Notes: generated by a model not told the origin, from the sequence alone. A stretch of 57,924 nt of DNA from Candidatus Hodarchaeota archaeon (GCA_029856365.1 JAHQWW010000011.1:1-57924), one strand, 5' to 3'. Shown: positions 1-57,924, numbered from the stretch's first letter. A program made the numbers and translations.

Positions 1-231
1 ATTATTGTTTATTTTTCTCAATCTTAAAAAAATCGTTTCCATTCTTAGGATCGACATCTTTTAGAAAGCTACAAAAGATATGATTGGTATTAAAAAAACA
101 CTGTGTGAGAATCCGAAAATCTCTCCTAATGACTATCTAGGTATGTCTTTGTCTTAACATATCATTTTAGAAGAATTATATCACGAACTACACTGTAAAA
201 AACGACATATACTTCATAGAGGCATAAAATA

Positions 232-1074
232 ATGAATTTAAAGCATCAATGGCGAAAAAAATCTCGTGGTGTAACACCAGTCGTTGCTACAGTTCTCTTA
301 ATCGGTTTGGTTGCAGTAGCAGGCATTGCAGTCGCTTTGATGGTGTTTGGGACAATAAGTTCGCCCCCACCAATTAATGTGAGAATTCTTTCTATTTCTG
401 ATTTTAAGACGACTGACACCAATATCTTAATCGATCAGTTTTCTTTGACCCTTCATAATACAGAACGGACTAATCTCCGTGTAGAAGCTGATGCATTTGC
501 ATTGGAGTATAAGAATGGAACTCCAATACCTGGATGGAATATGTATCAATCTGAGATTTATCTATCTGCAAGAATGATAGAAGATTTCACCCTGGTTTGC
601 GACCCAACATATGGTATTGAATTACCTCCTGACCATGACTCAATCTATATCGAGGTCACCGTTTTTCCTAAGGATAGTACCAGTGAACGATCAGCAAGAA
701 CATTTCGTTCGAATTTAATGCTAATTGGGAGTACATATGGCCCAATAGACTTGGAATACCAAGCATCAACATTGAATTTAGTAGATGCTGGATTGACAAT
801 AAATTTTACAACAACTAACAATGGGAGTGCAGATCAAAGTTTCTTACTTGATCTTTATACTAATTCCCCTGAAAACATTACATTTAGAATCGATGGTATA
901 AATCGTTCTGCAGCCTCTTTTTCAGTATTTGGCTTTAATAAGACAACATTAAGCTTAACTGTATTCCCGACGGATCGTGTTACATCTGGTGATTCGTACA
1001 TTGTGATAGCTTTCCTCTCGAGAAAATCCGATTTGAATCTAGTTGCATTCGTGAGTTTTATCTTGACCTACTAG
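232..1074 (+). CDS. Archaeal type IV pilin/archaellin-like protein with class III signal peptide
   Basis: N-terminus KKSRG|VTPVVATVLLIGLVAVAGIAV fits the PibD/FlaK cleavage pattern (basic residues, Gly, hydrophobic helix). The remainder is beta-rich with several N-x-S/T sequons. Confidence 0.8.
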   Translation: MNLKHQWRKKSRGVTPVVATVLLIGLVAVAGIAVALMVFGTISSPPPINVRILSISDFKTTDTNILIDQFSLTLHNTERTNLRVEADAFALEYKNGTPIPGWNMYQSEIYLSARMIEDFTLVCDPTYGIELPPDHDSIYIEVTVFPKDSTSERSARTFRSNLMLIGSTYGPIDLEYQASTLNLVDAGLTINFTTTNNGSADQSFLLDLYTNSPENITFRIDGINRSAASFSVFGFNKTTLSLTVFPTDRVTSGDSYIVIAFLSRKSDLNLVAFVSFILTY

Positions 1075-1122
1075 GATTTTTACATCTTTCCCAGTAGTTT
1101 CCTTCCGATAAAATCTTACAAA

Positions 1123-1149
1123 TTGCTAAATTAGCATTTAATTTAGCAA
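1123..1149. terminator. Perfect 11-bp hairpin between convergent genes, putative bidirectional terminator
   Basis: TTGCTAAATTA-gcatt-TAATTTAGCAA lies between the stop codons of 232..1074(+) and 1231..3327(-). Confidence 0.5.
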
Positions 1150-1230
1150 ATGATTAGAGGAGACATAGTAAATCCTAGGACAACTTCAAGTATTATTTGC
1201 TGTGTATTATTATTTTCTCTCTAGATTACT

Positions 1231-3327
1231 CTAATTTTTCAGTTCTTCCTCCAAAATCGCATCAATTTCTTCTATTAAGTTATCATTATGAGATGTATTA
1301 GCTGTTCGTAATTTTTGAGCTAATTTAAGTAAATTGTTTTTTGACTTAGTGGATATCTTGAAAGGATTCAGAACTAACGTTTTCATCATCTCTCTTGGTT
1401 CTAATTTCAATGTATCGCCCCCATAGCATCTACCAACATTTCGTAAAGAGAGCGTCGTGGTATTTGAATTTAAAATCACCCAAAAAAGCGTTAAAATTTC
1501 TTCTGACAATTTTTTATTTGATTTAGGATAAATCATAAGAAATGTATTCAAGGGTCTAACCTGTGCTTCGTTCAGGATGAATCTTGGGTTACCACGGCTT
1601 AAATATGTATATAAAAAGAAAGGAACGTCTCTTTTCTCAGATTTGTACCAAAATCTTCTCATCTTGACTAAGCTACCTTTATGAACATCTTGTTTTAATC
1701 CAAACTCAAGGTAATTCAGTAGATTTTGGTCTTGAATGTTTTTTATTTCTTGTTGGATGTTAAGTAGCCAAACCTTTCTATTTTCATTCTGTAAAAGTTT
1801 AAAATCCTCTTCTAAAAAGATATATTTTTGAACGTAGCGTGTTTTAGTTAAAGTTGGAACAACATACTCAGGTTTAATCTTATGGTTTGCCAGTTCTTCA
1901 TTATTAAATGTGAAAAAATCGTTATTCCCTGTAGCAATGCCTCGCATAACTTTAAAAAACGATGATAATTCAACAAGCTTGTCTTTCTTTACATGATTTG
2001 AGAAAGCTTCAGTTCTAGTCCAATTCCGTTCAGGGTCAAGTTCTGTCTGTTTTTTGCTATATAATTTTCCATCTGACCATTCAAAGGCCTCATTACTTTC
2101 AATTTTGAGATAATTCAAAATTTTCTCTTTTGTGGTCCATTTCTTCAGTATTAGAAGTTTGGTCACATCAGTTTCTTGCGGTTTTTTCCCTTCAACTGTG
2201 AAAATACACCCAGCAGTATCAACACCAGGGAATACATTTATCGAATGATGAAACACAATGATATAGGGAATTTTATATCTATCTTTCAAGATTTCCTTCA
2301 GATAATTGCTGTTTCTTGACTCAAAAATTATTGTTGGAGTAATAAACACCATTCGACCATTTTTAATGAGTAGTTTCAAAGATTTGAGGATAAAATATAT
2401 GAATAAACTGGATATCCTATTGAATTTACCTCCAAAGCAGTGTTCAATCTCATTTCCAATCTCCTCCTTGATTTTTGGAGAAATCATATGATGTCGAGAA
2501 TATGGAGGATTACAAACAATGCAATCAAATCCATTTATTTTTGACTGTAAATACGAATCAAGGCCCTTTTTTGAAGTCAAGGCTGAAAAATCATGGATAC
2601 TATAATTGAAACTATTTACAGGTTTTGTGAGAAAATCTCCTTGGATTATTTCCGTTTCATACTGTGAATTATACAAATTAACTTTACATATTTCATATAA
2701 TAAGGGATGAAGCTCTACTCCAGTCAGGTTTCCCCGAAATTCGCATGAAATCTTCTGAAGAGCATAAACAAAGGTTCCTGGCCCAATACATGGATCGAGA
2801 ATGTTACGTGGATTGTTTTCTAGTGATAATTCAACCATAAATTCTGCTATATGATCCGGAGTCCAAAATTGACCTAATTTACGTCTATATTTTTGATCTA
2901 ACACCTCTAAATATAATGATGACATCATTTCTGCTGATTGGTTTACAAAGTTATCATTAAATTGGAGTAAAGAGGCTGAAACAATTAAAGAACTTTGATT
3001 AGCAATGATATCCAGAATGGAGGAGATAAATATCTGAGGGTAAGTTTGTTTGAGAAGATCGGAGGTTGTCCGATAAGTGGCATAGATTGTCTTACTATTC
3101 AGCGGTCCCTTGCCATAAAAAACGATAAATCTAAGACGATTGAGAATGAGTAAAGCAGCAAGGTGTCTAAAGATATCTAACGATTCTAAGGGGATCTCGG
3201 TCAATTTAGAGAAAGATGATAATCGTTCCAAATCATGGTTACTTAGTTTTTCAATAAAATTAATTGGAATAGAATTAATAATGAACTGAAATGTCTTTTT
3301 TAACATTGATGGTAATTTATCAGCCAT
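1231..3327 (-). CDS. N6-adenine DNA methyltransferase (gamma class, Eco57I/TaqI-like), apparently orphan
   Basis: Motif X GQFWTP, motif I ILDPCIGPGTF, motif IV CNPPY, and C-terminal TRD-type segments RGIATGNNDFF and YGGDTLKLEP. Start placed at ATG 3327 (AAGGA upstream); the track start is TTG 3351. Confidence 0.88.
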   Translation of the reverse strand: MADKLPSMLKKTFQFIINSIPINFIEKLSNHDLERLSSFSKLTEIPLESLDIFRHLAALLILNRLRFIVFYGKGPLNSKTIYATYRTTSDLLKQTYPQIFISSILDIIANQSSLIVSASLLQFNDNFVNQSAEMMSSLYLEVLDQKYRRKLGQFWTPDHIAEFMVELSLENNPRNILDPCIGPGTFVYALQKISCEFRGNLTGVELHPLLYEICKVNLYNSQYETEIIQGDFLTKPVNSFNYSIHDFSALTSKKGLDSYLQSKINGFDCIVCNPPYSRHHMISPKIKEEIGNEIEHCFGGKFNRISSLFIYFILKSLKLLIKNGRMVFITPTIIFESRNSNYLKEILKDRYKIPYIIVFHHSINVFPGVDTAGCIFTVEGKKPQETDVTKLLILKKWTTKEKILNYLKIESNEAFEWSDGKLYSKKQTELDPERNWTRTEAFSNHVKKDKLVELSSFFKVMRGIATGNNDFFTFNNEELANHKIKPEYVVPTLTKTRYVQKYIFLEEDFKLLQNENRKVWLLNIQQEIKNIQDQNLLNYLEFGLKQDVHKGSLVKMRRFWYKSEKRDVPFFLYTYLSRGNPRFILNEAQVRPLNTFLMIYPKSNKKLSEEILTLFWVILNSNTTTLSLRNVGRCYGGDTLKLEPREMMKTLVLNPFKISTKSKNNLLKLAQKLRTANTSHNDNLIEEIDAILEEELKN

Positions 3328-3347
3328 TGTTTCCTTATTCCAATTCC

Positions 3348-3809
3348 TCAAACAATATATGGTATTTTTACTGGTTCCATTCCCAATAAACGAAAATAGA
3401 CAAGTATCTGTCCTCTGTGTTGTATACTATGCTCTAACATCTCCAATAGAACTTCCATCTTGGAAGCTGGACGATTAAAATTCTCTAGTACATCATTAAG
3501 AGAGGTCAATGATATTTCATTGAGGGAGCTCTTTGTTTTATATACCACATCTTCATATAAGCTCTTTATTTCTAGAGCTGAACCATAGACGGTTAAATCA
3601 TACGGTAATGGCTCCCAATGATCTGTGCTTAACCCTCGTGAGTAATATTCAAACGAGCGGATCATATGAAGCACTATTTCCACTAAAGGACGGCCTGATT
3701 GAACAGGTTCCTCTAATAGGATCTGATCCGATAGTTGATCGATAAGTAATTTGGTTTCCTCAAAATGTCGTTCAATCGCAGATTTTAGAAATCCGTAAAC
3801 ATCATTCAT
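3348..3809 (-). CDS. DinB/YfiT family protein
   Basis: Helical 153 aa with an early His (EIVLHM) and the C-terminal signature EHSIQHRGQILVYFRLLG. Confidence 0.85.
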   Translation of the reverse strand: MNDVYGFLKSAIERHFEETKLLIDQLSDQILLEEPVQSGRPLVEIVLHMIRSFEYYSRGLSTDHWEPLPYDLTVYGSALEIKSLYEDVVYKTKSSLNEISLTSLNDVLENFNRPASKMEVLLEMLEHSIQHRGQILVYFRLLGMEPVKIPYIV

Positions 3810-3841
3810 GTTTCCATCTCGTTATCGTTTCCTCGATCTGG

Positions 3842-4615
3842 TTACTCTGTAAATAATGATTTCGCTACATCTACCATTCTGGTGAATTTTGCGTTTTTCG
3901 TCTTCATATAAGAGATCAGACGATCTAAAACGTTAATTCGATATGCATGGCCAATACAGGCAGGATGAAAGGTGTAATTTATTATCCGATGATTAGGTGG
4001 TATGTCTTCCATTTCAAGAAAATTATCAAATTGGCTTTTCCAAATGTCAAGAGCAACTTTAGGTGAATGTTGATGGCTCTCAAAAATGACCCAATCATCT
4101 AGAAACCACTCTACTGGGAATTCAATCATTTTACTTCTTGATTCGGGAAAACTAAGAATATAAGGGTGATCATCGGCCATTAAACTGGAATCATAGATAT
4201 ATCCAGCCTCTGTAAGCAATTTTAAGGTATTTGATGAAAGCTTAAAGTAGGGAGCTCTAAATCCATAAATTTTTTCTGTGAACTCTCCTAGAATTCTCGT
4301 TGTATTGTCAATAATAGCTTTCTCTTCATAGATTGAGAGAGTATCAAAATTCTCGTGGAGATATCCATGAGCAGCGATTTCATGTTGGTTTGCAATAATT
4401 TCTTTTGTTAATTCGGTGTATTTCTCCGCCACCCAACCACATAGAAAAAAAGTTGCTTTAATTTCGTGTTTGTTGAGCAAAGAAAGAATTCTTGGGATTC
4501 CTCTACGGATTGCAAACAATCCTTTTGAAATTCTTCCTGGTTCTTCAAGTTGTCTAACTTGGACACTATCAGCATCAAAATCAAAAGTTATACAAACTGT
4601 GATTTCATTATTCAA
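3842..4615 (-). CDS. Polysaccharide deacetylase (CE4, PgdA/PuuE-like)
   Basis: CE4 motifs TFDFD, HGYLH, GFRAPY, YDSS and FHP. TTG start with GAGGA upstream. Confidence 0.88.
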   Translation of the reverse strand: MNNEITVCITFDFDADSVQVRQLEEPGRISKGLFAIRRGIPRILSLLNKHEIKATFFLCGWVAEKYTELTKEIIANQHEIAAHGYLHENFDTLSIYEEKAIIDNTTRILGEFTEKIYGFRAPYFKLSSNTLKLLTEAGYIYDSSLMADDHPYILSFPESRSKMIEFPVEWFLDDWVIFESHQHSPKVALDIWKSQFDNFLEMEDIPPNHRIINYTFHPACIGHAYRINVLDRLISYMKTKNAKFTRMVDVAKSLFTE

Positions 4616-4643
4616 CTTTAAATCCTCTTAAATCTAGTAAAAA

Positions 4644-5576
4644 CTATTTTTTTCGCAAAATTGGCAGTGTCATACAATGTGGCCCTCCACCGCCTCGTGA
4701 TAACTCTCCTCCTTGGATGGGTAAGACCTCAACACTTCGTTCACGTAACTCGTCTATAATGCGTTCATTCCACTCGTAAATGAGGCATTTTCTGTGATTA
4801 AGACAGACAACATTAGCTCCAAACAAGTATAACTCATTATCAGAAATAGGAATTCCCTCTGCAGCATCAAAATTCTCTCTGATGAAATCCATCAATGGTA
4901 AAAATTCTATTGGTTCATCTTTACATATTACCCTTACGGGAAAGGTTTCTACAGAATCAGGATGATATAGAAAGAGATCTTTATCAATAAACATTAAACC
5001 TCCGTCTAAATGGACTCGCCATGAAGGTAATGGAACAATTACTATTTTATCAATGAGGTTTTTTTCCAATGCGACTTTTGTTATTTGAGAGACTCCTTCC
5101 TCATTAGTACGAAATCCATTGGAACCAATAAATAAGGTCTGTTCATCTGGATACACTAAATCACCCCCTTCCAACAAACCTGGCGCTTCAATGGAACCTA
5201 ACAAAGTTATTCCAAGTTTTTTTAACGATCGTGCTACAAGAATTGGTTCTGGTTTTCTTACTTGATGAGCCATACGCATCTGGATAAAACCTGCACTGGT
5301 AATTGTACCTGTATCACGAGTATAGACCATGTTTGGGTCAATAATTGAAAAGTCTTGCTCCCCTAGGAGGTCGTTAAGTAGAATCACGGTCACGTTTTCT
5401 TGTCGTAAAAGCTCACAGAAAGTATCGTGCTCTTCTTGGAATCGTCGCCAGTAAACCACGTCACGAAAAGTCAGTTCTTGATAAGAGTCTTTTGTAACTT
5501 GAGTGATTTCAATACCAGGACGAAACATTAGAACTTTTCGTAAAGGATGGTATTCACAAGTTGCACCAAATTCCAA
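4644..5576 (-). CDS. Arginine deiminase/dimethylargininase (amidinotransferase superfamily)
   Basis: YTRD, LEGGD, HLD and the C-terminal catalytic Cys motif GGGGPHCMTLP. Confidence 0.88.
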   Translation of the reverse strand: MEFGATCEYHPLRKVLMFRPGIEITQVTKDSYQELTFRDVVYWRRFQEEHDTFCELLRQENVTVILLNDLLGEQDFSIIDPNMVYTRDTGTITSAGFIQMRMAHQVRKPEPILVARSLKKLGITLLGSIEAPGLLEGGDLVYPDEQTLFIGSNGFRTNEEGVSQITKVALEKNLIDKIVIVPLPSWRVHLDGGLMFIDKDLFLYHPDSVETFPVRVICKDEPIEFLPLMDFIRENFDAAEGIPISDNELYLFGANVVCLNHRKCLIYEWNERIIDELRERSVEVLPIQGGELSRGGGGPHCMTLPILRKK

Positions 5577-5655
5577 CGTATCACCACATTCTGTACACGT
5601 TTAACGATGCAGAAACACAATGCCCTAAATAGTTCTTCGTAACTTCAAAAAATTT

Positions 5656-6000
5656 TTAGGCTATTCTGAGACCATTAGGCACTTTTATGTCAGGTTGAAG
5701 TAGAACAACTTCCCCTTCCTTTTTCATTATAACTCCCAAGATCAAGACTTCAGACATGAAATCTGCAATTTGCTTCGGAGGGAAGTTAACAACAGCAATA
5801 ACTTGGCGATTGATGAGATCTTCTTTTTTATACAATGTTGTGATTTGAGCGGATGATTTTTTCATTCCTAGAGATCCAAAATCAATTATTAGTTTGTAAG
5901 ATGGTTTCTTCGCAACTGGGAAGTCATTTACTTCAACAATTGTACCAATACGCATATCAACTTTCTCAAAATCATTCCAACTGATCAAAATGTTATCCAC
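5656..6000 (-). CDS. csaA: CsaA/Trbp111-like tRNA-binding OB-fold protein
   Basis: DFEKVDMRIGTI, KKSSAQIT and VVNFPPKQIADFMSEVLILG. The true start may be TTG 5988. Confidence 0.88.
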   Translation of the reverse strand: MDNILISWNDFEKVDMRIGTIVEVNDFPVAKKPSYKLIIDFGSLGMKKSSAQITTLYKKEDLINRQVIAVVNFPPKQIADFMSEVLILGVIMKKEGEVVLLQPDIKVPNGLRIA

Positions 6001-6055
6001 CTAGCTAAATCTTTATTTAAAAATATAATTATAAAGTATACTCAATCACTACTTC

Positions 6056-6952
6056 TCATTTCACCATTTTTCCATTATTATTATTTTCAGTTTGATTTGC
6101 AACTATACCTAGGATTGTATTTGTCAATTTTAATCCAATCATAAGTGTTTTATTATCGACATCTTTTTCTGGGTTATAAGCAGTAAGAGCTGCAGCCTTT
6201 ATCTGAAGATTTTCACTAATTAGCTTAATAGCTTCTTCCATTTCACTTAGAAAAAGTCCTTCAGGGGCGGGAAAGTCCACACCTGGAGCTTCCGAAGGAT
6301 CAATCACATCTATATCAATGTGGAGATATACCTCCTGAGTTTGAGAGTAGAGCTCTGTCAGCTTCGGTAAAAGACCATTAACAATTCCGGTTTTTTTTAA
6401 GGTGTTAGCATTAACCATAAGTACTTCGGTACTTTCAAGAAGCTCAAGTTCTTCGGGATCCAAGTCCCGTGCTCCTATGTGAAGTGTCTGAGATTCTTTT
6501 ATCGGCCGCATGTTTTCAATTATCGAATAGATATCTTGATAACACTGACCTGTTGCAATGGCTAACCCCATACCGTCAAAAAATCCGCTGGGAGTTGTTT
6601 TGGGAGTATTAAAATCACCATGAGCGTCAAACCAGATTATACCTGGCTTAGGTTCATCAAATCCAGCAAGAATACCTAGACAGGTATTACAGTTTCCTCC
6701 TAAAATGAATGGGAAAAAACCATCCCTTAATACCCTTTTTACAACTTTTCCCAAAGAATTATTTAAAACGGCAATGGTTCTCACTTCATCCTTATATTGT
6801 TTTAGAAGTTTGATTTTCTTAACCATCACTTCATAACCTTGATCTTTCAAATTCTGGTCGATCCCTGCTTCTATATAGCGGATTGGTCCCATTCCCATGC
6901 CAATTTTTTCTTTGCTTAAGTGAAATGGAACTAGAATGAGAGCGATCTTCAA
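6056..6952 (-). CDS. Arginase/ureohydrolase family protein
   Basis: WFDAHGDFNTP and HIDIDVIDP Mn-binding motifs. GGNC replaces the canonical GGDH. Confidence 0.88.
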   Translation of the reverse strand: MKIALILVPFHLSKEKIGMGMGPIRYIEAGIDQNLKDQGYEVMVKKIKLLKQYKDEVRTIAVLNNSLGKVVKRVLRDGFFPFILGGNCNTCLGILAGFDEPKPGIIWFDAHGDFNTPKTTPSGFFDGMGLAIATGQCYQDIYSIIENMRPIKESQTLHIGARDLDPEELELLESTEVLMVNANTLKKTGIVNGLLPKLTELYSQTQEVYLHIDIDVIDPSEAPGVDFPAPEGLFLSEMEEAIKLISENLQIKAAALTAYNPEKDVDNKTLMIGLKLTNTILGIVANQTENNNNGKMVK

Positions 6953-6994
6953 AACTCAGTGGCCTCCTATCTTTGTTCAGTTGTGATCTATATC

Positions 6995-8080
6995 TTATGG
7001 TTTTATAATGGCCTTCATAACTCGGAGATGCTCAACATCGTCTAAAGCCTTTGCAGCTTCGTCTAATGAGTACTCATGACTGATGATATTTTTAAAAGGG
7101 TAAGTAGTTGAATACCGTTTAATTAAATCAACTGCCAAATAAAAGTGGCTTAAATCACTGCCCCAAGATCCTTTTATTGTCAAATGTTTCTTATTAATAT
7201 CCAAATGTGGGTTGATCTTCACATCCCCTGCATTTGTATATTGACCAACTATAGTATATGTTCCCCCATCCCTAGTCATTTCCAACCCTTCCTTAACTGC
7301 AGTAGGTACTCCTGTAGCTTCAATAGTTACATCAGCTCCACGATTGTGTGTATGTTCTAATACTTGCTTAACTCTTGTTTGAGGATCAACATTCATAATG
7401 TTAATTGTCGTGTCAATTCCAAAATAATTAGCAATCTTCAAACGATGATCAGGACCACCAACCATGATAACATGAAATGCCCCACTCAATTTCGCTAATA
7501 ATGCTGCCATTAAACCAACAGGTCCCGATCCTTGTATAGCAACTGTATCACCTAGTTTGATTTTAGAACGCTGGATCGCGTGAATTGCAGTGGGTAACCC
7601 ACATCCAGCGGCCATAAATGTTTTCATAAAAGCGTTATATGGAAGCTTAATAATCTTGACACTAGGTTTCAAATAAATATACTCAGACCATCCACCAAGG
7701 AGTCCTTCTTTTGCTGAATATGTAATTCCATATACCTTTCTTTTAGGACAACGTGTACTCATCTTTGCCACAAGACAGTACCAGCAATTATTGCAGGTTT
7801 CATGTACATCCAGAAATGTGATTGGATCCCCCTCTTGAAGACAGACTCCGTCAATATCATAAACCTCACCATTTAACTTATCAATAGTTCCAGTAGAAAC
7901 ATGCCCTGGAATAATTGGATAAGGAACCCCATCTAAATGACCTTTCTGAAGATGTACATCTGTTCCACACACTTCAGAATAAGCAGTTTTTACTAATGCA
8001 GCTCCTGGTTCCAAAATCGGGTAAGGTTGTTCCTGTAATTCAATTGTACCGTCCTTTTTCATTATGACAGTTTTAACCAT
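6995..8080 (-). CDS. Zinc-dependent alcohol dehydrogenase (MDR family)
   Basis: CGTD, PGHV (variant of GHE), structural Zn C-x2-C-x2-C-x7-C, and Rossmann GSGPVG. Confidence 0.9.
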   Translation of the reverse strand: MVKTVIMKKDGTIELQEQPYPILEPGAALVKTAYSEVCGTDVHLQKGHLDGVPYPIIPGHVSTGTIDKLNGEVYDIDGVCLQEGDPITFLDVHETCNNCWYCLVAKMSTRCPKRKVYGITYSAKEGLLGGWSEYIYLKPSVKIIKLPYNAFMKTFMAAGCGLPTAIHAIQRSKIKLGDTVAIQGSGPVGLMAALLAKLSGAFHVIMVGGPDHRLKIANYFGIDTTINIMNVDPQTRVKQVLEHTHNRGADVTIEATGVPTAVKEGLEMTRDGGTYTIVGQYTNAGDVKINPHLDINKKHLTIKGSWGSDLSHFYLAVDLIKRYSTTYPFKNIISHEYSLDEAAKALDDVEHLRVMKAIIKP

Positions 8081-8162
8081 TAATTCAACACCAGAAAATG
8101 TTGTTCACTACAAAACCTTTTAAACATATTCTCAATTCCTATTGTTACTTTTCATGTTCAGA

Positions 8163-9629
8163 TTAAGGACTGGATATAGATTTTTCTAATTTTATATTAG
8201 AACTTCTTAAGTAGGAAATTACAGCACCTAATAATGCAAATAAGGAAAAAAGTAAGTAAGTCTGCCCTAAACTTATGTAATAGCTTGAGATAAACGTCAT
8301 TCCTGATGTGATGTTGTTTGGATTGTTTATCAGAAAAAATAAACCGAAAAATGATGAACTAATTGTCGTCCCTAAAGCAAATCCAACGTTTCGGGACAGT
8401 CCAATGAGGCCAGTAACCACACTGACATCACCTTTAGGGGCTACATTCATCACAGAAGTTCCATTTGAAACAGTAAACGTAGTTAAAGATCCTGCCGAGA
8501 ATGCAACTAATGGTACAAGAATAAAAATAATTTCACGCGAATTAGGGAATATACTAAACAAAATAGCTAGAGAAAATACAAAAAAACTCAACAATGTTGC
8601 GCCAAATGCGGTTGACCGCTTTGCATCAATTCTTTCAGCAAAAAAACCCGCAAATGGTCCCATGACCGCCATTGCGAGAGGAGGTACGACCATTAGAATC
8701 CCTGTTTGATCTGGTTCAAATAATAAAACCTCTTGATAGTAGAATGGAATGAGAAAGACAACACTATAATAAACCATATAACAAAGAAAAGAAGAAATAA
8801 CGCCAGTTAGAATCGTTCTATCCCGCATTATATCAACAGAAATCATTGGTGTCGGATGATTGCTTTCTATACATATAAAAATAAGTCCACTAATCAAAGC
8901 AATCGCTATGAGAATTCCCCCAATGAGTTCCCCTTTAAATAAGGTTAAAATTCCTTGAACTAGAGAAAGCGTAGTGATTATAAAAACAACCATTCCTCCA
9001 TAATCAAGTTTATACCTTTTTTCTGGGGTTTCTGGAATGAAATATTGAACAAGCAAAATCCCAAGTAATCCAACTGGTATATTAATCAGAAAAATACTCG
9101 GCCACCCTACATATGTCGTTAAAATCCCTCCAATAGCTGGTCCTGTGGAAAGAGCAGATGCAACAACTAACGAATTGATTCCAATCGCCCGACCCCTTAT
9201 CGATGGTTCAACATATGTAATTACTAATGCTAAACCATTTGCCAATAGTCCTGCTGCTCCAATTGCCTGAAGGGCTCGAGAAATAACGAGAACCTCTAAA
9301 GTAGGAGAGAAAGCACATACGAGAGATCCCAATGTGAAAAATAGCATTCCAAGTTGGAAGATCTTTTTTCTGCCATAATTGTCGCCTAATGACCCCCCAA
9401 TTCCAATTAAAGAAGATATAACAAGAAGATAAATGATCACCACCCATCTAACTCCTTCCATTCCAGTATTTAACGCGTTTGCAATGGTAACTAGCGAAAC
9501 ATTGACGATACTACCATCCATAGCCGACATAAATGTTCCAATTGCAGTAATTGGGAGAATCATTCTTAATGGGATTATGATGGGCTTTGATGGAGGAGTA
9601 TTAGAGCCTCTACTAGTGACATTAACCAT
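8163..9629 (-). CDS. MFS transporter, DHA2 (EmrB/QacA-like, about 14 TM)
   Basis: MDGSIVNVSL, motif A GSLGDNYGRKK, GPAIGG, and GWPSIFLINIPVG. Confidence 0.9.
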   Translation of the reverse strand: MVNVTSRGSNTPPSKPIIIPLRMILPITAIGTFMSAMDGSIVNVSLVTIANALNTGMEGVRWVVIIYLLVISSLIGIGGSLGDNYGRKKIFQLGMLFFTLGSLVCAFSPTLEVLVISRALQAIGAAGLLANGLALVITYVEPSIRGRAIGINSLVVASALSTGPAIGGILTTYVGWPSIFLINIPVGLLGILLVQYFIPETPEKRYKLDYGGMVVFIITTLSLVQGILTLFKGELIGGILIAIALISGLIFICIESNHPTPMISVDIMRDRTILTGVISSFLCYMVYYSVVFLIPFYYQEVLLFEPDQTGILMVVPPLAMAVMGPFAGFFAERIDAKRSTAFGATLLSFFVFSLAILFSIFPNSREIIFILVPLVAFSAGSLTTFTVSNGTSVMNVAPKGDVSVVTGLIGLSRNVGFALGTTISSSFFGLFFLINNPNNITSGMTFISSYYISLGQTYLLFSLFALLGAVISYLRSSNIKLEKSISSP

Positions 9630-9726
9630 ACTATCATGAATCTCCTTACAAATGGTGGTGGAATTGAATAAATAGTTTGTATCAATTAAATTCTTTGTCG
9701 TAATTTAATCTGGAATCAATGCCTTG

Positions 9727-10680
9727 TTATCCTCGGTTTACAAGTGTTATCCCAGTAATTATTAGCAAAATCGATGAAATATGTATTAATGGGTCAAAAA
9801 TTTCTCCTAAGAGAATAACAGAAAGACCGACTCCAAAAATTGGCACTAAATTTTGAAAGATTGCTGCACGACTTGCGGAAAGTCTTTTCACACCTTCAAG
9901 ATAAAACCAATACCCTATGAGTGTAGAAAGAAATGCAAGATATCCGATACCAAACCAAACTCTTCCAGGAACTTGAAAATAAAGAATTGGATTGATATAT
10001 TCGGGATTTACTAAGAGTGCCACTGGAATAGTAGTCAAAAAGCCAAAAAAAGAAACCCATGTGACGATATATAAAGAGGAAGGCTGATAGGAGTTATTTT
10101 CACATTTATTCAAGAAGTATCGCGAGATTACAATGTATAATGCGTAAGAAATAGCTGCAAGGAAAATCAGAATATCACCAAATATTCGATTCAGAACCTC
10201 TTCGTTGGGAGAGAAAACAAAGATCAGGACAACTCCCGAAAAGGACAATAAAGTTCCAAAAATTCTCATACGACTCAGATCTTCCATTTTTAATAGTAAA
10301 CTAGCAAAGATTATTACCAGAGTAGGATGACTACTTACAATGACGACAGCATCACTAGAGGAGGTAAAATATTCACCAACCAAGTACCCTGCTTGGTAAA
10401 TGGTCACAGATGTTATTCCCATAAAAACAAGGATTTTCCAATGGTTTTTTACAAAATTAATGTTTAGATTCTCTTCTCGAATTTTAAGTATAAGGAAAAA
10501 AAAGGGGATTACAAGTAGATATCGGAGGCCAGCTATAACCATCGGAGGGATTGTTTCTCCACCCACTTCGGGGGATACTAACCAGCGGCCTAAGGGCCAT
10601 GTTCCAGCCCAAATGAGAGCAGTTACAAATAATAAGAGATATGCCACTATTTCATACTTTCTTTCTATAGTGATCTCCAC
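9727..10680 (-). CDS. DMT/EamA family transporter
   Basis: About 10 TM with an internal duplication, IWAGTW, and a C-terminal LVPIFGV..LLGE. GTG start with GAGGA upstream. Confidence 0.88.
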   Translation of the reverse strand: MEITIERKYEIVAYLLLFVTALIWAGTWPLGRWLVSPEVGGETIPPMVIAGLRYLLVIPFFFLILKIREENLNINFVKNHWKILVFMGITSVTIYQAGYLVGEYFTSSSDAVVIVSSHPTLVIIFASLLLKMEDLSRMRIFGTLLSFSGVVLIFVFSPNEEVLNRIFGDILIFLAAISYALYIVISRYFLNKCENNSYQPSSLYIVTWVSFFGFLTTIPVALLVNPEYINPILYFQVPGRVWFGIGYLAFLSTLIGYWFYLEGVKRLSASRAAIFQNLVPIFGVGLSVILLGEIFDPLIHISSILLIITGITLVNRG

Positions 10681-10759
10681 AGATAATCCTCATTTTTCGA
10701 TAATAAACTATTTTTTGCTTAATAAGTTGATATGTCTAAGGTTTTCTACACAATTCTAA

Positions 10760-10855
10760 CAGTTGTAATACAAGCTCAAGTAGATAGTCCGGTTATGAGT
10801 TAAGTGTAGGTAAAGGAATAGTGAAAACCAACTCATAAGGACAATCTTACAGCTG
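10760..10855. repeat. Long imperfect inverted repeat (structured element)
   Basis: GATAGTCCGGTTATGAGTT pairs with AACTCATAAGGACAATC. Outer arms CAGTTGTAA and TTACAGCTG also pair. Confidence 0.6.
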
Positions 10856-10877
10856 AAAAGTTTCTTCTTAGTTGTTT

Positions 10878-13421
10878 TCAAAGTTTTTTCTTATATCTCT
10901 TTATTGTACCGATAGTTGTTACCGAGATGAGAATAAGTATAAAAGGAGAGTAGGAAGCATAGGCATCAGTAAGTAGTGGGGGACTGTTATCGATGTCAAA
11001 TCCTCTCATTTCTTCCCTATAAGATGATGTTAAACCATGAGAACATGTAGCGTTTATCATTAAGTAATAACGACCATCTATTACATTTGTTGTATCCCAA
11101 TCATAAGAAGTAGTTGTTAACTCTGAGGTGATTTCAGTCCAGTTCTGCTCATCCCAACCAAACTCAGCCTGTAAATAATAGAGTGAATAAGTGACTTTAT
11201 GACCTTCAGTATCAAGTGACTTAAGCCATTGGATTGTAATGGTACCATTAATTTTGGTTTGCAGCCATTCTTCTGGGTTTGCTGGATCCCAACTAGTGGG
11301 AAAGGTGATTATTGGGCTTGTCAGATAATGAATAGAACTATAGTCGTTGCAAGGTGTTGTATGTGGATTCTCATCATAATTGTATACATCATCATAATCG
11401 GATTGACCAACTCTCCCAACTTTCAATTTATAGTCAACAATATTATCCTCATTCTCATCTGGGAATCGATAATTATCCCAGAAATTATGATCAAACTGAT
11501 AGCAGGGACCATCACAATATGCTTGGTAGAATTCTCCCCATAAATAATAGTTATTTCCGATAAAATCATTCAGGTTAATAATATTACTTTCCAGAACTGG
11601 GTCAACAGATTCAATCCAATAACAACCAGAAATACCATATTCTCTGTTATGATAGACAATATTATTAGAAATTATGTTCCCAGCTGAATAACTAATGTCA
11701 ATTCCAGTTCCATTATTGTCATAAATAATATTGAATCTGATTGTGGAGTCGTTAAGAGAATCGATATCAATCCCATATTCATTTGAAAAAACGAAATTAG
11801 AAGTTAGGTTACACCCATTTGATCCGCTATGAAGATGGATTCCATAATCACTTTCATAATAGGATTGGTTACCATTATTAAAAATATTGTTACTTACAAT
11901 CGTGGTATATGAAGAATGTTCAATATCTATTCCATCTCTACCGTTGTTATAGATGTCACTGTTTGAAATGGTAGAATTTTGGATATGATTGAAGTAAATT
12001 CCAATTTCGTGGTTAAAAGAACTGTTTATATTTGTGAGAGTGTAGTTATAGGGTCCAGAATATCCACTAATAGCTAAACCAGTGTATTTATTGTTTATTG
12101 TTTTTATATTATGAAGTGAGCTATGATTACAATCATCGAGACGTATTCCACTTCCATCATTATCGAAGGTGAAAATATCAGATAGAATACTATTGCTAGA
12201 TAAACGAATATAAAACCCAGCTCCGTTGTTTTTAGAGCTAGTTATCTTTGAGAATATACTATTCCCACATTCAGAAAAGTATATGCCAGTTCCATCATTT
12301 TTAGAGCAAATAATGTTAGAGAAGGTGTTATTCCCAGAATCTGAGATATAATTTGCGTGATCTGAAGAGTATTCATATTTGTTGTTCCCAGTACTATTTA
12401 TGTTTTTCATCACACAATTTTCGCAACTCCAAAGATAGAATCCTTCTTCCCAATTATTATAGATGGTAAGATTTGATAGGGTACAATTCTCAGATTGACT
12501 CATTACGATGCCATGTTGTTTATTATCAAAGATAACATTATTCTTTATTGAATTATTTTCAGATATAGAAGAATAGATTCCATGATCATTATTGTTAAAA
12601 ATAAAATTATCTGTAAAAGTGCAATTTCTTGAGTCGTCAATATCCAATCCTGCTCTATATCCATTATTATAAATACTATTATCGGAAATAGTGCAATTTC
12701 TTGATTTCCAAATTGCCACACCCTCCGAACTTGCATTACAAACTATATTGAAAATTATATGATTATTTTCCGTCTGTTCGAGTTTGATTCCCATTTCCAA
12801 GCACGTTGTATTTACAAGATTTGTAGAAATAATATTGTTACTTGAATTACTTTGAAGAACAATCCCATAGTCAGTATTATTAAAAATAATATTGTTGTAA
12901 ATATACCCGTGACTCACATTTTCAAGATAAATTCCTCTAGTACCATTATGCAATAGGCAATTGGTAATATTGAAGTAAACATCAGTATTTCTTATATCTA
13001 TTAAGAATTTAGAACCAGTGGGGTCTGTAATATTTTTATTATCAATACTGTACGGCTTTACTGGGCTTCCATCGCCAGGAAAGGCTTCAAAATCGGTATT
13101 ACCGTTGATAATTATCGGAGAGGAAATTTCGTAAGATGAGGGCTCAGTGATAGAGACAACTTTATAATTTGGTAGTTTAATCAACTTTGATTTGACAATT
13201 TGAACGTCTTTTTTTCCAGGAGTATTTTCAGAGGAGGATTCGAGATTTTCATAAACTTTTGCTAAATGATCATTCAATTGGGCGGATTGGGCTGTTTGAT
13301 CAGAGTTAACAACCCACATACCCGAACTAGAAACAGGTATAACAAGTAGTAGTAGTAATAGGAGCACCCCTGTTCCAAATAAATGGATTCTAGTGGAACT
13401 TCTTCTAAGTTGAGTCAACAT
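10878..13421 (-). CDS. Secreted right-handed parallel beta-helix (NosD/PbH1) surface protein with Fn3/Ig-like domain and C-terminal anchor
   Basis: Signal peptide, many Asn-rich GI-x-L..S.N..I.NN coils, then TITIQW..YSLYY..YDWDTT, ending SPFILILISVTTIGTIKRYKKKL. Confidence 0.85.
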   Translation of the reverse strand: MLTQLRRSSTRIHLFGTGVLLLLLLLVIPVSSSGMWVVNSDQTAQSAQLNDHLAKVYENLESSSENTPGKKDVQIVKSKLIKLPNYKVVSITEPSSYEISSPIIINGNTDFEAFPGDGSPVKPYSIDNKNITDPTGSKFLIDIRNTDVYFNITNCLLHNGTRGIYLENVSHGYIYNNIIFNNTDYGIVLQSNSSNNIISTNLVNTTCLEMGIKLEQTENNHIIFNIVCNASSEGVAIWKSRNCTISDNSIYNNGYRAGLDIDDSRNCTFTDNFIFNNNDHGIYSSISENNSIKNNVIFDNKQHGIVMSQSENCTLSNLTIYNNWEEGFYLWSCENCVMKNINSTGNNKYEYSSDHANYISDSGNNTFSNIICSKNDGTGIYFSECGNSIFSKITSSKNNGAGFYIRLSSNSILSDIFTFDNDGSGIRLDDCNHSSLHNIKTINNKYTGLAISGYSGPYNYTLTNINSSFNHEIGIYFNHIQNSTISNSDIYNNGRDGIDIEHSSYTTIVSNNIFNNGNQSYYESDYGIHLHSGSNGCNLTSNFVFSNEYGIDIDSLNDSTIRFNIIYDNNGTGIDISYSAGNIISNNIVYHNREYGISGCYWIESVDPVLESNIINLNDFIGNNYYLWGEFYQAYCDGPCYQFDHNFWDNYRFPDENEDNIVDYKLKVGRVGQSDYDDVYNYDENPHTTPCNDYSSIHYLTSPIITFPTSWDPANPEEWLQTKINGTITIQWLKSLDTEGHKVTYSLYYLQAEFGWDEQNWTEITSELTTTSYDWDTTNVIDGRYYLMINATCSHGLTSSYREEMRGFDIDNSPPLLTDAYASYSPFILILISVTTIGTIKRYKKKL

Positions 13422-13599
13422 ATACGTCCAAATCTCTTCTGTACGGCTTTTTTTCGTCTGAAAGAATTCAACCCAATAACCACCTAAAAGAAGATTAAAA
13501 ACATTTTCATTTTTAGTCAGAGATCTTCCATTCCAATTGGTTATTTGTCATTACCAGCTCAATTAGTTTATATGTTACATAAACATTATTTTAGGCAAT

Positions 13600-13669
13600 A
13601 AGTAATATTTTAGGAGTATTTTAATAATAATTATTTGAACTAGTTATCAATTTTCTTAAAATATTACTT
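13600..13669. promoter_or_regulatory. Inverted repeat with 13-bp perfect arms in a divergent promoter region
   Basis: AAGTAATATTTTA (13600-13612) and TAAAATATTACTT (13657-13669). Confidence 0.4.
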
Positions 13670-13840
13670 TTAATTAGAGAATCTGATTTTACAATAGATG
13701 AAAAGGTTATTCAAGATGACATGAGGAATAATTACTTTCATCATTAAAGAGAAAAAATTTAAGTAACATCTAATCAATGATTCGACTGTTGAAAGAATCT
13801 AATAAAATGGAGTCGTATTTTCAATAAGAAGAAGTGAATT

Positions 13841-14704
13841 GTGCTGGTTTCCATTTATACCAAAGTGGGCTTGGCTTTATTTGCTTTAGGGTTTGTTATA
13901 ATTATTATGACCTCTTTACTCCGTTTCCCAATACCTTTTATCGTTGGAAAATATGGTCAATCCATATCAATGGAACCTATCCCAATTAATGGTAGTTATG
14001 TTGATATCCAGATCCCTGGGAGTTATTCTCATCCATTCAGTAATATGCAGATGACTATCAGAAGTACTATCTTAGGTGAACCTGATGAAGAGCTCCATGG
14101 AAATGTTAAATTATTATATTCAAATCCAGGAAAAGGAATTTTTGGTGAACTCCCCAGTTGGGGTGATCCTTCATTTTATTTAAACAGTATGGATACAGGT
14201 AGTAAGCAACAAATAACTACATATATGTCGTTAAACCAGAAATATGCTTCAAGTAGTTTCAGTCTATATTTACGATTTAAATGCGATCTTGCATCTAATC
14301 CCGACGTTAAGTATACTGGTTCTCTTTATTTGGAAAAGTGTGAAATGGAAGTCATTTATACTCTTTTTGCAATGGTTCTCCCTCCAATTAGTGCACTCAT
14401 TGGTTCAGTAGTCTGTATTGGAGGTTTTATCATAAATTACAGGAGACTTGCAGCCAGACCCAAACCAAGAGAAGTGCCAAGTGGTTGGGAACCGTCTTTG
14501 AAAATAGGGACAGCATTTGAGGCCAAGGAAAAGAAAGCTCCAAAGATGGCAATAACACCTACTAAATCAGAAGAAAAACCTGCAAAAACAGTAGCTAAAA
14601 AAGCTGTTCCCAAAGCAGGTCCTCAACAGGCTTGTAAATACTGTGGTAAAAGTGTTTCCGCCTCAGCTTTTTTCTGTCCACATTGTTATGGTAAATTACG
14701 TTAA
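13841..14704 (+). CDS. Two-TM membrane protein with extracellular domain and C-terminal zinc ribbon
   Basis: TM near residues 10-30 and 175-200, a Lys/Pro/Ala-rich linker, and CKYCGKSVSASAFFCPHCYGKL. Confidence 0.75.
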   Translation: MLVSIYTKVGLALFALGFVIIIMTSLLRFPIPFIVGKYGQSISMEPIPINGSYVDIQIPGSYSHPFSNMQMTIRSTILGEPDEELHGNVKLLYSNPGKGIFGELPSWGDPSFYLNSMDTGSKQQITTYMSLNQKYASSSFSLYLRFKCDLASNPDVKYTGSLYLEKCEMEVIYTLFAMVLPPISALIGSVVCIGGFIINYRRLAARPKPREVPSGWEPSLKIGTAFEAKEKKAPKMAITPTKSEEKPAKTVAKKAVPKAGPQQACKYCGKSVSASAFFCPHCYGKLR

Positions 14705-14784
14705 CAGACTTAAATTTGAAAGAATTGAAGTGTTTATAGACTTATTATAAGAGTATTCTAGAAACTTATCATCATGGTGATTTA

Positions 14785-15606
14785 TTGGGGTGCACAATAG
14801 GCGCGAAACTCTTTAATGATAAGCAAATCCTGATTGTGTTTAAAAATAAAGACTTTAAAGTTAAAAGTCACACCGATGAACTCGCCTTTGAACATTCTCA
14901 TGCGTTCGGTGTTCAGGGTGTGAATCTTCGTACTAAGAAAACGGCCGGTTTTTCGATTGGAGTCAATCAACATGGTCTTGTGGCTGTAAACTCAAACATA
15001 TTAGCTACTCCAGATTCCCCTTATGATTTGATTACTGAACGTATTGTTTTGGAAGCTAAGACTATTGATGAAACAGTTAAAATCTGTGAACGAGAGGTTA
15101 AAGGCAGGAAGGATTATCAATGGTGTAATATGGTTGTAGCAACTCCAGAACAGCTAGTTGCCCTTGAACTTACATCATCTGAGTTAGCTACTGCACAATC
15201 AAATGATTACTTGGTTCGAACAAATCATCACATAATCCTGAAGACCAATGAAGATATAATTGATGCTGATCCTGATAAAAACAGGCAAAATATCGAACAT
15301 AGTAAAATTCGTTTTAACAACACCAATAAAATACTTAAAGTTGCTTCTGATGTCAAGGATATATTCTCTCTTTTAAAATCACACCATGAAGCTGCGATAT
15401 GTCGACATGGCCAATCCTCCACTCAAGATCTTTCATATACAACTGTTTACAGCTATTTGATTACTATCCATATCGAGAAAAGTCCTAAAATAGTGTTCAA
15501 TGTAGCAAAAGGACCTCCTTGTCAACACAGATTTGTTAGATTCAATATAGAATTTCCATTGATTACAGAGAAGTGTAAACAAATTAAGCAGTATTACCCT
15601 TTTTAA
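14785..15606 (+). CDS. Ntn-hydrolase (peptidase C45/C69-like, Cys nucleophile)
   Basis: N-terminal GCTIG..FKNKD, GVNQHGL, RTNH, and the late ICRH and GPPC motifs. Confidence 0.75.
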   Translation: MGCTIGAKLFNDKQILIVFKNKDFKVKSHTDELAFEHSHAFGVQGVNLRTKKTAGFSIGVNQHGLVAVNSNILATPDSPYDLITERIVLEAKTIDETVKICEREVKGRKDYQWCNMVVATPEQLVALELTSSELATAQSNDYLVRTNHHIILKTNEDIIDADPDKNRQNIEHSKIRFNNTNKILKVASDVKDIFSLLKSHHEAAICRHGQSSTQDLSYTTVYSYLITIHIEKSPKIVFNVAKGPPCQHRFVRFNIEFPLITEKCKQIKQYYPF

Positions 15607-15636
15607 GAATAGCGTCATTAATTTCTTTAAGATCTG

Positions 15637-17064
15637 TTAATCATAAAGTGGGGGCCAGTTATCATAATGAAATATCCGACCTATCTCTTTATCAACTCTT
15701 TCAAAACCATGTGCTCCAAAATAATCTCTCTGAGCCTGAATCAGATTCGCGGGTAATGAAGGATTCCTATAACTATCATAATAGGACAAGGTGGACGATA
15801 AGGCTGGAACAGGTATTCCATTCTTCACAGCTAATGTAACTATATATCTCCAGTCTTTTTGATTATTTTTAATAACATTAGAAAAATAGGAATCTAAAAG
15901 AAGATTATCGAGATTTTTATTGTGTTGGAAAGCACTTTCAATCTGTTCTAAGAGGTGAGAACGTATAATGCAACCTTTACGCCATATATGAGCAATGTTT
16001 TTCAGGTTTAATTGCCATTTGTATTCTTCTGAAGCTGCTTTAAGTAGTGAAAATCCTTGTGCGTAGGAACAAATCTTGGCAGCAAACAATGCTTTACGTG
16101 TTGCTTCAACCAATTTATTAATCTCTCCTGAGAAGTGAGGGATTGGGCCTTCTAATAGTTTGGAAGCTTTAAGTCTCTCATCTTTTTTGGATGAAATATT
16201 TCTTGCATATACAGCTTCTGTAATGCTTGGAATAGCTATTCCCATCTCTAATGCTTCTTGACTAGCCCATTTTCCAGTCCCTTTCTGTTTTGCAGTATCT
16301 AATATCACATCAATCAATGGTTTTCCTGTTTCTGGATCCTTTTCTGCAAGAATTTTACTAGTAATTTGAATTAAGTAAGAATTGAGATCCCCCTCATTCC
16401 ATTCAGCGAATAATTTTGCTAATTCGGATGATGTTATACCGAGAAGTTTCTTTAAGATAAAATATACTTCTGAAATTAATTGCATATAAGAGTATTCAAT
16501 ACCATTATGTACCATTTTAACATAGTGACCTGCTCCGTCAGAACCAATGTAAAAACAACATGGGTCTCCATTAATTTTTGCTGATATTTTTTGAAATAGT
16601 TTCTCCATTTGTTGCCAAGCTTTTATTGACCCACCAGGCATTATTGAAGGTCCTTTTAATACCCCCTCTTCGCCTCCAGAAAAACCCACTCCTAGATATT
16701 GAATTCCTTCATTTTCTAGTTTTTCAGATCTCCTGATTGTATCCCTAAAAAAGGAATTCCCCCCATCAATGATTATGTCTTCCGATTTTAACAATGGGAG
16801 GAGTTTTGAAATAAAATCGTCAACTGGTTTACCAGCTTTTATCAACAATATAATTATACGGGGTTGTTTTAAACTGTTGCAGAATTCATCTAAGGTATAA
16901 CAACCAATTATATTCTTGTCACGTCCTTTTCCATTAATAAATTCATTTAGTTTCTCTAAAGTCCTATTATATACTGCAACAGTATAGCCATTTCTTTCTA
17001 TATTCAAAACTAAATTTTGACCCATTACAGCTAGTCCAATAATACCGATATCTGATTTTATCAT
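15637..17064 (-). CDS. gnd: NADP-dependent 6-phosphogluconate dehydrogenase, decarboxylating
   Basis: GLAVMGQNL, YNRT, DGGNS, SGGEEG, KMVHNGIEY, QKGTGKW and LIQAQRDYFGAH. Confidence 0.97.
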   Translation of the reverse strand: MIKSDIGIIGLAVMGQNLVLNIERNGYTVAVYNRTLEKLNEFINGKGRDKNIIGCYTLDEFCNSLKQPRIIILLIKAGKPVDDFISKLLPLLKSEDIIIDGGNSFFRDTIRRSEKLENEGIQYLGVGFSGGEEGVLKGPSIMPGGSIKAWQQMEKLFQKISAKINGDPCCFYIGSDGAGHYVKMVHNGIEYSYMQLISEVYFILKKLLGITSSELAKLFAEWNEGDLNSYLIQITSKILAEKDPETGKPLIDVILDTAKQKGTGKWASQEALEMGIAIPSITEAVYARNISSKKDERLKASKLLEGPIPHFSGEINKLVEATRKALFAAKICSYAQGFSLLKAASEEYKWQLNLKNIAHIWRKGCIIRSHLLEQIESAFQHNKNLDNLLLDSYFSNVIKNNQKDWRYIVTLAVKNGIPVPALSSTLSYYDSYRNPSLPANLIQAQRDYFGAHGFERVDKEIGRIFHYDNWPPLYD

Positions 17065-17070
17065 TATAGT

Positions 17071-18348
17071 TCACATTTGCTTAAATCTTTCTTCAACTGT
17101 CCATAATCCAAGTGCTGGGTTTTTAATGAAAAAAACTGTTTCACCATTAGGAAGTTGATTAAATCCTTCGACTAATCTATCTGGGTCATAAGTATTTGAA
17201 ATTTCAGTAAAATCAGCATAATCATAATTAACACTTTCAATTTCGTTTTTACTGATATTCCTTGGACAATAAGTTATCTTGAATCTGTTCTCTGAAGACC
17301 CATGGATTAAGTGGGCAGCTGCAGAAAGATTCTGTTGTAAATCCTCATTCTTCATTACTGCATCAATAATCTCGCTGCTAGTGCAGTATCCATATTTTCT
17401 AATTATTTGATCGATGGCGTTATCTTCTCCAAACTGTCTCAGTCCTGGAGCAAGGATGATTAGTTCACCATCATCCTCAATGGCCATTCTTGTGCGATAT
17501 ATTGCTTTATTGCCTAACCATGTACTTTTAAACTCATTTGGATTGAGATAAACCACAATTTTACTTAATGGCTTTGTTAAGAAATTCAAATTTACCTTTT
17601 GGCTTAATTTTGCCGATTTTTTAAAAGGATGATCATTGTTACCTGTATATAATCCCTTTAAAATTATTTTACCAGAGTTTTTTGGGGTTACAACGGTTAG
17701 AATATATAATAATGGAATTTCTTTTAGAAAATTCGATTCTGCAAAATTAAAAAGCTGTCTGACTGGATTATCGATCTTTCCTATCATTCGTTCCATACCA
17801 TAACAAGCACCAAGAAAGTGACTTTTATTAATCATATCACTTCCACCAACTCCTACAAGTATATTTTTATTTCCATTGGCCATACCTGCCACTTCGTGGG
17901 GAACTACTTGACCTATTGAAAGAATTAAATCATAGTTTCCTTCTAGCAATTCCTTATTTATTTCAACAATTATTGGAAAATTTAATTTATCTTCAGATAG
18001 ATCTTCTACAATCTCTGAGGGTACTGTACCAACTTCGATGACATCTTTACGCCAATTATGTACAATGAAACTCTTTTTAGGAATACGACCAAACATATAT
18101 GAAGTTTCAGTGTCAGTAAGGGGTGAGTGAGTTCCTAGAGCTGGAATTATTTTCACTTTACAATCCTTTTTCAATAGCTCATACAAAATTTGAGTGATTT
18201 GCCCCCCCTTTGAATGATAACGGGTAAAATCAGGTGGAATCAAAAGAACTTTCTTTAATGAATAATCAATCTCACCTAGCAATTCCTCTAAAAAGGATTT
18301 CATGTGATTGTAACTGATCTCACTTTCTATTGATTCTAAACTCTTAAT
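17071..18348 (-). CDS. LarA-family (lactate racemase domain) alpha-hydroxy-acid epimerase, likely D-mannonate/D-gluconate 2-epimerase-like
   Basis: PPDFTRYHS, PALGTH, HNWR, GQVVPHEVAGMAN and STWLGNKAIYRTR. It lies between a sugar kinase and gnd. The track start is ATG 18303; the frame is open to ATT 18348, which has a GAGGCG RBS. Confidence 0.8.
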   Translation of the reverse strand: MKSLESIESEISYNHMKSFLEELLGEIDYSLKKVLLIPPDFTRYHSKGGQITQILYELLKKDCKVKIIPALGTHSPLTDTETSYMFGRIPKKSFIVHNWRKDVIEVGTVPSEIVEDLSEDKLNFPIIVEINKELLEGNYDLILSIGQVVPHEVAGMANGNKNILVGVGGSDMINKSHFLGACYGMERMIGKIDNPVRQLFNFAESNFLKEIPLLYILTVVTPKNSGKIILKGLYTGNNDHPFKKSAKLSQKVNLNFLTKPLSKIVVYLNPNEFKSTWLGNKAIYRTRMAIEDDGELIILAPGLRQFGEDNAIDQIIRKYGYCTSSEIIDAVMKNEDLQQNLSAAAHLIHGSSENRFKITYCPRNISKNEIESVNYDYADFTEISNTYDPDRLVEGFNQLPNGETVFFIKNPALGLWTVEERFKQM

Positions 18349-18366
18349 AATACTCGCCTCAGTATA

Positions 18367-19959
18367 TTAGCTTAATTTTTGTAGGTTTATTTCGTTCTCT
18401 GAATAACAAATTTCATATTTATTTGGGGAGTTATAAACTTCCATATATCTTCTATAAAGAGATGTGAGAAGCTTTTGCCTCTCTCCGCTTTCTGGTGAAA
18501 TTGGATCAAGAGTAGATACTTTTGGAATTTTTTCCCGAACTTTAATGTAGGTTAAAGCTCTCATACCAGTTGCCCATGCAATCGATTGCTCTGATTTCAT
18601 TATAACAATTCTTTTATTTATCAATGATGCCAAGAATTGTAAAAACAACCGAGATTTTTGAGTAATCAATCCTGTTAATCGAATCTCTTTGTAATTTGGA
18701 GGATCTAGCATTTCCAAATTATGCCGATACATATTCACAATACCGATAAGTAATGAAATATAGAGATCGATACAAGAGGGGAGATAACCTTTTTTAAAAA
18801 TAAACCCTCCTTTTATTTTTCCTCTTCCATTAGGTCCTCTAGGTTCTCCTTCAATGTATGGAAAGTATAAAGGAAGCCCTAATAAATATGATTCTAAACT
18901 AGTTGTCTTTTCTCTAAGTTTATTACTGGAATCGAGTTCTAATTTCTCAATGTTTAATTGATACTTTTCAATAAGGTAATTTTTAAACATAGATCCAAAG
19001 TTCCTCCCTAACCAATTAAAAGAGGTACCAACATTATTAAAAGGAATTAATTCTACCCATAAGCTCTCATTAATTTGACAACATTGAATTAATCGGCTAT
19101 TATACTCCTTTTTTGGAGTTTTCCTCAATCTTCTAAGTGCTCCTGTCGAACTTGCTGAACCTACAATAATGTCTTCATTTTCGACCCCAGTCGCCCAAAA
19201 TGCATCAATTCCATCAATTGTGCCTGTAACGACATATGTATCCTTAAAAGAATCTGAGAGTTGTTTGAGCTCTTTTTTAATAGGAAAAGTAGTACCTAAG
19301 GGAATTATTTTTGGTAAAATGTCTTTTTTTAACCCTACTTTCTGGATGAGTTCCAAATCCCAGTCCCTTTGTTTTAATGAATATAAACCAGTGTAAGAAG
19401 TGTTAGGGACTGTAGAAAAAATCTCATTTAATGGTAGATCAGTCATATTCCAAGAAAGATAATCATTAATTGTCGTAATTTTAAAGCAAGAGCTTAATAG
19501 GGTTTCTTCTTTAATTTTCAAAAGTTGAACATAAGGTAAAGCCCCACTGTATAGACTTCCTGTTCTTTCTTGGAAATCTATCGGTAAATACTTTACATAA
19601 TCCTGTGCACCTTGATAGGCATATGTATATGCGTTTACTAATGGTTGAGCTTCTTTGGATAACAATACAAGTGAGGGGCCAATGCTTGAGATAGATAGAG
19701 AAAAAATAGTTATTTTTGGAAATTTCTCTAATAAAAGAATTAGTTGATTTTCTAAACTTTCGTTTAAGTTGTTCGTATTAATTCTTTTTTCTTCATCCCA
19801 AATAAGATGGCCTTGTTCTTGAAGGGTAGTATAGGTCATTATTTGTTCGTTTACCTTTATTCCTTTGCTATTGAGAAGTAATAACCGTATTCCAGAACTA
19901 CCAACATCTATACCAACGGTACAATTAAAATTTTTTGAAGACTTCATTCTCTGATTCAC
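18367..19959 (-). CDS. FGGY-family carbohydrate kinase (gluconokinase-like)
   Basis: GIDVGSSG phosphate-1 motif, SYTGLY..W, GTIDG and PYIEGEPRGP. Start moved from 20052 to GTG 19959 (or ATG 19947) to remove a head-to-head overlap. Confidence 0.82.
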   Translation of the reverse strand: MNQRMKSSKNFNCTVGIDVGSSGIRLLLLNSKGIKVNEQIMTYTTLQEQGHLIWDEEKRINTNNLNESLENQLILLLEKFPKITIFSLSISSIGPSLVLLSKEAQPLVNAYTYAYQGAQDYVKYLPIDFQERTGSLYSGALPYVQLLKIKEETLLSSCFKITTINDYLSWNMTDLPLNEIFSTVPNTSYTGLYSLKQRDWDLELIQKVGLKKDILPKIIPLGTTFPIKKELKQLSDSFKDTYVVTGTIDGIDAFWATGVENEDIIVGSASSTGALRRLRKTPKKEYNSRLIQCCQINESLWVELIPFNNVGTSFNWLGRNFGSMFKNYLIEKYQLNIEKLELDSSNKLREKTTSLESYLLGLPLYFPYIEGEPRGPNGRGKIKGGFIFKKGYLPSCIDLYISLLIGIVNMYRHNLEMLDPPNYKEIRLTGLITQKSRLFLQFLASLINKRIVIMKSEQSIAWATGMRALTYIKVREKIPKVSTLDPISPESGERQKLLTSLYRRYMEVYNSPNKYEICYSENEINLQKLS

Positions 19960-20036
19960 ATGTAACCTTTTTGAATCCAAATAATGGATAACATTAAAAA
20001 TTATAATACTAATGGAAAATCTAATATGTGAAAGAA

Positions 20037-21044
20037 ATGATGTGGAATTCACGAGAACGAGTAATGGCTGCTTTTAAACATCAAGAAGCAGATTGTGTTC
20101 CGCTTTTTGAGGCTTGGATTGACCCACCAATAATTGATGCTTTAGGAGGAGATTCTTATGTCGCTCGTGAGAAACTTGACCTTGATTGTATGCCCATTGG
20201 ATTACATCCTAAGAACACCAAAGCATACGGAGATGGAATAGATGAATGGGGTCGTATTTTTAAAAGGGGTCATTATCAAGGAGGAGTAGTAAACTCGGAG
20301 GAAAGCCTAGAAAAATATACAGCTCCAACTTCACACGCACAAGATTGGTTTCCATTAGACAAGGTAAAAGAGGTCAAACGGAAATATGCTGAAAATTATG
20401 CTTTTTTCTTTGCTTGGCATGATTGCTCTCTAGGATTAGCTTATTTGAGTATGGGACTAGAAAATTTCTTTATTTCATTATATGATCAACCTGAATTAGT
20501 AAAAGCAGCAATTGAAAGGAGTACTGAATGGACAATTGCACTAGTTGATCAAGCTAACCAAGCTGAGGTCGATTTCATTATTCTCGGAGATGATGCTGCA
20601 GAAAACTCACGACCAATGATATCACCAGATTTATTCCGCAAATTAATCTTTCCTGAATATAAGAAGATCGTGAGAGCATCTAATGTCCCAATAATTTGGC
20701 ATAGCGATGGCCATATTACTCCACTACTCCCAATGATCATTGAAGCAGGTTTCGCGGGAGTACACTCATTAGAATCTAAAGCAAATATTGATTTGGCTGA
20801 AATCAAGAGCCAATACGGTGATAGACTAGTTTTAGCAGGCAACTTAGATACCACAGAAATTCTTTGTCAAGGAAATCTAGATCTTGTTAGAAAAGATGTT
20901 GAACGATGTATAAGACAAGGCGCTCCAGGAGGAGGGTATCTGTTCTCATCTAGCAACAGTTTATTTGAGGGTCATAATATAAAAGCAGTTATGGAGGCTT
21001 ATCGCTATGCTAAGGCAATAGGAGGGTACCCGATTAGTTTCTAA
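20037..21044 (+). CDS. Uroporphyrinogen decarboxylase/MtaA-CmuA (URO-D/CIMS) family protein
   Basis: SRERVMAAF, DEWG, GDD..MISPDLFR, WHSDG, GNLD and GGGYLFSSSNS. Confidence 0.85.
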   Translation: MMWNSRERVMAAFKHQEADCVPLFEAWIDPPIIDALGGDSYVAREKLDLDCMPIGLHPKNTKAYGDGIDEWGRIFKRGHYQGGVVNSEESLEKYTAPTSHAQDWFPLDKVKEVKRKYAENYAFFFAWHDCSLGLAYLSMGLENFFISLYDQPELVKAAIERSTEWTIALVDQANQAEVDFIILGDDAAENSRPMISPDLFRKLIFPEYKKIVRASNVPIIWHSDGHITPLLPMIIEAGFAGVHSLESKANIDLAEIKSQYGDRLVLAGNLDTTEILCQGNLDLVRKDVERCIRQGAPGGGYLFSSSNSLFEGHNIKAVMEAYRYAKAIGGYPISF

Positions 21045-22606
21045 TTTTCTTTTCTCTTTTTTATCCTCGCATAAAACAGAAATTCTTCCTTTCCAGGGAT
21101 AAGTTCAATTTCCTGATCCTCAGTTAATTCAATTTTTTCTAGAATTTCGTCGGGAACTTCAATGTGTTTATCCTTCATTTTTACGATTTTTGAAGGTATT
21201 TTCCTTCCTGTTACTGGAACACCCCGAATTCTGTCACGTATGTTTTCCTGAAATGATACTGCATTTCGGATTCCTTTCTCAACAACTTTTTCAAATTCCT
21301 CAGGTGAATCAAATCCCATCCTTGATGTTATTATGTTTGGATCCAATAATTCGACTTGCTTTTTCCTTTTGATTCTTTCCCATTCGTTAATAGGAATTCT
21401 ATGTATAGAGAAGATATTAATGTTCTTTTTACTACTACCTGTGTCTACTGACTTGGTTTTTAGCTTAAATTGTACTTTTGATTTGTTTTTCATTTGAATT
21501 TTTTCGTTATTAGCGAATGATTTGCTAAATTGTAACTTCAGGTTGGCTAGGAAAACCCCTGTTGTTTTTTCTAATGTATCAGTAAAAGGGAATTTTAACA
21601 ATATGTCTCCTGTATTATAATTAATAATCCTAGTTTCCTTTTTAATACTAATGCGTTCTGATACTTGATAAAATTCCTGTAGATTGCTAGCTTCAAACTG
21701 TTTAAGCTCCTCGAATACTTTTGGGATAATTACTTTGCTATCTTCTATAACATCTTCGGTTCTTGATCTAATGACTCCACTATCCAAGATAATCTTTGAT
21801 ACTGCAGTAGTAAATGATGTTATTCCCATTGTTAATGAAAAAGCTATCAATCCTGCAGATAATAAGTCCAATGGGAGAATATCGATGATTAGAAAAAAAA
21901 TTACCAAGAAACTCCATTTCAGTGTTTGTAATGGTCCATCAATTGTTTTGAAAAATAATTGTATGGGGTCTAGAATAATATCAGCAATAGGTAATTTAAT
22001 AAGACGAATGTATTGTAATATGAGCTCTGTAAAGCCTATTAATAAAAATATAATATCCACATATGGTTTTATTACTCTTAATTCTTCTAAAAGAGTCAGG
22101 ATTTCAAGGATAACTGCCAATTTCCAAAAATTAAGGATAAAGTAGGAGATAAGAGGAGGAAAACCGAATATGATTTCCTCAAATGTTTTAGAAGCTGGAA
22201 TTGCAAACCAAATGAAGAAAATTAAGACTAGGTAAAAAATTAAGAGCTGATTAACAGTGAGATTTATTTCAGGAACTAATGCTATTTGATAAGTTTTGTT
22301 AGGATAGCTTAAATGAACAATAAACCAAGAAATAACGTAACCAACAATGCTTCCTCCACTTACTTCACCTGCGGCCAAAGATCTCAGTTTTCTTGATTGA
22401 AGTCTTGTTCCAAGTGAGATTATGAAACCAATTCCTCCGAGTAGTACTAGTTGAATTGGTTCAATGATAGGCCGTAGAAAAACACTTAGCACCCAGATTA
22501 CATTTACAAATATCCCTAATCCTGCTAATCTGCTTCTATATTCTTTATTATTTGTTGGACTCCATATTTGTTGTCCAAATAATTTCACATCATACTCTCT
22601 TGACAA
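21041..22606 (-). CDS. Polytopic membrane protein with cytoplasmic domain and C-terminal AbrB/MazE-like segment
   Basis: About 8-9 hydrophobic helices in residues 25-275, then a soluble half ending HIEVPDEILEKIELTEDQEIELIPG. Confidence 0.6.
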   Translation of the reverse strand: MSREYDVKLFGQQIWSPTNNKEYRSRLAGLGIFVNVIWVLSVFLRPIIEPIQLVLLGGIGFIISLGTRLQSRKLRSLAAGEVSGGSIVGYVISWFIVHLSYPNKTYQIALVPEINLTVNQLLIFYLVLIFFIWFAIPASKTFEEIIFGFPPLISYFILNFWKLAVILEILTLLEELRVIKPYVDIIFLLIGFTELILQYIRLIKLPIADIILDPIQLFFKTIDGPLQTLKWSFLVIFFLIIDILPLDLLSAGLIAFSLTMGITSFTTAVSKIILDSGVIRSRTEDVIEDSKVIIPKVFEELKQFEASNLQEFYQVSERISIKKETRIINYNTGDILLKFPFTDTLEKTTGVFLANLKLQFSKSFANNEKIQMKNKSKVQFKLKTKSVDTGSSKKNINIFSIHRIPINEWERIKRKKQVELLDPNIITSRMGFDSPEEFEKVVEKGIRNAVSFQENIRDRIRGVPVTGRKIPSKIVKMKDKHIEVPDEILEKIELTEDQEIELIPGKEEFLFYARIKKRKEN

Positions 22607-22787
22607 CGATTGTTCCTCTATTTTAAGTTACAAACTCAGATTGATTCCTTAAGCCTCCGAAAGTCGTTCAACTCTGTAAAATGGACCTTTTGAAAAGCTT
22701 TACCACTTTAACAAAATTATTTTTTAATCTCTTCTCGGTTGAGACAATTAGAGAAGCAATGATAGCATAAATCCATGTTTTTATTAT

Positions 22788-23615
22788 TCATAATTTAGGG
22801 GAAGTTTTGCCTGTTTCTATAAGGTGCATAATGAGAACCACTGATAATAAAATACAAGCAGCAAATACCACTCCAATAATTCCTGATTCTGGTGTCCAAC
22901 TTGATTGTCCTAGTAGCCATTCTGGTACATTCCTCGTAATGTCAAAAAAGGTTGTTATCAAAGTAAAGGAAAAATTATAAGCAAAATGAAAACCAATACA
23001 GAAGAACAAAGTATTCTGTGATTTTATAAATCCTATACCAAGGCCTATTCCCCAGATTGTCAACGTGATCATCCCAAGTAATAAGTGAAATGGGGATAAC
23101 TCAGATTCAATAAACATATTTGGGAAGTGTAACATAGCCCATAATATTGAGGATACAACAATTCCTACCTTATCTGAATATTTTTGCTTAAATATTTGCA
23201 GATAGTAACCTCTGAAGACTATTTCTTCTGTTAATATTATTGCAAGTATTCTAATGCTACCTAATAGCGTAAATATTGCCATTTCGCGTGAAAATGGTTT
23301 TGGTAATAATGTAACCAAATTTAAAATTATTTCTGACACGAATAATGAAGGAACTAATATCATTGCTTGAATTAAGCCCATCGCTAATAATATTACCCAC
23401 TTTTCATTCTTATGGAACCCTAATTCAGTTATTGACTTTTCATCCCGCTGCCAAAATAAAATTGCTCCCAAAATAAGGATAATTAGTGAAAGAATGTTTA
23501 AAAAGGAGAAAATAGGGTAGAGAAACCCTAACAATAACATAATCAAAACAATAATATATAGCAAAACTGCCTTAATCATAATAAATTGGTTCCTATGAAT
23601 TCTCTTCACTGGCAT
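22788..23615 (-). CDS. CPBP (Abi/CAAX type II) intramembrane glutamic protease
   Basis: EEIVFRG (EExxxR), WAMLH (FxxxH) and HFAYN (HxxxN), plus a late PESG. Confidence 0.9.
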   Translation of the reverse strand: MPVKRIHRNQFIMIKAVLLYIIVLIMLLLGFLYPIFSFLNILSLIILILGAILFWQRDEKSITELGFHKNEKWVILLAMGLIQAMILVPSLFVSEIILNLVTLLPKPFSREMAIFTLLGSIRILAIILTEEIVFRGYYLQIFKQKYSDKVGIVVSSILWAMLHFPNMFIESELSPFHLLLGMITLTIWGIGLGIGFIKSQNTLFFCIGFHFAYNFSFTLITTFFDITRNVPEWLLGQSSWTPESGIIGVVFAACILLSVVLIMHLIETGKTSPKL

Positions 23616-23631
23616 AATTTCATCTTGATTC

Positions 23632-24663
23632 TCAAATATGAAAGTAAAATTCTCTTGGTTTAAGTTCTTTGATCTTATTAGTCTCTATTACAATTTTTCT
23701 TCTAATGTCAGTACATAAATGACATTTAGAAATATATCCATCAGAATTCTCCCTAAAATCGAAATTCTCAACTGAGTAATCATAAAGATCTTTCATGTTT
23801 CCTAAGATTAGACATCTAAAGACTGGAAAATCATCAAGGTTAATACCCTCATTACATAAAGAATCCAAGTTTCTAATATTCCCCCAAGAAAGGCCACCAC
23901 AATAGCCTGGCATATAATTTCGATAATTATCAAAATGATTGTGCCAGTTTCGTACTAAGTCTAATTGGCAATTTTCTTTGAAGAAGAAATTTGACGGGTG
24001 TTTTTTGTAAAAATCTTGAAGTTTATAGGCAGCCCTACCCATTTGAAACAATTCAACTTTTTTCTGTAAATCATTAATGTCCACTTTCCTCAAATACTGT
24101 TCAATTGAAAATTTTTCTTTAATACCTAGACTTTTGAATTGATAATAGTAGTATTTTTGATAAATCATTACGTTATTACCGAAAATGTCTTTACTTTTCT
24201 TGATGGCTCTCTCTGTATGCTCAAACGGGATATGTTCCAAGATGAAAGGGTTAACACTAATCAGAATGCCTTTCAAGCCGTTTCTTCTTAATTCATTTAA
24301 TTTTTCTTTGGTAATTTCATCATTTTTACACCAATAGCAATTAGTTTCTACAAAAAGGGAGGGAATTTTCAATTCATTTCCAAGTTGTATGCTTTTCAGC
24401 AGAATATTATAATTTAGAAATGGTTCACCACCAGTTATATGAAGACCATAATTGAGACTTACATTTTCAGATCCATAAGGAGAAGGTTTAATGAATTCCG
24501 ATAGTTTTTCTAAAATGATTTCTAAATCTTTTTCACTGATCCAGATATTCTCCCATTTTGGGGTACCAAAATACATACAATGCTTACACTCCCCGCTACA
24601 TCGATAGGAAAGAATTAATCCCCCAGAAAATGGTTTAGGAACTAATAATTTTTTCAATATCAT
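23632..24663 (-). CDS. Radical SAM protein
   Basis: CSGECKHC (CxxxCxxC), TGGEPFL and ETNCYW. C-terminal Cys residues (GYCGG, KCHLC) suggest an auxiliary cluster. Confidence 0.9.
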   Translation of the reverse strand: MILKKLLVPKPFSGGLILSYRCSGECKHCMYFGTPKWENIWISEKDLEIILEKLSEFIKPSPYGSENVSLNYGLHITGGEPFLNYNILLKSIQLGNELKIPSLFVETNCYWCKNDEITKEKLNELRRNGLKGILISVNPFILEHIPFEHTERAIKKSKDIFGNNVMIYQKYYYYQFKSLGIKEKFSIEQYLRKVDINDLQKKVELFQMGRAAYKLQDFYKKHPSNFFFKENCQLDLVRNWHNHFDNYRNYMPGYCGGLSWGNIRNLDSLCNEGINLDDFPVFRCLILGNMKDLYDYSVENFDFRENSDGYISKCHLCTDIRRKIVIETNKIKELKPREFYFHI

Positions 24664-24770
24664 TCTTTTTGGGTATAAAATCAGATGTGTAAAATAAAGT
24701 TGCCCTCAAGAAAAAAGATGAAAGGAATATTGGTATGTAAAAATAAAAAAAAAGGAAAGAAAGATTAACT

Positions 24771-25865
24771 TTATTTTTTCCTTTTAGATTTCATCAGAAT
24801 CGCTGCAAAGGCAAAAATTAAGGGGAGAATCATGAATCCAGGTATGTTTGATGTTTCACTTGTAGTCTCCTCAACATCCTCCTCTGTAATTGTCCAAAGA
24901 CTGAAATGAGTTGTATTGCAATAAAGTGTATCTCCTTCTAACCACTGATGTTTAGGTGCTTCCCATGTCTTAGAAGATTCATTATAAAACATAAACTTAA
25001 GTTTTTCCATGTTTTTAACGCCTAATTGATTCTTTATTTGATTTGTAAATGTATAGGAAAAATTTGCTTGAATCTGAGCAGAATTGTTCATTTCAATAGC
25101 AATTGTTTGTGTCCGAATCTGATGTTGTTTTTGCTTCATAGCTTGAGGAGATTTCTCATACTCTGTAACAGTCATCTCTGAACTCTGATTTAATTTAAGT
25201 TGGAGAGAAAAGCCACTTTGTGTCTGGATTTGGTACCGATGGCCAGCCTGAACCGCAAATCCTGTTCCATTCTGACAATTAAATGGTGTCCCTGGGGTCG
25301 GGTTACGATCAGGGCTTTCGTCACTTTCAGGTGAAAGAATAGTCCAAATACTGAAATGTGATGTGCTGCAGAAAACAGATGCCCCGTCAGATGTTATTTC
25401 AACCCAATTTTGATGAGCATATTGCCATTGAAATCTGGAGGTGTTATAAAAGGCCCATCTAAAAGTTGATACATTACCAAGTCCAGTAAGTTCATTATTA
25501 GTATAGTTCCTATACATAGTTGCATTCATATCACATGTACCATTTAGTTCAATGTGCATGTATCGATTTACAGCACGAGTTTGGTTTGGCAATGGGCCTG
25601 CAGAGTTTGTTTCTGATTCATTAATTCGAATTCTAGCACTTTCATTCGTGCGGATCCTGATGTGATTTCCAGACATAGTCCTTATTTGAGTTCTATTTCC
25701 AGCTGTAATATTGATTTTCTCTCCGTTACCTGAAGTTACCCAAGGCTCATCAGGGGGATCAGCTGTAATTGAAGTTGTGTCAGCTGCCACAGGAGCCGAA
25801 AAGTATACTCCAAGAAGACTGAGAGTCAATAAGAAATAAATTAAGTTTTTTATTCTCATGATCAT
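24771..25865 (-). CDS. Secreted surface glycoprotein with two tandem HFS-motif (GAIN/ZU5/PGF-pre-PGF-like) domains and PGF-type C-terminal anchor
   Basis: Signal peptide ending APVAA, two repeats with a 150-aa period ending CSTSHFSIWTI and CNTTHFSLWTI, about 16 N-x-S/T sequons, and the tail IPGF-hydrophobic-KSKRKK. Confidence 0.8.
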   Translation of the reverse strand: MIMRIKNLIYFLLTLSLLGVYFSAPVAADTTSITADPPDEPWVTSGNGEKINITAGNRTQIRTMSGNHIRIRTNESARIRINESETNSAGPLPNQTRAVNRYMHIELNGTCDMNATMYRNYTNNELTGLGNVSTFRWAFYNTSRFQWQYAHQNWVEITSDGASVFCSTSHFSIWTILSPESDESPDRNPTPGTPFNCQNGTGFAVQAGHRYQIQTQSGFSLQLKLNQSSEMTVTEYEKSPQAMKQKQHQIRTQTIAIEMNNSAQIQANFSYTFTNQIKNQLGVKNMEKLKFMFYNESSKTWEAPKHQWLEGDTLYCNTTHFSLWTITEEDVEETTSETSNIPGFMILPLIFAFAAILMKSKRKK

Positions 25866-26184
25866 TCACCAATTAATAAAATTGAGAAGTCAATTAGCTT
25901 CAATCACTCCATATTTAATTTATTTGAGGAACACTTTTTTGGGAGGCTGATTAATTATAATAGACTTTCTTTCCCCTTGTAAATTTATAACATCTATTAA
26001 TTCCCAGATTAATTGGTTTTGAGTCTAATAGATCGAAAAAATCCCGCATTTTCAATTAATAATTTTTTGAAATTTGAATCCAGTCAAGGAGTCACCTTTT
26101 TAAGAAAATCTCTCTATATGGAAGACAAGTATAATCAAGAAGACTTTAAAAGATCTGAAAATGCGATCAAAACCATTTAGAAAT

Positions 26185-27693
26185 TTAATTCGTTTTATTA
26201 CGTCTTTTTATCGCTTCCGCTAAAACTTTGTATTTCGCTGGCTTAAGAAAATATCGTTCACCTTTGAGTTCTATCAAATTTATGCTTTGAAATTTCTTTG
26301 TATGATAACGAATTGACTCTTTCGAAGATCCTAAATAGTCTGTCAACGCATCGAGATCCCAAGAATTCATTTCTTGGAAAGCTTTCGCGACCCTAAAGCC
26401 TACTCCAGAGATTATAGCAAAATACAGTTCTAAGAAATCAGGAGCAGGTTCATTTCTTAGCAAATAAAAGATTTCATATTGACCAAAAACTTTCCTTTTA
26501 ATTATCCTGAAATCTTCTAATACTTGTAAATGCCATCGAAGGCCTGAAATTCCTATTTCTAATTCCCTTTTTAATTCACGGAAGTGTAAAAAGTCCCTTT
26601 CTTCAAGTATATTAATAATCTGACTGCGGTATTGATTTTCAATAACATCATATTCGTCTATTCTTCTAACAACTGGGGGATAAAGTATTTGCCCTATTAA
26701 TAAAAGTGGTGAGAGGAAAATTATTGAAAACCAATCACGATCTTTGGGAATTTCCAGATCTTTAGGGTGCATTGCCCATTTACTAATTAAATAAGCTAAT
26801 CCAAGGAATAAAGATGTCACAGAGACAAGAGCTACTCCTGCTTGAACAGTTTCTTCAGAAATGTTGAACAATGGTAATAGTGGGGGATCGGAAGATTGTT
26901 TGACCTCTGAGCTTGATTGAGGTGTTGAGGCTTCAGAAAATTCGATTCCAAAGGTGATAACTGATGTTAAAAATTGATTGAAAGAGGAATATGATGAATT
27001 ATACTCTTTAAGTGATAAAGGAATAGCGAAAATGAATCCCGCCTGTTTCACAAATCCTGTTATTGTTGTTTTACCTTCTGGAGTAGTTTGACTTGTAGCA
27101 ATGCTATAAGAATCATCAATAGTAGAAACAATACCAAGACTACCTTGAATCTCTAAGGTTGAATGTAGATCAAAATGAAACGGAACTTTCGTGAAGGTGT
27201 CATTCATTATCGTTAATGTTATATTTCCGACAGTATTACCAGGTGGCCATTCTTTTAGACCAGAACTTATGTTTAAGCCTAACAAAGTGTGAAAAGGTGT
27301 TGGAAAACGCCATATTTGAGGAGAAATTATTGTGAAAACTCCCCCTTCCTGGACGAATTTTTCGATACCATTCACAACTGTTTCATTAAATGGGGAGGTT
27401 ACTTGATTCAGAATCATTATTATTTGAGAGTAAGTATTCAGGAAGTTTTGATCGAAAAATAAACCATTTAAGTCTTCAGAAGTCTGAATGTCAAATATCT
27501 CACCGTTTGAATTCAAAGATCGGTTTAAAGCTGTTGCTAAGGCATTATCAGCATTATTTTCCACAAGAAAGAGAGTCTCTCCCTTTTGAATAGATCCACC
27601 TGATTTCCAAGTAGGTCGTGCTTCAATGAAAAGAAAGAGGAAGATAATTGCCGTCAGTAATATGTAATTCTTTGCGATATATCGAAATTTCAC
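26185..27693 (-). CDS. Membrane-anchored transcriptional regulator (extracellular domain, TM, tandem winged HTH; COG3398-like)
   Basis: Signal/TM at the N-terminus, an alpha/beta ectodomain (IEKFVQEGG), TM near residues 285-305, then DVIENQYRSQII..LHFRELKRELEIGISGLRWHLQVLE and a second HTH LTDYLGSSKESIRYH. Confidence 0.8.
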   Translation of the reverse strand: MKFRYIAKNYILLTAIIFLFLFIEARPTWKSGGSIQKGETLFLVENNADNALATALNRSLNSNGEIFDIQTSEDLNGLFFDQNFLNTYSQIIMILNQVTSPFNETVVNGIEKFVQEGGVFTIISPQIWRFPTPFHTLLGLNISSGLKEWPPGNTVGNITLTIMNDTFTKVPFHFDLHSTLEIQGSLGIVSTIDDSYSIATSQTTPEGKTTITGFVKQAGFIFAIPLSLKEYNSSYSSFNQFLTSVITFGIEFSEASTPQSSSEVKQSSDPPLLPLFNISEETVQAGVALVSVTSLFLGLAYLISKWAMHPKDLEIPKDRDWFSIIFLSPLLLIGQILYPPVVRRIDEYDVIENQYRSQIINILEERDFLHFRELKRELEIGISGLRWHLQVLEDFRIIKRKVFGQYEIFYLLRNEPAPDFLELYFAIISGVGFRVAKAFQEMNSWDLDALTDYLGSSKESIRYHTKKFQSINLIELKGERYFLKPAKYKVLAEAIKRRNKTN

Positions 27694-27954
27694 ATAAGAA
27701 CCTCTTCTCTTCTCTCATTTGATCTTAAATTTTAAGAATATTTTTGATTATTGGATCACTTTTTTTGGGGTCACATTAATAGCATACAAATAATTCAATA
27801 ATATGTAAAAAATGTAAGAGATGAAGAAAAATTGATGAATTGCCAATGAGTAAAACATGTCAATTATTGTTCTAGGAGATTCATCCAACTTCAAAGCAAG
27901 CACATTTAAGAGAAGATATCTATCAAAGCCTTTCCATGTAAGGATGTTATTTAA

Positions 27955-28473
27955 ATGGATTTATTCCTTTTATTCCAGCACGGATTGATCTATGGAGCGA
28001 TTCTAAGTGTTGTATTAAGCGTCCTTATCATAATTAGTATGTACATTAATGCAGAAATCTGGGCATCAGATTATCCTCCTGATATCCAAGAAAATTATAT
28101 CCCCGTTAGTGAAAAAACTCAAAAACAAAAAATTGTTGTTTCAATCGCTTTTTTAGGGATAATATTTGGATTAATCGGACTAGCTATAATGCATTTTGAT
28201 TTGATGATAGAAAGGGAGTTATCTTTCTTAGATGCTTTCTGTATCATCTTTGTGATGTTGTTGTGTTTTAATTTGATTGATTTACTAGTCTTGGATTGGC
28301 TCTTCTTTATAAATATTCAACCAAATTTTATTGTCCTACCAGGAACTGAAGGACTAAAAGGTTATGATGACTACTACTTTCATTTCCGAGGATTTTTGAT
28401 AGGTATGGTCATTATATCTGTAGCCAGTTTGTTGTTTGCTGGTATTTTGACCGTTTTGTCTGTATTTCTCTAA
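27955..28473 (+). CDS. Four-TM hypothetical membrane protein
   Basis: Four hydrophobic helices with conserved-looking motifs DYPPDIQ, NLIDLLVLDW and LPGTEG..GYDDYYFH. Confidence 0.7.
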   Translation: MDLFLLFQHGLIYGAILSVVLSVLIIISMYINAEIWASDYPPDIQENYIPVSEKTQKQKIVVSIAFLGIIFGLIGLAIMHFDLMIERELSFLDAFCIIFVMLLCFNLIDLLVLDWLFFINIQPNFIVLPGTEGLKGYDDYYFHFRGFLIGMVIISVASLLFAGILTVLSVFL

Positions 28474-28548
28474 TTTTAGGAGTTTTTGCTTGAAATTGTG
28501 AATAAATATTAATGATTCTAATAAAAGAAAACACAGGAGCTAATTTTA

Positions 28549-29751
28549 ATGGTCGAGAAATATGATGTGGTAGTAGTAGGTGCAGGTCCAGCCGGGAGTG
28601 TGGCTGCTATAAAAGCTGCTGAAGGGGGAGCTAAAACGTTAATCTTGGAGAGGTGTAATCTCCCTCGATTTAAACTCTGCGGTGGTGGGGTGGCAAATTG
28701 GGTTGTCAGACGTCTGAATATACCTGAAGAAGTACTCCAGAGAAGATATGATGTTCTATCATTCTTCACACCTCCGAATTATGATCGTTACGATATTGAA
28801 CTTGGAACGACAAGTTATTTCGGAGTATATAGAGACGAATTTGATTATTATCTGACTTCAATGGCGATTAAGAAAGGTGCAAAATTAAGAGAAAAAGCAA
28901 GAGTTACGGGAGTGATTAAGGAAGGGAAACAAGTGAAGGGAGTAGTAACTTCTGAAGGTGATAAATATCTAGCTGATGTAGTTATTGCGTGTGATGGAGC
29001 CTCCTCAAGAATATCAAAGTTATCTAGGCTGTGGACCAAATGGTTCCAAAATGTGGGAGAAAAATGGCAAGATCAGATGAGTTATTGCGTGGGTATTGAA
29101 GTAAAATTAGGAGAAAAAGTTATTAGTGAAAGATTCGGTAACTCTTACATGATTTTCACAGGGAAGGATATCGCACCATTAGGTTATGCTTGGTTGTTTC
29201 CTAAACGAGAGAATATTTCAGTCGGATTAGGTTCGATGGCAAAAACTCTAGAGAAGAAGCCAATGGATTATATGAACCATTTTTTAAGTCACAATCCAGT
29301 AGCTTCAGAGCTGCTGAAAGGAGGGGAAAGAGTTTTGTCAAGAGGAGCATGGTTGCCTGCTTGGAAACCAGGTGGAAGTGTCTACAAACCCAGTTTCGAT
29401 GAAGGATTGCTTATCGCTGGTGATGCTGCAGGTATGGTTTCCTCAATCACTGGCGAAGGAATTTATTACGCAGTTAGAGCTGGGATGGAGGCAGGTGTTA
29501 CAGCAGCAGAAGCTATAAATGAAGGTGATGTTTCGAGAGAGTTTCTCTCAAAATATCAAGAACGATGGGAAAGATCAATTGGTGTTGCTTTGGAATTTCA
29601 AGATCAAATTTTTCACGAAACTGTTGGAAAAATTCTCATCCTAGAGGATGAAAGGGAACGTGAGAACCAATATGAGAGGGGATTCATCGAGGCTTTTAGT
29701 ATGTTAATCGACTTTATTCAGGAATATGCTAAACAGAAAAAAAGAACTTAA
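28549..29751 (+). CDS. Geranylgeranyl reductase family FAD oxidoreductase (DGGR-like)
   Basis: VVGAGPAGS, PRFKLCGGG, R.EFD, ACDGA.S, GYAWLFPK and GDAAGMVS.ITGEGIYYA. Confidence 0.9.
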   Translation: MVEKYDVVVVGAGPAGSVAAIKAAEGGAKTLILERCNLPRFKLCGGGVANWVVRRLNIPEEVLQRRYDVLSFFTPPNYDRYDIELGTTSYFGVYRDEFDYYLTSMAIKKGAKLREKARVTGVIKEGKQVKGVVTSEGDKYLADVVIACDGASSRISKLSRLWTKWFQNVGEKWQDQMSYCVGIEVKLGEKVISERFGNSYMIFTGKDIAPLGYAWLFPKRENISVGLGSMAKTLEKKPMDYMNHFLSHNPVASELLKGGERVLSRGAWLPAWKPGGSVYKPSFDEGLLIAGDAAGMVSSITGEGIYYAVRAGMEAGVTAAEAINEGDVSREFLSKYQERWERSIGVALEFQDQIFHETVGKILILEDERERENQYERGFIEAFSMLIDFIQEYAKQKKRT

Positions 29752-29843
29752 AAGATGTTATTCAGGAACATAGACAAGATAAGATTTATACAACTGAATT
29801 TCTTTCTAAAAATAAATACATCAACATAAAAATTGATGGATAA

Positions 29844-31478
29844 ATGATGTCTTTGGAAAAAAACAGCACAACTAGAATTATTATTTTTTCTGACCTCCAC
29901 ATTAGTAAATTTTCTGGCTATTTTCATGAGGAAGCGTTCACGAATGGTATTATGAGTATCGCACAAGAGATAAGGACAAATCCTGAAACTATTATATTAA
30001 ATCTGGGGGATATTACTGACCAAGGAACTATTGAGGACTATAATTATGCTAATGCGTTGATCAAAGGAACCTTCGCTACACATGGGGTAGAAAATCCCAT
30101 CATCCATTACATCCCAGGAAATCACGACTTCCGGAATATTGGTAGAGAAATATGGCATGATTTATACGGACCACGTCATTTTTTCATTGATACGACAAAA
30201 ACTGGCGGTAATCTTGTCATTCTTGGAATAGATTCTGTCGAACCAGACGCTGATAGTGGACGTATCGGCTCACGGGGACGAGATGAGATATTTGCAAGAC
30301 TCTCTTCTTATCCAGATGAGGTAGTAAAAATTCTCACGTTTCATCATCACTTATTACCTATTCCACACACAGGACGCGAACGAAGCATGATTCGGGACGC
30401 AGGCGATGTCCTCCCTGCATTGTGGGACGTTGGAGTCGATATTGTTATCGTAGGTCATCGTCATTTCCCAAATTGGTTTAGTATTTCCAATGGGAGAAGA
30501 AGAATGCTATTAATTAACAATGGAACGTTTTCTAGTCATAAAACTCGAGGAAAAGCTGGCCATGTTTATTTATCTTTAGAGGTTTCAAATCAACAAGTAC
30601 AAGTCCAATTTCATGGTATTGATAGGTATTCTATTTTTCAAAAGCTTACAACTTCAACTCATCCTTTGAAAGATGGAATTCTAACTTCTTACTCTCTACC
30701 TCAACCTTCTGAACATATTGTTGCCAAAATTTGTCATATGGGTTGTATCCATTTCACAGAGGGAAAAGATTTCCGGAGAGATATTTTTGATAAGGGTATT
30801 GAAATGGTTCTTGAAGAAAAACCATCTATAATCGTTTATTGTGGTGGATTAACCAATGATTCATATGAAGAAGACTATAATATGGCTAAAAGATTTCTTG
30901 ATACTCTAAAAGAGAAGAATATTCCAGTAGTTTTAGTGCCAGGAACACGAGATCTCCAACCTTTTGGTCAAAAACTTTGGTATAAACAAGTAGGGGCTTT
31001 AAACCCTATTTACGATGACGAAAGAAATCATATTCATGTTTTTGGAATTAATACGGGACCTGAACAGAATGGCCTTATCGGTAGACATAATTTAAAGTTG
31101 TTAGAAGATGATTTTGATAAGTTTAAAGACAAGAGAATCTTTATCATGTTAATGCATCACTCCTGTATGCCCGTCCCTCAAACAGCATTCGAACGGACTA
31201 TAAAAGACGCGGGAGATGTACTTGAATTTTTCACTCAACATAAAATCCCTTTAATTTTATCGGGTTTAGGCCATTCAGCGGGAGCATTGCAGGTTGAAGA
31301 GAGCGTCTTTCTTAATTCAGGCACTTTTTCTTCCAGAAAAATCCGATCAGAGAAGAGAAATACTTACAATATTCTGACTATCTATAGTAATAAAGTTCTT
31401 GTTGTAGAGGAAATCGAAATTCATAGCTCTAAAAGACACCACCTAGGCAGTTTTAGAATCCCTATTCCCAAAGTATGA
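29844..31478 (+). CDS. Tandem calcineurin-like metallophosphoesterase (second domain degenerate)
   Basis: Domain 1 has SDLH, GDITD, GNHD, HHH and GHRH. The equivalent positions in domain 2 read GCIH, GGLTN, GTRD, MHH and GLGH. Confidence 0.85.
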   Translation: MMSLEKNSTTRIIIFSDLHISKFSGYFHEEAFTNGIMSIAQEIRTNPETIILNLGDITDQGTIEDYNYANALIKGTFATHGVENPIIHYIPGNHDFRNIGREIWHDLYGPRHFFIDTTKTGGNLVILGIDSVEPDADSGRIGSRGRDEIFARLSSYPDEVVKILTFHHHLLPIPHTGRERSMIRDAGDVLPALWDVGVDIVIVGHRHFPNWFSISNGRRRMLLINNGTFSSHKTRGKAGHVYLSLEVSNQQVQVQFHGIDRYSIFQKLTTSTHPLKDGILTSYSLPQPSEHIVAKICHMGCIHFTEGKDFRRDIFDKGIEMVLEEKPSIIVYCGGLTNDSYEEDYNMAKRFLDTLKEKNIPVVLVPGTRDLQPFGQKLWYKQVGALNPIYDDERNHIHVFGINTGPEQNGLIGRHNLKLLEDDFDKFKDKRIFIMLMHHSCMPVPQTAFERTIKDAGDVLEFFTQHKIPLILSGLGHSAGALQVEESVFLNSGTFSSRKIRSEKRNTYNILTIYSNKVLVVEEIEIHSSKRHHLGSFRIPIPKV

Positions 31479-31641
31479 TATCATTGGGATTTTAGTAAAG
31501 AAATTATAAACTCAGATCCACGTTAGGATTATTGATGGGACTCGAAAATTCAAGTAATTCAAGATGTTTTACATTAAAAAAAAGAAAAAAGAGAATGAAA
31601 TGCAGGTATGGGGTCGTTAGGTTGGTTTGGGGGGAATTAAG

Positions 31642-31917
31642 TTATTTCTGCATTTTTTGATATGCTTCAACGATTTTTGCAATCTCAAAAATCGGTGTAA
31701 AGGTGAATTCCATCTCTGGCGCATAATATAACGCCAGATTGGTTAAATGTTCCGGATTATCTGTCTCATATAATTGAAAACCCCTGAATTCTCCACCTAA
31801 TCCATAACCTTCAGTAATTGTCTCAGGAAAATCAGGCCAAGAGTCTTGATCTAAGTATTTTTTTAGGACTTTATCGAAGTCCTTGGGATCTAACTCCCAA
31901 AATCCAATATATTTCAT
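31642..31917 (-). CDS. DUF3303-like small alpha/beta protein
   Basis: MKYIGFWE, RGFQLYETDNPEHL and EFTFTPIFE match the GYD/DUF3303 pattern. Confidence 0.65.
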   Translation of the reverse strand: MKYIGFWELDPKDFDKVLKKYLDQDSWPDFPETITEGYGLGGEFRGFQLYETDNPEHLTNLALYYAPEMEFTFTPIFEIAKIVEAYQKMQK

Positions 31918-32183
31918 CTTTTCATCTCTCCATTACTAGTCAGTATTTCAATGCTTTCTTATGGTGACAAGTTGAGGAGGCATAAGAAGCAGACTAAAAT
32001 TTCTGCTTATATTATTTTGCATTAAAATACAAATTAATCATCAAACTTCAAAAAAATGTCTAAACTCACCAAAACAAAATTATTTTCTACTTTTCATCTC
32101 TCAAATAGCAATATGCGGATATTCTGTTCAGATTCTCTTTTAAATTTCAGTGAACTGACCAAACCGCGAGGCGATAACTCAGT

Positions 32184-32516
32184 ATGACCTTAAATAAGAT
32201 TGGTTCAACATCAAAGAAAATAAGTTTCAATGTGCCAACTTACTTGGAATTTCTTCCTCCATTGAAATTATCAAATTTAACTCCAACTGAACAAAAAGTG
32301 TATCTTCAATTGTCGTTAGAGTATCAGATTGTAATGGAAAACGCCCCTAGTTTTCAGATGGGTGCCTATAAATGGAATAAATTGCTTCCAGAACGTCTGG
32401 AGATGTATGGCATTACCTTTGATGAATGGGAGAGGATTTCTACCATTGGTGACGATAATGATGAGATTCAAGACCAACTGAGTGTACTAGTCGAGAGACT
32501 TGAAAAAGCTTCATGA
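32184..32516 (+). CDS. Hypothetical protein
   Basis: 110-aa ORF with GAGGCG upstream; no recognisable motif. Confidence 0.6.
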   Translation: MTLNKIGSTSKKISFNVPTYLEFLPPLKLSNLTPTEQKVYLQLSLEYQIVMENAPSFQMGAYKWNKLLPERLEMYGITFDEWERISTIGDDNDEIQDQLSVLVERLEKAS

Positions 32517-32574
32517 TAAAGCTAATGCAGTTTCATGATAATTATGGAGTTTGAATGTCCTTCTTGAATAAAAA

Positions 32575-33765
32575 TTAATTGTACTTGAGCTTTTTTAAGG
32601 AATAACTAATCACCACTAGACCGATTATCGTCGTTATAAATGTATATGGTGTGACTCTAGATTCGGTTGTCATAGAGGTAGTAATATTTGAGCTAGTAGT
32701 CTTTTCAGTTGTTATAGTACTCTGAGTTATTTCAGTTGTTGATGTAGTTGTCTCTGCTGGAGGAGCGAGAATTTGAAATGAATCGCCAAGAGTTGTTGAC
32801 TTGTTACTTTCATGGAAAATAAGTGTATCCACATTGACGCTTAAATTTCCACCTACATTTACCACTGTAACATTACAATAGTGATATTCTGAGAAATATA
32901 CATCTCCCTCTTGCCATTCCGAGAGATCTTCATTAGTATACAGGTCTGCACCCGCACCACCTGTAGTTATATAAGTAGTGTCATTACGGATAGTACGATA
33001 ATAGTAATGGTCATGGCCAGAAAACATTAAGTCGACATCATATTGCAGCAAGATCGGTTCGAGGACACTACGGGCATTTTGAGCATCTCGAACCCGACCA
33101 GCATTACGGATCGAGTAACAAGGACGGTGGAACACCGCTACCACGAAATCAATTGTGTTATTTTCAAGATCACCGATAAGCCATGATTTTTGGTCAGGTG
33201 TGATATTAAATTTGCCATTCCAATATTCTTCTGTGTTTATGAATACAAAGTGTATTTGATTTTTATAATTAAAGCTATAATATCGTTCATTTCCAGGTAA
33301 ATCAACGTTTACTAGGTAAGTAGAGAAATCATCATCATCATCACCATAGTCTCCAGGCCCTTCAGCATAGGTATATATTTCATGGTTTCCTACCGCATAA
33401 TAAAAAGGAATATTCTTATTAGTAGCATTTTCGATGTCTTCGAAAAATCTATCCCAGTCATCCTGTTCCCCTCCCGACGCGACCATATCTCCAGTGTGTA
33501 CAATAAATTCAACATTTGGATTATCTTCAACAATTGAATTTATCAATGCAGCTCTAATTGGATTACTACTATTTTCATGAGAATACTGTTCACGTACGCT
33601 ATCCCAAGTGCCTAATTGTTGGCGACTATCTCCTAATGCTATAAAATGCCATGAGCTCATAGTATTTGTACTCGCCGTGTCTTTATAACTACTTTCAGCT
33701 GAAATAGATCCTGAAGAGGAAATTAAAATAACCATTAAGAATAATAGAATTAATTCAATCTTCAT
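32575..33765 (-). CDS. Secreted metallophosphoesterase (purple acid phosphatase-like) with Thr/Ser stalk and C-terminal anchor
   Basis: GDSR, HTGDMV, GNHE, FHRP and SGHDHYY, then a T/S-rich linker and the tail TPYTFITTIIGLVVISYSLKKLK. Confidence 0.88.
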   Translation of the reverse strand: MKIELILLFLMVILISSSGSISAESSYKDTASTNTMSSWHFIALGDSRQQLGTWDSVREQYSHENSSNPIRAALINSIVEDNPNVEFIVHTGDMVASGGEQDDWDRFFEDIENATNKNIPFYYAVGNHEIYTYAEGPGDYGDDDDDFSTYLVNVDLPGNERYYSFNYKNQIHFVFINTEEYWNGKFNITPDQKSWLIGDLENNTIDFVVAVFHRPCYSIRNAGRVRDAQNARSVLEPILLQYDVDLMFSGHDHYYYRTIRNDTTYITTGGAGADLYTNEDLSEWQEGDVYFSEYHYCNVTVVNVGGNLSVNVDTLIFHESNKSTTLGDSFQILAPPAETTTSTTEITQSTITTEKTTSSNITTSMTTESRVTPYTFITTIIGLVVISYSLKKLKYN

Positions 33766-33879
33766 CTTAGCTCATCTTTTTTCCCATGCTCCCATATTTT
33801 AAATGTTATTATAAACTCTTAGTTCTTCAATCCATGGGCTATAATTATAGGTAGAATGAAAAGTAGAGGTATTATAAGT

Positions 33880-34293
33880 ATGAAAAAATTAATAGATGAT
33901 CGTTATTTGAAGACAGCTTTCCTTGTTGGTGGAATCTATGACATATTACTTGGAATTCCTATGTTATTTCTCCCTGATTTGACTGCAACTCTGTTAAACG
34001 TCACTAAACCAGAACCAATAATTTGGGCTCAAACCAGTGGGGTATTTCTAATTATCGTTGGATATTTTTTGTTAATTGGTACTCAAGATGCACGAAGACT
34101 AGCCTTTATTGGAGTAGGTTCGGCTGTGATTCGCTTAGGATATGCAACACTGACAGTTTTGTCATGGCTAACAATAGGTATTGAAATGGGGTACATGTTA
34201 GTAGCTATGACTGATACACTCACAGCCATCATACTTTTGGTTCCCATATTCTTAACCGAGGAGGTTTCTTGGAAACAATTATGGGAATTATAG
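33880..34293 (+). CDS. Four-TM hypothetical membrane protein
   Basis: Hydrophobic ORF with GIYDILLG. ATG 33880 has GAGGT upstream; the track start is 33856. Confidence 0.7.
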   Translation: MKKLIDDRYLKTAFLVGGIYDILLGIPMLFLPDLTATLLNVTKPEPIIWAQTSGVFLIIVGYFLLIGTQDARRLAFIGVGSAVIRLGYATLTVLSWLTIGIEMGYMLVAMTDTLTAIILLVPIFLTEEVSWKQLWEL

Positions 34294-34340
34294 CGTTTAC
34301 ACAAAAGATCAGCATTATTGAACATCTTAAGTATAAGAAG

Positions 34341-34700
34341 TTAGTAGCTAGTAAAAATTCCCGTCCTCAATGTAACAAGCTCTTCAATAGAGGTAATGTT
34401 TTCAATTGAGTTTTTTAAGAGAATGACTTCTTCTAAAGAAACCTCTTCCTTTGTTACAAGAAAATCAAGAATATTAATGAAACGATTCTTGGCATGAGGA
34501 AAATCAATTCTTGCTTCTGGAATAGAAGTGAAAGCAAAGGCTAATTTTTCTTTTAAACTTGCATTAGGTACTCTTAAAGCATTGTGCACCGTTTGGATAA
34601 AGATTTCGTCCTCAGTTAGTTGGCTTGCAACTTCGTTTCTCTTTTTTGCTACCTCTGAACCGTCATGGGCCACTTTAGATTTTGACTGTTGTTTTTTCAC
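34341..34700 (-). CDS. Hypothetical helical protein
   Basis: 119-aa ORF filling the gap between genes; no motif recognised. Confidence 0.55.
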   Translation of the reverse strand: MKKQQSKSKVAHDGSEVAKKRNEVASQLTEDEIFIQTVHNALRVPNASLKEKLAFAFTSIPEARIDFPHAKNRFINILDFLVTKEEVSLEEVILLKNSIENITSIEELVTLRTGIFTSY

Positions 34701-34781
34701 TCATGATTCATCCAATGTTTAATATCATTTAGAATTACTCACTTCCATCTTAATAAGCTACTTTTTCTCTTTTAAAAAATT

Positions 34782-36521
34782 CTAAGATATGCAGGTATTA
34801 TTTTTCTTCTTTTCCTTCGCTATTAACAAAAAAATTATTATAAAAAGCCAGATTTCAGGAAAGGGAGTTGAATTAGCTGGACTTTCATAAGATATCTCTG
34901 GTATTGTTGTTGGAGTATTTTCCACTCCTTCTTGATAAGGAAGGCAATTGATTTTGGAAATGGTCAATGTTAAGTTGTTAAGATCATTTGAAGAGACGGG
35001 AAGAGTGACTGTACCTTCATTATTGGTGATCCCACGCCAATAATATGTAGAGTTTAATAACGTTGTAGTGACTTGACTCATTGGTTGATTATTGCTAAAT
35101 ACTTCTAAAATAGTTTTATTATTTGCATTTAAAACAGTGTGTTCAAGTTGTAACGGAATTGTTGTCCAAACAGGAACCTCTGGATCACCCATTAAGTTGT
35201 ATTGAATAAGAGTCTTTCCTGTGTCCTCCCTCTTTCCATTTAATCTTAGATTGTCATCAGCATAATCAAGTTTTGCCTCAATAAAGGCTTTTCCTGGGTG
35301 ATTATTCCCTTCTTTGAAGGATTGTTCCCAGAATCGTGAGGATAGCCCTTGAGTGTACCAACCACCATGTTCTCCATTATACCATCCTGAATCGTAGTAT
35401 GCAGAACCTGAACTGGCAATACATCCGATACCAACTGTCCGAAGAATATATTCAGAAAGACAATCTCTTGATGATGTAAAAGTACCCGTTGAACATGCAC
35501 AAAGGAAATAAAAGCCATTTTTTCCTTCAGTATTAAATGATGACGAGGTAGAAATAATTGGAGTCGAAGAACTCCTATCAAGTCCATAATCAAATAATGA
35601 ATCGTTATCAGAGTCAGTTTTGAAAATCATTCGAAACATTTCAGTGGTAGATCCATGGGCATCAAACATTCCGACACCAACTCCGTTATTGATCTCTTCA
35701 ATCACATTAGATTCATTAATAGGTTTATCAACATGATAATCAGTTGTTTTTAACCCCTCAGTTTCAGCAAGAAGTGTACTAGTCCAATCTGTGGGGAATA
35801 CATCTGTTTTTAACCAATTATGATTTCTATTTGCGTCAAATTCAGGAGCATCTTCTTCATCAAATACATTATTATCATTGGTATCAGAATTAAACCTAGC
35901 AAATGCTCCGCCAAAAAGTGCATGTTTCATCCAAGGCCCAACTGGAGGATTTTTTTCATAATTAATCAAACGTGTCACTAACTCCCTCATTTGGGTATTA
36001 TCATCAGCTGATAAGCGTCCGACATACACCTCAGCCTCCCAATCGAAGTAATCATTGATTGAGACGGAACCATCATTATTTAACCTCCAATTGTTATCTA
36101 AATTTGCGTAATATTGATCACAACTGACATGTGCATTACCCACTTTAACTGATCTAGTGGGAATGAAAGACGATCCTCCTGCAAGAACAACCCATTCTGT
36201 ATTCCTTTCTTCATAGAATTGACGGACACAATTTCTGATGCATTCTGCTAGATCTTCACCATCATAAGTCGACGAAATATTTTCAACCGTTATAATTGCT
36301 GGAATTAATCCACGTTGTAATTTCCAAATCGCTAAAGGTTGAACATCATCAATAAAAAGGTCAGATGTGATAATTAAGTAATCAACACTATGCTGGTGTG
36401 ATAATAGGGCGTTTTCTCCCCCTTTAGTCACAGTGATAGTCGGAATGAGGGGAGGTATTAGACATAAAAATGAAATTATTAACAAAATTATGATGAATAT
36501 TCGTGCATAAATTCGTTTCAT
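34782..36521 (-). CDS. Peptidase C25 (gingipain-like, clan CD), secreted with C-terminal anchor
   Basis: DYLIIT, WKLQRG, DQYYANLD, EVYVGRL, catalytic His (DAHGS) and Cys (CACSTG), YNLMGDPE, and the tail STPFPEIWLFIIIFLLIAKEKKK. Confidence 0.9.
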   Translation of the reverse strand: MKRIYARIFIIILLIISFLCLIPPLIPTITVTKGGENALLSHQHSVDYLIITSDLFIDDVQPLAIWKLQRGLIPAIITVENISSTYDGEDLAECIRNCVRQFYEERNTEWVVLAGGSSFIPTRSVKVGNAHVSCDQYYANLDNNWRLNNDGSVSINDYFDWEAEVYVGRLSADDNTQMRELVTRLINYEKNPPVGPWMKHALFGGAFARFNSDTNDNNVFDEEDAPEFDANRNHNWLKTDVFPTDWTSTLLAETEGLKTTDYHVDKPINESNVIEEINNGVGVGMFDAHGSTTEMFRMIFKTDSDNDSLFDYGLDRSSSTPIISTSSSFNTEGKNGFYFLCACSTGTFTSSRDCLSEYILRTVGIGCIASSGSAYYDSGWYNGEHGGWYTQGLSSRFWEQSFKEGNNHPGKAFIEAKLDYADDNLRLNGKREDTGKTLIQYNLMGDPEVPVWTTIPLQLEHTVLNANNKTILEVFSNNQPMSQVTTTLLNSTYYWRGITNNEGTVTLPVSSNDLNNLTLTISKINCLPYQEGVENTPTTIPEISYESPANSTPFPEIWLFIIIFLLIAKEKKKNNTCIS

Positions 36522-36800
36522 TATGACCAGCCATAAGAAATTTATTTTAGACTTAAAAAATCATAATATAAGAAATATAGATCCTTCAGCGATTTCTATC
36601 TGATGACCTTTGTAATCTAAATAAAAGACTTTTTTTCAGTGCAATAGATGTTTAACTAGAGAAGTGGATTATAAAAATAATTAATTAGCAGATTAGATTG
36701 CAGTTGTTACGACTACTGTTGTTTTGAACTTATCAATTCAGCTAATAAAAATCTCTATAATATGGTTTAAGCGGATAGATGTTGATATCAGCTTATTTCC

Positions 36801-37280
36801 TTAAGAACCTCCACCCCATTCCGTATCTTTCCAAGCCCAATCCCAGTAATCCTCATCTGTAAATTTAAGTTTTTCAACTAGATTTTTATGGAGCCGTTTC
36901 AGGAATCTATGGTGTCTAATTTCATCATTTAATATAAAATCTATTAATAATTTCTCTTTTTCATCCTCGAGATTATCCATTAATTTCTGATAAGAATCAA
37001 TAGCTCTCTTCTCAAGTCTAATATGTTCCTCTAGGTTCTGTTTTAATTGATCACTTAGTTTTTCATCCACTAATGCAAATTTTTCATGAAGACCTATAAG
37101 AGTATTTAGAAGAGACTCGTGCTTGCGTGAATCCATAGCAATACCTAAAATCATTTCACGTACTATTGCATTGTCAACATTCTTTACTGATTTCTCAGCT
37201 GCATTTACGATCAGTTTTTCCAATTCAATTTGAGCTTTGAATAACTTAATTCGTTCTTCGACATTCATTTTCCTTTTCAC
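36801..37280 (-). CDS. Ferritin-like (rubrerythrin-type four-helix) protein
   Basis: Paired E...D/E-x2-3-H helices: IELE, DSRKHE, HIRLE and DEIRHH. GTG start with AGGAG upstream. Confidence 0.8.
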   Translation of the reverse strand: MKRKMNVEERIKLFKAQIELEKLIVNAAEKSVKNVDNAIVREMILGIAMDSRKHESLLNTLIGLHEKFALVDEKLSDQLKQNLEEHIRLEKRAIDSYQKLMDNLEDEKEKLLIDFILNDEIRHHRFLKRLHKNLVEKLKFTDEDYWDWAWKDTEWGGGS

Positions 37281-37414
37281 AAACTCCTATCGATACTTAA
37301 AACAAGCTTAGGTAAATTAAAAGATCTATAATAAATTTCTCTTGTTTCTTGTAATAAATTACATTAAAAATATCTATCTACTTATTATAGAAAATTGATG
37401 AGGAATAGAAACTT

Positions 37415-38629
37415 ATGGCGGCTAAAAGGGTTGCAATAACGGGGCATGCTGGAATAGGTCATGTTCATGGTTTTGGAGGGCTTATTCAAGATGATTCGGC
37501 AGGATTCATTACAGTAGCATCAATGATTAAAGAAATATTGCATGTAAATACCCTTATTGAAGAAGTGGATGTTGACCTGCGTTCTAATACTATAAAGATT
37601 ACTACTTTGGATGGTGGTAGTTCTACTTCCATTCCAAGATGTGGAATAACACCTGGAGAAGCAACACTCATGCAAAATTTAGTTGGACAAGATGCTTTGT
37701 TCTGTCAATCCTTAACGCTAAATACTCTAGGACGAATGTACGGACAAGGTGTTCTTGAGACTCCTGTATGCCTTCAAGGAGCGTTAGCCAATTCAATTGT
37801 CAATACATTTAAGAGAAAAGGACAAAATAATTTTAAGACAACCGTTGAGAATGTTGATGTTAATTGTGGGTTAATTGGAGGTTTGACAGCTGTCATTAAT
37901 GGAGTAGATACATCACTTCTAGTAACCGTGAATCAAACAATAAATGGCCTCGGACCAGTTGAGGATTTAGAGGGAAATATTGCGTTGGGATCGAAATATG
38001 AACTTATGAAAGAACTTGACATGTTACAATGTCCCACTATAGTGGTTGAAAGCAAAGCTTACTCACCATCTTTATCAGATCATCTTAAAGAGAATACTTT
38101 TCTAATAAGAGCTCAGAAAGAAATAGATAATCCTGTAGTAGCAAATGCTTTAGTTGACTCTGTAGAGGAATTAGGATTTCCTGTCATTTTTCGAGACGAT
38201 CTTCTACCCCAGAAAATAGGATTTATGAAGCAGAATACCAGAAAGTTTGCTGATAAGATAATAAAGTATGCAAACGATCTTAAAAACACAAGTTTGGCCT
38301 CAGAAAAGGTAATATTGGTTGCTAACATAGCTAAACTGATTAGCCAAGATGCTGGAAGTATTACGTGCATATCAGATGAATTACATGATGTTGTTCGAGG
38401 TGCTGGTATGATTCCTGGAATGGCTGCAGTCATATCCTTACTAGTCACCAAAGAATATTATCAGCATTGGAAGATACCCTTATTTGAGGAAAAAGATGCA
38501 GAGATAACTAAATCTATTCTCAATCGTACTGTAAAGAAGATTTCATCGAAGATAAATAAAGCTTATAGTTATATTGAGAAACATTACACTGATATTCGTT
38601 CATTGGAACAGATTATCATTCTGAAGTAA
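37415..38629 (+). CDS. Hypothetical soluble protein with His-rich N-terminal motif
   Basis: 404-aa ORF with GAGGA RBS; motifs GHAGIGHVH, QDDSAGF, GRMYGQGVLE and GPVEDLEGN. Confidence 0.75.
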   Translation: MAAKRVAITGHAGIGHVHGFGGLIQDDSAGFITVASMIKEILHVNTLIEEVDVDLRSNTIKITTLDGGSSTSIPRCGITPGEATLMQNLVGQDALFCQSLTLNTLGRMYGQGVLETPVCLQGALANSIVNTFKRKGQNNFKTTVENVDVNCGLIGGLTAVINGVDTSLLVTVNQTINGLGPVEDLEGNIALGSKYELMKELDMLQCPTIVVESKAYSPSLSDHLKENTFLIRAQKEIDNPVVANALVDSVEELGFPVIFRDDLLPQKIGFMKQNTRKFADKIIKYANDLKNTSLASEKVILVANIAKLISQDAGSITCISDELHDVVRGAGMIPGMAAVISLLVTKEYYQHWKIPLFEEKDAEITKSILNRTVKKISSKINKAYSYIEKHYTDIRSLEQIIILK

Positions 38630-38982
38630 GTTATTGGAAAGTTGAGAATTATTAGCCATATAAGAATGTTTTTTTGCTCATTTGAAAATTACTTCAATAG
38701 ATTACGCGAATTTATCAATGTCTTAAATTTTATCAAGAAAATAAGGTGTTATTACTCCTATTAAATATTTATAAGCCATTAATTGAAATAACTAAGAATA
38801 ATCTTATAATACTGGGCTAAAGGGGTAATTATTAAAGCTAGAGCTTTCGAGGAAATCATTGCTTTTATTCATCATTTAGGAAATAAAAGGATCATCTTCA
38901 GTATTATTGTTTAAGATATCATTATACAATATAACTATTTCCTAAAGTGATATCCAGTTCTATCGTTCTAGATGAACCCTCA

Positions 38983-40665
38983 TTATAGTGTCTTTTTTTT
39001 TCGGAGGATAGGAAGTAGAACCAAGATCGATATAAGAGCAATAATCCCATTGAATCCAGGAGTTGCTTTAAAATCAGTAGCAGATACATTAATTCCCAAC
39101 TGTAAGTCAGAAGCGTATTCTGAGGTTACATTCACATAAAGAGTGAAGCTATCTGGCATATCCTTTGATAATAATATTGGTAATTTGTTGGTTTTAGTTG
39201 GAAAAAGAGTTCCTATTGAGTCAGGGTAATCTACAATTATATTTTCGTTTGATGCTTGTACTTCTACTTTTGCACTATCACTTGTATTAAAGTATTGAGA
39301 TCCTGACTTCAAAGATATTTCTATTTTATTTTCATTATCTAATTTGATATATTGAGTTTTCTCTACTTCTATTGAAGGAGTTAATGACAACCAATGTTCT
39401 TCAAAATTATAAAGCTTGCGATGAACATTTTCAATCTGGTGTTCTGGAGGATCGAAGAAAACCACATCACTTTCATATATATTGTGTGTGCCATTATTTT
39501 CGTAAAAATGCCAATCATATGTACCGGTCGATTTGTAGATCTCTAGGGTAAGAGGAATGATATGTTGAGTGACGTAATTCCAGTCACTCCAGTCTCCTGC
39601 AACAGTATAATCAACATCAGTGTTTGTTTCATCAAAAAAAACCTCAGGAAGTAATTGTTCACTCTCCCAATTATCTAACATCTTTTCATAAAGAGAACTT
39701 TCAGCTTGTTTTTCATTTGTATATCCCCATCCAAGTATAGGGATAGTTGTACCAGAGTGCAAGCTTGAAGCATGAGCAAATTTATGTTTGACTACAAAAT
39801 CGACTAATGCTTTTGTTTCATTTTCTGATAGAGAAGCATCCCCAGGATAATCTTCAAGTAGTGTATTGCTGGTGCTGCCAGAGTCACATCTGCTGTCATT
39901 CCAGTGGATTGGATAATTCCGATTAAGATCAACTCCTCCACCAGAGTCTTCATCTATCAATCCATCCTGGTCTTCATCACTTCCTTCTAGCCAAGTTTCC
40001 CAACCCCCAGTCTCATACTCTGCTGAATAGATAGAAACATAACCATCTCCATCCGCATCATTAGGGCCATCCTCGTCAATTTTCCCGTCATTATCGTCAT
40101 CAATAGGTCTCATATTTTTACGTTGCCAAGGGTCTTGATATAAAGTGTAATCAAGACTATCTGGATTTAAGGTGACAATAAAGAACACAATTGTACGATC
40201 GAGTAGCTCTCCAATAGATTGATCAGAAGTGAGATAACCATTTACCAAATCACGGATAGTTCGGACTGTATGCTCAATTGTAATTTGTTCTCGTGCGTGA
40301 TGATGAGCCACTACGTAGGTTTTTCCCTTTACATCTTCCATAATTTGTTCATTAGTGAGCGCAATCAACGGAATAGGATTGTTCCAATACGATAAGCCAA
40401 TGAAAGAATAATCAATGAGATTAGAAGCAGTATGGTTAAAATATTCTAATTCAGCATAAAGCTCTGAAAGGTTATGATATTTATCTGGAAATAGTAATTC
40501 CAATGATTCTGCTTTCACAACCGTTGTTTTAGAATAAGGAATTCTTTGCACTTGCAGTTTGAATTCTTGATTCCCGTTGAATGCTGAGCTCGAATAGCAT
40601 GAAAGTGGCAGTAAAATAAGTGTTAAAATCAAGAGTTTTACAAGAGTAGTTCTCAATTCCTTCAT
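38983..40665 (-). CDS. Zinc carboxypeptidase (M14), secreted with PGF-type anchor
   Basis: HHARE (HxxE), NPDS, RKN, GVDLNRNY, LHSG and TLEI, with an acidic DxDxDG insert and the tail TPGFNGIIALISILVLLPILRKKK. Confidence 0.9.
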   Translation of the reverse strand: MKELRTTLVKLLILTLILLPLSCYSSSAFNGNQEFKLQVQRIPYSKTTVVKAESLELLFPDKYHNLSELYAELEYFNHTASNLIDYSFIGLSYWNNPIPLIALTNEQIMEDVKGKTYVVAHHHAREQITIEHTVRTIRDLVNGYLTSDQSIGELLDRTIVFFIVTLNPDSLDYTLYQDPWQRKNMRPIDDDNDGKIDEDGPNDADGDGYVSIYSAEYETGGWETWLEGSDEDQDGLIDEDSGGGVDLNRNYPIHWNDSRCDSGSTSNTLLEDYPGDASLSENETKALVDFVVKHKFAHASSLHSGTTIPILGWGYTNEKQAESSLYEKMLDNWESEQLLPEVFFDETNTDVDYTVAGDWSDWNYVTQHIIPLTLEIYKSTGTYDWHFYENNGTHNIYESDVVFFDPPEHQIENVHRKLYNFEEHWLSLTPSIEVEKTQYIKLDNENKIEISLKSGSQYFNTSDSAKVEVQASNENIIVDYPDSIGTLFPTKTNKLPILLSKDMPDSFTLYVNVTSEYASDLQLGINVSATDFKATPGFNGIIALISILVLLPILRKKKTL

Positions 40666-40881
40666 AGTTCATTCCCAATAGAGTATTTGTTTAGCAAACA
40701 GCCAGAAGTAATCGCTTTAGACAAGTTTTATTTTCATTAAAATTAAGTTAATGCTTCCTGCAATGAAGAAAGTTATTGGTCCCCAAACCATAATTCTGAT
40801 CCTTAGAACTTCTTAAGAAATTGGAAGGGGAAAATAATATCAATTGTTGATAGCATGTGGTGTAACTAAGAGGTTACAGAT

Positions 40882-41430
40882 ATGAAAGTTATAATTGCGT
40901 ATGGAACAAGATATGGTGCGACTCAGGGAGTTGCTGAACGAATGTCTGAATGGCTACATGAAGATAATATTGATTCAGATATTATTAACGTAAAAAAAGA
41001 CTCCTGGCCAGAATTATCACTATACAAAGGATTAATTTTCGGTTCGGGGATCAAAATCGGTCAATGGACAAAAGAAATGAAAAATTTCGTAAAAAAGAAC
41101 AAAGAAGAGATCAATGCGTTAAAGGGGCCAAAAGTATTCTTTGTATGTTCTGGTTATGCAGCCATTCCTGAAAGATATCAGGAGATTAAAGAAGAATATT
41201 GCAAAAAAGTATTGGGAGATTTCGGGGTTACTGTGGACACTTACGAAGCATTTGGTGGAGTGATGAATGTATCATCTGATTCACCTATAGGGTGGTTAGA
41301 CAAGAAAATTTTAAAAGTAGCGGGAAAAGACACCCCTAATTTTGATCCTGATGGCGTCAATGATTCTAGAGATTGGGATAAAATTAAGAAATTTACTCAA
41401 GAATTCATCCAAAGGATAAAAAAAGATTAA
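40882..41430 (+). CDS. Flavodoxin domain protein (HemG/Flavodoxin_5-like)
   Basis: IAYGTRYGAT, FGSGIK.GQW, AFGG and DSRDWDKI. Confidence 0.85.
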   Translation: MKVIIAYGTRYGATQGVAERMSEWLHEDNIDSDIINVKKDSWPELSLYKGLIFGSGIKIGQWTKEMKNFVKKNKEEINALKGPKVFFVCSGYAAIPERYQEIKEEYCKKVLGDFGVTVDTYEAFGGVMNVSSDSPIGWLDKKILKVAGKDTPNFDPDGVNDSRDWDKIKKFTQEFIQRIKKD

Positions 41431-41461
41431 TACATATACTAGAAAAGGAGAATCGTTAAGA

Positions 41462-41983
41462 ATGTCAATAAAAGAATCTGAAGTTATTTCAAATGCTTTC
41501 CAAGAACAATATGGAGCTGCCATTAAAATGTTAGAGCAGGTGATCAAAAATTGTCCTGAAGAAATCTGGGATGATCGAACTAGTGGTCCTCCATTCTGGC
41601 AGGTCGCATTTCATGCCATGTGGTTTTTAGACTGGTATCTAGGAAGATCTAAAGATGAACGTAAAAAATTCAGACCAGGGTTCAAAGCTGATTTGAAAAA
41701 TTTAAAAGAGTTACCAAAGGAAACACTAACTCGTGAACAATTAATATCATATCTATCTAAGATAAAAGAGAAAGGTAAACAGAGACTGGATCAACTAACT
41801 CTGGAAGAATTAATACAACCATCTGTGTTCGAATGGCATGGGGGTAGTATTCACAGTTCCTTGATATATAACATTCGACATGTTATGCTTCACATAGGCG
41901 CTCTTAATTTGAGACTCCTTAGAAAAGGTATAAATTTGGACAATTGGGTAAGTCATGCTCCAATTTTGCCAAATAAGAGATGA
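41462..41983 (+). CDS. DinB family protein
   Basis: CPEEIW, FWQVAFHAM and YNIRHVMLHIGAL. Confidence 0.82.
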   Translation: MSIKESEVISNAFQEQYGAAIKMLEQVIKNCPEEIWDDRTSGPPFWQVAFHAMWFLDWYLGRSKDERKKFRPGFKADLKNLKELPKETLTREQLISYLSKIKEKGKQRLDQLTLEELIQPSVFEWHGGSIHSSLIYNIRHVMLHIGALNLRLLRKGINLDNWVSHAPILPNKR

Positions 41984-41997
41984 TTGATGATCTCAAT

Positions 41998-42528
41998 TCA
42001 CTCATTCTTTTGAATATATAAGTTAATGGCTTCAATAATAATTCTCTGTGCTTCTTCTTTATCGGCCCAACCCATGATTTCTGTTGTTTTTCCCCGTTCT
42101 AACTGTTTGTATGTATTGAAAAATTCTTCGATTTCTCGCCTTAGATGTTTAGGGATTGAACTTATAGATTGAATTTCTTCCATACGGGGATCATCAGTTG
42201 GAACTGCGATAATCTTATCATCTTTTCCTTTTTCGTCTTTCATATTTAAAACAGCGATTGGTCTAGCGATTAGAATACATCCAGGGATTAATTCAATCCC
42301 AGAACTCAATGGTACTAATACATCTAAAGGATCGCCATCTTTACAAAGAGTTTGAGGAATGAAACCATAAGCTGCAGGATAAACCACGCTAGAATGTAAA
42401 ATTCTATCCACAAAGATGACGTTAAAGCTTTTATCATACTCATATTTAACTTTTGAACCAGAAGGTATTTCAATTCGAACATAAATCTTCTCTGGGGGAT
42501 TTGGACCTGGAGGAATGTTTTCATTCAA
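41998..42528 (-). CDS. ppa: Inorganic pyrophosphatase (family I)
   Basis: IEIP.GS.VKYE, DRIL, YGFIPQTL..DGDPLDV, D.K.IAV and FF..YKQLE.GK. Confidence 0.96.
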   Translation of the reverse strand: MNENIPPGPNPPEKIYVRIEIPSGSKVKYEYDKSFNVIFVDRILHSSVVYPAAYGFIPQTLCKDGDPLDVLVPLSSGIELIPGCILIARPIAVLNMKDEKGKDDKIIAVPTDDPRMEEIQSISSIPKHLRREIEEFFNTYKQLERGKTTEIMGWADKEEAQRIIIEAINLYIQKNE

Positions 42529-42629
42529 AGGTTATCCTTCCTTTATTGAAGATCTTTGGTTGAATATCTGTATATATAATACTTGGATTAATAGTTAGTT
42601 ACATGGTATTTAGTTCCAAGACCAAAATA

Positions 42630-43880
42630 TCACTTAAATGATTGTATATCTTCTTTTTTTCCATTTTTGACAAAGAAAATAGAAATAACGATCATTATTA
42701 ATGAGAAAAAAGCAGAAATCCAAAAATTGAATCTGAATGTTTCTTGTAATCCAGCAAACATCCCTCCAAGAGTCGAGCCCAATGCATAACCAAGATTCTG
42801 ACTGGCTCCAAAGATCCCCATAAAAGTACCACGTTTAGACTCTGAAATATGATCTGCAACGAGTGCAGGGCCTGCAATAAGAATTCCAACATAGACTGGC
42901 CATGTATAGGTGATTGCTGGGAGGATATAATTATTTGGCGATAAAATGAAACTTCCCCACACAAATAGATATCCAATGTAGCAAACAATGAGTATTTCCT
43001 TGAATCCTCTTTTTTCTCCAATCTTTCCTGCATAATGCGATGCTATTGTGCCTGTTAATGTAGCTGTTCCAAAAACTATCCCAATTAATAAGGCGGGAGT
43101 ATGGAGTTCATCAAGAAAGTATATTGAGACAAACATAGCCGAAAAACCACTTTGAAAACCATGTAAAATGGCAATTAAGAAAATTACGACAAGGATTTTT
43201 TTAGAAAAAAGAAGAGATATTGTGCTAAGGGGAGTAGAGGTGTTTAGATGAGGATTATTTTCTGATAACTCCTTTGGGGGGGACTCCCGTAAATCATGAG
43301 AGAAAAAGGAAATTATTAAGCCTAAAATACATGCGCCTAATGATAAAAAAAACAATATATTCATTCCCAAAGGTTCATATAAAAATCCTGACACCACAGT
43401 ACCAAAAAAATATCCTAGTGATGTTGACGCCACTAAAGAACCAAAAATATCCTCTTTATTTGTTAAACTAGCATATTTCAATACAGCAGGAGAAAAACAA
43501 GCGAGTAAGCTATTAATTACTACATAATCAATGAAAAAAAGCAATGGATCACTAATCACTATTACGGTTAAGAAAAAGACAAGAAAAATAAGAAAGCCGG
43601 TCAACATCATTGCTTTAGGTCCGATTTTATCTACAATCCATCCAAAAATGAAAATTGAAAATATCATAGAAATAAAAGGTAAACCATTAAGTAAGCCAGT
43701 AAGAAAATAATCCCCATTCGAAAGCTCAAAGAAATATGGACTAATAAAAGGTTGAACTAATCCCCAGGGAATTGTCCAAATCAAGTTCAACACTAAAACT
43801 GATGCTACATTTCGATCTAGGGAGCTGGGGATGAGATGAACAGATCGAAGATTAAATGATCGCGTCATGTTTCTTCTCAA
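42630..43880 (-). CDS. MFS transporter (12 TM)
   Basis: Motif A GWIVDKIGPK, second-half GKIGEKRGFK, and KRGTFMG. Confidence 0.88.
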   Translation of the reverse strand: MRRNMTRSFNLRSVHLIPSSLDRNVASVLVLNLIWTIPWGLVQPFISPYFFELSNGDYFLTGLLNGLPFISMIFSIFIFGWIVDKIGPKAMMLTGFLIFLVFFLTVIVISDPLLFFIDYVVINSLLACFSPAVLKYASLTNKEDIFGSLVASTSLGYFFGTVVSGFLYEPLGMNILFFLSLGACILGLIISFFSHDLRESPPKELSENNPHLNTSTPLSTISLLFSKKILVVIFLIAILHGFQSGFSAMFVSIYFLDELHTPALLIGIVFGTATLTGTIASHYAGKIGEKRGFKEILIVCYIGYLFVWGSFILSPNNYILPAITYTWPVYVGILIAGPALVADHISESKRGTFMGIFGASQNLGYALGSTLGGMFAGLQETFRFNFWISAFFSLIMIVISIFFVKNGKKEDIQSFK

Positions 43881-44010
43881 TCACAAATTTTAATTTAACT
43901 AAGTTTCTACGAAAGCAGTTAATAAGCGAAATTTTTTTGGCAAAAGTCCTTCGATTCCAAGGTGACTACAATGCAAAGCCTTTCTAATATTAAATTCAAC
44001 TATAAGGTTA

Positions 44011-45417
44011 TCACTTGACACTTTTTGATCCTAAATTCTTCAATAGCATCATTGAAGTTATCACTCCCTTTTCAAACCATTCAAGCATTAAATTCTCATT
44101 TGGTGCATGGTTTCCCTGATCAGGTTGAGCAAAAGGTATGATGTACATTGGTTTTCTAATGTATTGGAAAAGATTGTAAAGGGGTAGACTTCCTCCTAAT
44201 AAGGGAATTTTCACCGGTGTTTCTCCAAATCCTTCAGTAATTGATTGAGCTAATATTTTAGTCCAGGAAAGATCTAAAGATGTATAAATCGGTGCAAAAC
44301 CAGCCTCAAAAGTTACATCACACCTATTAATCATTAATTTCCATCTATTTGACCTTGTTTTCAATTGTTCCATATGGTTTATTAACAGATCTTGGATTTG
44401 AGTAGGTTGTTGGTGGGGAACTAATCTGAAATCTAATTCAACCACAGCATCTTTTGGAATAATGGTTTTAGCATGTTCTCGGATATTGCCTGCGTGAAAA
44501 CCTCGAATATTAATCGTGGGTCGAAACATCACTCGATGTACAAGTGGAACATCCTGTTCTCCTCCGAAGTAACTAATCCCGAGAAATTTTTGATACATTT
44601 CGGGAGTTCGGTTTAATTCTTCAGCAGCTTTTAGCGCTCCTTCATCTGGAGAAAAAACCTTATTGTAAAATCCTTTAATTAGACATTTACCATTATCATC
44701 AACCATCGTTTGAAGAATACTCATTAAATCAATAGCAGGGTTGGGTTGTATTCCTCCAAAATTCCCCGAATGGACGTCATTGGAGGCAGAATTTAAGTAT
44801 ATCTGTGCAGTTACAATCCCTCTCGCACCAAAACATAAAGTGGGTTTCCAGGAAGGGTCAGCAGGACCATCGGAGACAAAAACCAAATCAATATCAGAAA
44901 AGAACTCTTTCTCTTGAATGAGAGCTTCATCTAAGTTGGGAGACCCAATTTCTTCTTCTCCATCAAAGAGAAATTTCACTCGAAGACCAAGTTTTGAAAA
45001 TTTTGTTATACATTCGATTGCGATAAGATGAGCAAAGAATTGACCTTTATTGTCTCCTACTCCTCTGGCATATATCCGATCATCACGGATTTCTGGCTCA
45101 AATGGTGGAGAGATCCATTGATCTAAGGGTTCAGGTGATTGAACATCATAATGTCCATAAATTAGTACAGTTGGACTTTTAACTGTATTTTCTTCGTCTG
45201 AAGTTTTTGGTTTCCATTCTGCAAGTATGATTGGATTACCTAATGTCCTAATGATTTTGAGACTACTAGCTGAAGCCTCCAATCGTCTTTTTAGCCAAAG
45301 TGCTGCCTCTTCTACAGCTGCTTTATTATTAGAAATACTTGGTATTCTAAGAAAATGGAATAAATCATCTAGAAAACCCTGTTTATGATCGATGAAATAA
45401 TCTACTACTTTTGACAC
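44011..45417 (-). CDS. M20 family metallopeptidase (dipeptidase-like)
   Basis: YGHYDVQ, ARGVGDNKG, GEEEIGS, DVHSG.FGG and HAPNEN. Confidence 0.93.
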   Translation of the reverse strand: MSKVVDYFIDHKQGFLDDLFHFLRIPSISNNKAAVEEAALWLKRRLEASASSLKIIRTLGNPIILAEWKPKTSDEENTVKSPTVLIYGHYDVQSPEPLDQWISPPFEPEIRDDRIYARGVGDNKGQFFAHLIAIECITKFSKLGLRVKFLFDGEEEIGSPNLDEALIQEKEFFSDIDLVFVSDGPADPSWKPTLCFGARGIVTAQIYLNSASNDVHSGNFGGIQPNPAIDLMSILQTMVDDNGKCLIKGFYNKVFSPDEGALKAAEELNRTPEMYQKFLGISYFGGEQDVPLVHRVMFRPTINIRGFHAGNIREHAKTIIPKDAVVELDFRLVPHQQPTQIQDLLINHMEQLKTRSNRWKLMINRCDVTFEAGFAPIYTSLDLSWTKILAQSITEGFGETPVKIPLLGGSLPLYNLFQYIRKPMYIIPFAQPDQGNHAPNENLMLEWFEKGVITSMMLLKNLGSKSVK

Positions 45418-45962
45418 TAGAACCTCACCCTGAAAGAATTTTTAATCAAGGCTTTTTAACTTCATACTGGAAATTCATTTGATAAAAAGGAATAATTTAT
45501 GCAGGGGCTATTATTCATTCAATCAAACATTCAAAATAATTAAATTAAAATTAAAATCTTTACGAGTGATCTGAATAAAATCAATTTATGAGCTTAAGAT
45601 AAGAGTAATTGTGCATCTATCCGAATGTTTATATATGACGATAATTGCGGAACTATTGCAATCAACGAAAGTACAGGAGATTTAATTGACAATTTCAAAA
45701 ATAGACAGGAAATCAAATAATATAGATGAGCTAATCCAAATTCTTAAATATCTTCATTATGATGGGACTGTTACCTATACAAATCGTGAAACAATGGAAC
45801 AGCTAACCCAAAAAGCTTAACCACCAATCATCGATTCAATAACCTTTTCTATAATTACTTTTTATATTTAGAAATTCTTAATCTAAATTCTTTCACCCAT
45901 TATTGTTTAGGAAAAAGACTCGACAGGAAGTTTCTTCCCTTTTTATGACTGGAATAGTAATT

Positions 45963-46073
45963 TTATTTTTCATTTTGTCGTTTGCTTTTCCTGGGATCTT
46001 TCTTTTTTGCTTTCCAGGCAGGCGGCATCATTCCTTGGAAATTGGCACATAATTGAGGCTCGGGTCTATTCAT
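45963..46073 (-). CDS. Candidate small basic protein (36 aa), absent from the ORF track
   Basis: MNRPEPQLCANFQGMMPPAWKAKKKDPRKSKRQNEK*, with GAGGA and TTATAA shortly upstream. Confidence 0.35.
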   Translation of the reverse strand: MNRPEPQLCANFQGMMPPAWKAKKKDPRKSKRQNEK

Positions 46074-46365
46074 TATGGTTTTGTTCCTCATTGATTATAA
46101 TTGAGTACTTTAGTCGAAAATAGGCACAGACTTTATCTTTGTATATCAACTTCATCAAAAAAGGAGTCTTTCCAGCAATATCAATAGAATCTAGAGAAAC
46201 GAAAAAAGAAGGCATCCATTTGTCGACAAATTGAATATAAGGCGATCAACAGAATAAAAGAATATTATCATGGAGGGAAGGTATAAAATTTCACATAGAA
46301 ATAAACAATTCTCAAGAGAATTCCCCAGAGAATGTTACTTTCGATTTTAATGATTATAAATATGA

Positions 46366-48201
46366 GTGATGAAGTTGTCAAAAAAACTAGATGAACTATT
46401 AGATATATTTGGAATTCCAGATCTTATCTTGCATGATGTAGCAAAATCGGGTTCATTTCTTTTAGTGATAAGTAATAAGAATGATGTCCATCAAGTATTT
46501 AAGGTAGATTTAAACAGCTTAAATAATTGGATCAATCTTACAAATGTAGGAGAACGTATTACAACTGGAGATTTATCTCCTGATGATTCCAAATTTGTCT
46601 TTCCCAAAGAACAAGGGGGAAATGAGAAACACGATTTATATATAACTGATATCAAAACTGAAAACCCTTCAGTATTACTAAAGCTTGATTCTATAAGAGT
46701 GTTAACCCCAAAATGGACTCCTGATGGTCAAGCTGTACTATTTGACGGATCATCTGAGATGGATATTTGTTTATGGAGATATGTTATCGCTACGGAAACA
46801 CTGGATATTGTGTATCAAACGAAGCAACTACATTTCCCGTTTCAAGTAAATCCACACAACAGCGTAGTTTCTTGGTCTGAAATCAAAGCCGATAATCCTA
46901 CTGCTTCAAGAATTAAGATAATCAATTATCAAACTGGGGAAGTAGATACTGAAATTCAAGCCTCAACTGACAGTATGAATTACTCAATCGCATGGAGTGA
47001 AGACGGAGAAAAGTTATTATTTTCAACAAATGCTCCAGGAGATCCAACATTAGCAGTATGGCAAAGTTTAGATAATTCTATCACTTATTTACAAAGCACC
47101 AAATTAGACCTCGGAATCGATTATACTTCTGCTACTTGGGTTCCAGGGAAGGAAGAAATAGTTTATGCTGCTAAGAAGAATGGATCAACCAAGCTTTATA
47201 TAGAGAATTGGCAGAATGAAGAACCACCACAGGAGCTCCCCATTCCGGATGGTTGGGTTGAACCGATTCGAAGAGTGAAAGGAAATTCAGAGATGCTTTA
47301 TTTAGCTTGGTCGAATCTAGGTACACCAACCCGAATTTTTGAATATAATATAATAAAAAAAGACTTTAGATTGCTTATTGACAGTAAACCACAGAGTCTT
47401 TCTCACCCATTATCTTCAGGTAAGTTATTCACATATCCCACTTTCGACTCAAGAGATATTCCAGCATTTCTCGTTTCTCCATCCGCTGATCGACAATTAC
47501 CTGGCAAGCCCTGCATAGTACTAATACATGGAGGCCCTTCATGGGAGTTTTCTCAAGATTGGCAAGCTATGGGGAATGTTATTCAATTATATGCAGGAGC
47601 TGGATTTACTGTCCTATGTCCAAACATTCGAGGAAGTACAGGTTACGGAAAGGAATTTTTAGAGTTAAATCTAGGAGATCTTGGAGGAGGTGACTTAAAA
47701 GATGTACTTTATGCCCGTGATTACCTATTGAAATTATATCCAGAGAATAAAGTGATATTCCTCACTGGTGCAAGTTATGGTGGCTTTATGACATATCTAA
47801 CTATAACAAAACATCCTAATCTGTTTGCTGCTGGTGCAGCGGTTGTTGGTATAACAGATTGGTTTGAAATGCACAGATTAGGAGACCAAGTATTTAAATC
47901 ATTTACAGAACGATGTTTCCTTGGCTCCCCTGAGGAGAAAACGGAGTTATATAAGGATAGATCAGCTATTAATTTTGTAGAAAATCTTGCAGATCCTCTC
48001 TATATTGTTCATAGAGCGAATGATTCTCGTTGTCCCATTGAACCTATCTATACTTTCGTTGGGAAAGCACTGTCATTGAAGAAAGATGTGAAAATTTATG
48101 TAGAACGAGAAGCTGGGCATGGATTTCAGAAAGCTGAGCATCTTAAAAAGCAATATGGGGGTATTGTAGAATTCTTTCTCAAGATCACAGAAAAGACTTG
48201 A
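46366..48201 (+). CDS. S9 family peptidase (acylaminoacyl/dipeptidyl peptidase, beta-propeller plus hydrolase)
   Basis: IHGGP, PNIRGSTGYG, nucleophile GASYGG, NDSRCP and EAGHGF. Confidence 0.93.
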   Translation: MMKLSKKLDELLDIFGIPDLILHDVAKSGSFLLVISNKNDVHQVFKVDLNSLNNWINLTNVGERITTGDLSPDDSKFVFPKEQGGNEKHDLYITDIKTENPSVLLKLDSIRVLTPKWTPDGQAVLFDGSSEMDICLWRYVIATETLDIVYQTKQLHFPFQVNPHNSVVSWSEIKADNPTASRIKIINYQTGEVDTEIQASTDSMNYSIAWSEDGEKLLFSTNAPGDPTLAVWQSLDNSITYLQSTKLDLGIDYTSATWVPGKEEIVYAAKKNGSTKLYIENWQNEEPPQELPIPDGWVEPIRRVKGNSEMLYLAWSNLGTPTRIFEYNIIKKDFRLLIDSKPQSLSHPLSSGKLFTYPTFDSRDIPAFLVSPSADRQLPGKPCIVLIHGGPSWEFSQDWQAMGNVIQLYAGAGFTVLCPNIRGSTGYGKEFLELNLGDLGGGDLKDVLYARDYLLKLYPENKVIFLTGASYGGFMTYLTITKHPNLFAAGAAVVGITDWFEMHRLGDQVFKSFTERCFLGSPEEKTELYKDRSAINFVENLADPLYIVHRANDSRCPIEPIYTFVGKALSLKKDVKIYVEREAGHGFQKAEHLKKQYGGIVEFFLKITEKT

Positions 48202-48323
48202 TTCACATCCTTATAGCGAATGAAGCTAAAAGAGCCCCTATTCTAGGGTACAACGGGCCGATAGATAATAACAATAGATTGATCAGTCTAATGTCTATGG
48301 AATGATAAATAGGATTTGAAAAT

Positions 48324-48955
48324 ATGTCACTCGCAAACAGAATCGCCTTATGGGCTGCCAAATTACGGGATATCTGTGCTTTGGGTCAGGAATTTTCAAG
48401 CGATTTTTATGATCAAGAATGATATCGAAAGATCCAAGAAATTGTAACAGAAATGCTTGCATTTTCCTTGAACGCGTTGGATTCAGAGTTAGAACAAATT
48501 AAAGCTCCCTATTTATCGCGACCTACTCCTTTAGTAGGGGTGATGGAGCTGTTATTGACAATGAGGGCAGAATTCTGTTAATTCAAAGATCAGATAATAA
48601 AATGTGGGCAATGCCTGGTGGGTTATTTGAAGTAGGAGAGACTCCAGCTGAAGGAGTATTAAGAGAGGTTCTTGAAGAAACAGGGGTGAGAAGTGAGGTT
48701 GTTGCTTTGATTGGAATCTTTGATTCTAGATTGTGTGGTACTGCCTTTCCCCTTCATTTGTATCATATTATGTTTTTATGTAATCCATGCGTAGATGAAG
48801 AATCACTCGTTCCCTCTCATAAACATGAATCAGGGGATATTAAATGGTTTAACAAGCACTCTTTATCACCAAATATAGATTCTGGACATGTTTCACGCAT
48901 ACCTGAAGCGTTTCGTGTTTGGGAGGGTGATCTTAGGGCTTATTTTGATGAATAG
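48324..48955 (+). pseudogene. Disrupted NUDIX hydrolase with Nudix_N domain (YjhB-like)
   Basis: From ATG 48324: MSLANRIALWAAKLRDICALGQEFSSDFYDQE*YRKIQE, with TGA at 48420-48422. A one-base shift at GGGG 48537-48540 joins TPLVG to DGAVIDNEGRILLIQRSDNKMWAMPGG and the Nudix box REVLEETG. Confidence 0.85.
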
Positions 48956-49014
48956 AGGATAGTTGTCGAAAAAGTGAGGATTTTTCCTCAATAGGAATGT
49001 TTTTTAAGAGTAAT

Positions 49015-49047
49015 TAATATTTATCTATTTGAAATAGACAAATATTA
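49015..49047. promoter_or_regulatory. 33-bp palindromic operator
   Basis: TAATATTTaTCTATTTgAAATAGAcAAATATTA has 15 of 16 arm pairs. It lies between TTTTTAA (about 49000) and the start of the HTH gene. Confidence 0.75.
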
Positions 49048-49048
49048 C

Positions 49049-49693
49049 TTGGTGCTTATCTTGCGAATATGGAAACCAGATTATCAGCAATTCCAAGAAT
49101 TGTTCGCAAATGACTATTGTCTGAAAATATTAACCTTAATAACTCAAAAAAACCAATTAAAAGAGTTTCCATGTGCCAATAATATAGCTAAGATTTTAGG
49201 TATTCACATTAGCACCGCGACGAAATACCTAGACCTCTTATGCAATCACGAGTTCATAGATAAAGAACAATTCATTGATAGACCCGGAAAACCAACTTAC
49301 TATAAATTAAGGAGTTTAAATATCTCAATCAATTTAGATTTGCGTTTTATGAATCAAACATTACAAAAAATCTCTGATATTACGTCATTGCCTAATCCAC
49401 TTCTTCGAGAGAAAGCTAATCCTAGGGTTGATTATTATCTTGATAAAGAAGGTCTTATCACAAGAATTGTTGTCAAGAAAAAGACAAAAGCTAGACGAAT
49501 TATAAAGCGTAAATTCACTCTTTCTAAAAATGAAAGTAATTTTATGAAGTACATTCCACATCCAAAGATGGAAACAAAGCAATTTACCGAAGTTTGCGCT
49601 CAGGCTGGCGTTAATGATTTCTTTACTCTAAAAGAATTGTATAATTTCCTTCAGAAGCTAGAAAAGTACCAAATAATTGAGTTAGAGAAATAA
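49049..49693 (+). CDS. Winged-HTH (ArsR-like) transcriptional regulator with C-terminal domain
   Basis: LKILTLI..ANNIAKILGIHISTATKYLDLL..GKPTYYKL. The real start may be TTG 49061. Confidence 0.8.
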   Translation: MVLILRIWKPDYQQFQELFANDYCLKILTLITQKNQLKEFPCANNIAKILGIHISTATKYLDLLCNHEFIDKEQFIDRPGKPTYYKLRSLNISINLDLRFMNQTLQKISDITSLPNPLLREKANPRVDYYLDKEGLITRIVVKKKTKARRIIKRKFTLSKNESNFMKYIPHPKMETKQFTEVCAQAGVNDFFTLKELYNFLQKLEKYQIIELEK

Positions 49694-49706
49694 AGGGGAT
49701 AATAGA

Positions 49707-50723
49707 ATGAATGAAACACATATAGATAGTAATAGAAAAGAATTAATCGTTAATCGATTGGAACAATTCAAGAAAAAGCAAAGAAGACAAGCATATGTTG
49801 TTACTGTATTTTGGTTTTTACTAGTAGCTGGATTTACGATAGTGATTTCTTCTTTTATCCAACTTCATGAGGCCCCAATACGAAATCTCATCCTTTCCTT
49901 CCTGTGTGGGGTAGTCATCGTAAACTGGATTTATTTTATTCCTTTTTTGGGTATTCTTCTTATTGTAACTATTAGAACGAGAAGTCGTAATTTCTTTTTT
50001 CAACTCTTCCCAAATCTCGGTCTTTTAGTAATCATAACGATAGCTGCATTGAGTAATTTCATTGAATTCAAAGAAGACCTCCTTACATTCCTTTTTATTG
50101 GAGCTTTACTAACAATTGTTGTCTTAGAATGTGTCTTTCTACGATTAGTTATTAAGGGTGCAAGGGAGAATAAAAAGCCACTTTTTCTATGGAATTTCTT
50201 TCAAGATTCCTTTGAAGCTTATAGTTCAACCATTGTGTCTCAACAAGCGTTACTTATCCATGAAGTTCAAAATGGTTATTCCCAACGACCCTTTTTTACA
50301 AATTTTCCAGAAATCACTCAATACTGCTCTTCTTTGACGAAATTCAAATCACAGATTCAGGAATACATTCATTTTTTAACTGAAAGAAGTGAACTAATCT
50401 GTTGGGAAATCAGAGAAAACTCGGTAACCCTCTACCCTAGGATGTTAATGGGAAATCCTGACCTTGGTTTAGGCATTAAATACCTCTGGGTTCTTTTTTA
50501 TAAAATAATAAAAAAAGATGGATTAACAACAGTCACCATTAATTATAATTCTCAAGAACTTTCTCTAAGGATTGCAAAACAGGACTATGACTTATTGAAT
50601 GATGTGACATATTATTTATTAGGGCAATTATTATTGGAACGATTTAAACAGTCAATTATAGCTTTTTTGGAAGACAATCATGAGAGAGCATATTCAATCC
50701 TTTTTCCTTTGAAAGGGTCATGA
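49707..50723 (+). CDS. Four-TM membrane protein with cytoplasmic C-terminal domain
   Basis: Four hydrophobic helices in residues 30-148; starts 13 nt after the regulator, so probably co-transcribed. Confidence 0.72.
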   Translation: MNETHIDSNRKELIVNRLEQFKKKQRRQAYVVTVFWFLLVAGFTIVISSFIQLHEAPIRNLILSFLCGVVIVNWIYFIPFLGILLIVTIRTRSRNFFFQLFPNLGLLVIITIAALSNFIEFKEDLLTFLFIGALLTIVVLECVFLRLVIKGARENKKPLFLWNFFQDSFEAYSSTIVSQQALLIHEVQNGYSQRPFFTNFPEITQYCSSLTKFKSQIQEYIHFLTERSELICWEIRENSVTLYPRMLMGNPDLGLGIKYLWVLFYKIIKKDGLTTVTINYNSQELSLRIAKQDYDLLNDVTYYLLGQLLLERFKQSIIAFLEDNHERAYSILFPLKGS

Positions 50724-50874
50724 AACCTCAAAATGTCTTCAGACCATCCTTTTATAGTGTGATCATTATGAGTTCGAGATCGAAGTAATTTGCTTATTTT
50801 GACGAGTAGGCAATAGTAATAGGAAAAATGAAGGTTTTTTACAAAAAGTTCAATTGCAAAAATAAATCATCGAA

Positions 50875-50901
50875 TATTCGGAATTCGAACACTTTATAAA
50901 C
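50875..50901 (+). promoter_or_regulatory. Operator plus TATA box upstream of the PadR gene
   Basis: TATTCG-gaatt-CGAACA-c-TTTATAAAC; the ATG follows at 50930. Confidence 0.7.
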
Positions 50902-50929
50902 TTGTAGATAAATTAGTCAAGCGGTTTGA

Positions 50930-51301
50930 ATGGTTCAGAGTGAATCCCCTCGGGAATACAACCCGTATTTAGGTAAGGAATTGTCAACATTACTGATTTT
51001 ATCTATATTAAATTCTAAGAAAAGCTCAAGTACTTATGAACTGATTAAGGACATTAAAATAAAGACTAAAAATAAAATTTCCTTCCGAGCAGGCACTATT
51101 TATCCTCATATGGTAAAGCTAGAATCGCTAGGGGTATTACAGAAAAGTATAGAAGATACTCCTTCACGTTCTCAGGGTGTTACTCGCCAAAAATCCGTTT
51201 ACTCGTTAACTCAAAAAGGTTTAGAGGTTCTAAACAATAAAAAGAGAGACTGGAAAGATCTTCAATCCATCATCAACCAATTGTTAGAAAGTGAGGAATA
51301 A
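50930..51301 (+). CDS. PadR family transcriptional regulator
   Basis: LLILSIL..TYELIKDI..GTIYPHMVKLE..GVL..YSLTQKG. Confidence 0.92.
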   Translation: MVQSESPREYNPYLGKELSTLLILSILNSKKSSSTYELIKDIKIKTKNKISFRAGTIYPHMVKLESLGVLQKSIEDTPSRSQGVTRQKSVYSLTQKGLEVLNNKKRDWKDLQSIINQLLESEE

Positions 51302-51304
51302 AAT

Positions 51305-52255
51305 TTGACTAGCGTTTATCTAACACCTCAATTTCAGGATTTATCTAATTATTTCACTTCCGATGGATGGCGAATGATTATTTCTTTCGTTAAGAATCTT
51401 AAGAAAAGATTGGACCAATTTGATATTGAGGATGAAGAGAAAGAATCAATTTTTAATGGAATAGAAGAATTTATCCAAGAATTTGTCGAAGAATACAAAG
51501 ACAGGGCAAAAATTACCTTTAATGAAGCTTTGAGTTTAATTAGAGAAATTGGTTCTCCCTCTGAAATTATACAGTCGATGGATCTCACTATCGAGCAAAT
51601 GATGAAACGTAACAGTATGAAAGATCCACAAGAATCTGATAAAATCATCTGTAAAGCTTGCAGCTGGCCAAATGAGCCTGATTCGAGATTCTGTGACAGT
51701 TGTGGCAAAAAACTTATTGTATTTGGCGAAGAGAAAAAGGGTGTCTATCTTCCTCAAGTTATGTTCCGTTTTCCTAATGTAACGTCAATCGTCTTTACTT
51801 ATTTAATATTTTTTATTTATGGTCTTTTTATCGGAATAGTTGCTATTGCCATAAGCCCAGAGTGGGAAATCTATAATATCATAGAATTATTTCTCTCTCT
51901 GTTCGTGCTTTTGATTGCTCCTGCAATAATTTATGGATTAATTTTTGGATTTCTAATAGAAACACTGGATAAGGAGCTAGAATTTGTTGGGCTTCCTCAA
52001 AAGGTCATTAACCATCCAAGTATATTTTCAGTCATTTTTTCTTATTTACTCATTCTTATAATTAGTATTATTTTGGATTTCATTATATTTATTTCAAATC
52101 CATCATATAACCCTCTTTGGTTAGTAAGGACTTTTTTAGAGGCGGGAGCACTATTATTACCACCTGCTGTTGTACTTGGACTGTTCTTGGGGTATCTTAT
52201 TCAGAAATTGGGACGAAATCAAGAATCATCAAGTATTCAAAATCCAAAAAATTAG
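51305..52255 (+). CDS. HAAS-like domain, zinc ribbon and four-TM membrane protein (PadR partner)
   Basis: N-terminal helical segment EEEKESIFNGIEEFI..REIGSPSEII, then CKACSWPNEPDSRFCDSCG and a duplicated TM hairpin (LPQ...P..SIVF.Y twice). Confidence 0.75.
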   Translation: MTSVYLTPQFQDLSNYFTSDGWRMIISFVKNLKKRLDQFDIEDEEKESIFNGIEEFIQEFVEEYKDRAKITFNEALSLIREIGSPSEIIQSMDLTIEQMMKRNSMKDPQESDKIICKACSWPNEPDSRFCDSCGKKLIVFGEEKKGVYLPQVMFRFPNVTSIVFTYLIFFIYGLFIGIVAIAISPEWEIYNIIELFLSLFVLLIAPAIIYGLIFGFLIETLDKELEFVGLPQKVINHPSIFSVIFSYLLILIISIILDFIIFISNPSYNPLWLVRTFLEAGALLLPPAVVLGLFLGYLIQKLGRNQESSSIQNPKN

Positions 52256-52331
52256 ATTAGATTTCTTAATAGCTTTCAATAACGCGTTGGACACCCCTTT
52301 TTGCTTTTTCGTGGGTTTTTTAGAAATAATA

Positions 52332-52358
52332 TATTCGTATATCGAATAGTTTATAAAC
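52332..52358 (+). promoter_or_regulatory. Second copy of the operator plus TATA box
   Basis: TATTCG-tatat-CGAATA-g-TTTATAAAC, with the same spacing as the copy at 50875. Confidence 0.7.
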
Positions 52359-52379
52359 GAATATACGATTATCAATTTA

Positions 52380-52682
52380 AAATCAAATAATGCTTCGGAA
52401 TAATGAAATTGAATAAATTTGTCTGAATTATATAATATAAAGGTATCATACAGTTTGAGTGAAATCATATGAAAAAAATATACTGTAAAGTATGCGGATT
52501 TTCAAATAAGGCACAGTCCTTCTTTTGTTCCACTTGTGGACATAATCTAAATGACCAATCTTCCTTTAGTAACCCTGATGACCAACAGATATACTCTAAT
52601 TATCTTTTAGAGGTCAAAGCGCTCTTTGGAGAGTACCAAGCATCTAAAAAGAAATCTAACAATGCTTCATAACAATGAAATT
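52380..52682 (+). repeat. 31-bp imperfect direct repeats bracketing a small zinc-ribbon gene
   Basis: AAATCAAATAATGCTTCGGAATAATGAAATT (52380-52410) versus AAATCTAACAATGCTTCATAACAATGAAATT (52652-52682); 26 of 31 identical. Confidence 0.65.
52469..52672 (+). CDS. Small zinc-ribbon protein
   Basis: CKVCGFSNKAQSFFCSTCGHNL. Confidence 0.7.
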   Translation: MKKIYCKVCGFSNKAQSFFCSTCGHNLNDQSSFSNPDDQQIYSNYLLEVKALFGEYQASKKKSNNAS

Positions 52683-52889
52683 TGTCAATTTCAAATATCT
52701 AAAGACGAGTTAATCAGAATCATATCATATCGCTGAAAGATTGTCTTTCGATAATCTTTTAGCCCAGATAAGGAATTAAAGAGATAGAAAGTGAAATTAC
52801 TTACATTTTTTGCACTTATCAAAAAGTAGTTTAAATTTAAATCCAAGAAAACTCCCTGTAAGGAAGTAAAGGCCTTTTTGGGTGATATA

Positions 52890-54164
52890 ATGAAAAATAT
52901 CTTAATTCAAAAACAAGAAGAGCAGTGGTCTACTGAGAAAACATCCGATTTATATAAGCAATCAGTTCAAACACATTCAACACGAGTACGTTATCTTGAT
53001 AATTTGAAAGTATTTCTTACGGTTCTCGTCGTTCTACATCATACTGCTATAACTTATGGTGCTAGTGGTTCATGGTGCTACAAGGCCAGCTATTACGAAG
53101 GATTGAATGATCCTCTTACCTCTATTTTATTAACAGTGGTTACGGCTATAAATTCCTCGTTTTTTATGGCGGCTTTTTTTCTATTGAGCGGTTATTTTAC
53201 CCCAGGTAGTTACGACCGAAAAACATCTTTGGTATATTTGAAAGATCGATTCATTCGCCTTGGAATTCCCTTATTATGCTACGCAATTATTATTGGGCCA
53301 TTCTTAGCTTATTATATGAATGTTACTCTATTTGATGCAGAATATTCCTTCTGGGTATTTTATTCACATCTTTTAAAGACAGGTACCATCCTTGGTGTAG
53401 GACCATTATGGTTTGTCCAAGGGTTACTGATTCTTGCTATTTGTTATACGATCTGGAGAATGGTAAGTAATAATATATTGCCCCGAAGATTTGAGACAAT
53501 ATTTAGTCAGGAAAATCATCAAAGTGAATTTCCATGTCCTCTACAAATCTTTGTTGTAATAGCTTTAGTAGGGCTGGTAACTTTTCTAGTTCGCATTTTT
53601 ATTCCCTCAGATAAATCGATAGTTTTAATTTCACCAATTATTTTTTCTTTGCCCCTTGGTGACTTTGTCTCATATATCAGTATGTTTATATTAGGGATTA
53701 TTGCGTATCGTCAAGATTGGTTTAGTAAAATTTCTGAAGTACATGGAAAAAACTGGATGAAAGTTGTAATAGGATCTATTATCTTTTTACTTGTATTTAT
53801 TTCTCTTACCGGAGCTTTTGAAGGTGACCTTTCGGTCTATCAGGGGGGATTTCACTGGGAGTCTCTTCTTGGTTCTATCTGGGGATCAATCATGTGTTTT
53901 GGTATTTGTATCAGCTTAATTCTGATCTTTCGGGGAAAACTCAATACCCAAAGCACACTTCCACGAATATTATCTCAAAATGCGTATACAGTCTATATTA
54001 TCCATGCTCCAGTTCTAGTTGTGACTTCAATTTCCCTATCTAGTATCTCGCCACACCCATTCATCAAATTCATTGGTGTTTTATGTATAACTCTTATTTT
54101 ATGTTTTGGTTTAAGTCATTTCGTCTTTCGACGAATTCCTGGAGCAAAAAGGGTAGTAGGATAA
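52890..54164 (+). CDS. Acyltransferase_3 family (OpgC/MdoC-like) membrane O-acyltransferase
   Basis: RYLDNLK..LVVLHH, FFLLSGYF, KDRFIRLGIP, LWFV and AYTVYIIH. ATG 52890 follows GGTGA. Confidence 0.9.
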   Translation: MKNILIQKQEEQWSTEKTSDLYKQSVQTHSTRVRYLDNLKVFLTVLVVLHHTAITYGASGSWCYKASYYEGLNDPLTSILLTVVTAINSSFFMAAFFLLSGYFTPGSYDRKTSLVYLKDRFIRLGIPLLCYAIIIGPFLAYYMNVTLFDAEYSFWVFYSHLLKTGTILGVGPLWFVQGLLILAICYTIWRMVSNNILPRRFETIFSQENHQSEFPCPLQIFVVIALVGLVTFLVRIFIPSDKSIVLISPIIFSLPLGDFVSYISMFILGIIAYRQDWFSKISEVHGKNWMKVVIGSIIFLLVFISLTGAFEGDLSVYQGGFHWESLLGSIWGSIMCFGICISLILIFRGKLNTQSTLPRILSQNAYTVYIIHAPVLVVTSISLSSISPHPFIKFIGVLCITLILCFGLSHFVFRRIPGAKRVVG

Positions 54165-54188
54165 TGATTTAGTATAGAGGAGCTTAAT

Positions 54189-55499
54189 ATGAAAAATTCT
54201 AAAATACAAAGTAATGTCATGAATAAGGTTCTTGTTTTAGCTCTCTATTTTAGTTTTATAATCCTTCCATTTTTTTTAGCAAGTGGTTCAAATGATACAT
54301 TGAATCTACCTCCATTTAATCCTCAGATAGATGATCAAGTTCAAGAGATAATGAATCAAACATATATTCCATCAGTTGCTACTACTGTAATAAGAAATAA
54401 TTCAATTATTTGGGCAAGAGGATATGGAGAGCAGCCAGAGCTTGATAAAATTTACATGACTGGATCCGTTACCAAAACTTTTACGGCAACAGCAATTTTC
54501 CAACTTTATGAACAAGGACTTATACAATTGGATGATGATGTGAACGAATATTTACCATTTTCTTTGAGACATCCCATTTATCAGAGCGATTCAATTACTA
54601 TCAGAATGTTACTTACTCACACCTCTGGAATAAGTAAGGACACAGATACATATATTGCAGGGATGGCAGAAGATGGCCTCTCAAGAATGGGATGGGAAAA
54701 TCCTTATGCATGGTTACCTTACCCAGAGTGGATCAAGGAATATCTCACTCCTAATGGCTCTCTTTATGATCCAGGAGCTTGGACTCCTTACTATCCAGGA
54801 TTAACACGACATTATTCAAATATAGGGTACAATATTTTAGGATATATCTTAGAATTAATAACAGGCAAACCAATCTGGGAGTACGTTCAAGAGAACATTT
54901 TAACTCCCTTGGAAATGCATCATACTGGATTTAATCTCTCAAAGTTCGATATTTCTCAATTGGCAATACCCTATATATACAAGTTTGAAATTGATCCAGA
55001 ATCTAACGGGAATAAAGCTTATCCCCATTATAATTATTTGGGATATTCCTCTGGAGCAATTAGATCAAATATTTACGATTTAGCAAGATTCCTATTAGTA
55101 CATTTACATGCAGGAGTGTCGAATGGGACACGCATTTTACAAGCGCATACAATTCAAACAATGCATCAGATGCAAGCTTCTTGGCTTAAAGATATTGAAT
55201 TTTGGAATGGGTGGGGAGGTACTGAAGGTGATATTTACGGATTTCATACCAAAGCGTATGGAATTTATGATCATAATACATCTGTGCCTTATGGTGTGAT
55301 AACATTGGTGAATCAAGGCATGGATGATGCTAGGGATGCTTGTTTTTCAATCACCCAACTACTCCAAAGAGCTGTTCATAGATATGATGTAGATTTAACA
55401 AGTCGTTCTAGTCCAGGTTTAAGTATGGTAACCTCGGTTATATATCTTGTAATAGTGGTTATTCTTGTGAAGAAAAAGTTGAGAAAAGATTCCATGTGA
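54189..55499 (+). CDS. Serine hydrolase (beta-lactamase class C/S12-like), secreted with C-terminal anchor
   Basis: GSVTK (SxxK), ITIRMLLTHTSG, HYSN (YxN) and LTPLEM..TGF, with the tail SSPGLSMVTSVIYLVIVVILVKKKLRK. Confidence 0.9.
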   Translation: MKNSKIQSNVMNKVLVLALYFSFIILPFFLASGSNDTLNLPPFNPQIDDQVQEIMNQTYIPSVATTVIRNNSIIWARGYGEQPELDKIYMTGSVTKTFTATAIFQLYEQGLIQLDDDVNEYLPFSLRHPIYQSDSITIRMLLTHTSGISKDTDTYIAGMAEDGLSRMGWENPYAWLPYPEWIKEYLTPNGSLYDPGAWTPYYPGLTRHYSNIGYNILGYILELITGKPIWEYVQENILTPLEMHHTGFNLSKFDISQLAIPYIYKFEIDPESNGNKAYPHYNYLGYSSGAIRSNIYDLARFLLVHLHAGVSNGTRILQAHTIQTMHQMQASWLKDIEFWNGWGGTEGDIYGFHTKAYGIYDHNTSVPYGVITLVNQGMDDARDACFSITQLLQRAVHRYDVDLTSRSSPGLSMVTSVIYLVIVVILVKKKLRKDSM

Positions 55500-55500
55500 A

Positions 55501-55597
55501 TTGGTTCTCCTCCTTGGAAAATTCAATAGCCAGTATATTTTTACAAAATAGTTGACTCAAAAAGCGTACACAGTCTATATTATCCATGAACCAGTTC
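55501..55597 (+). pseudogene. Decayed fragment of an Acyltransferase_3 paralog
   Basis: Translates LVLLLGKFNSQYIFTK*LTQKAYTVYIIHEPV, versus LILIFRGKLNTQSTLPRILSQNAYTVYIIHAPV in 52890..54164. The DNA ACAGTCTATATTATCCATG is shared. Confidence 0.8.
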
Positions 55598-55980
55598 AAT
55601 ATCAGTATCAGGGGTAATTGCTGCTCTAAGAAAAGTTAATGACAAGATGATTTGATTTTTTTCAGATATCTAAAATTATTTAAGATATAGAGGCTAATTC
55701 TAACCAAGAAATCAAGATGGATCGATGAGCAAAGATGAGCAATTAGCAATTAGAGCAACATCAAAAAGTAGCAATAATAAGATTAATTTTAACTTGTGTT
55801 TATTTTATAAGTTGTATTCTTCTCCCATTTCTAAAAATTATTCCATTTACTACTTGGAAAATCGGTATCAAGGGTTCGGGGTCCAGTTTTTGGATTTATG
55901 ATTGCTATATTGATGGAATAGAGATTAATACAGGTGAATTTATTTCATATTTAGAAGCAACCAGGTCAAGACATTGGTCA

Positions 55981-56439
55981 ATGGAAGAGATAGTAACATC
56001 AATTAACATTCTCTTGTTTGATTTATTGTTCTATTTTGGCTGGACAATGATTTTCTCTGGTTGTTGTGCATTCATTCTAAATATTCTTATGTTTTACCAG
56101 ATTTTTCATAATAAAAAATTAAAAATCCTCCCAACAAGTCATTTACTTTCTGCTTTCTCAATATTCTTGGTGATTATTGAATGGATTTTATTTTTACTTT
56201 TCATAATTGATTTTAATTGTTCTTCATTTGGTGAATATTCTATGCCTCCTGAATATCGTTTTATTTGTATAAAGCCAACAGTCAATTTAATCCTCTTTTT
56301 CCTAATGGTTTTTGGAATTATTTGTTTATTTATTGCTAATTATATCGATTTCTTCTCGAAATATTTTGTAACAAAAACTGGGAAGAAAAAGGCAAGCTCT
56401 AACCTTAAAACCCTGCTGGTAACGATTAATGACCTCTAA
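55981..56439 (+). CDS. Hypothetical three-TM membrane protein
   Basis: Three hydrophobic helices and a basic tail. Confidence 0.55.
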   Translation: MEEIVTSINILLFDLLFYFGWTMIFSGCCAFILNILMFYQIFHNKKLKILPTSHLLSAFSIFLVIIEWILFLLFIIDFNCSSFGEYSMPPEYRFICIKPTVNLILFFLMVFGIICLFIANYIDFFSKYFVTKTGKKKASSNLKTLLVTINDL

Positions 56440-56510
56440 TCCCTTGTTTATCTAGTTAGTTTGGGGAAGCAAGAGTTGATGTCATGGAATCTACTTCTTA
56501 TTTTCCTATT

Positions 56511-56828
56511 TCATCTTTCTATTATTTCTATTTTAAAGATAACCGGTCGTATCCCATCAGTACAACAGGCAATCATTGTATCATCATCTTTCATCCATTG
56601 CCAAGTTGAACCAAAGTTGCCCCCTTGCATCATGGTTAAGACACACTTTTGGATATCGGACCAAGCCCAGCCACAAGGAAAATCCTCAGGTTGTTTTATT
56701 GCATGCTCAGTTATGAATTCTTGCCCTTCTTCGAATGCCTCGCACAATCCTGTCTTCTTTTGACAGTATTCATTAGCCAATTCTTCATAAAAGGTTTTTT
56801 TCAAGACTGTAATTTTACATTTTGCCAT
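56511..56828 (-). CDS. TIGR04076-family Cys-rich small protein
   Basis: MAKCKITVLKK..C...C..FEEGQEF..FPCGWAW.DI..ACCTDGIRPVIFKIE. Start set at ATG 56828. Confidence 0.85.
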   Translation of the reverse strand: MAKCKITVLKKTFYEELANEYCQKKTGLCEAFEEGQEFITEHAIKQPEDFPCGWAWSDIQKCVLTMMQGGNFGSTWQWMKDDDTMIACCTDGIRPVIFKIEIIER

Positions 56829-57118
56829 TATTTGCACCAAGAAGAAGAATATGTGTTTATTCATCTCCTAATTGGAGGGGATTCTTTTCTTCCCTCAATG
56901 AATTGATTATTTAACTTTTCTTTTTGTGGCAATCTTCTGCCTAATAAAAGATGAACTAGTTGAAAAACGAGTTTTTGAGTATTTTAATAGGATTTTTTCT
57001 TTTCTCTCCTATCCTTAGACCATTAGCATCATAATTAATTGCCGCAAAACTAACTTTTAATAGAAATAGTCTAATTGATTCCTCTTGAAGATTAATTATC
57101 AGGTGAGAATAAATCAAA

Positions 57119-57313
57119 ATGGTTTATTGTGAAGATTGTGGCTTTCATAATGAAGTAGATGCTATTTTTTGTGTAGCTTGTGGTGTAAAATTAGCTAAAT
57201 TGGGAAATCGAAGTAGTTCTTTCTCTAGTGAAAAGAAATCCTCTTCTAAAACCTGTATTGCTGCATTAGCGGCTACAGCAGCAGCTGTGGTCGCAGTGAT
57301 AATACTTGGATAG
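57119..57313 (+). CDS. Small zinc-ribbon protein with C-terminal hydrophobic tail
   Basis: CEDCGFHNEVDAIFCVACGVKL, a Ser-rich linker, and a terminal IAALAATAAAVVAVIILG; AGGTGA RBS. Confidence 0.75.
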   Translation: MVYCEDCGFHNEVDAIFCVACGVKLAKLGNRSSSFSSEKKSSSKTCIAALAATAAAVVAVIILG

Positions 57314-57547
57314 TAACACTTATTTTTTACAAGTCGTGAATCATCTAAAGAAACAGTAATACCTATTTCTTTTCTCTCTGGGCTTCCTCAAATTATTAAA
57401 GAACTGAAACTTTGCCTCTTTGGTATGATAGGTAGTGATAGTCTCTTCATCTCTCATCATAGCCTGTTTCTGTAAACAAAACTATAGAGAAAAAAGGTAT
57501 TTACATTTCTTACGTTAAACCATCGATATTAGAAGAGGGCTAAAATT

Positions 57548-57924
57548 ATGACTGGAGATAAACCACCAATTGCAGTTATTAAACCACGAAAATTTACAGT
57601 TCATGGTGAAGAACTCGTTGATAATTATTCATGGTTAAGAGACGATACAAGGAAAGATCCAGAGGTAATCTCATATCTAGAAGCAGAAAATGAATATACT
57701 AAAACAAAAACAAAACATCTAGATAATTTTGTTGATGAATTATTTAATGAAATGAAGAACAGAATTAAAGAAGATGATGAAAGTGTTCCTTACAAGTTCA
57801 AAGATTATTATTATTACAATAGGGATGTGAAAAGTAAGGAGTATAAAATCTACTGTCGCAAGCATCTAAATCTAGAAAATGAAGAAGAAATACTTCTTGA
57901 TTTAAACAAAATGGCTGAAGGACT
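57548..57924 (+). CDS. ptrB: Oligopeptidase B (S9A), 5' part, truncated by the window end and absent from the ORF track
   Basis: MTGDKPPIA..HGEELVDNYSWLRD..DPEVISYLEAENEYT..LFNEMKNRIKEDDESVP..YYYY.R..EYKIYCR..EILLDLN; the frame is open to the end. Confidence 0.9.
   Translation, partial: MTGDKPPIAVIKPRKFTVHGEELVDNYSWLRDDTRKDPEVISYLEAENEYTKTKTKHLDNFVDELFNEMKNRIKEDDESVPYKFKDYYYYNRDVKSKEYKIYCRKHLNLENEEEILLDLNKMAEG

Follow-up and report, generated by a model that had tools for sequence, protein, structure and literature searches.

A tandem HFS surface protein of predicted self-cleavage type and its conserved neighbouring regulator in a Hodarchaeota genome

In the stretch of DNA analysed here, 57,924 nucleotides from Candidatus Hodarchaeota archaeon (hereafter the window), a small surface protein carries the tripeptide His-Phe-Ser (HFS) twice, once near the end of each of two tandem domains. 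A preliminary description of this locus took the two domains to be of a self-cleaving type, which raises the questions of whether the protein belongs with the autoproteolytic domains of GAIN and ZU5 proteins, and what a protein composed of two such domains would do. Our analysis points to an Asgard member of the MAIN/GAIN_B/ZU5 superfamily (MAIN, Microbial Autoproteolysis INducing; Brogan & Rudner, bioRxiv, 13 May 2026, doi 10.64898/2026.05.12.724683), a predicted self-cleaving tandem form free of cargo and functionally tied to a neighbouring regulator, a reading that we put at roughly 60%.

The tandem HFS protein and its relatives

The HFS gene encodes 364 aa on the minus strand (24771-25865, stop codon 24771-24773), as do all features of the window given below. 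The true start is probably the ATG at 25859, because a GGTGA abuts the first ATG and the orthologues start level with Met3. The protein opens with a Sec-type signal peptide (aa 1-28, 25782-25865), which is recognised in the sequence, is modelled as a helix at aa 5-22 and is putatively cleaved at PVAA,D. Two predicted beta-sandwich domains of the GAIN_B/ZU5/MAIN-like type follow, domain 1 (aa ~40-179, 25329-25748) and the membrane-proximal domain 2 (aa ~186-329, 24879-25310). The two repeats, of about 145 aa each, are 31% identical over 133 residues (pairwise blastp E 9e-24) and end in ...CSTSHFSIWTI and ...CNTTHFSLWTI, respectively; since only 31% of the residues are identical, the duplication is old. 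H170-F171-S172 (25350-25358) and H320-F321-S322 (24900-24908) are the predicted cis-autoproteolysis sites 1 (F171/S172) and 2 (F321/S322), and both are encoded by CATTTCAGT at a distance of exactly 450 nt. These codons and positions, as well as the two homologous beta-rich domains after the signal peptide, are as the preliminary description had given them.

An acidic Ser/Thr linker (aa 330-340) leads from domain 2 to a Heimdall-CTERM-type sorting or anchor signal (aa 341-364, 24774-24845), which consists of IPGF, a TM helix and KSKRKK and starts 19 residues past S322. The NCBIfam model Heimdall-CTERM (NF045529, cut-off 24 bits) scored this tail at 19.9 bits when the protein was scanned with hmmscan and at 25.0 bits in a six-frame search of the genome, so that the anchor noted earlier from the sequence matches at or near the cut-off. 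The same signal exceeds the cut-off in at least 12 ORFs of the host genome, and an exosortase/archaeosortase (PF09721) was not found in that genome, which is 83.6% complete. The earlier estimate of about 16 N-glycosylation sequons also held: the mature part has 16 N-x-S/T sequons against 6.2 +/- 2.2 in shuffled sequences (0 of 2000 shuffles reach 16), and at least seven of them are invariant or nearly so in the orthologue alignment. In scans with Pfam and NCBIfam, no family model matches the 364-aa protein.

A word-index search yielded 67 homologues, in which the motif is kept at identities down to 29%; all source-named ones are Heimdall-/Hodarchaeales MAGs, in agreement with the Asgard host that had been thought probable. 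For 37 of them, with 35-84% identity to the 364-aa protein, an orthologue alignment was built, and neither repeat shows any change of H, F or S in 37/37 sequences; equally invariant are Thr at -2 from His, Trp at +2 from Ser and two Trp upstream. When 1.84 billion representatives were searched with a profile, 231 proteins were retrieved at E<=1e-3, nearly all of which contain T-x-H-F-S-x-W-[TG]-[IV] in one to three copies. The wider family, represented by 188 domains of 142 proteins that are not members of the orthologous group, was counted at covered positions only: His occurs at the motif in 163/171 domains, Phe, Leu, Met or Tyr in 171/171, and Ser or Thr in 167/170, while Cys at -4 from His is without conservation across these 188 domains. 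Conservation of His and Ser, which had been proposed as a check on the self-cleavage reading, is thus complete among the orthologues and about 95-98% among distant relatives.

Pfam and NCBIfam scans of 122 relatives assigned no family, with one weak TIGR04213 PGF-pre-PGF match as the sole exception, and Pfam GPS matched 0/122. One distant relative matches the NCBIfam model of the S. agalactiae IgA-binding protein (6e-5). Searches of PDB sequences, with the single sequence and with the profile, gave only arenavirus GP2 (E 0.06-1.3), which was rejected; it is a helical fusion protein that shares '...Y.N.THFS' by chance.

In a survey of the phylum, 92 of 300 genomes had a match. Of the 20 other genomes of the host genus, 14 have the two-domain orthologue; single-domain forms of about 230 aa were found in 56/68 genomes of one family and 7/7 of another, and three-domain forms also exist. 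Single-domain forms mostly align with repeat 2, which suggests that the membrane-proximal domain is ancestral and that domain 1 was added to it. More distant relatives carry beta-helix/NosD, Ig-like, cohesin or BNR domains as cargo, or a T9SS tail.

The archaeal orthologue profile also reaches eukaryotes. Proteins with GPI-signal-like tails were retrieved from Pharyngomonas, a chytrid and an MMETSP transcriptome, as was the catfish protein XP_060742127, an adhesion GPCR in which five Pfam GPS motifs accompany a 7TM domain of the secretin type (7tm_2). Protist and chytrid sequences include an HFS-x-WG group. The whole-sequence E-value of the latter (7.7e-15) sums six near-identical repeats, and one domain taken singly reaches about 25 bits, a borderline score for the whole library; the alignments cover about 108 residues each and place CNTTHFSLW opposite CSYNHMTLF. 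At the sequence level, this match may be taken as supporting a kinship with GPS, not as independent proof of it. The preliminary description had also suggested a bearing on the origin of eukaryotic GAIN/ZU5 signalling. In a FastTree domain tree (153 domains, 139 columns), 62 of 150 branches are unresolved and fish GPS sits on a very long branch, and we read this tree as saying nothing on direction or origin. The reach of the profile into protist, chytrid and animal GAIN-type proteins makes the family a useful anchor for the question of where the eukaryotic domain came from.

Predicted fold and position of the HFS tripeptides

An AlphaFold2 model of the 364-aa protein was built on the 37-sequence alignment, with a mean pLDDT of 83.9 and about 90 in the two domains; the pTM is 0.49, so the orientation of the domains to each other is uncertain. 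Both domains are modelled as all-beta except for two helices of 4-7 residues (123-126 and 275-281), and each HFS lies in the hairpin turn that joins the last two strands of its own sandwich (strands 161-168 and 173-179 for site 1, 313-318 and 323-329 for site 2).

According to Foldseek, the best match in the PDB is the ankyrin ZU5A-ZU5B tandem (E 2.2e-6, prob 1.00), and the BAI2 GAIN domain is also found (prob 0.98). The domains were also aligned one by one with VIA-align. Domain 2 matched the GAIN domains of BAI3 (Z 10.0, rmsd 3.5 A, 132 residues aligned) and CD97 (Z 9.9), the rat NLRP1 FIIND (Z 9.2) and CARD8 (Z 8.2); domain 1 matched ZU5-ANK (Z 9.8, rmsd 3.1 A, 124 aligned) and, over model residues 47-181, BAI2 GAIN (Z 8.6). 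The top 18 rows (Z 7.6-10) are all GAIN, ZU5 or FIIND except for one axonemal chain, and the next row, an unrelated one, has Z 6.2. Alignments of both domains to ZU5 tandems give an rmsd of 13-17 A, and the tandem geometry does not superpose. Of the likenesses claimed in advance, those to GAIN and ZU5 are borne out by these Z-scores of 8-10 and the Foldseek matches. No Nup98 chain is among the fold-match rows listed, though a likeness to Nup98 may exist beyond those rows.

Where the aligned chain is a cleaved N-terminal fragment, the alignment reaches model residue 321 or 322 and no further. In the case of human NLRP1 (6x6c_E), the proven nucleophile of which is S1213, the whole chain 1079-1212 aligns to model residues 189-322, and the rows for GPR56 (...382), GPR110 (...566) and GPR97 (...249) end at what we take to be their GPS sites. 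Because the cleaved-fragment alignments end there, HFS occupies the known cleavage position. As far as can be computed from a predicted structure, the reading of each repeat as a self-cleavage-type domain is supported.

The neighbouring regulator and possible modes of action

Directly upstream of the HFS gene lies a gene for a regulator of 502 aa (26185-27693), which was assigned from its AlphaFold2 model, Foldseek and the Pfam families of its homologues. Its layout comprises an N-terminal signal or anchor, an ectodomain (aa ~40-256), hydrophobic helices at 280-308 and 321-337, and two C-terminal winged-helix domains (aa ~347-501); its homologues carry ArsR-type and other winged-helix Pfam families. 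In the model (pLDDT 78.7), the ectodomain is alpha/beta and resembles ThuA-like, class-I glutamine-amidotransferase (GATase1)-like proteins (1t0b, Foldseek E 2.2e-7, TM 0.56 on target). As two hydrophobic helices come after the ectodomain, more than one membrane topology of the regulator is conceivable.

The regulator adjoins the HFS gene in 27 of the 32 loci of the phylum survey; among named GTDB genomes it is upstream in 14/15 Hodarchaeales orthologue loci and immediately downstream on the same strand in 15/17 single-domain loci of the Loki-/Hermod-/Odin-type, the two samples overlapping and related genomes being non-independent. In these two groups of named genomes, the three loci without it, one from Hodarchaeales and two of the Loki-type, are cut off by the end of a contig. 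At family level the pairing covers no fewer than five groups, in two gene orders, and in two MAGs the paired genes carry consecutive NCBI locus tags; the pairing was found in 0/7 loci of Bathyarchaeia and unnamed archaea and in 0/1 of Dyadobacter. The host genome has one HFS gene and only about five regulators of this type.

The ectodomain of the regulator varies by lineage, being ThuA-like in the host and of another type in Loki-type genomes, and therefore one conserved protein-protein interface is less likely. A comparison of the Loki-type ectodomain with the MAIN-type repeat profile by hhalign (P 0.0096, probability only 1.9%) is too weak to connect the two. Other neighbours were rejected as parts of the system: of the two downstream genes, that for radical SAM is shared with the closest relative alone and that for the CPBP protease with none, and a 521-aa membrane protein occurs in 3/15 orthologous loci.

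The HFS promoter contains a conserved 18-mer, AAAAAAGTGTTCCTCAAA (25923-25940), 58 nt before the first ATG, and 4 nt past it a putative TATA-like box, TTAAATAT (25911-25918), about 45-50 nt before the start codon. A core of AAAGTGTT-n-CT-n-AA with a near-unchanged flanking A-run stands before all of the 15 Hodarchaeales orthologues examined, and the remaining spacer has diverged. The element occurs once in the 4.2-Mb genome, and matches with two mismatches are no commoner than those to a reversed-pattern control; a genome-wide search for a regulon with this element returned the single site before the HFS gene. Loki-type promoters have an in-register relative, GGGGAAAA-n-TATTCCTCAAT followed by TTTTTATAT, which matches at 15 or more of 20 positions in 14/16 loci against 0.09% of 2222 control windows, its seed having been taken from one of those 16 loci. 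Bathyarchaeial relatives show GGAAC-N6-GTTCC at the corresponding promoter position. Archaeal regulators act at sites abutting the TATA/BRE region, and we infer that the neighbouring regulator binds the element as a putative operator of the HFS gene.

From these features the following course of events may be proposed. The protein would be exported by Sec, heavily N-glycosylated and held at the membrane by its Heimdall-CTERM anchor; each domain would then cut its own chain, at F171/S172 and F321/S322, by an N-to-O acyl shift: with His as the base, the Phe carbonyl would be attacked by the hydroxyl of Ser, and the resulting ester would be hydrolysed. The new N-termini, SIWTIL... and SLWTIT..., would each be the last strand of their own sandwich, and for this reason the three pieces would stay joined non-covalently, so that a short stub, anchored by lipid or TM, would carry two serial links that can break. 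The outer domain or both domains might then be shed by force or by a ligand. Because the regulator pairing is kept across Asgard and the promoter element is conserved and gene-specific, the regulator could control the self-cleaving protein and perhaps read its state, the two together serving as a surface-sensing module. Cleavage, shedding, interaction and signalling of the tandem HFS protein are thus proposed, whereas its architecture, fold, motif position, conservation, gene pairing and promoter element come out of the analysis itself; the cleavage chemistry has been demonstrated for bacterial relatives only, and no archaeal member is known to cleave.

Besides the preferred reading, several other accounts of what the protein does may be considered. 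Self-cleavage and shedding might serve a shear-releasable coat or adhesin without any signalling, with the regulator merely switching the gene by a signal that it senses itself. We regard this as a possibility of some weight, though well short of an even chance. The adjacency of the two genes and the promoter element may reflect no more than transcriptional control of the HFS gene by the regulator. A gene-specific operator-like element is what one-way transcriptional control would lead one to expect, the change of the regulator ectodomain between lineages points the same way, and for MAIN domains release was shown and transmembrane signalling argued against (doi 10.64898/2026.05.12.724683). 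However, the tandem HFS protein has no cargo, so the benefit of release would be obscure, and a pairing kept in at least five Asgard families and two gene orders is tighter than is usual for a regulator and its target, though compatible with such a relationship.

The more ambitious extension of the preferred reading, in which the shedding of domains, whether by force or by a ligand, would uncover or take away a tethered strand sensed by the regulator, with the latter then acting on the operator, seems to us unlikely as a complete chain of events. To our knowledge, self-cleaving GAIN domains were for a long time regarded as a eukaryotic feature, and this locus would be the first context in which information might cross a membrane by way of a GAIN-type domain of a prokaryote. 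If true, the tethered-agonist mechanosensing of adhesion GPCRs would have a counterpart in prokaryotes, which might even be its forerunner in the lineage nearest to eukaryotes. The family is small, of the size of a soluble ectodomain, and experimentally tractable, with two Ser sites, one regulator and one 30-bp DNA site.

Slightly less probable still is a structural or adhesive glycoprotein coat that does not cleave, in which T-x-HFS-x-W would be kept for a strained beta-turn with a buried Phe. ZU5 domains without cleavage share the fold, cleavage is absent from some GAIN domains (BAI2 8oek, 'uncleaved state'; GPR125), and the Phe is a structural anchor in CARD8 and PIDD, but relatives without cleavage lose His and Ser/Thr, and UNC5b has Leu at the Phe position. 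In the family described here, highly divergent sequences retain H and S at 95-98%, and bacterial domains with an identical HFS do cleave. Finally, a chance motif, an annotation artefact, an unreal gene or a recent unselected duplication, for which the identical codons at both HFS sites speak and nothing more, is already refuted by sequence conservation, namely by 67 homologues that keep the motif down to 29% identity, repeats that are themselves only 31% identical, and a single-copy gene with a confident structure prediction that recurs in 14/20 other genomes of the genus.

Comparison with known autoproteolytic domains

The GAIN/GPS domains of adhesion GPCRs and polycystins (Arac et al. 2012, PMC3321182) resemble the domains of the tandem HFS protein in the fold of subdomain B, in the H-hydrophobic-S/T tripeptide between the last two strands, in its W...W...C-x-x-x-H-x-S/T context, and in their extracellular, glycosylated and juxtamembrane placement. 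They differ from it in having the six-helix subdomain A, conserved disulfide pairs and a fused 7TM, whereas the receiver of the 364-aa protein, if there is any, would be a separate one-component regulator. Pfam GPS (PF01825) does not match the protein at E<=10, and since the helical subdomain A is absent, it is not a full GAIN.

The ZU5 and FIIND domains share the fold, and ZU5-ZU5 tandems are found in ankyrin and PIDD. PIDD is cleaved at HF/S twice, with a tripeptide identical to that of the tandem HFS protein, NLRP1 and CARD8 are cleaved at SF/S, and the ZU5 domains of ankyrin and UNC5 are non-cleaving. Unlike the archaeal protein, these proteins are eukaryotic and cytoplasmic and have UPA and death-fold partners; Pfam ZU5 (PF00791) gave no match to the 364-aa protein at E<=10. 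In Nup98, mutants of H862 are still cut, and His conservation alone is therefore no proof of catalysis.

Zhang et al. 2012 (PMC3482391) united ZU5, GPS and Nup98 domains and found bacterial members. The autopeptidases of the ZU5 superfamily in bacterial polymorphic toxins and surface proteins (PMC3482391) are, like the tandem HFS protein, prokaryotic and secreted and belong to the same superfamily. However, theirs stand at the N-terminus of RHS/toxin giants and have a C-x-H motif, whereas the 364-aa protein has no toxin, and its Cys is at -4, a position unconserved in the wider family.

The closest comparison is with the GAIN_B-like MAIN domains, which are encoded by bacteria and archaea and include those of B. 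subtilis YfkN and of a Streptococcus agalactiae protein, with 15,000 bacterial ones in the preprint (Brogan & Rudner, doi 10.64898/2026.05.12.724683). Edman sequencing showed that the MAIN domain of B. subtilis YfkN is cut between F and S of HFS; S1346A abolishes cutting, the wild-type fragments stay bound to each other, and most other bacterial MAIN domains assayed were also purified as cut, associated fragments (doi 10.64898/2026.05.12.724683). A typical MAIN protein has a mean mass of 158 kDa and consists of signal peptide, cargo (enzymes, adhesins or toxins), one MAIN domain and an anchor, for which the authors propose shear-driven cargo release "rather than" transmembrane signalling (doi 10.64898/2026.05.12.724683). 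The statement in the preliminary description that prokaryotic HFS domains normally occur once and next to cargo agrees with this preprint, the text of which contains no Asgard member, tandem form, signalling or regulator partner.

All MAIN-defining features that can be computed were found in the tandem HFS protein, known here from sequence and model: a GAIN_B-like sandwich without GAIN_A, HFS in the last beta-turn, and a signal peptide and adjacent anchor, as expected of a secreted, envelope-tethered protein. In contrast to the typical MAIN protein, it is of 40 kDa and has two tandem domains, no cargo, a Heimdall-CTERM anchor, heavy predicted N-glycosylation and a paired transmembrane transcription regulator. 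The kind of domain is thus already published (2026), and what is unusual here is the cargo-less tandem form, the Asgard-wide pairing with the transmembrane regulator and the conserved operator-like site.

Promoter element and start codon of the HFS gene

The HFS gene is preceded by a gene-specific promoter element (window 25911-25940, minus strand), which consists of AAAAAAGTGTTCCTCAAA and TTAAATAT. Across the loci L043-L057 and L065-L082, both parts are kept upstream of every Hodarchaeales orthologue of this gene, the HFS genes of the Loki type are preceded by an in-register relative of this element, GGGGAAAAnTATTCCTCAAT, and the palindrome GGAAC-N6-GTTCC occupies the same promoter position in the Bathyarchaeial relatives. 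Closer to the gene, a Shine-Dalgarno-like GGTGA (window 25857-25870, minus strand) directly adjoins the first ATG (25865), while the second ATG (25859) lies 6 nt after it. Because GGTGA leaves no spacing to the first ATG and the orthologues align from Met3 onward, translation probably begins two codons downstream of the annotated start.

Downstream genes and C-terminal sorting signals

A radical SAM gene and a gene for an Rce1-like CPBP protease are located downstream of the HFS gene (window 22788-24663, minus strand). Among 15 orthologous loci, the radical SAM gene neighbours the HFS gene only in L043, a 90%-identical relative, and the CPBP protease gene was found in none. Neither is a conserved neighbour, and the two genes are probably not parts of the system.

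Elsewhere in the window, a 561-aa ORF ends in a Heimdall-CTERM signal (38992-39066, minus strand). It is one of at least 12 genomic ORFs whose C-terminal Heimdall-CTERM signal scores above the NCBIfam cut-off; 11 of these lie elsewhere in the genome. The search for a processing enzyme found no exosortase/archaeosortase (PF09721) in the 83.6%-complete assembly.

Sequence matches outside the Archaea

When the PDB was searched by sequence with the HFS protein (P0001), the sole matches were arenavirus GP2 chains (E 0.06-1.3), which have '...W L.... Y. N. T H F S' in common with residues 255-325. This was judged a chance resemblance to a helical fusion subunit.

The archaeal profile search also recovers a group of small eukaryotic proteins that carry HFS-x-WG domains, singly or in pairs, and hydrophobic tails resembling GPI signals. 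It comprises P0160, P0174 and P0192 together with some 15 contigs of transcript size from JGI (such as P0108, P0109, and P0116), with Pharyngomonas kirbyi, the chytrid Fimicolochytrium jonesii, and an MMETSP transcriptome as sources. This group appears to be undescribed so far and could bear on GAIN-domain history.

Neighbouring membrane regulator

Directly upstream, a one-component-type membrane regulator (window 26185-27693, minus strand) combines an ectodomain resembling the ThuA-/GATase1-like fold (1t0b, Foldseek E 2e-7), two hydrophobic helices (residues 280-308 and 321-337), and two winged-helix domains. If both helices were membrane-spanning, the DNA-binding part would point outward.

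In one sister family (L013 and L014, from genomes G015 and G231), a three-domain HFS gene directly adjoins a second ORF, which matches the repeat profile weakly, and no regulator was found near it. One Heimdall genome (G240, loci L022/L058) carries a second, divergent two-domain HFS paralogue, likewise without a regulator. Homologues of the regulator in Loki-type genomes retain the winged-helix part, whereas their ectodomain differs from that of the window regulator.
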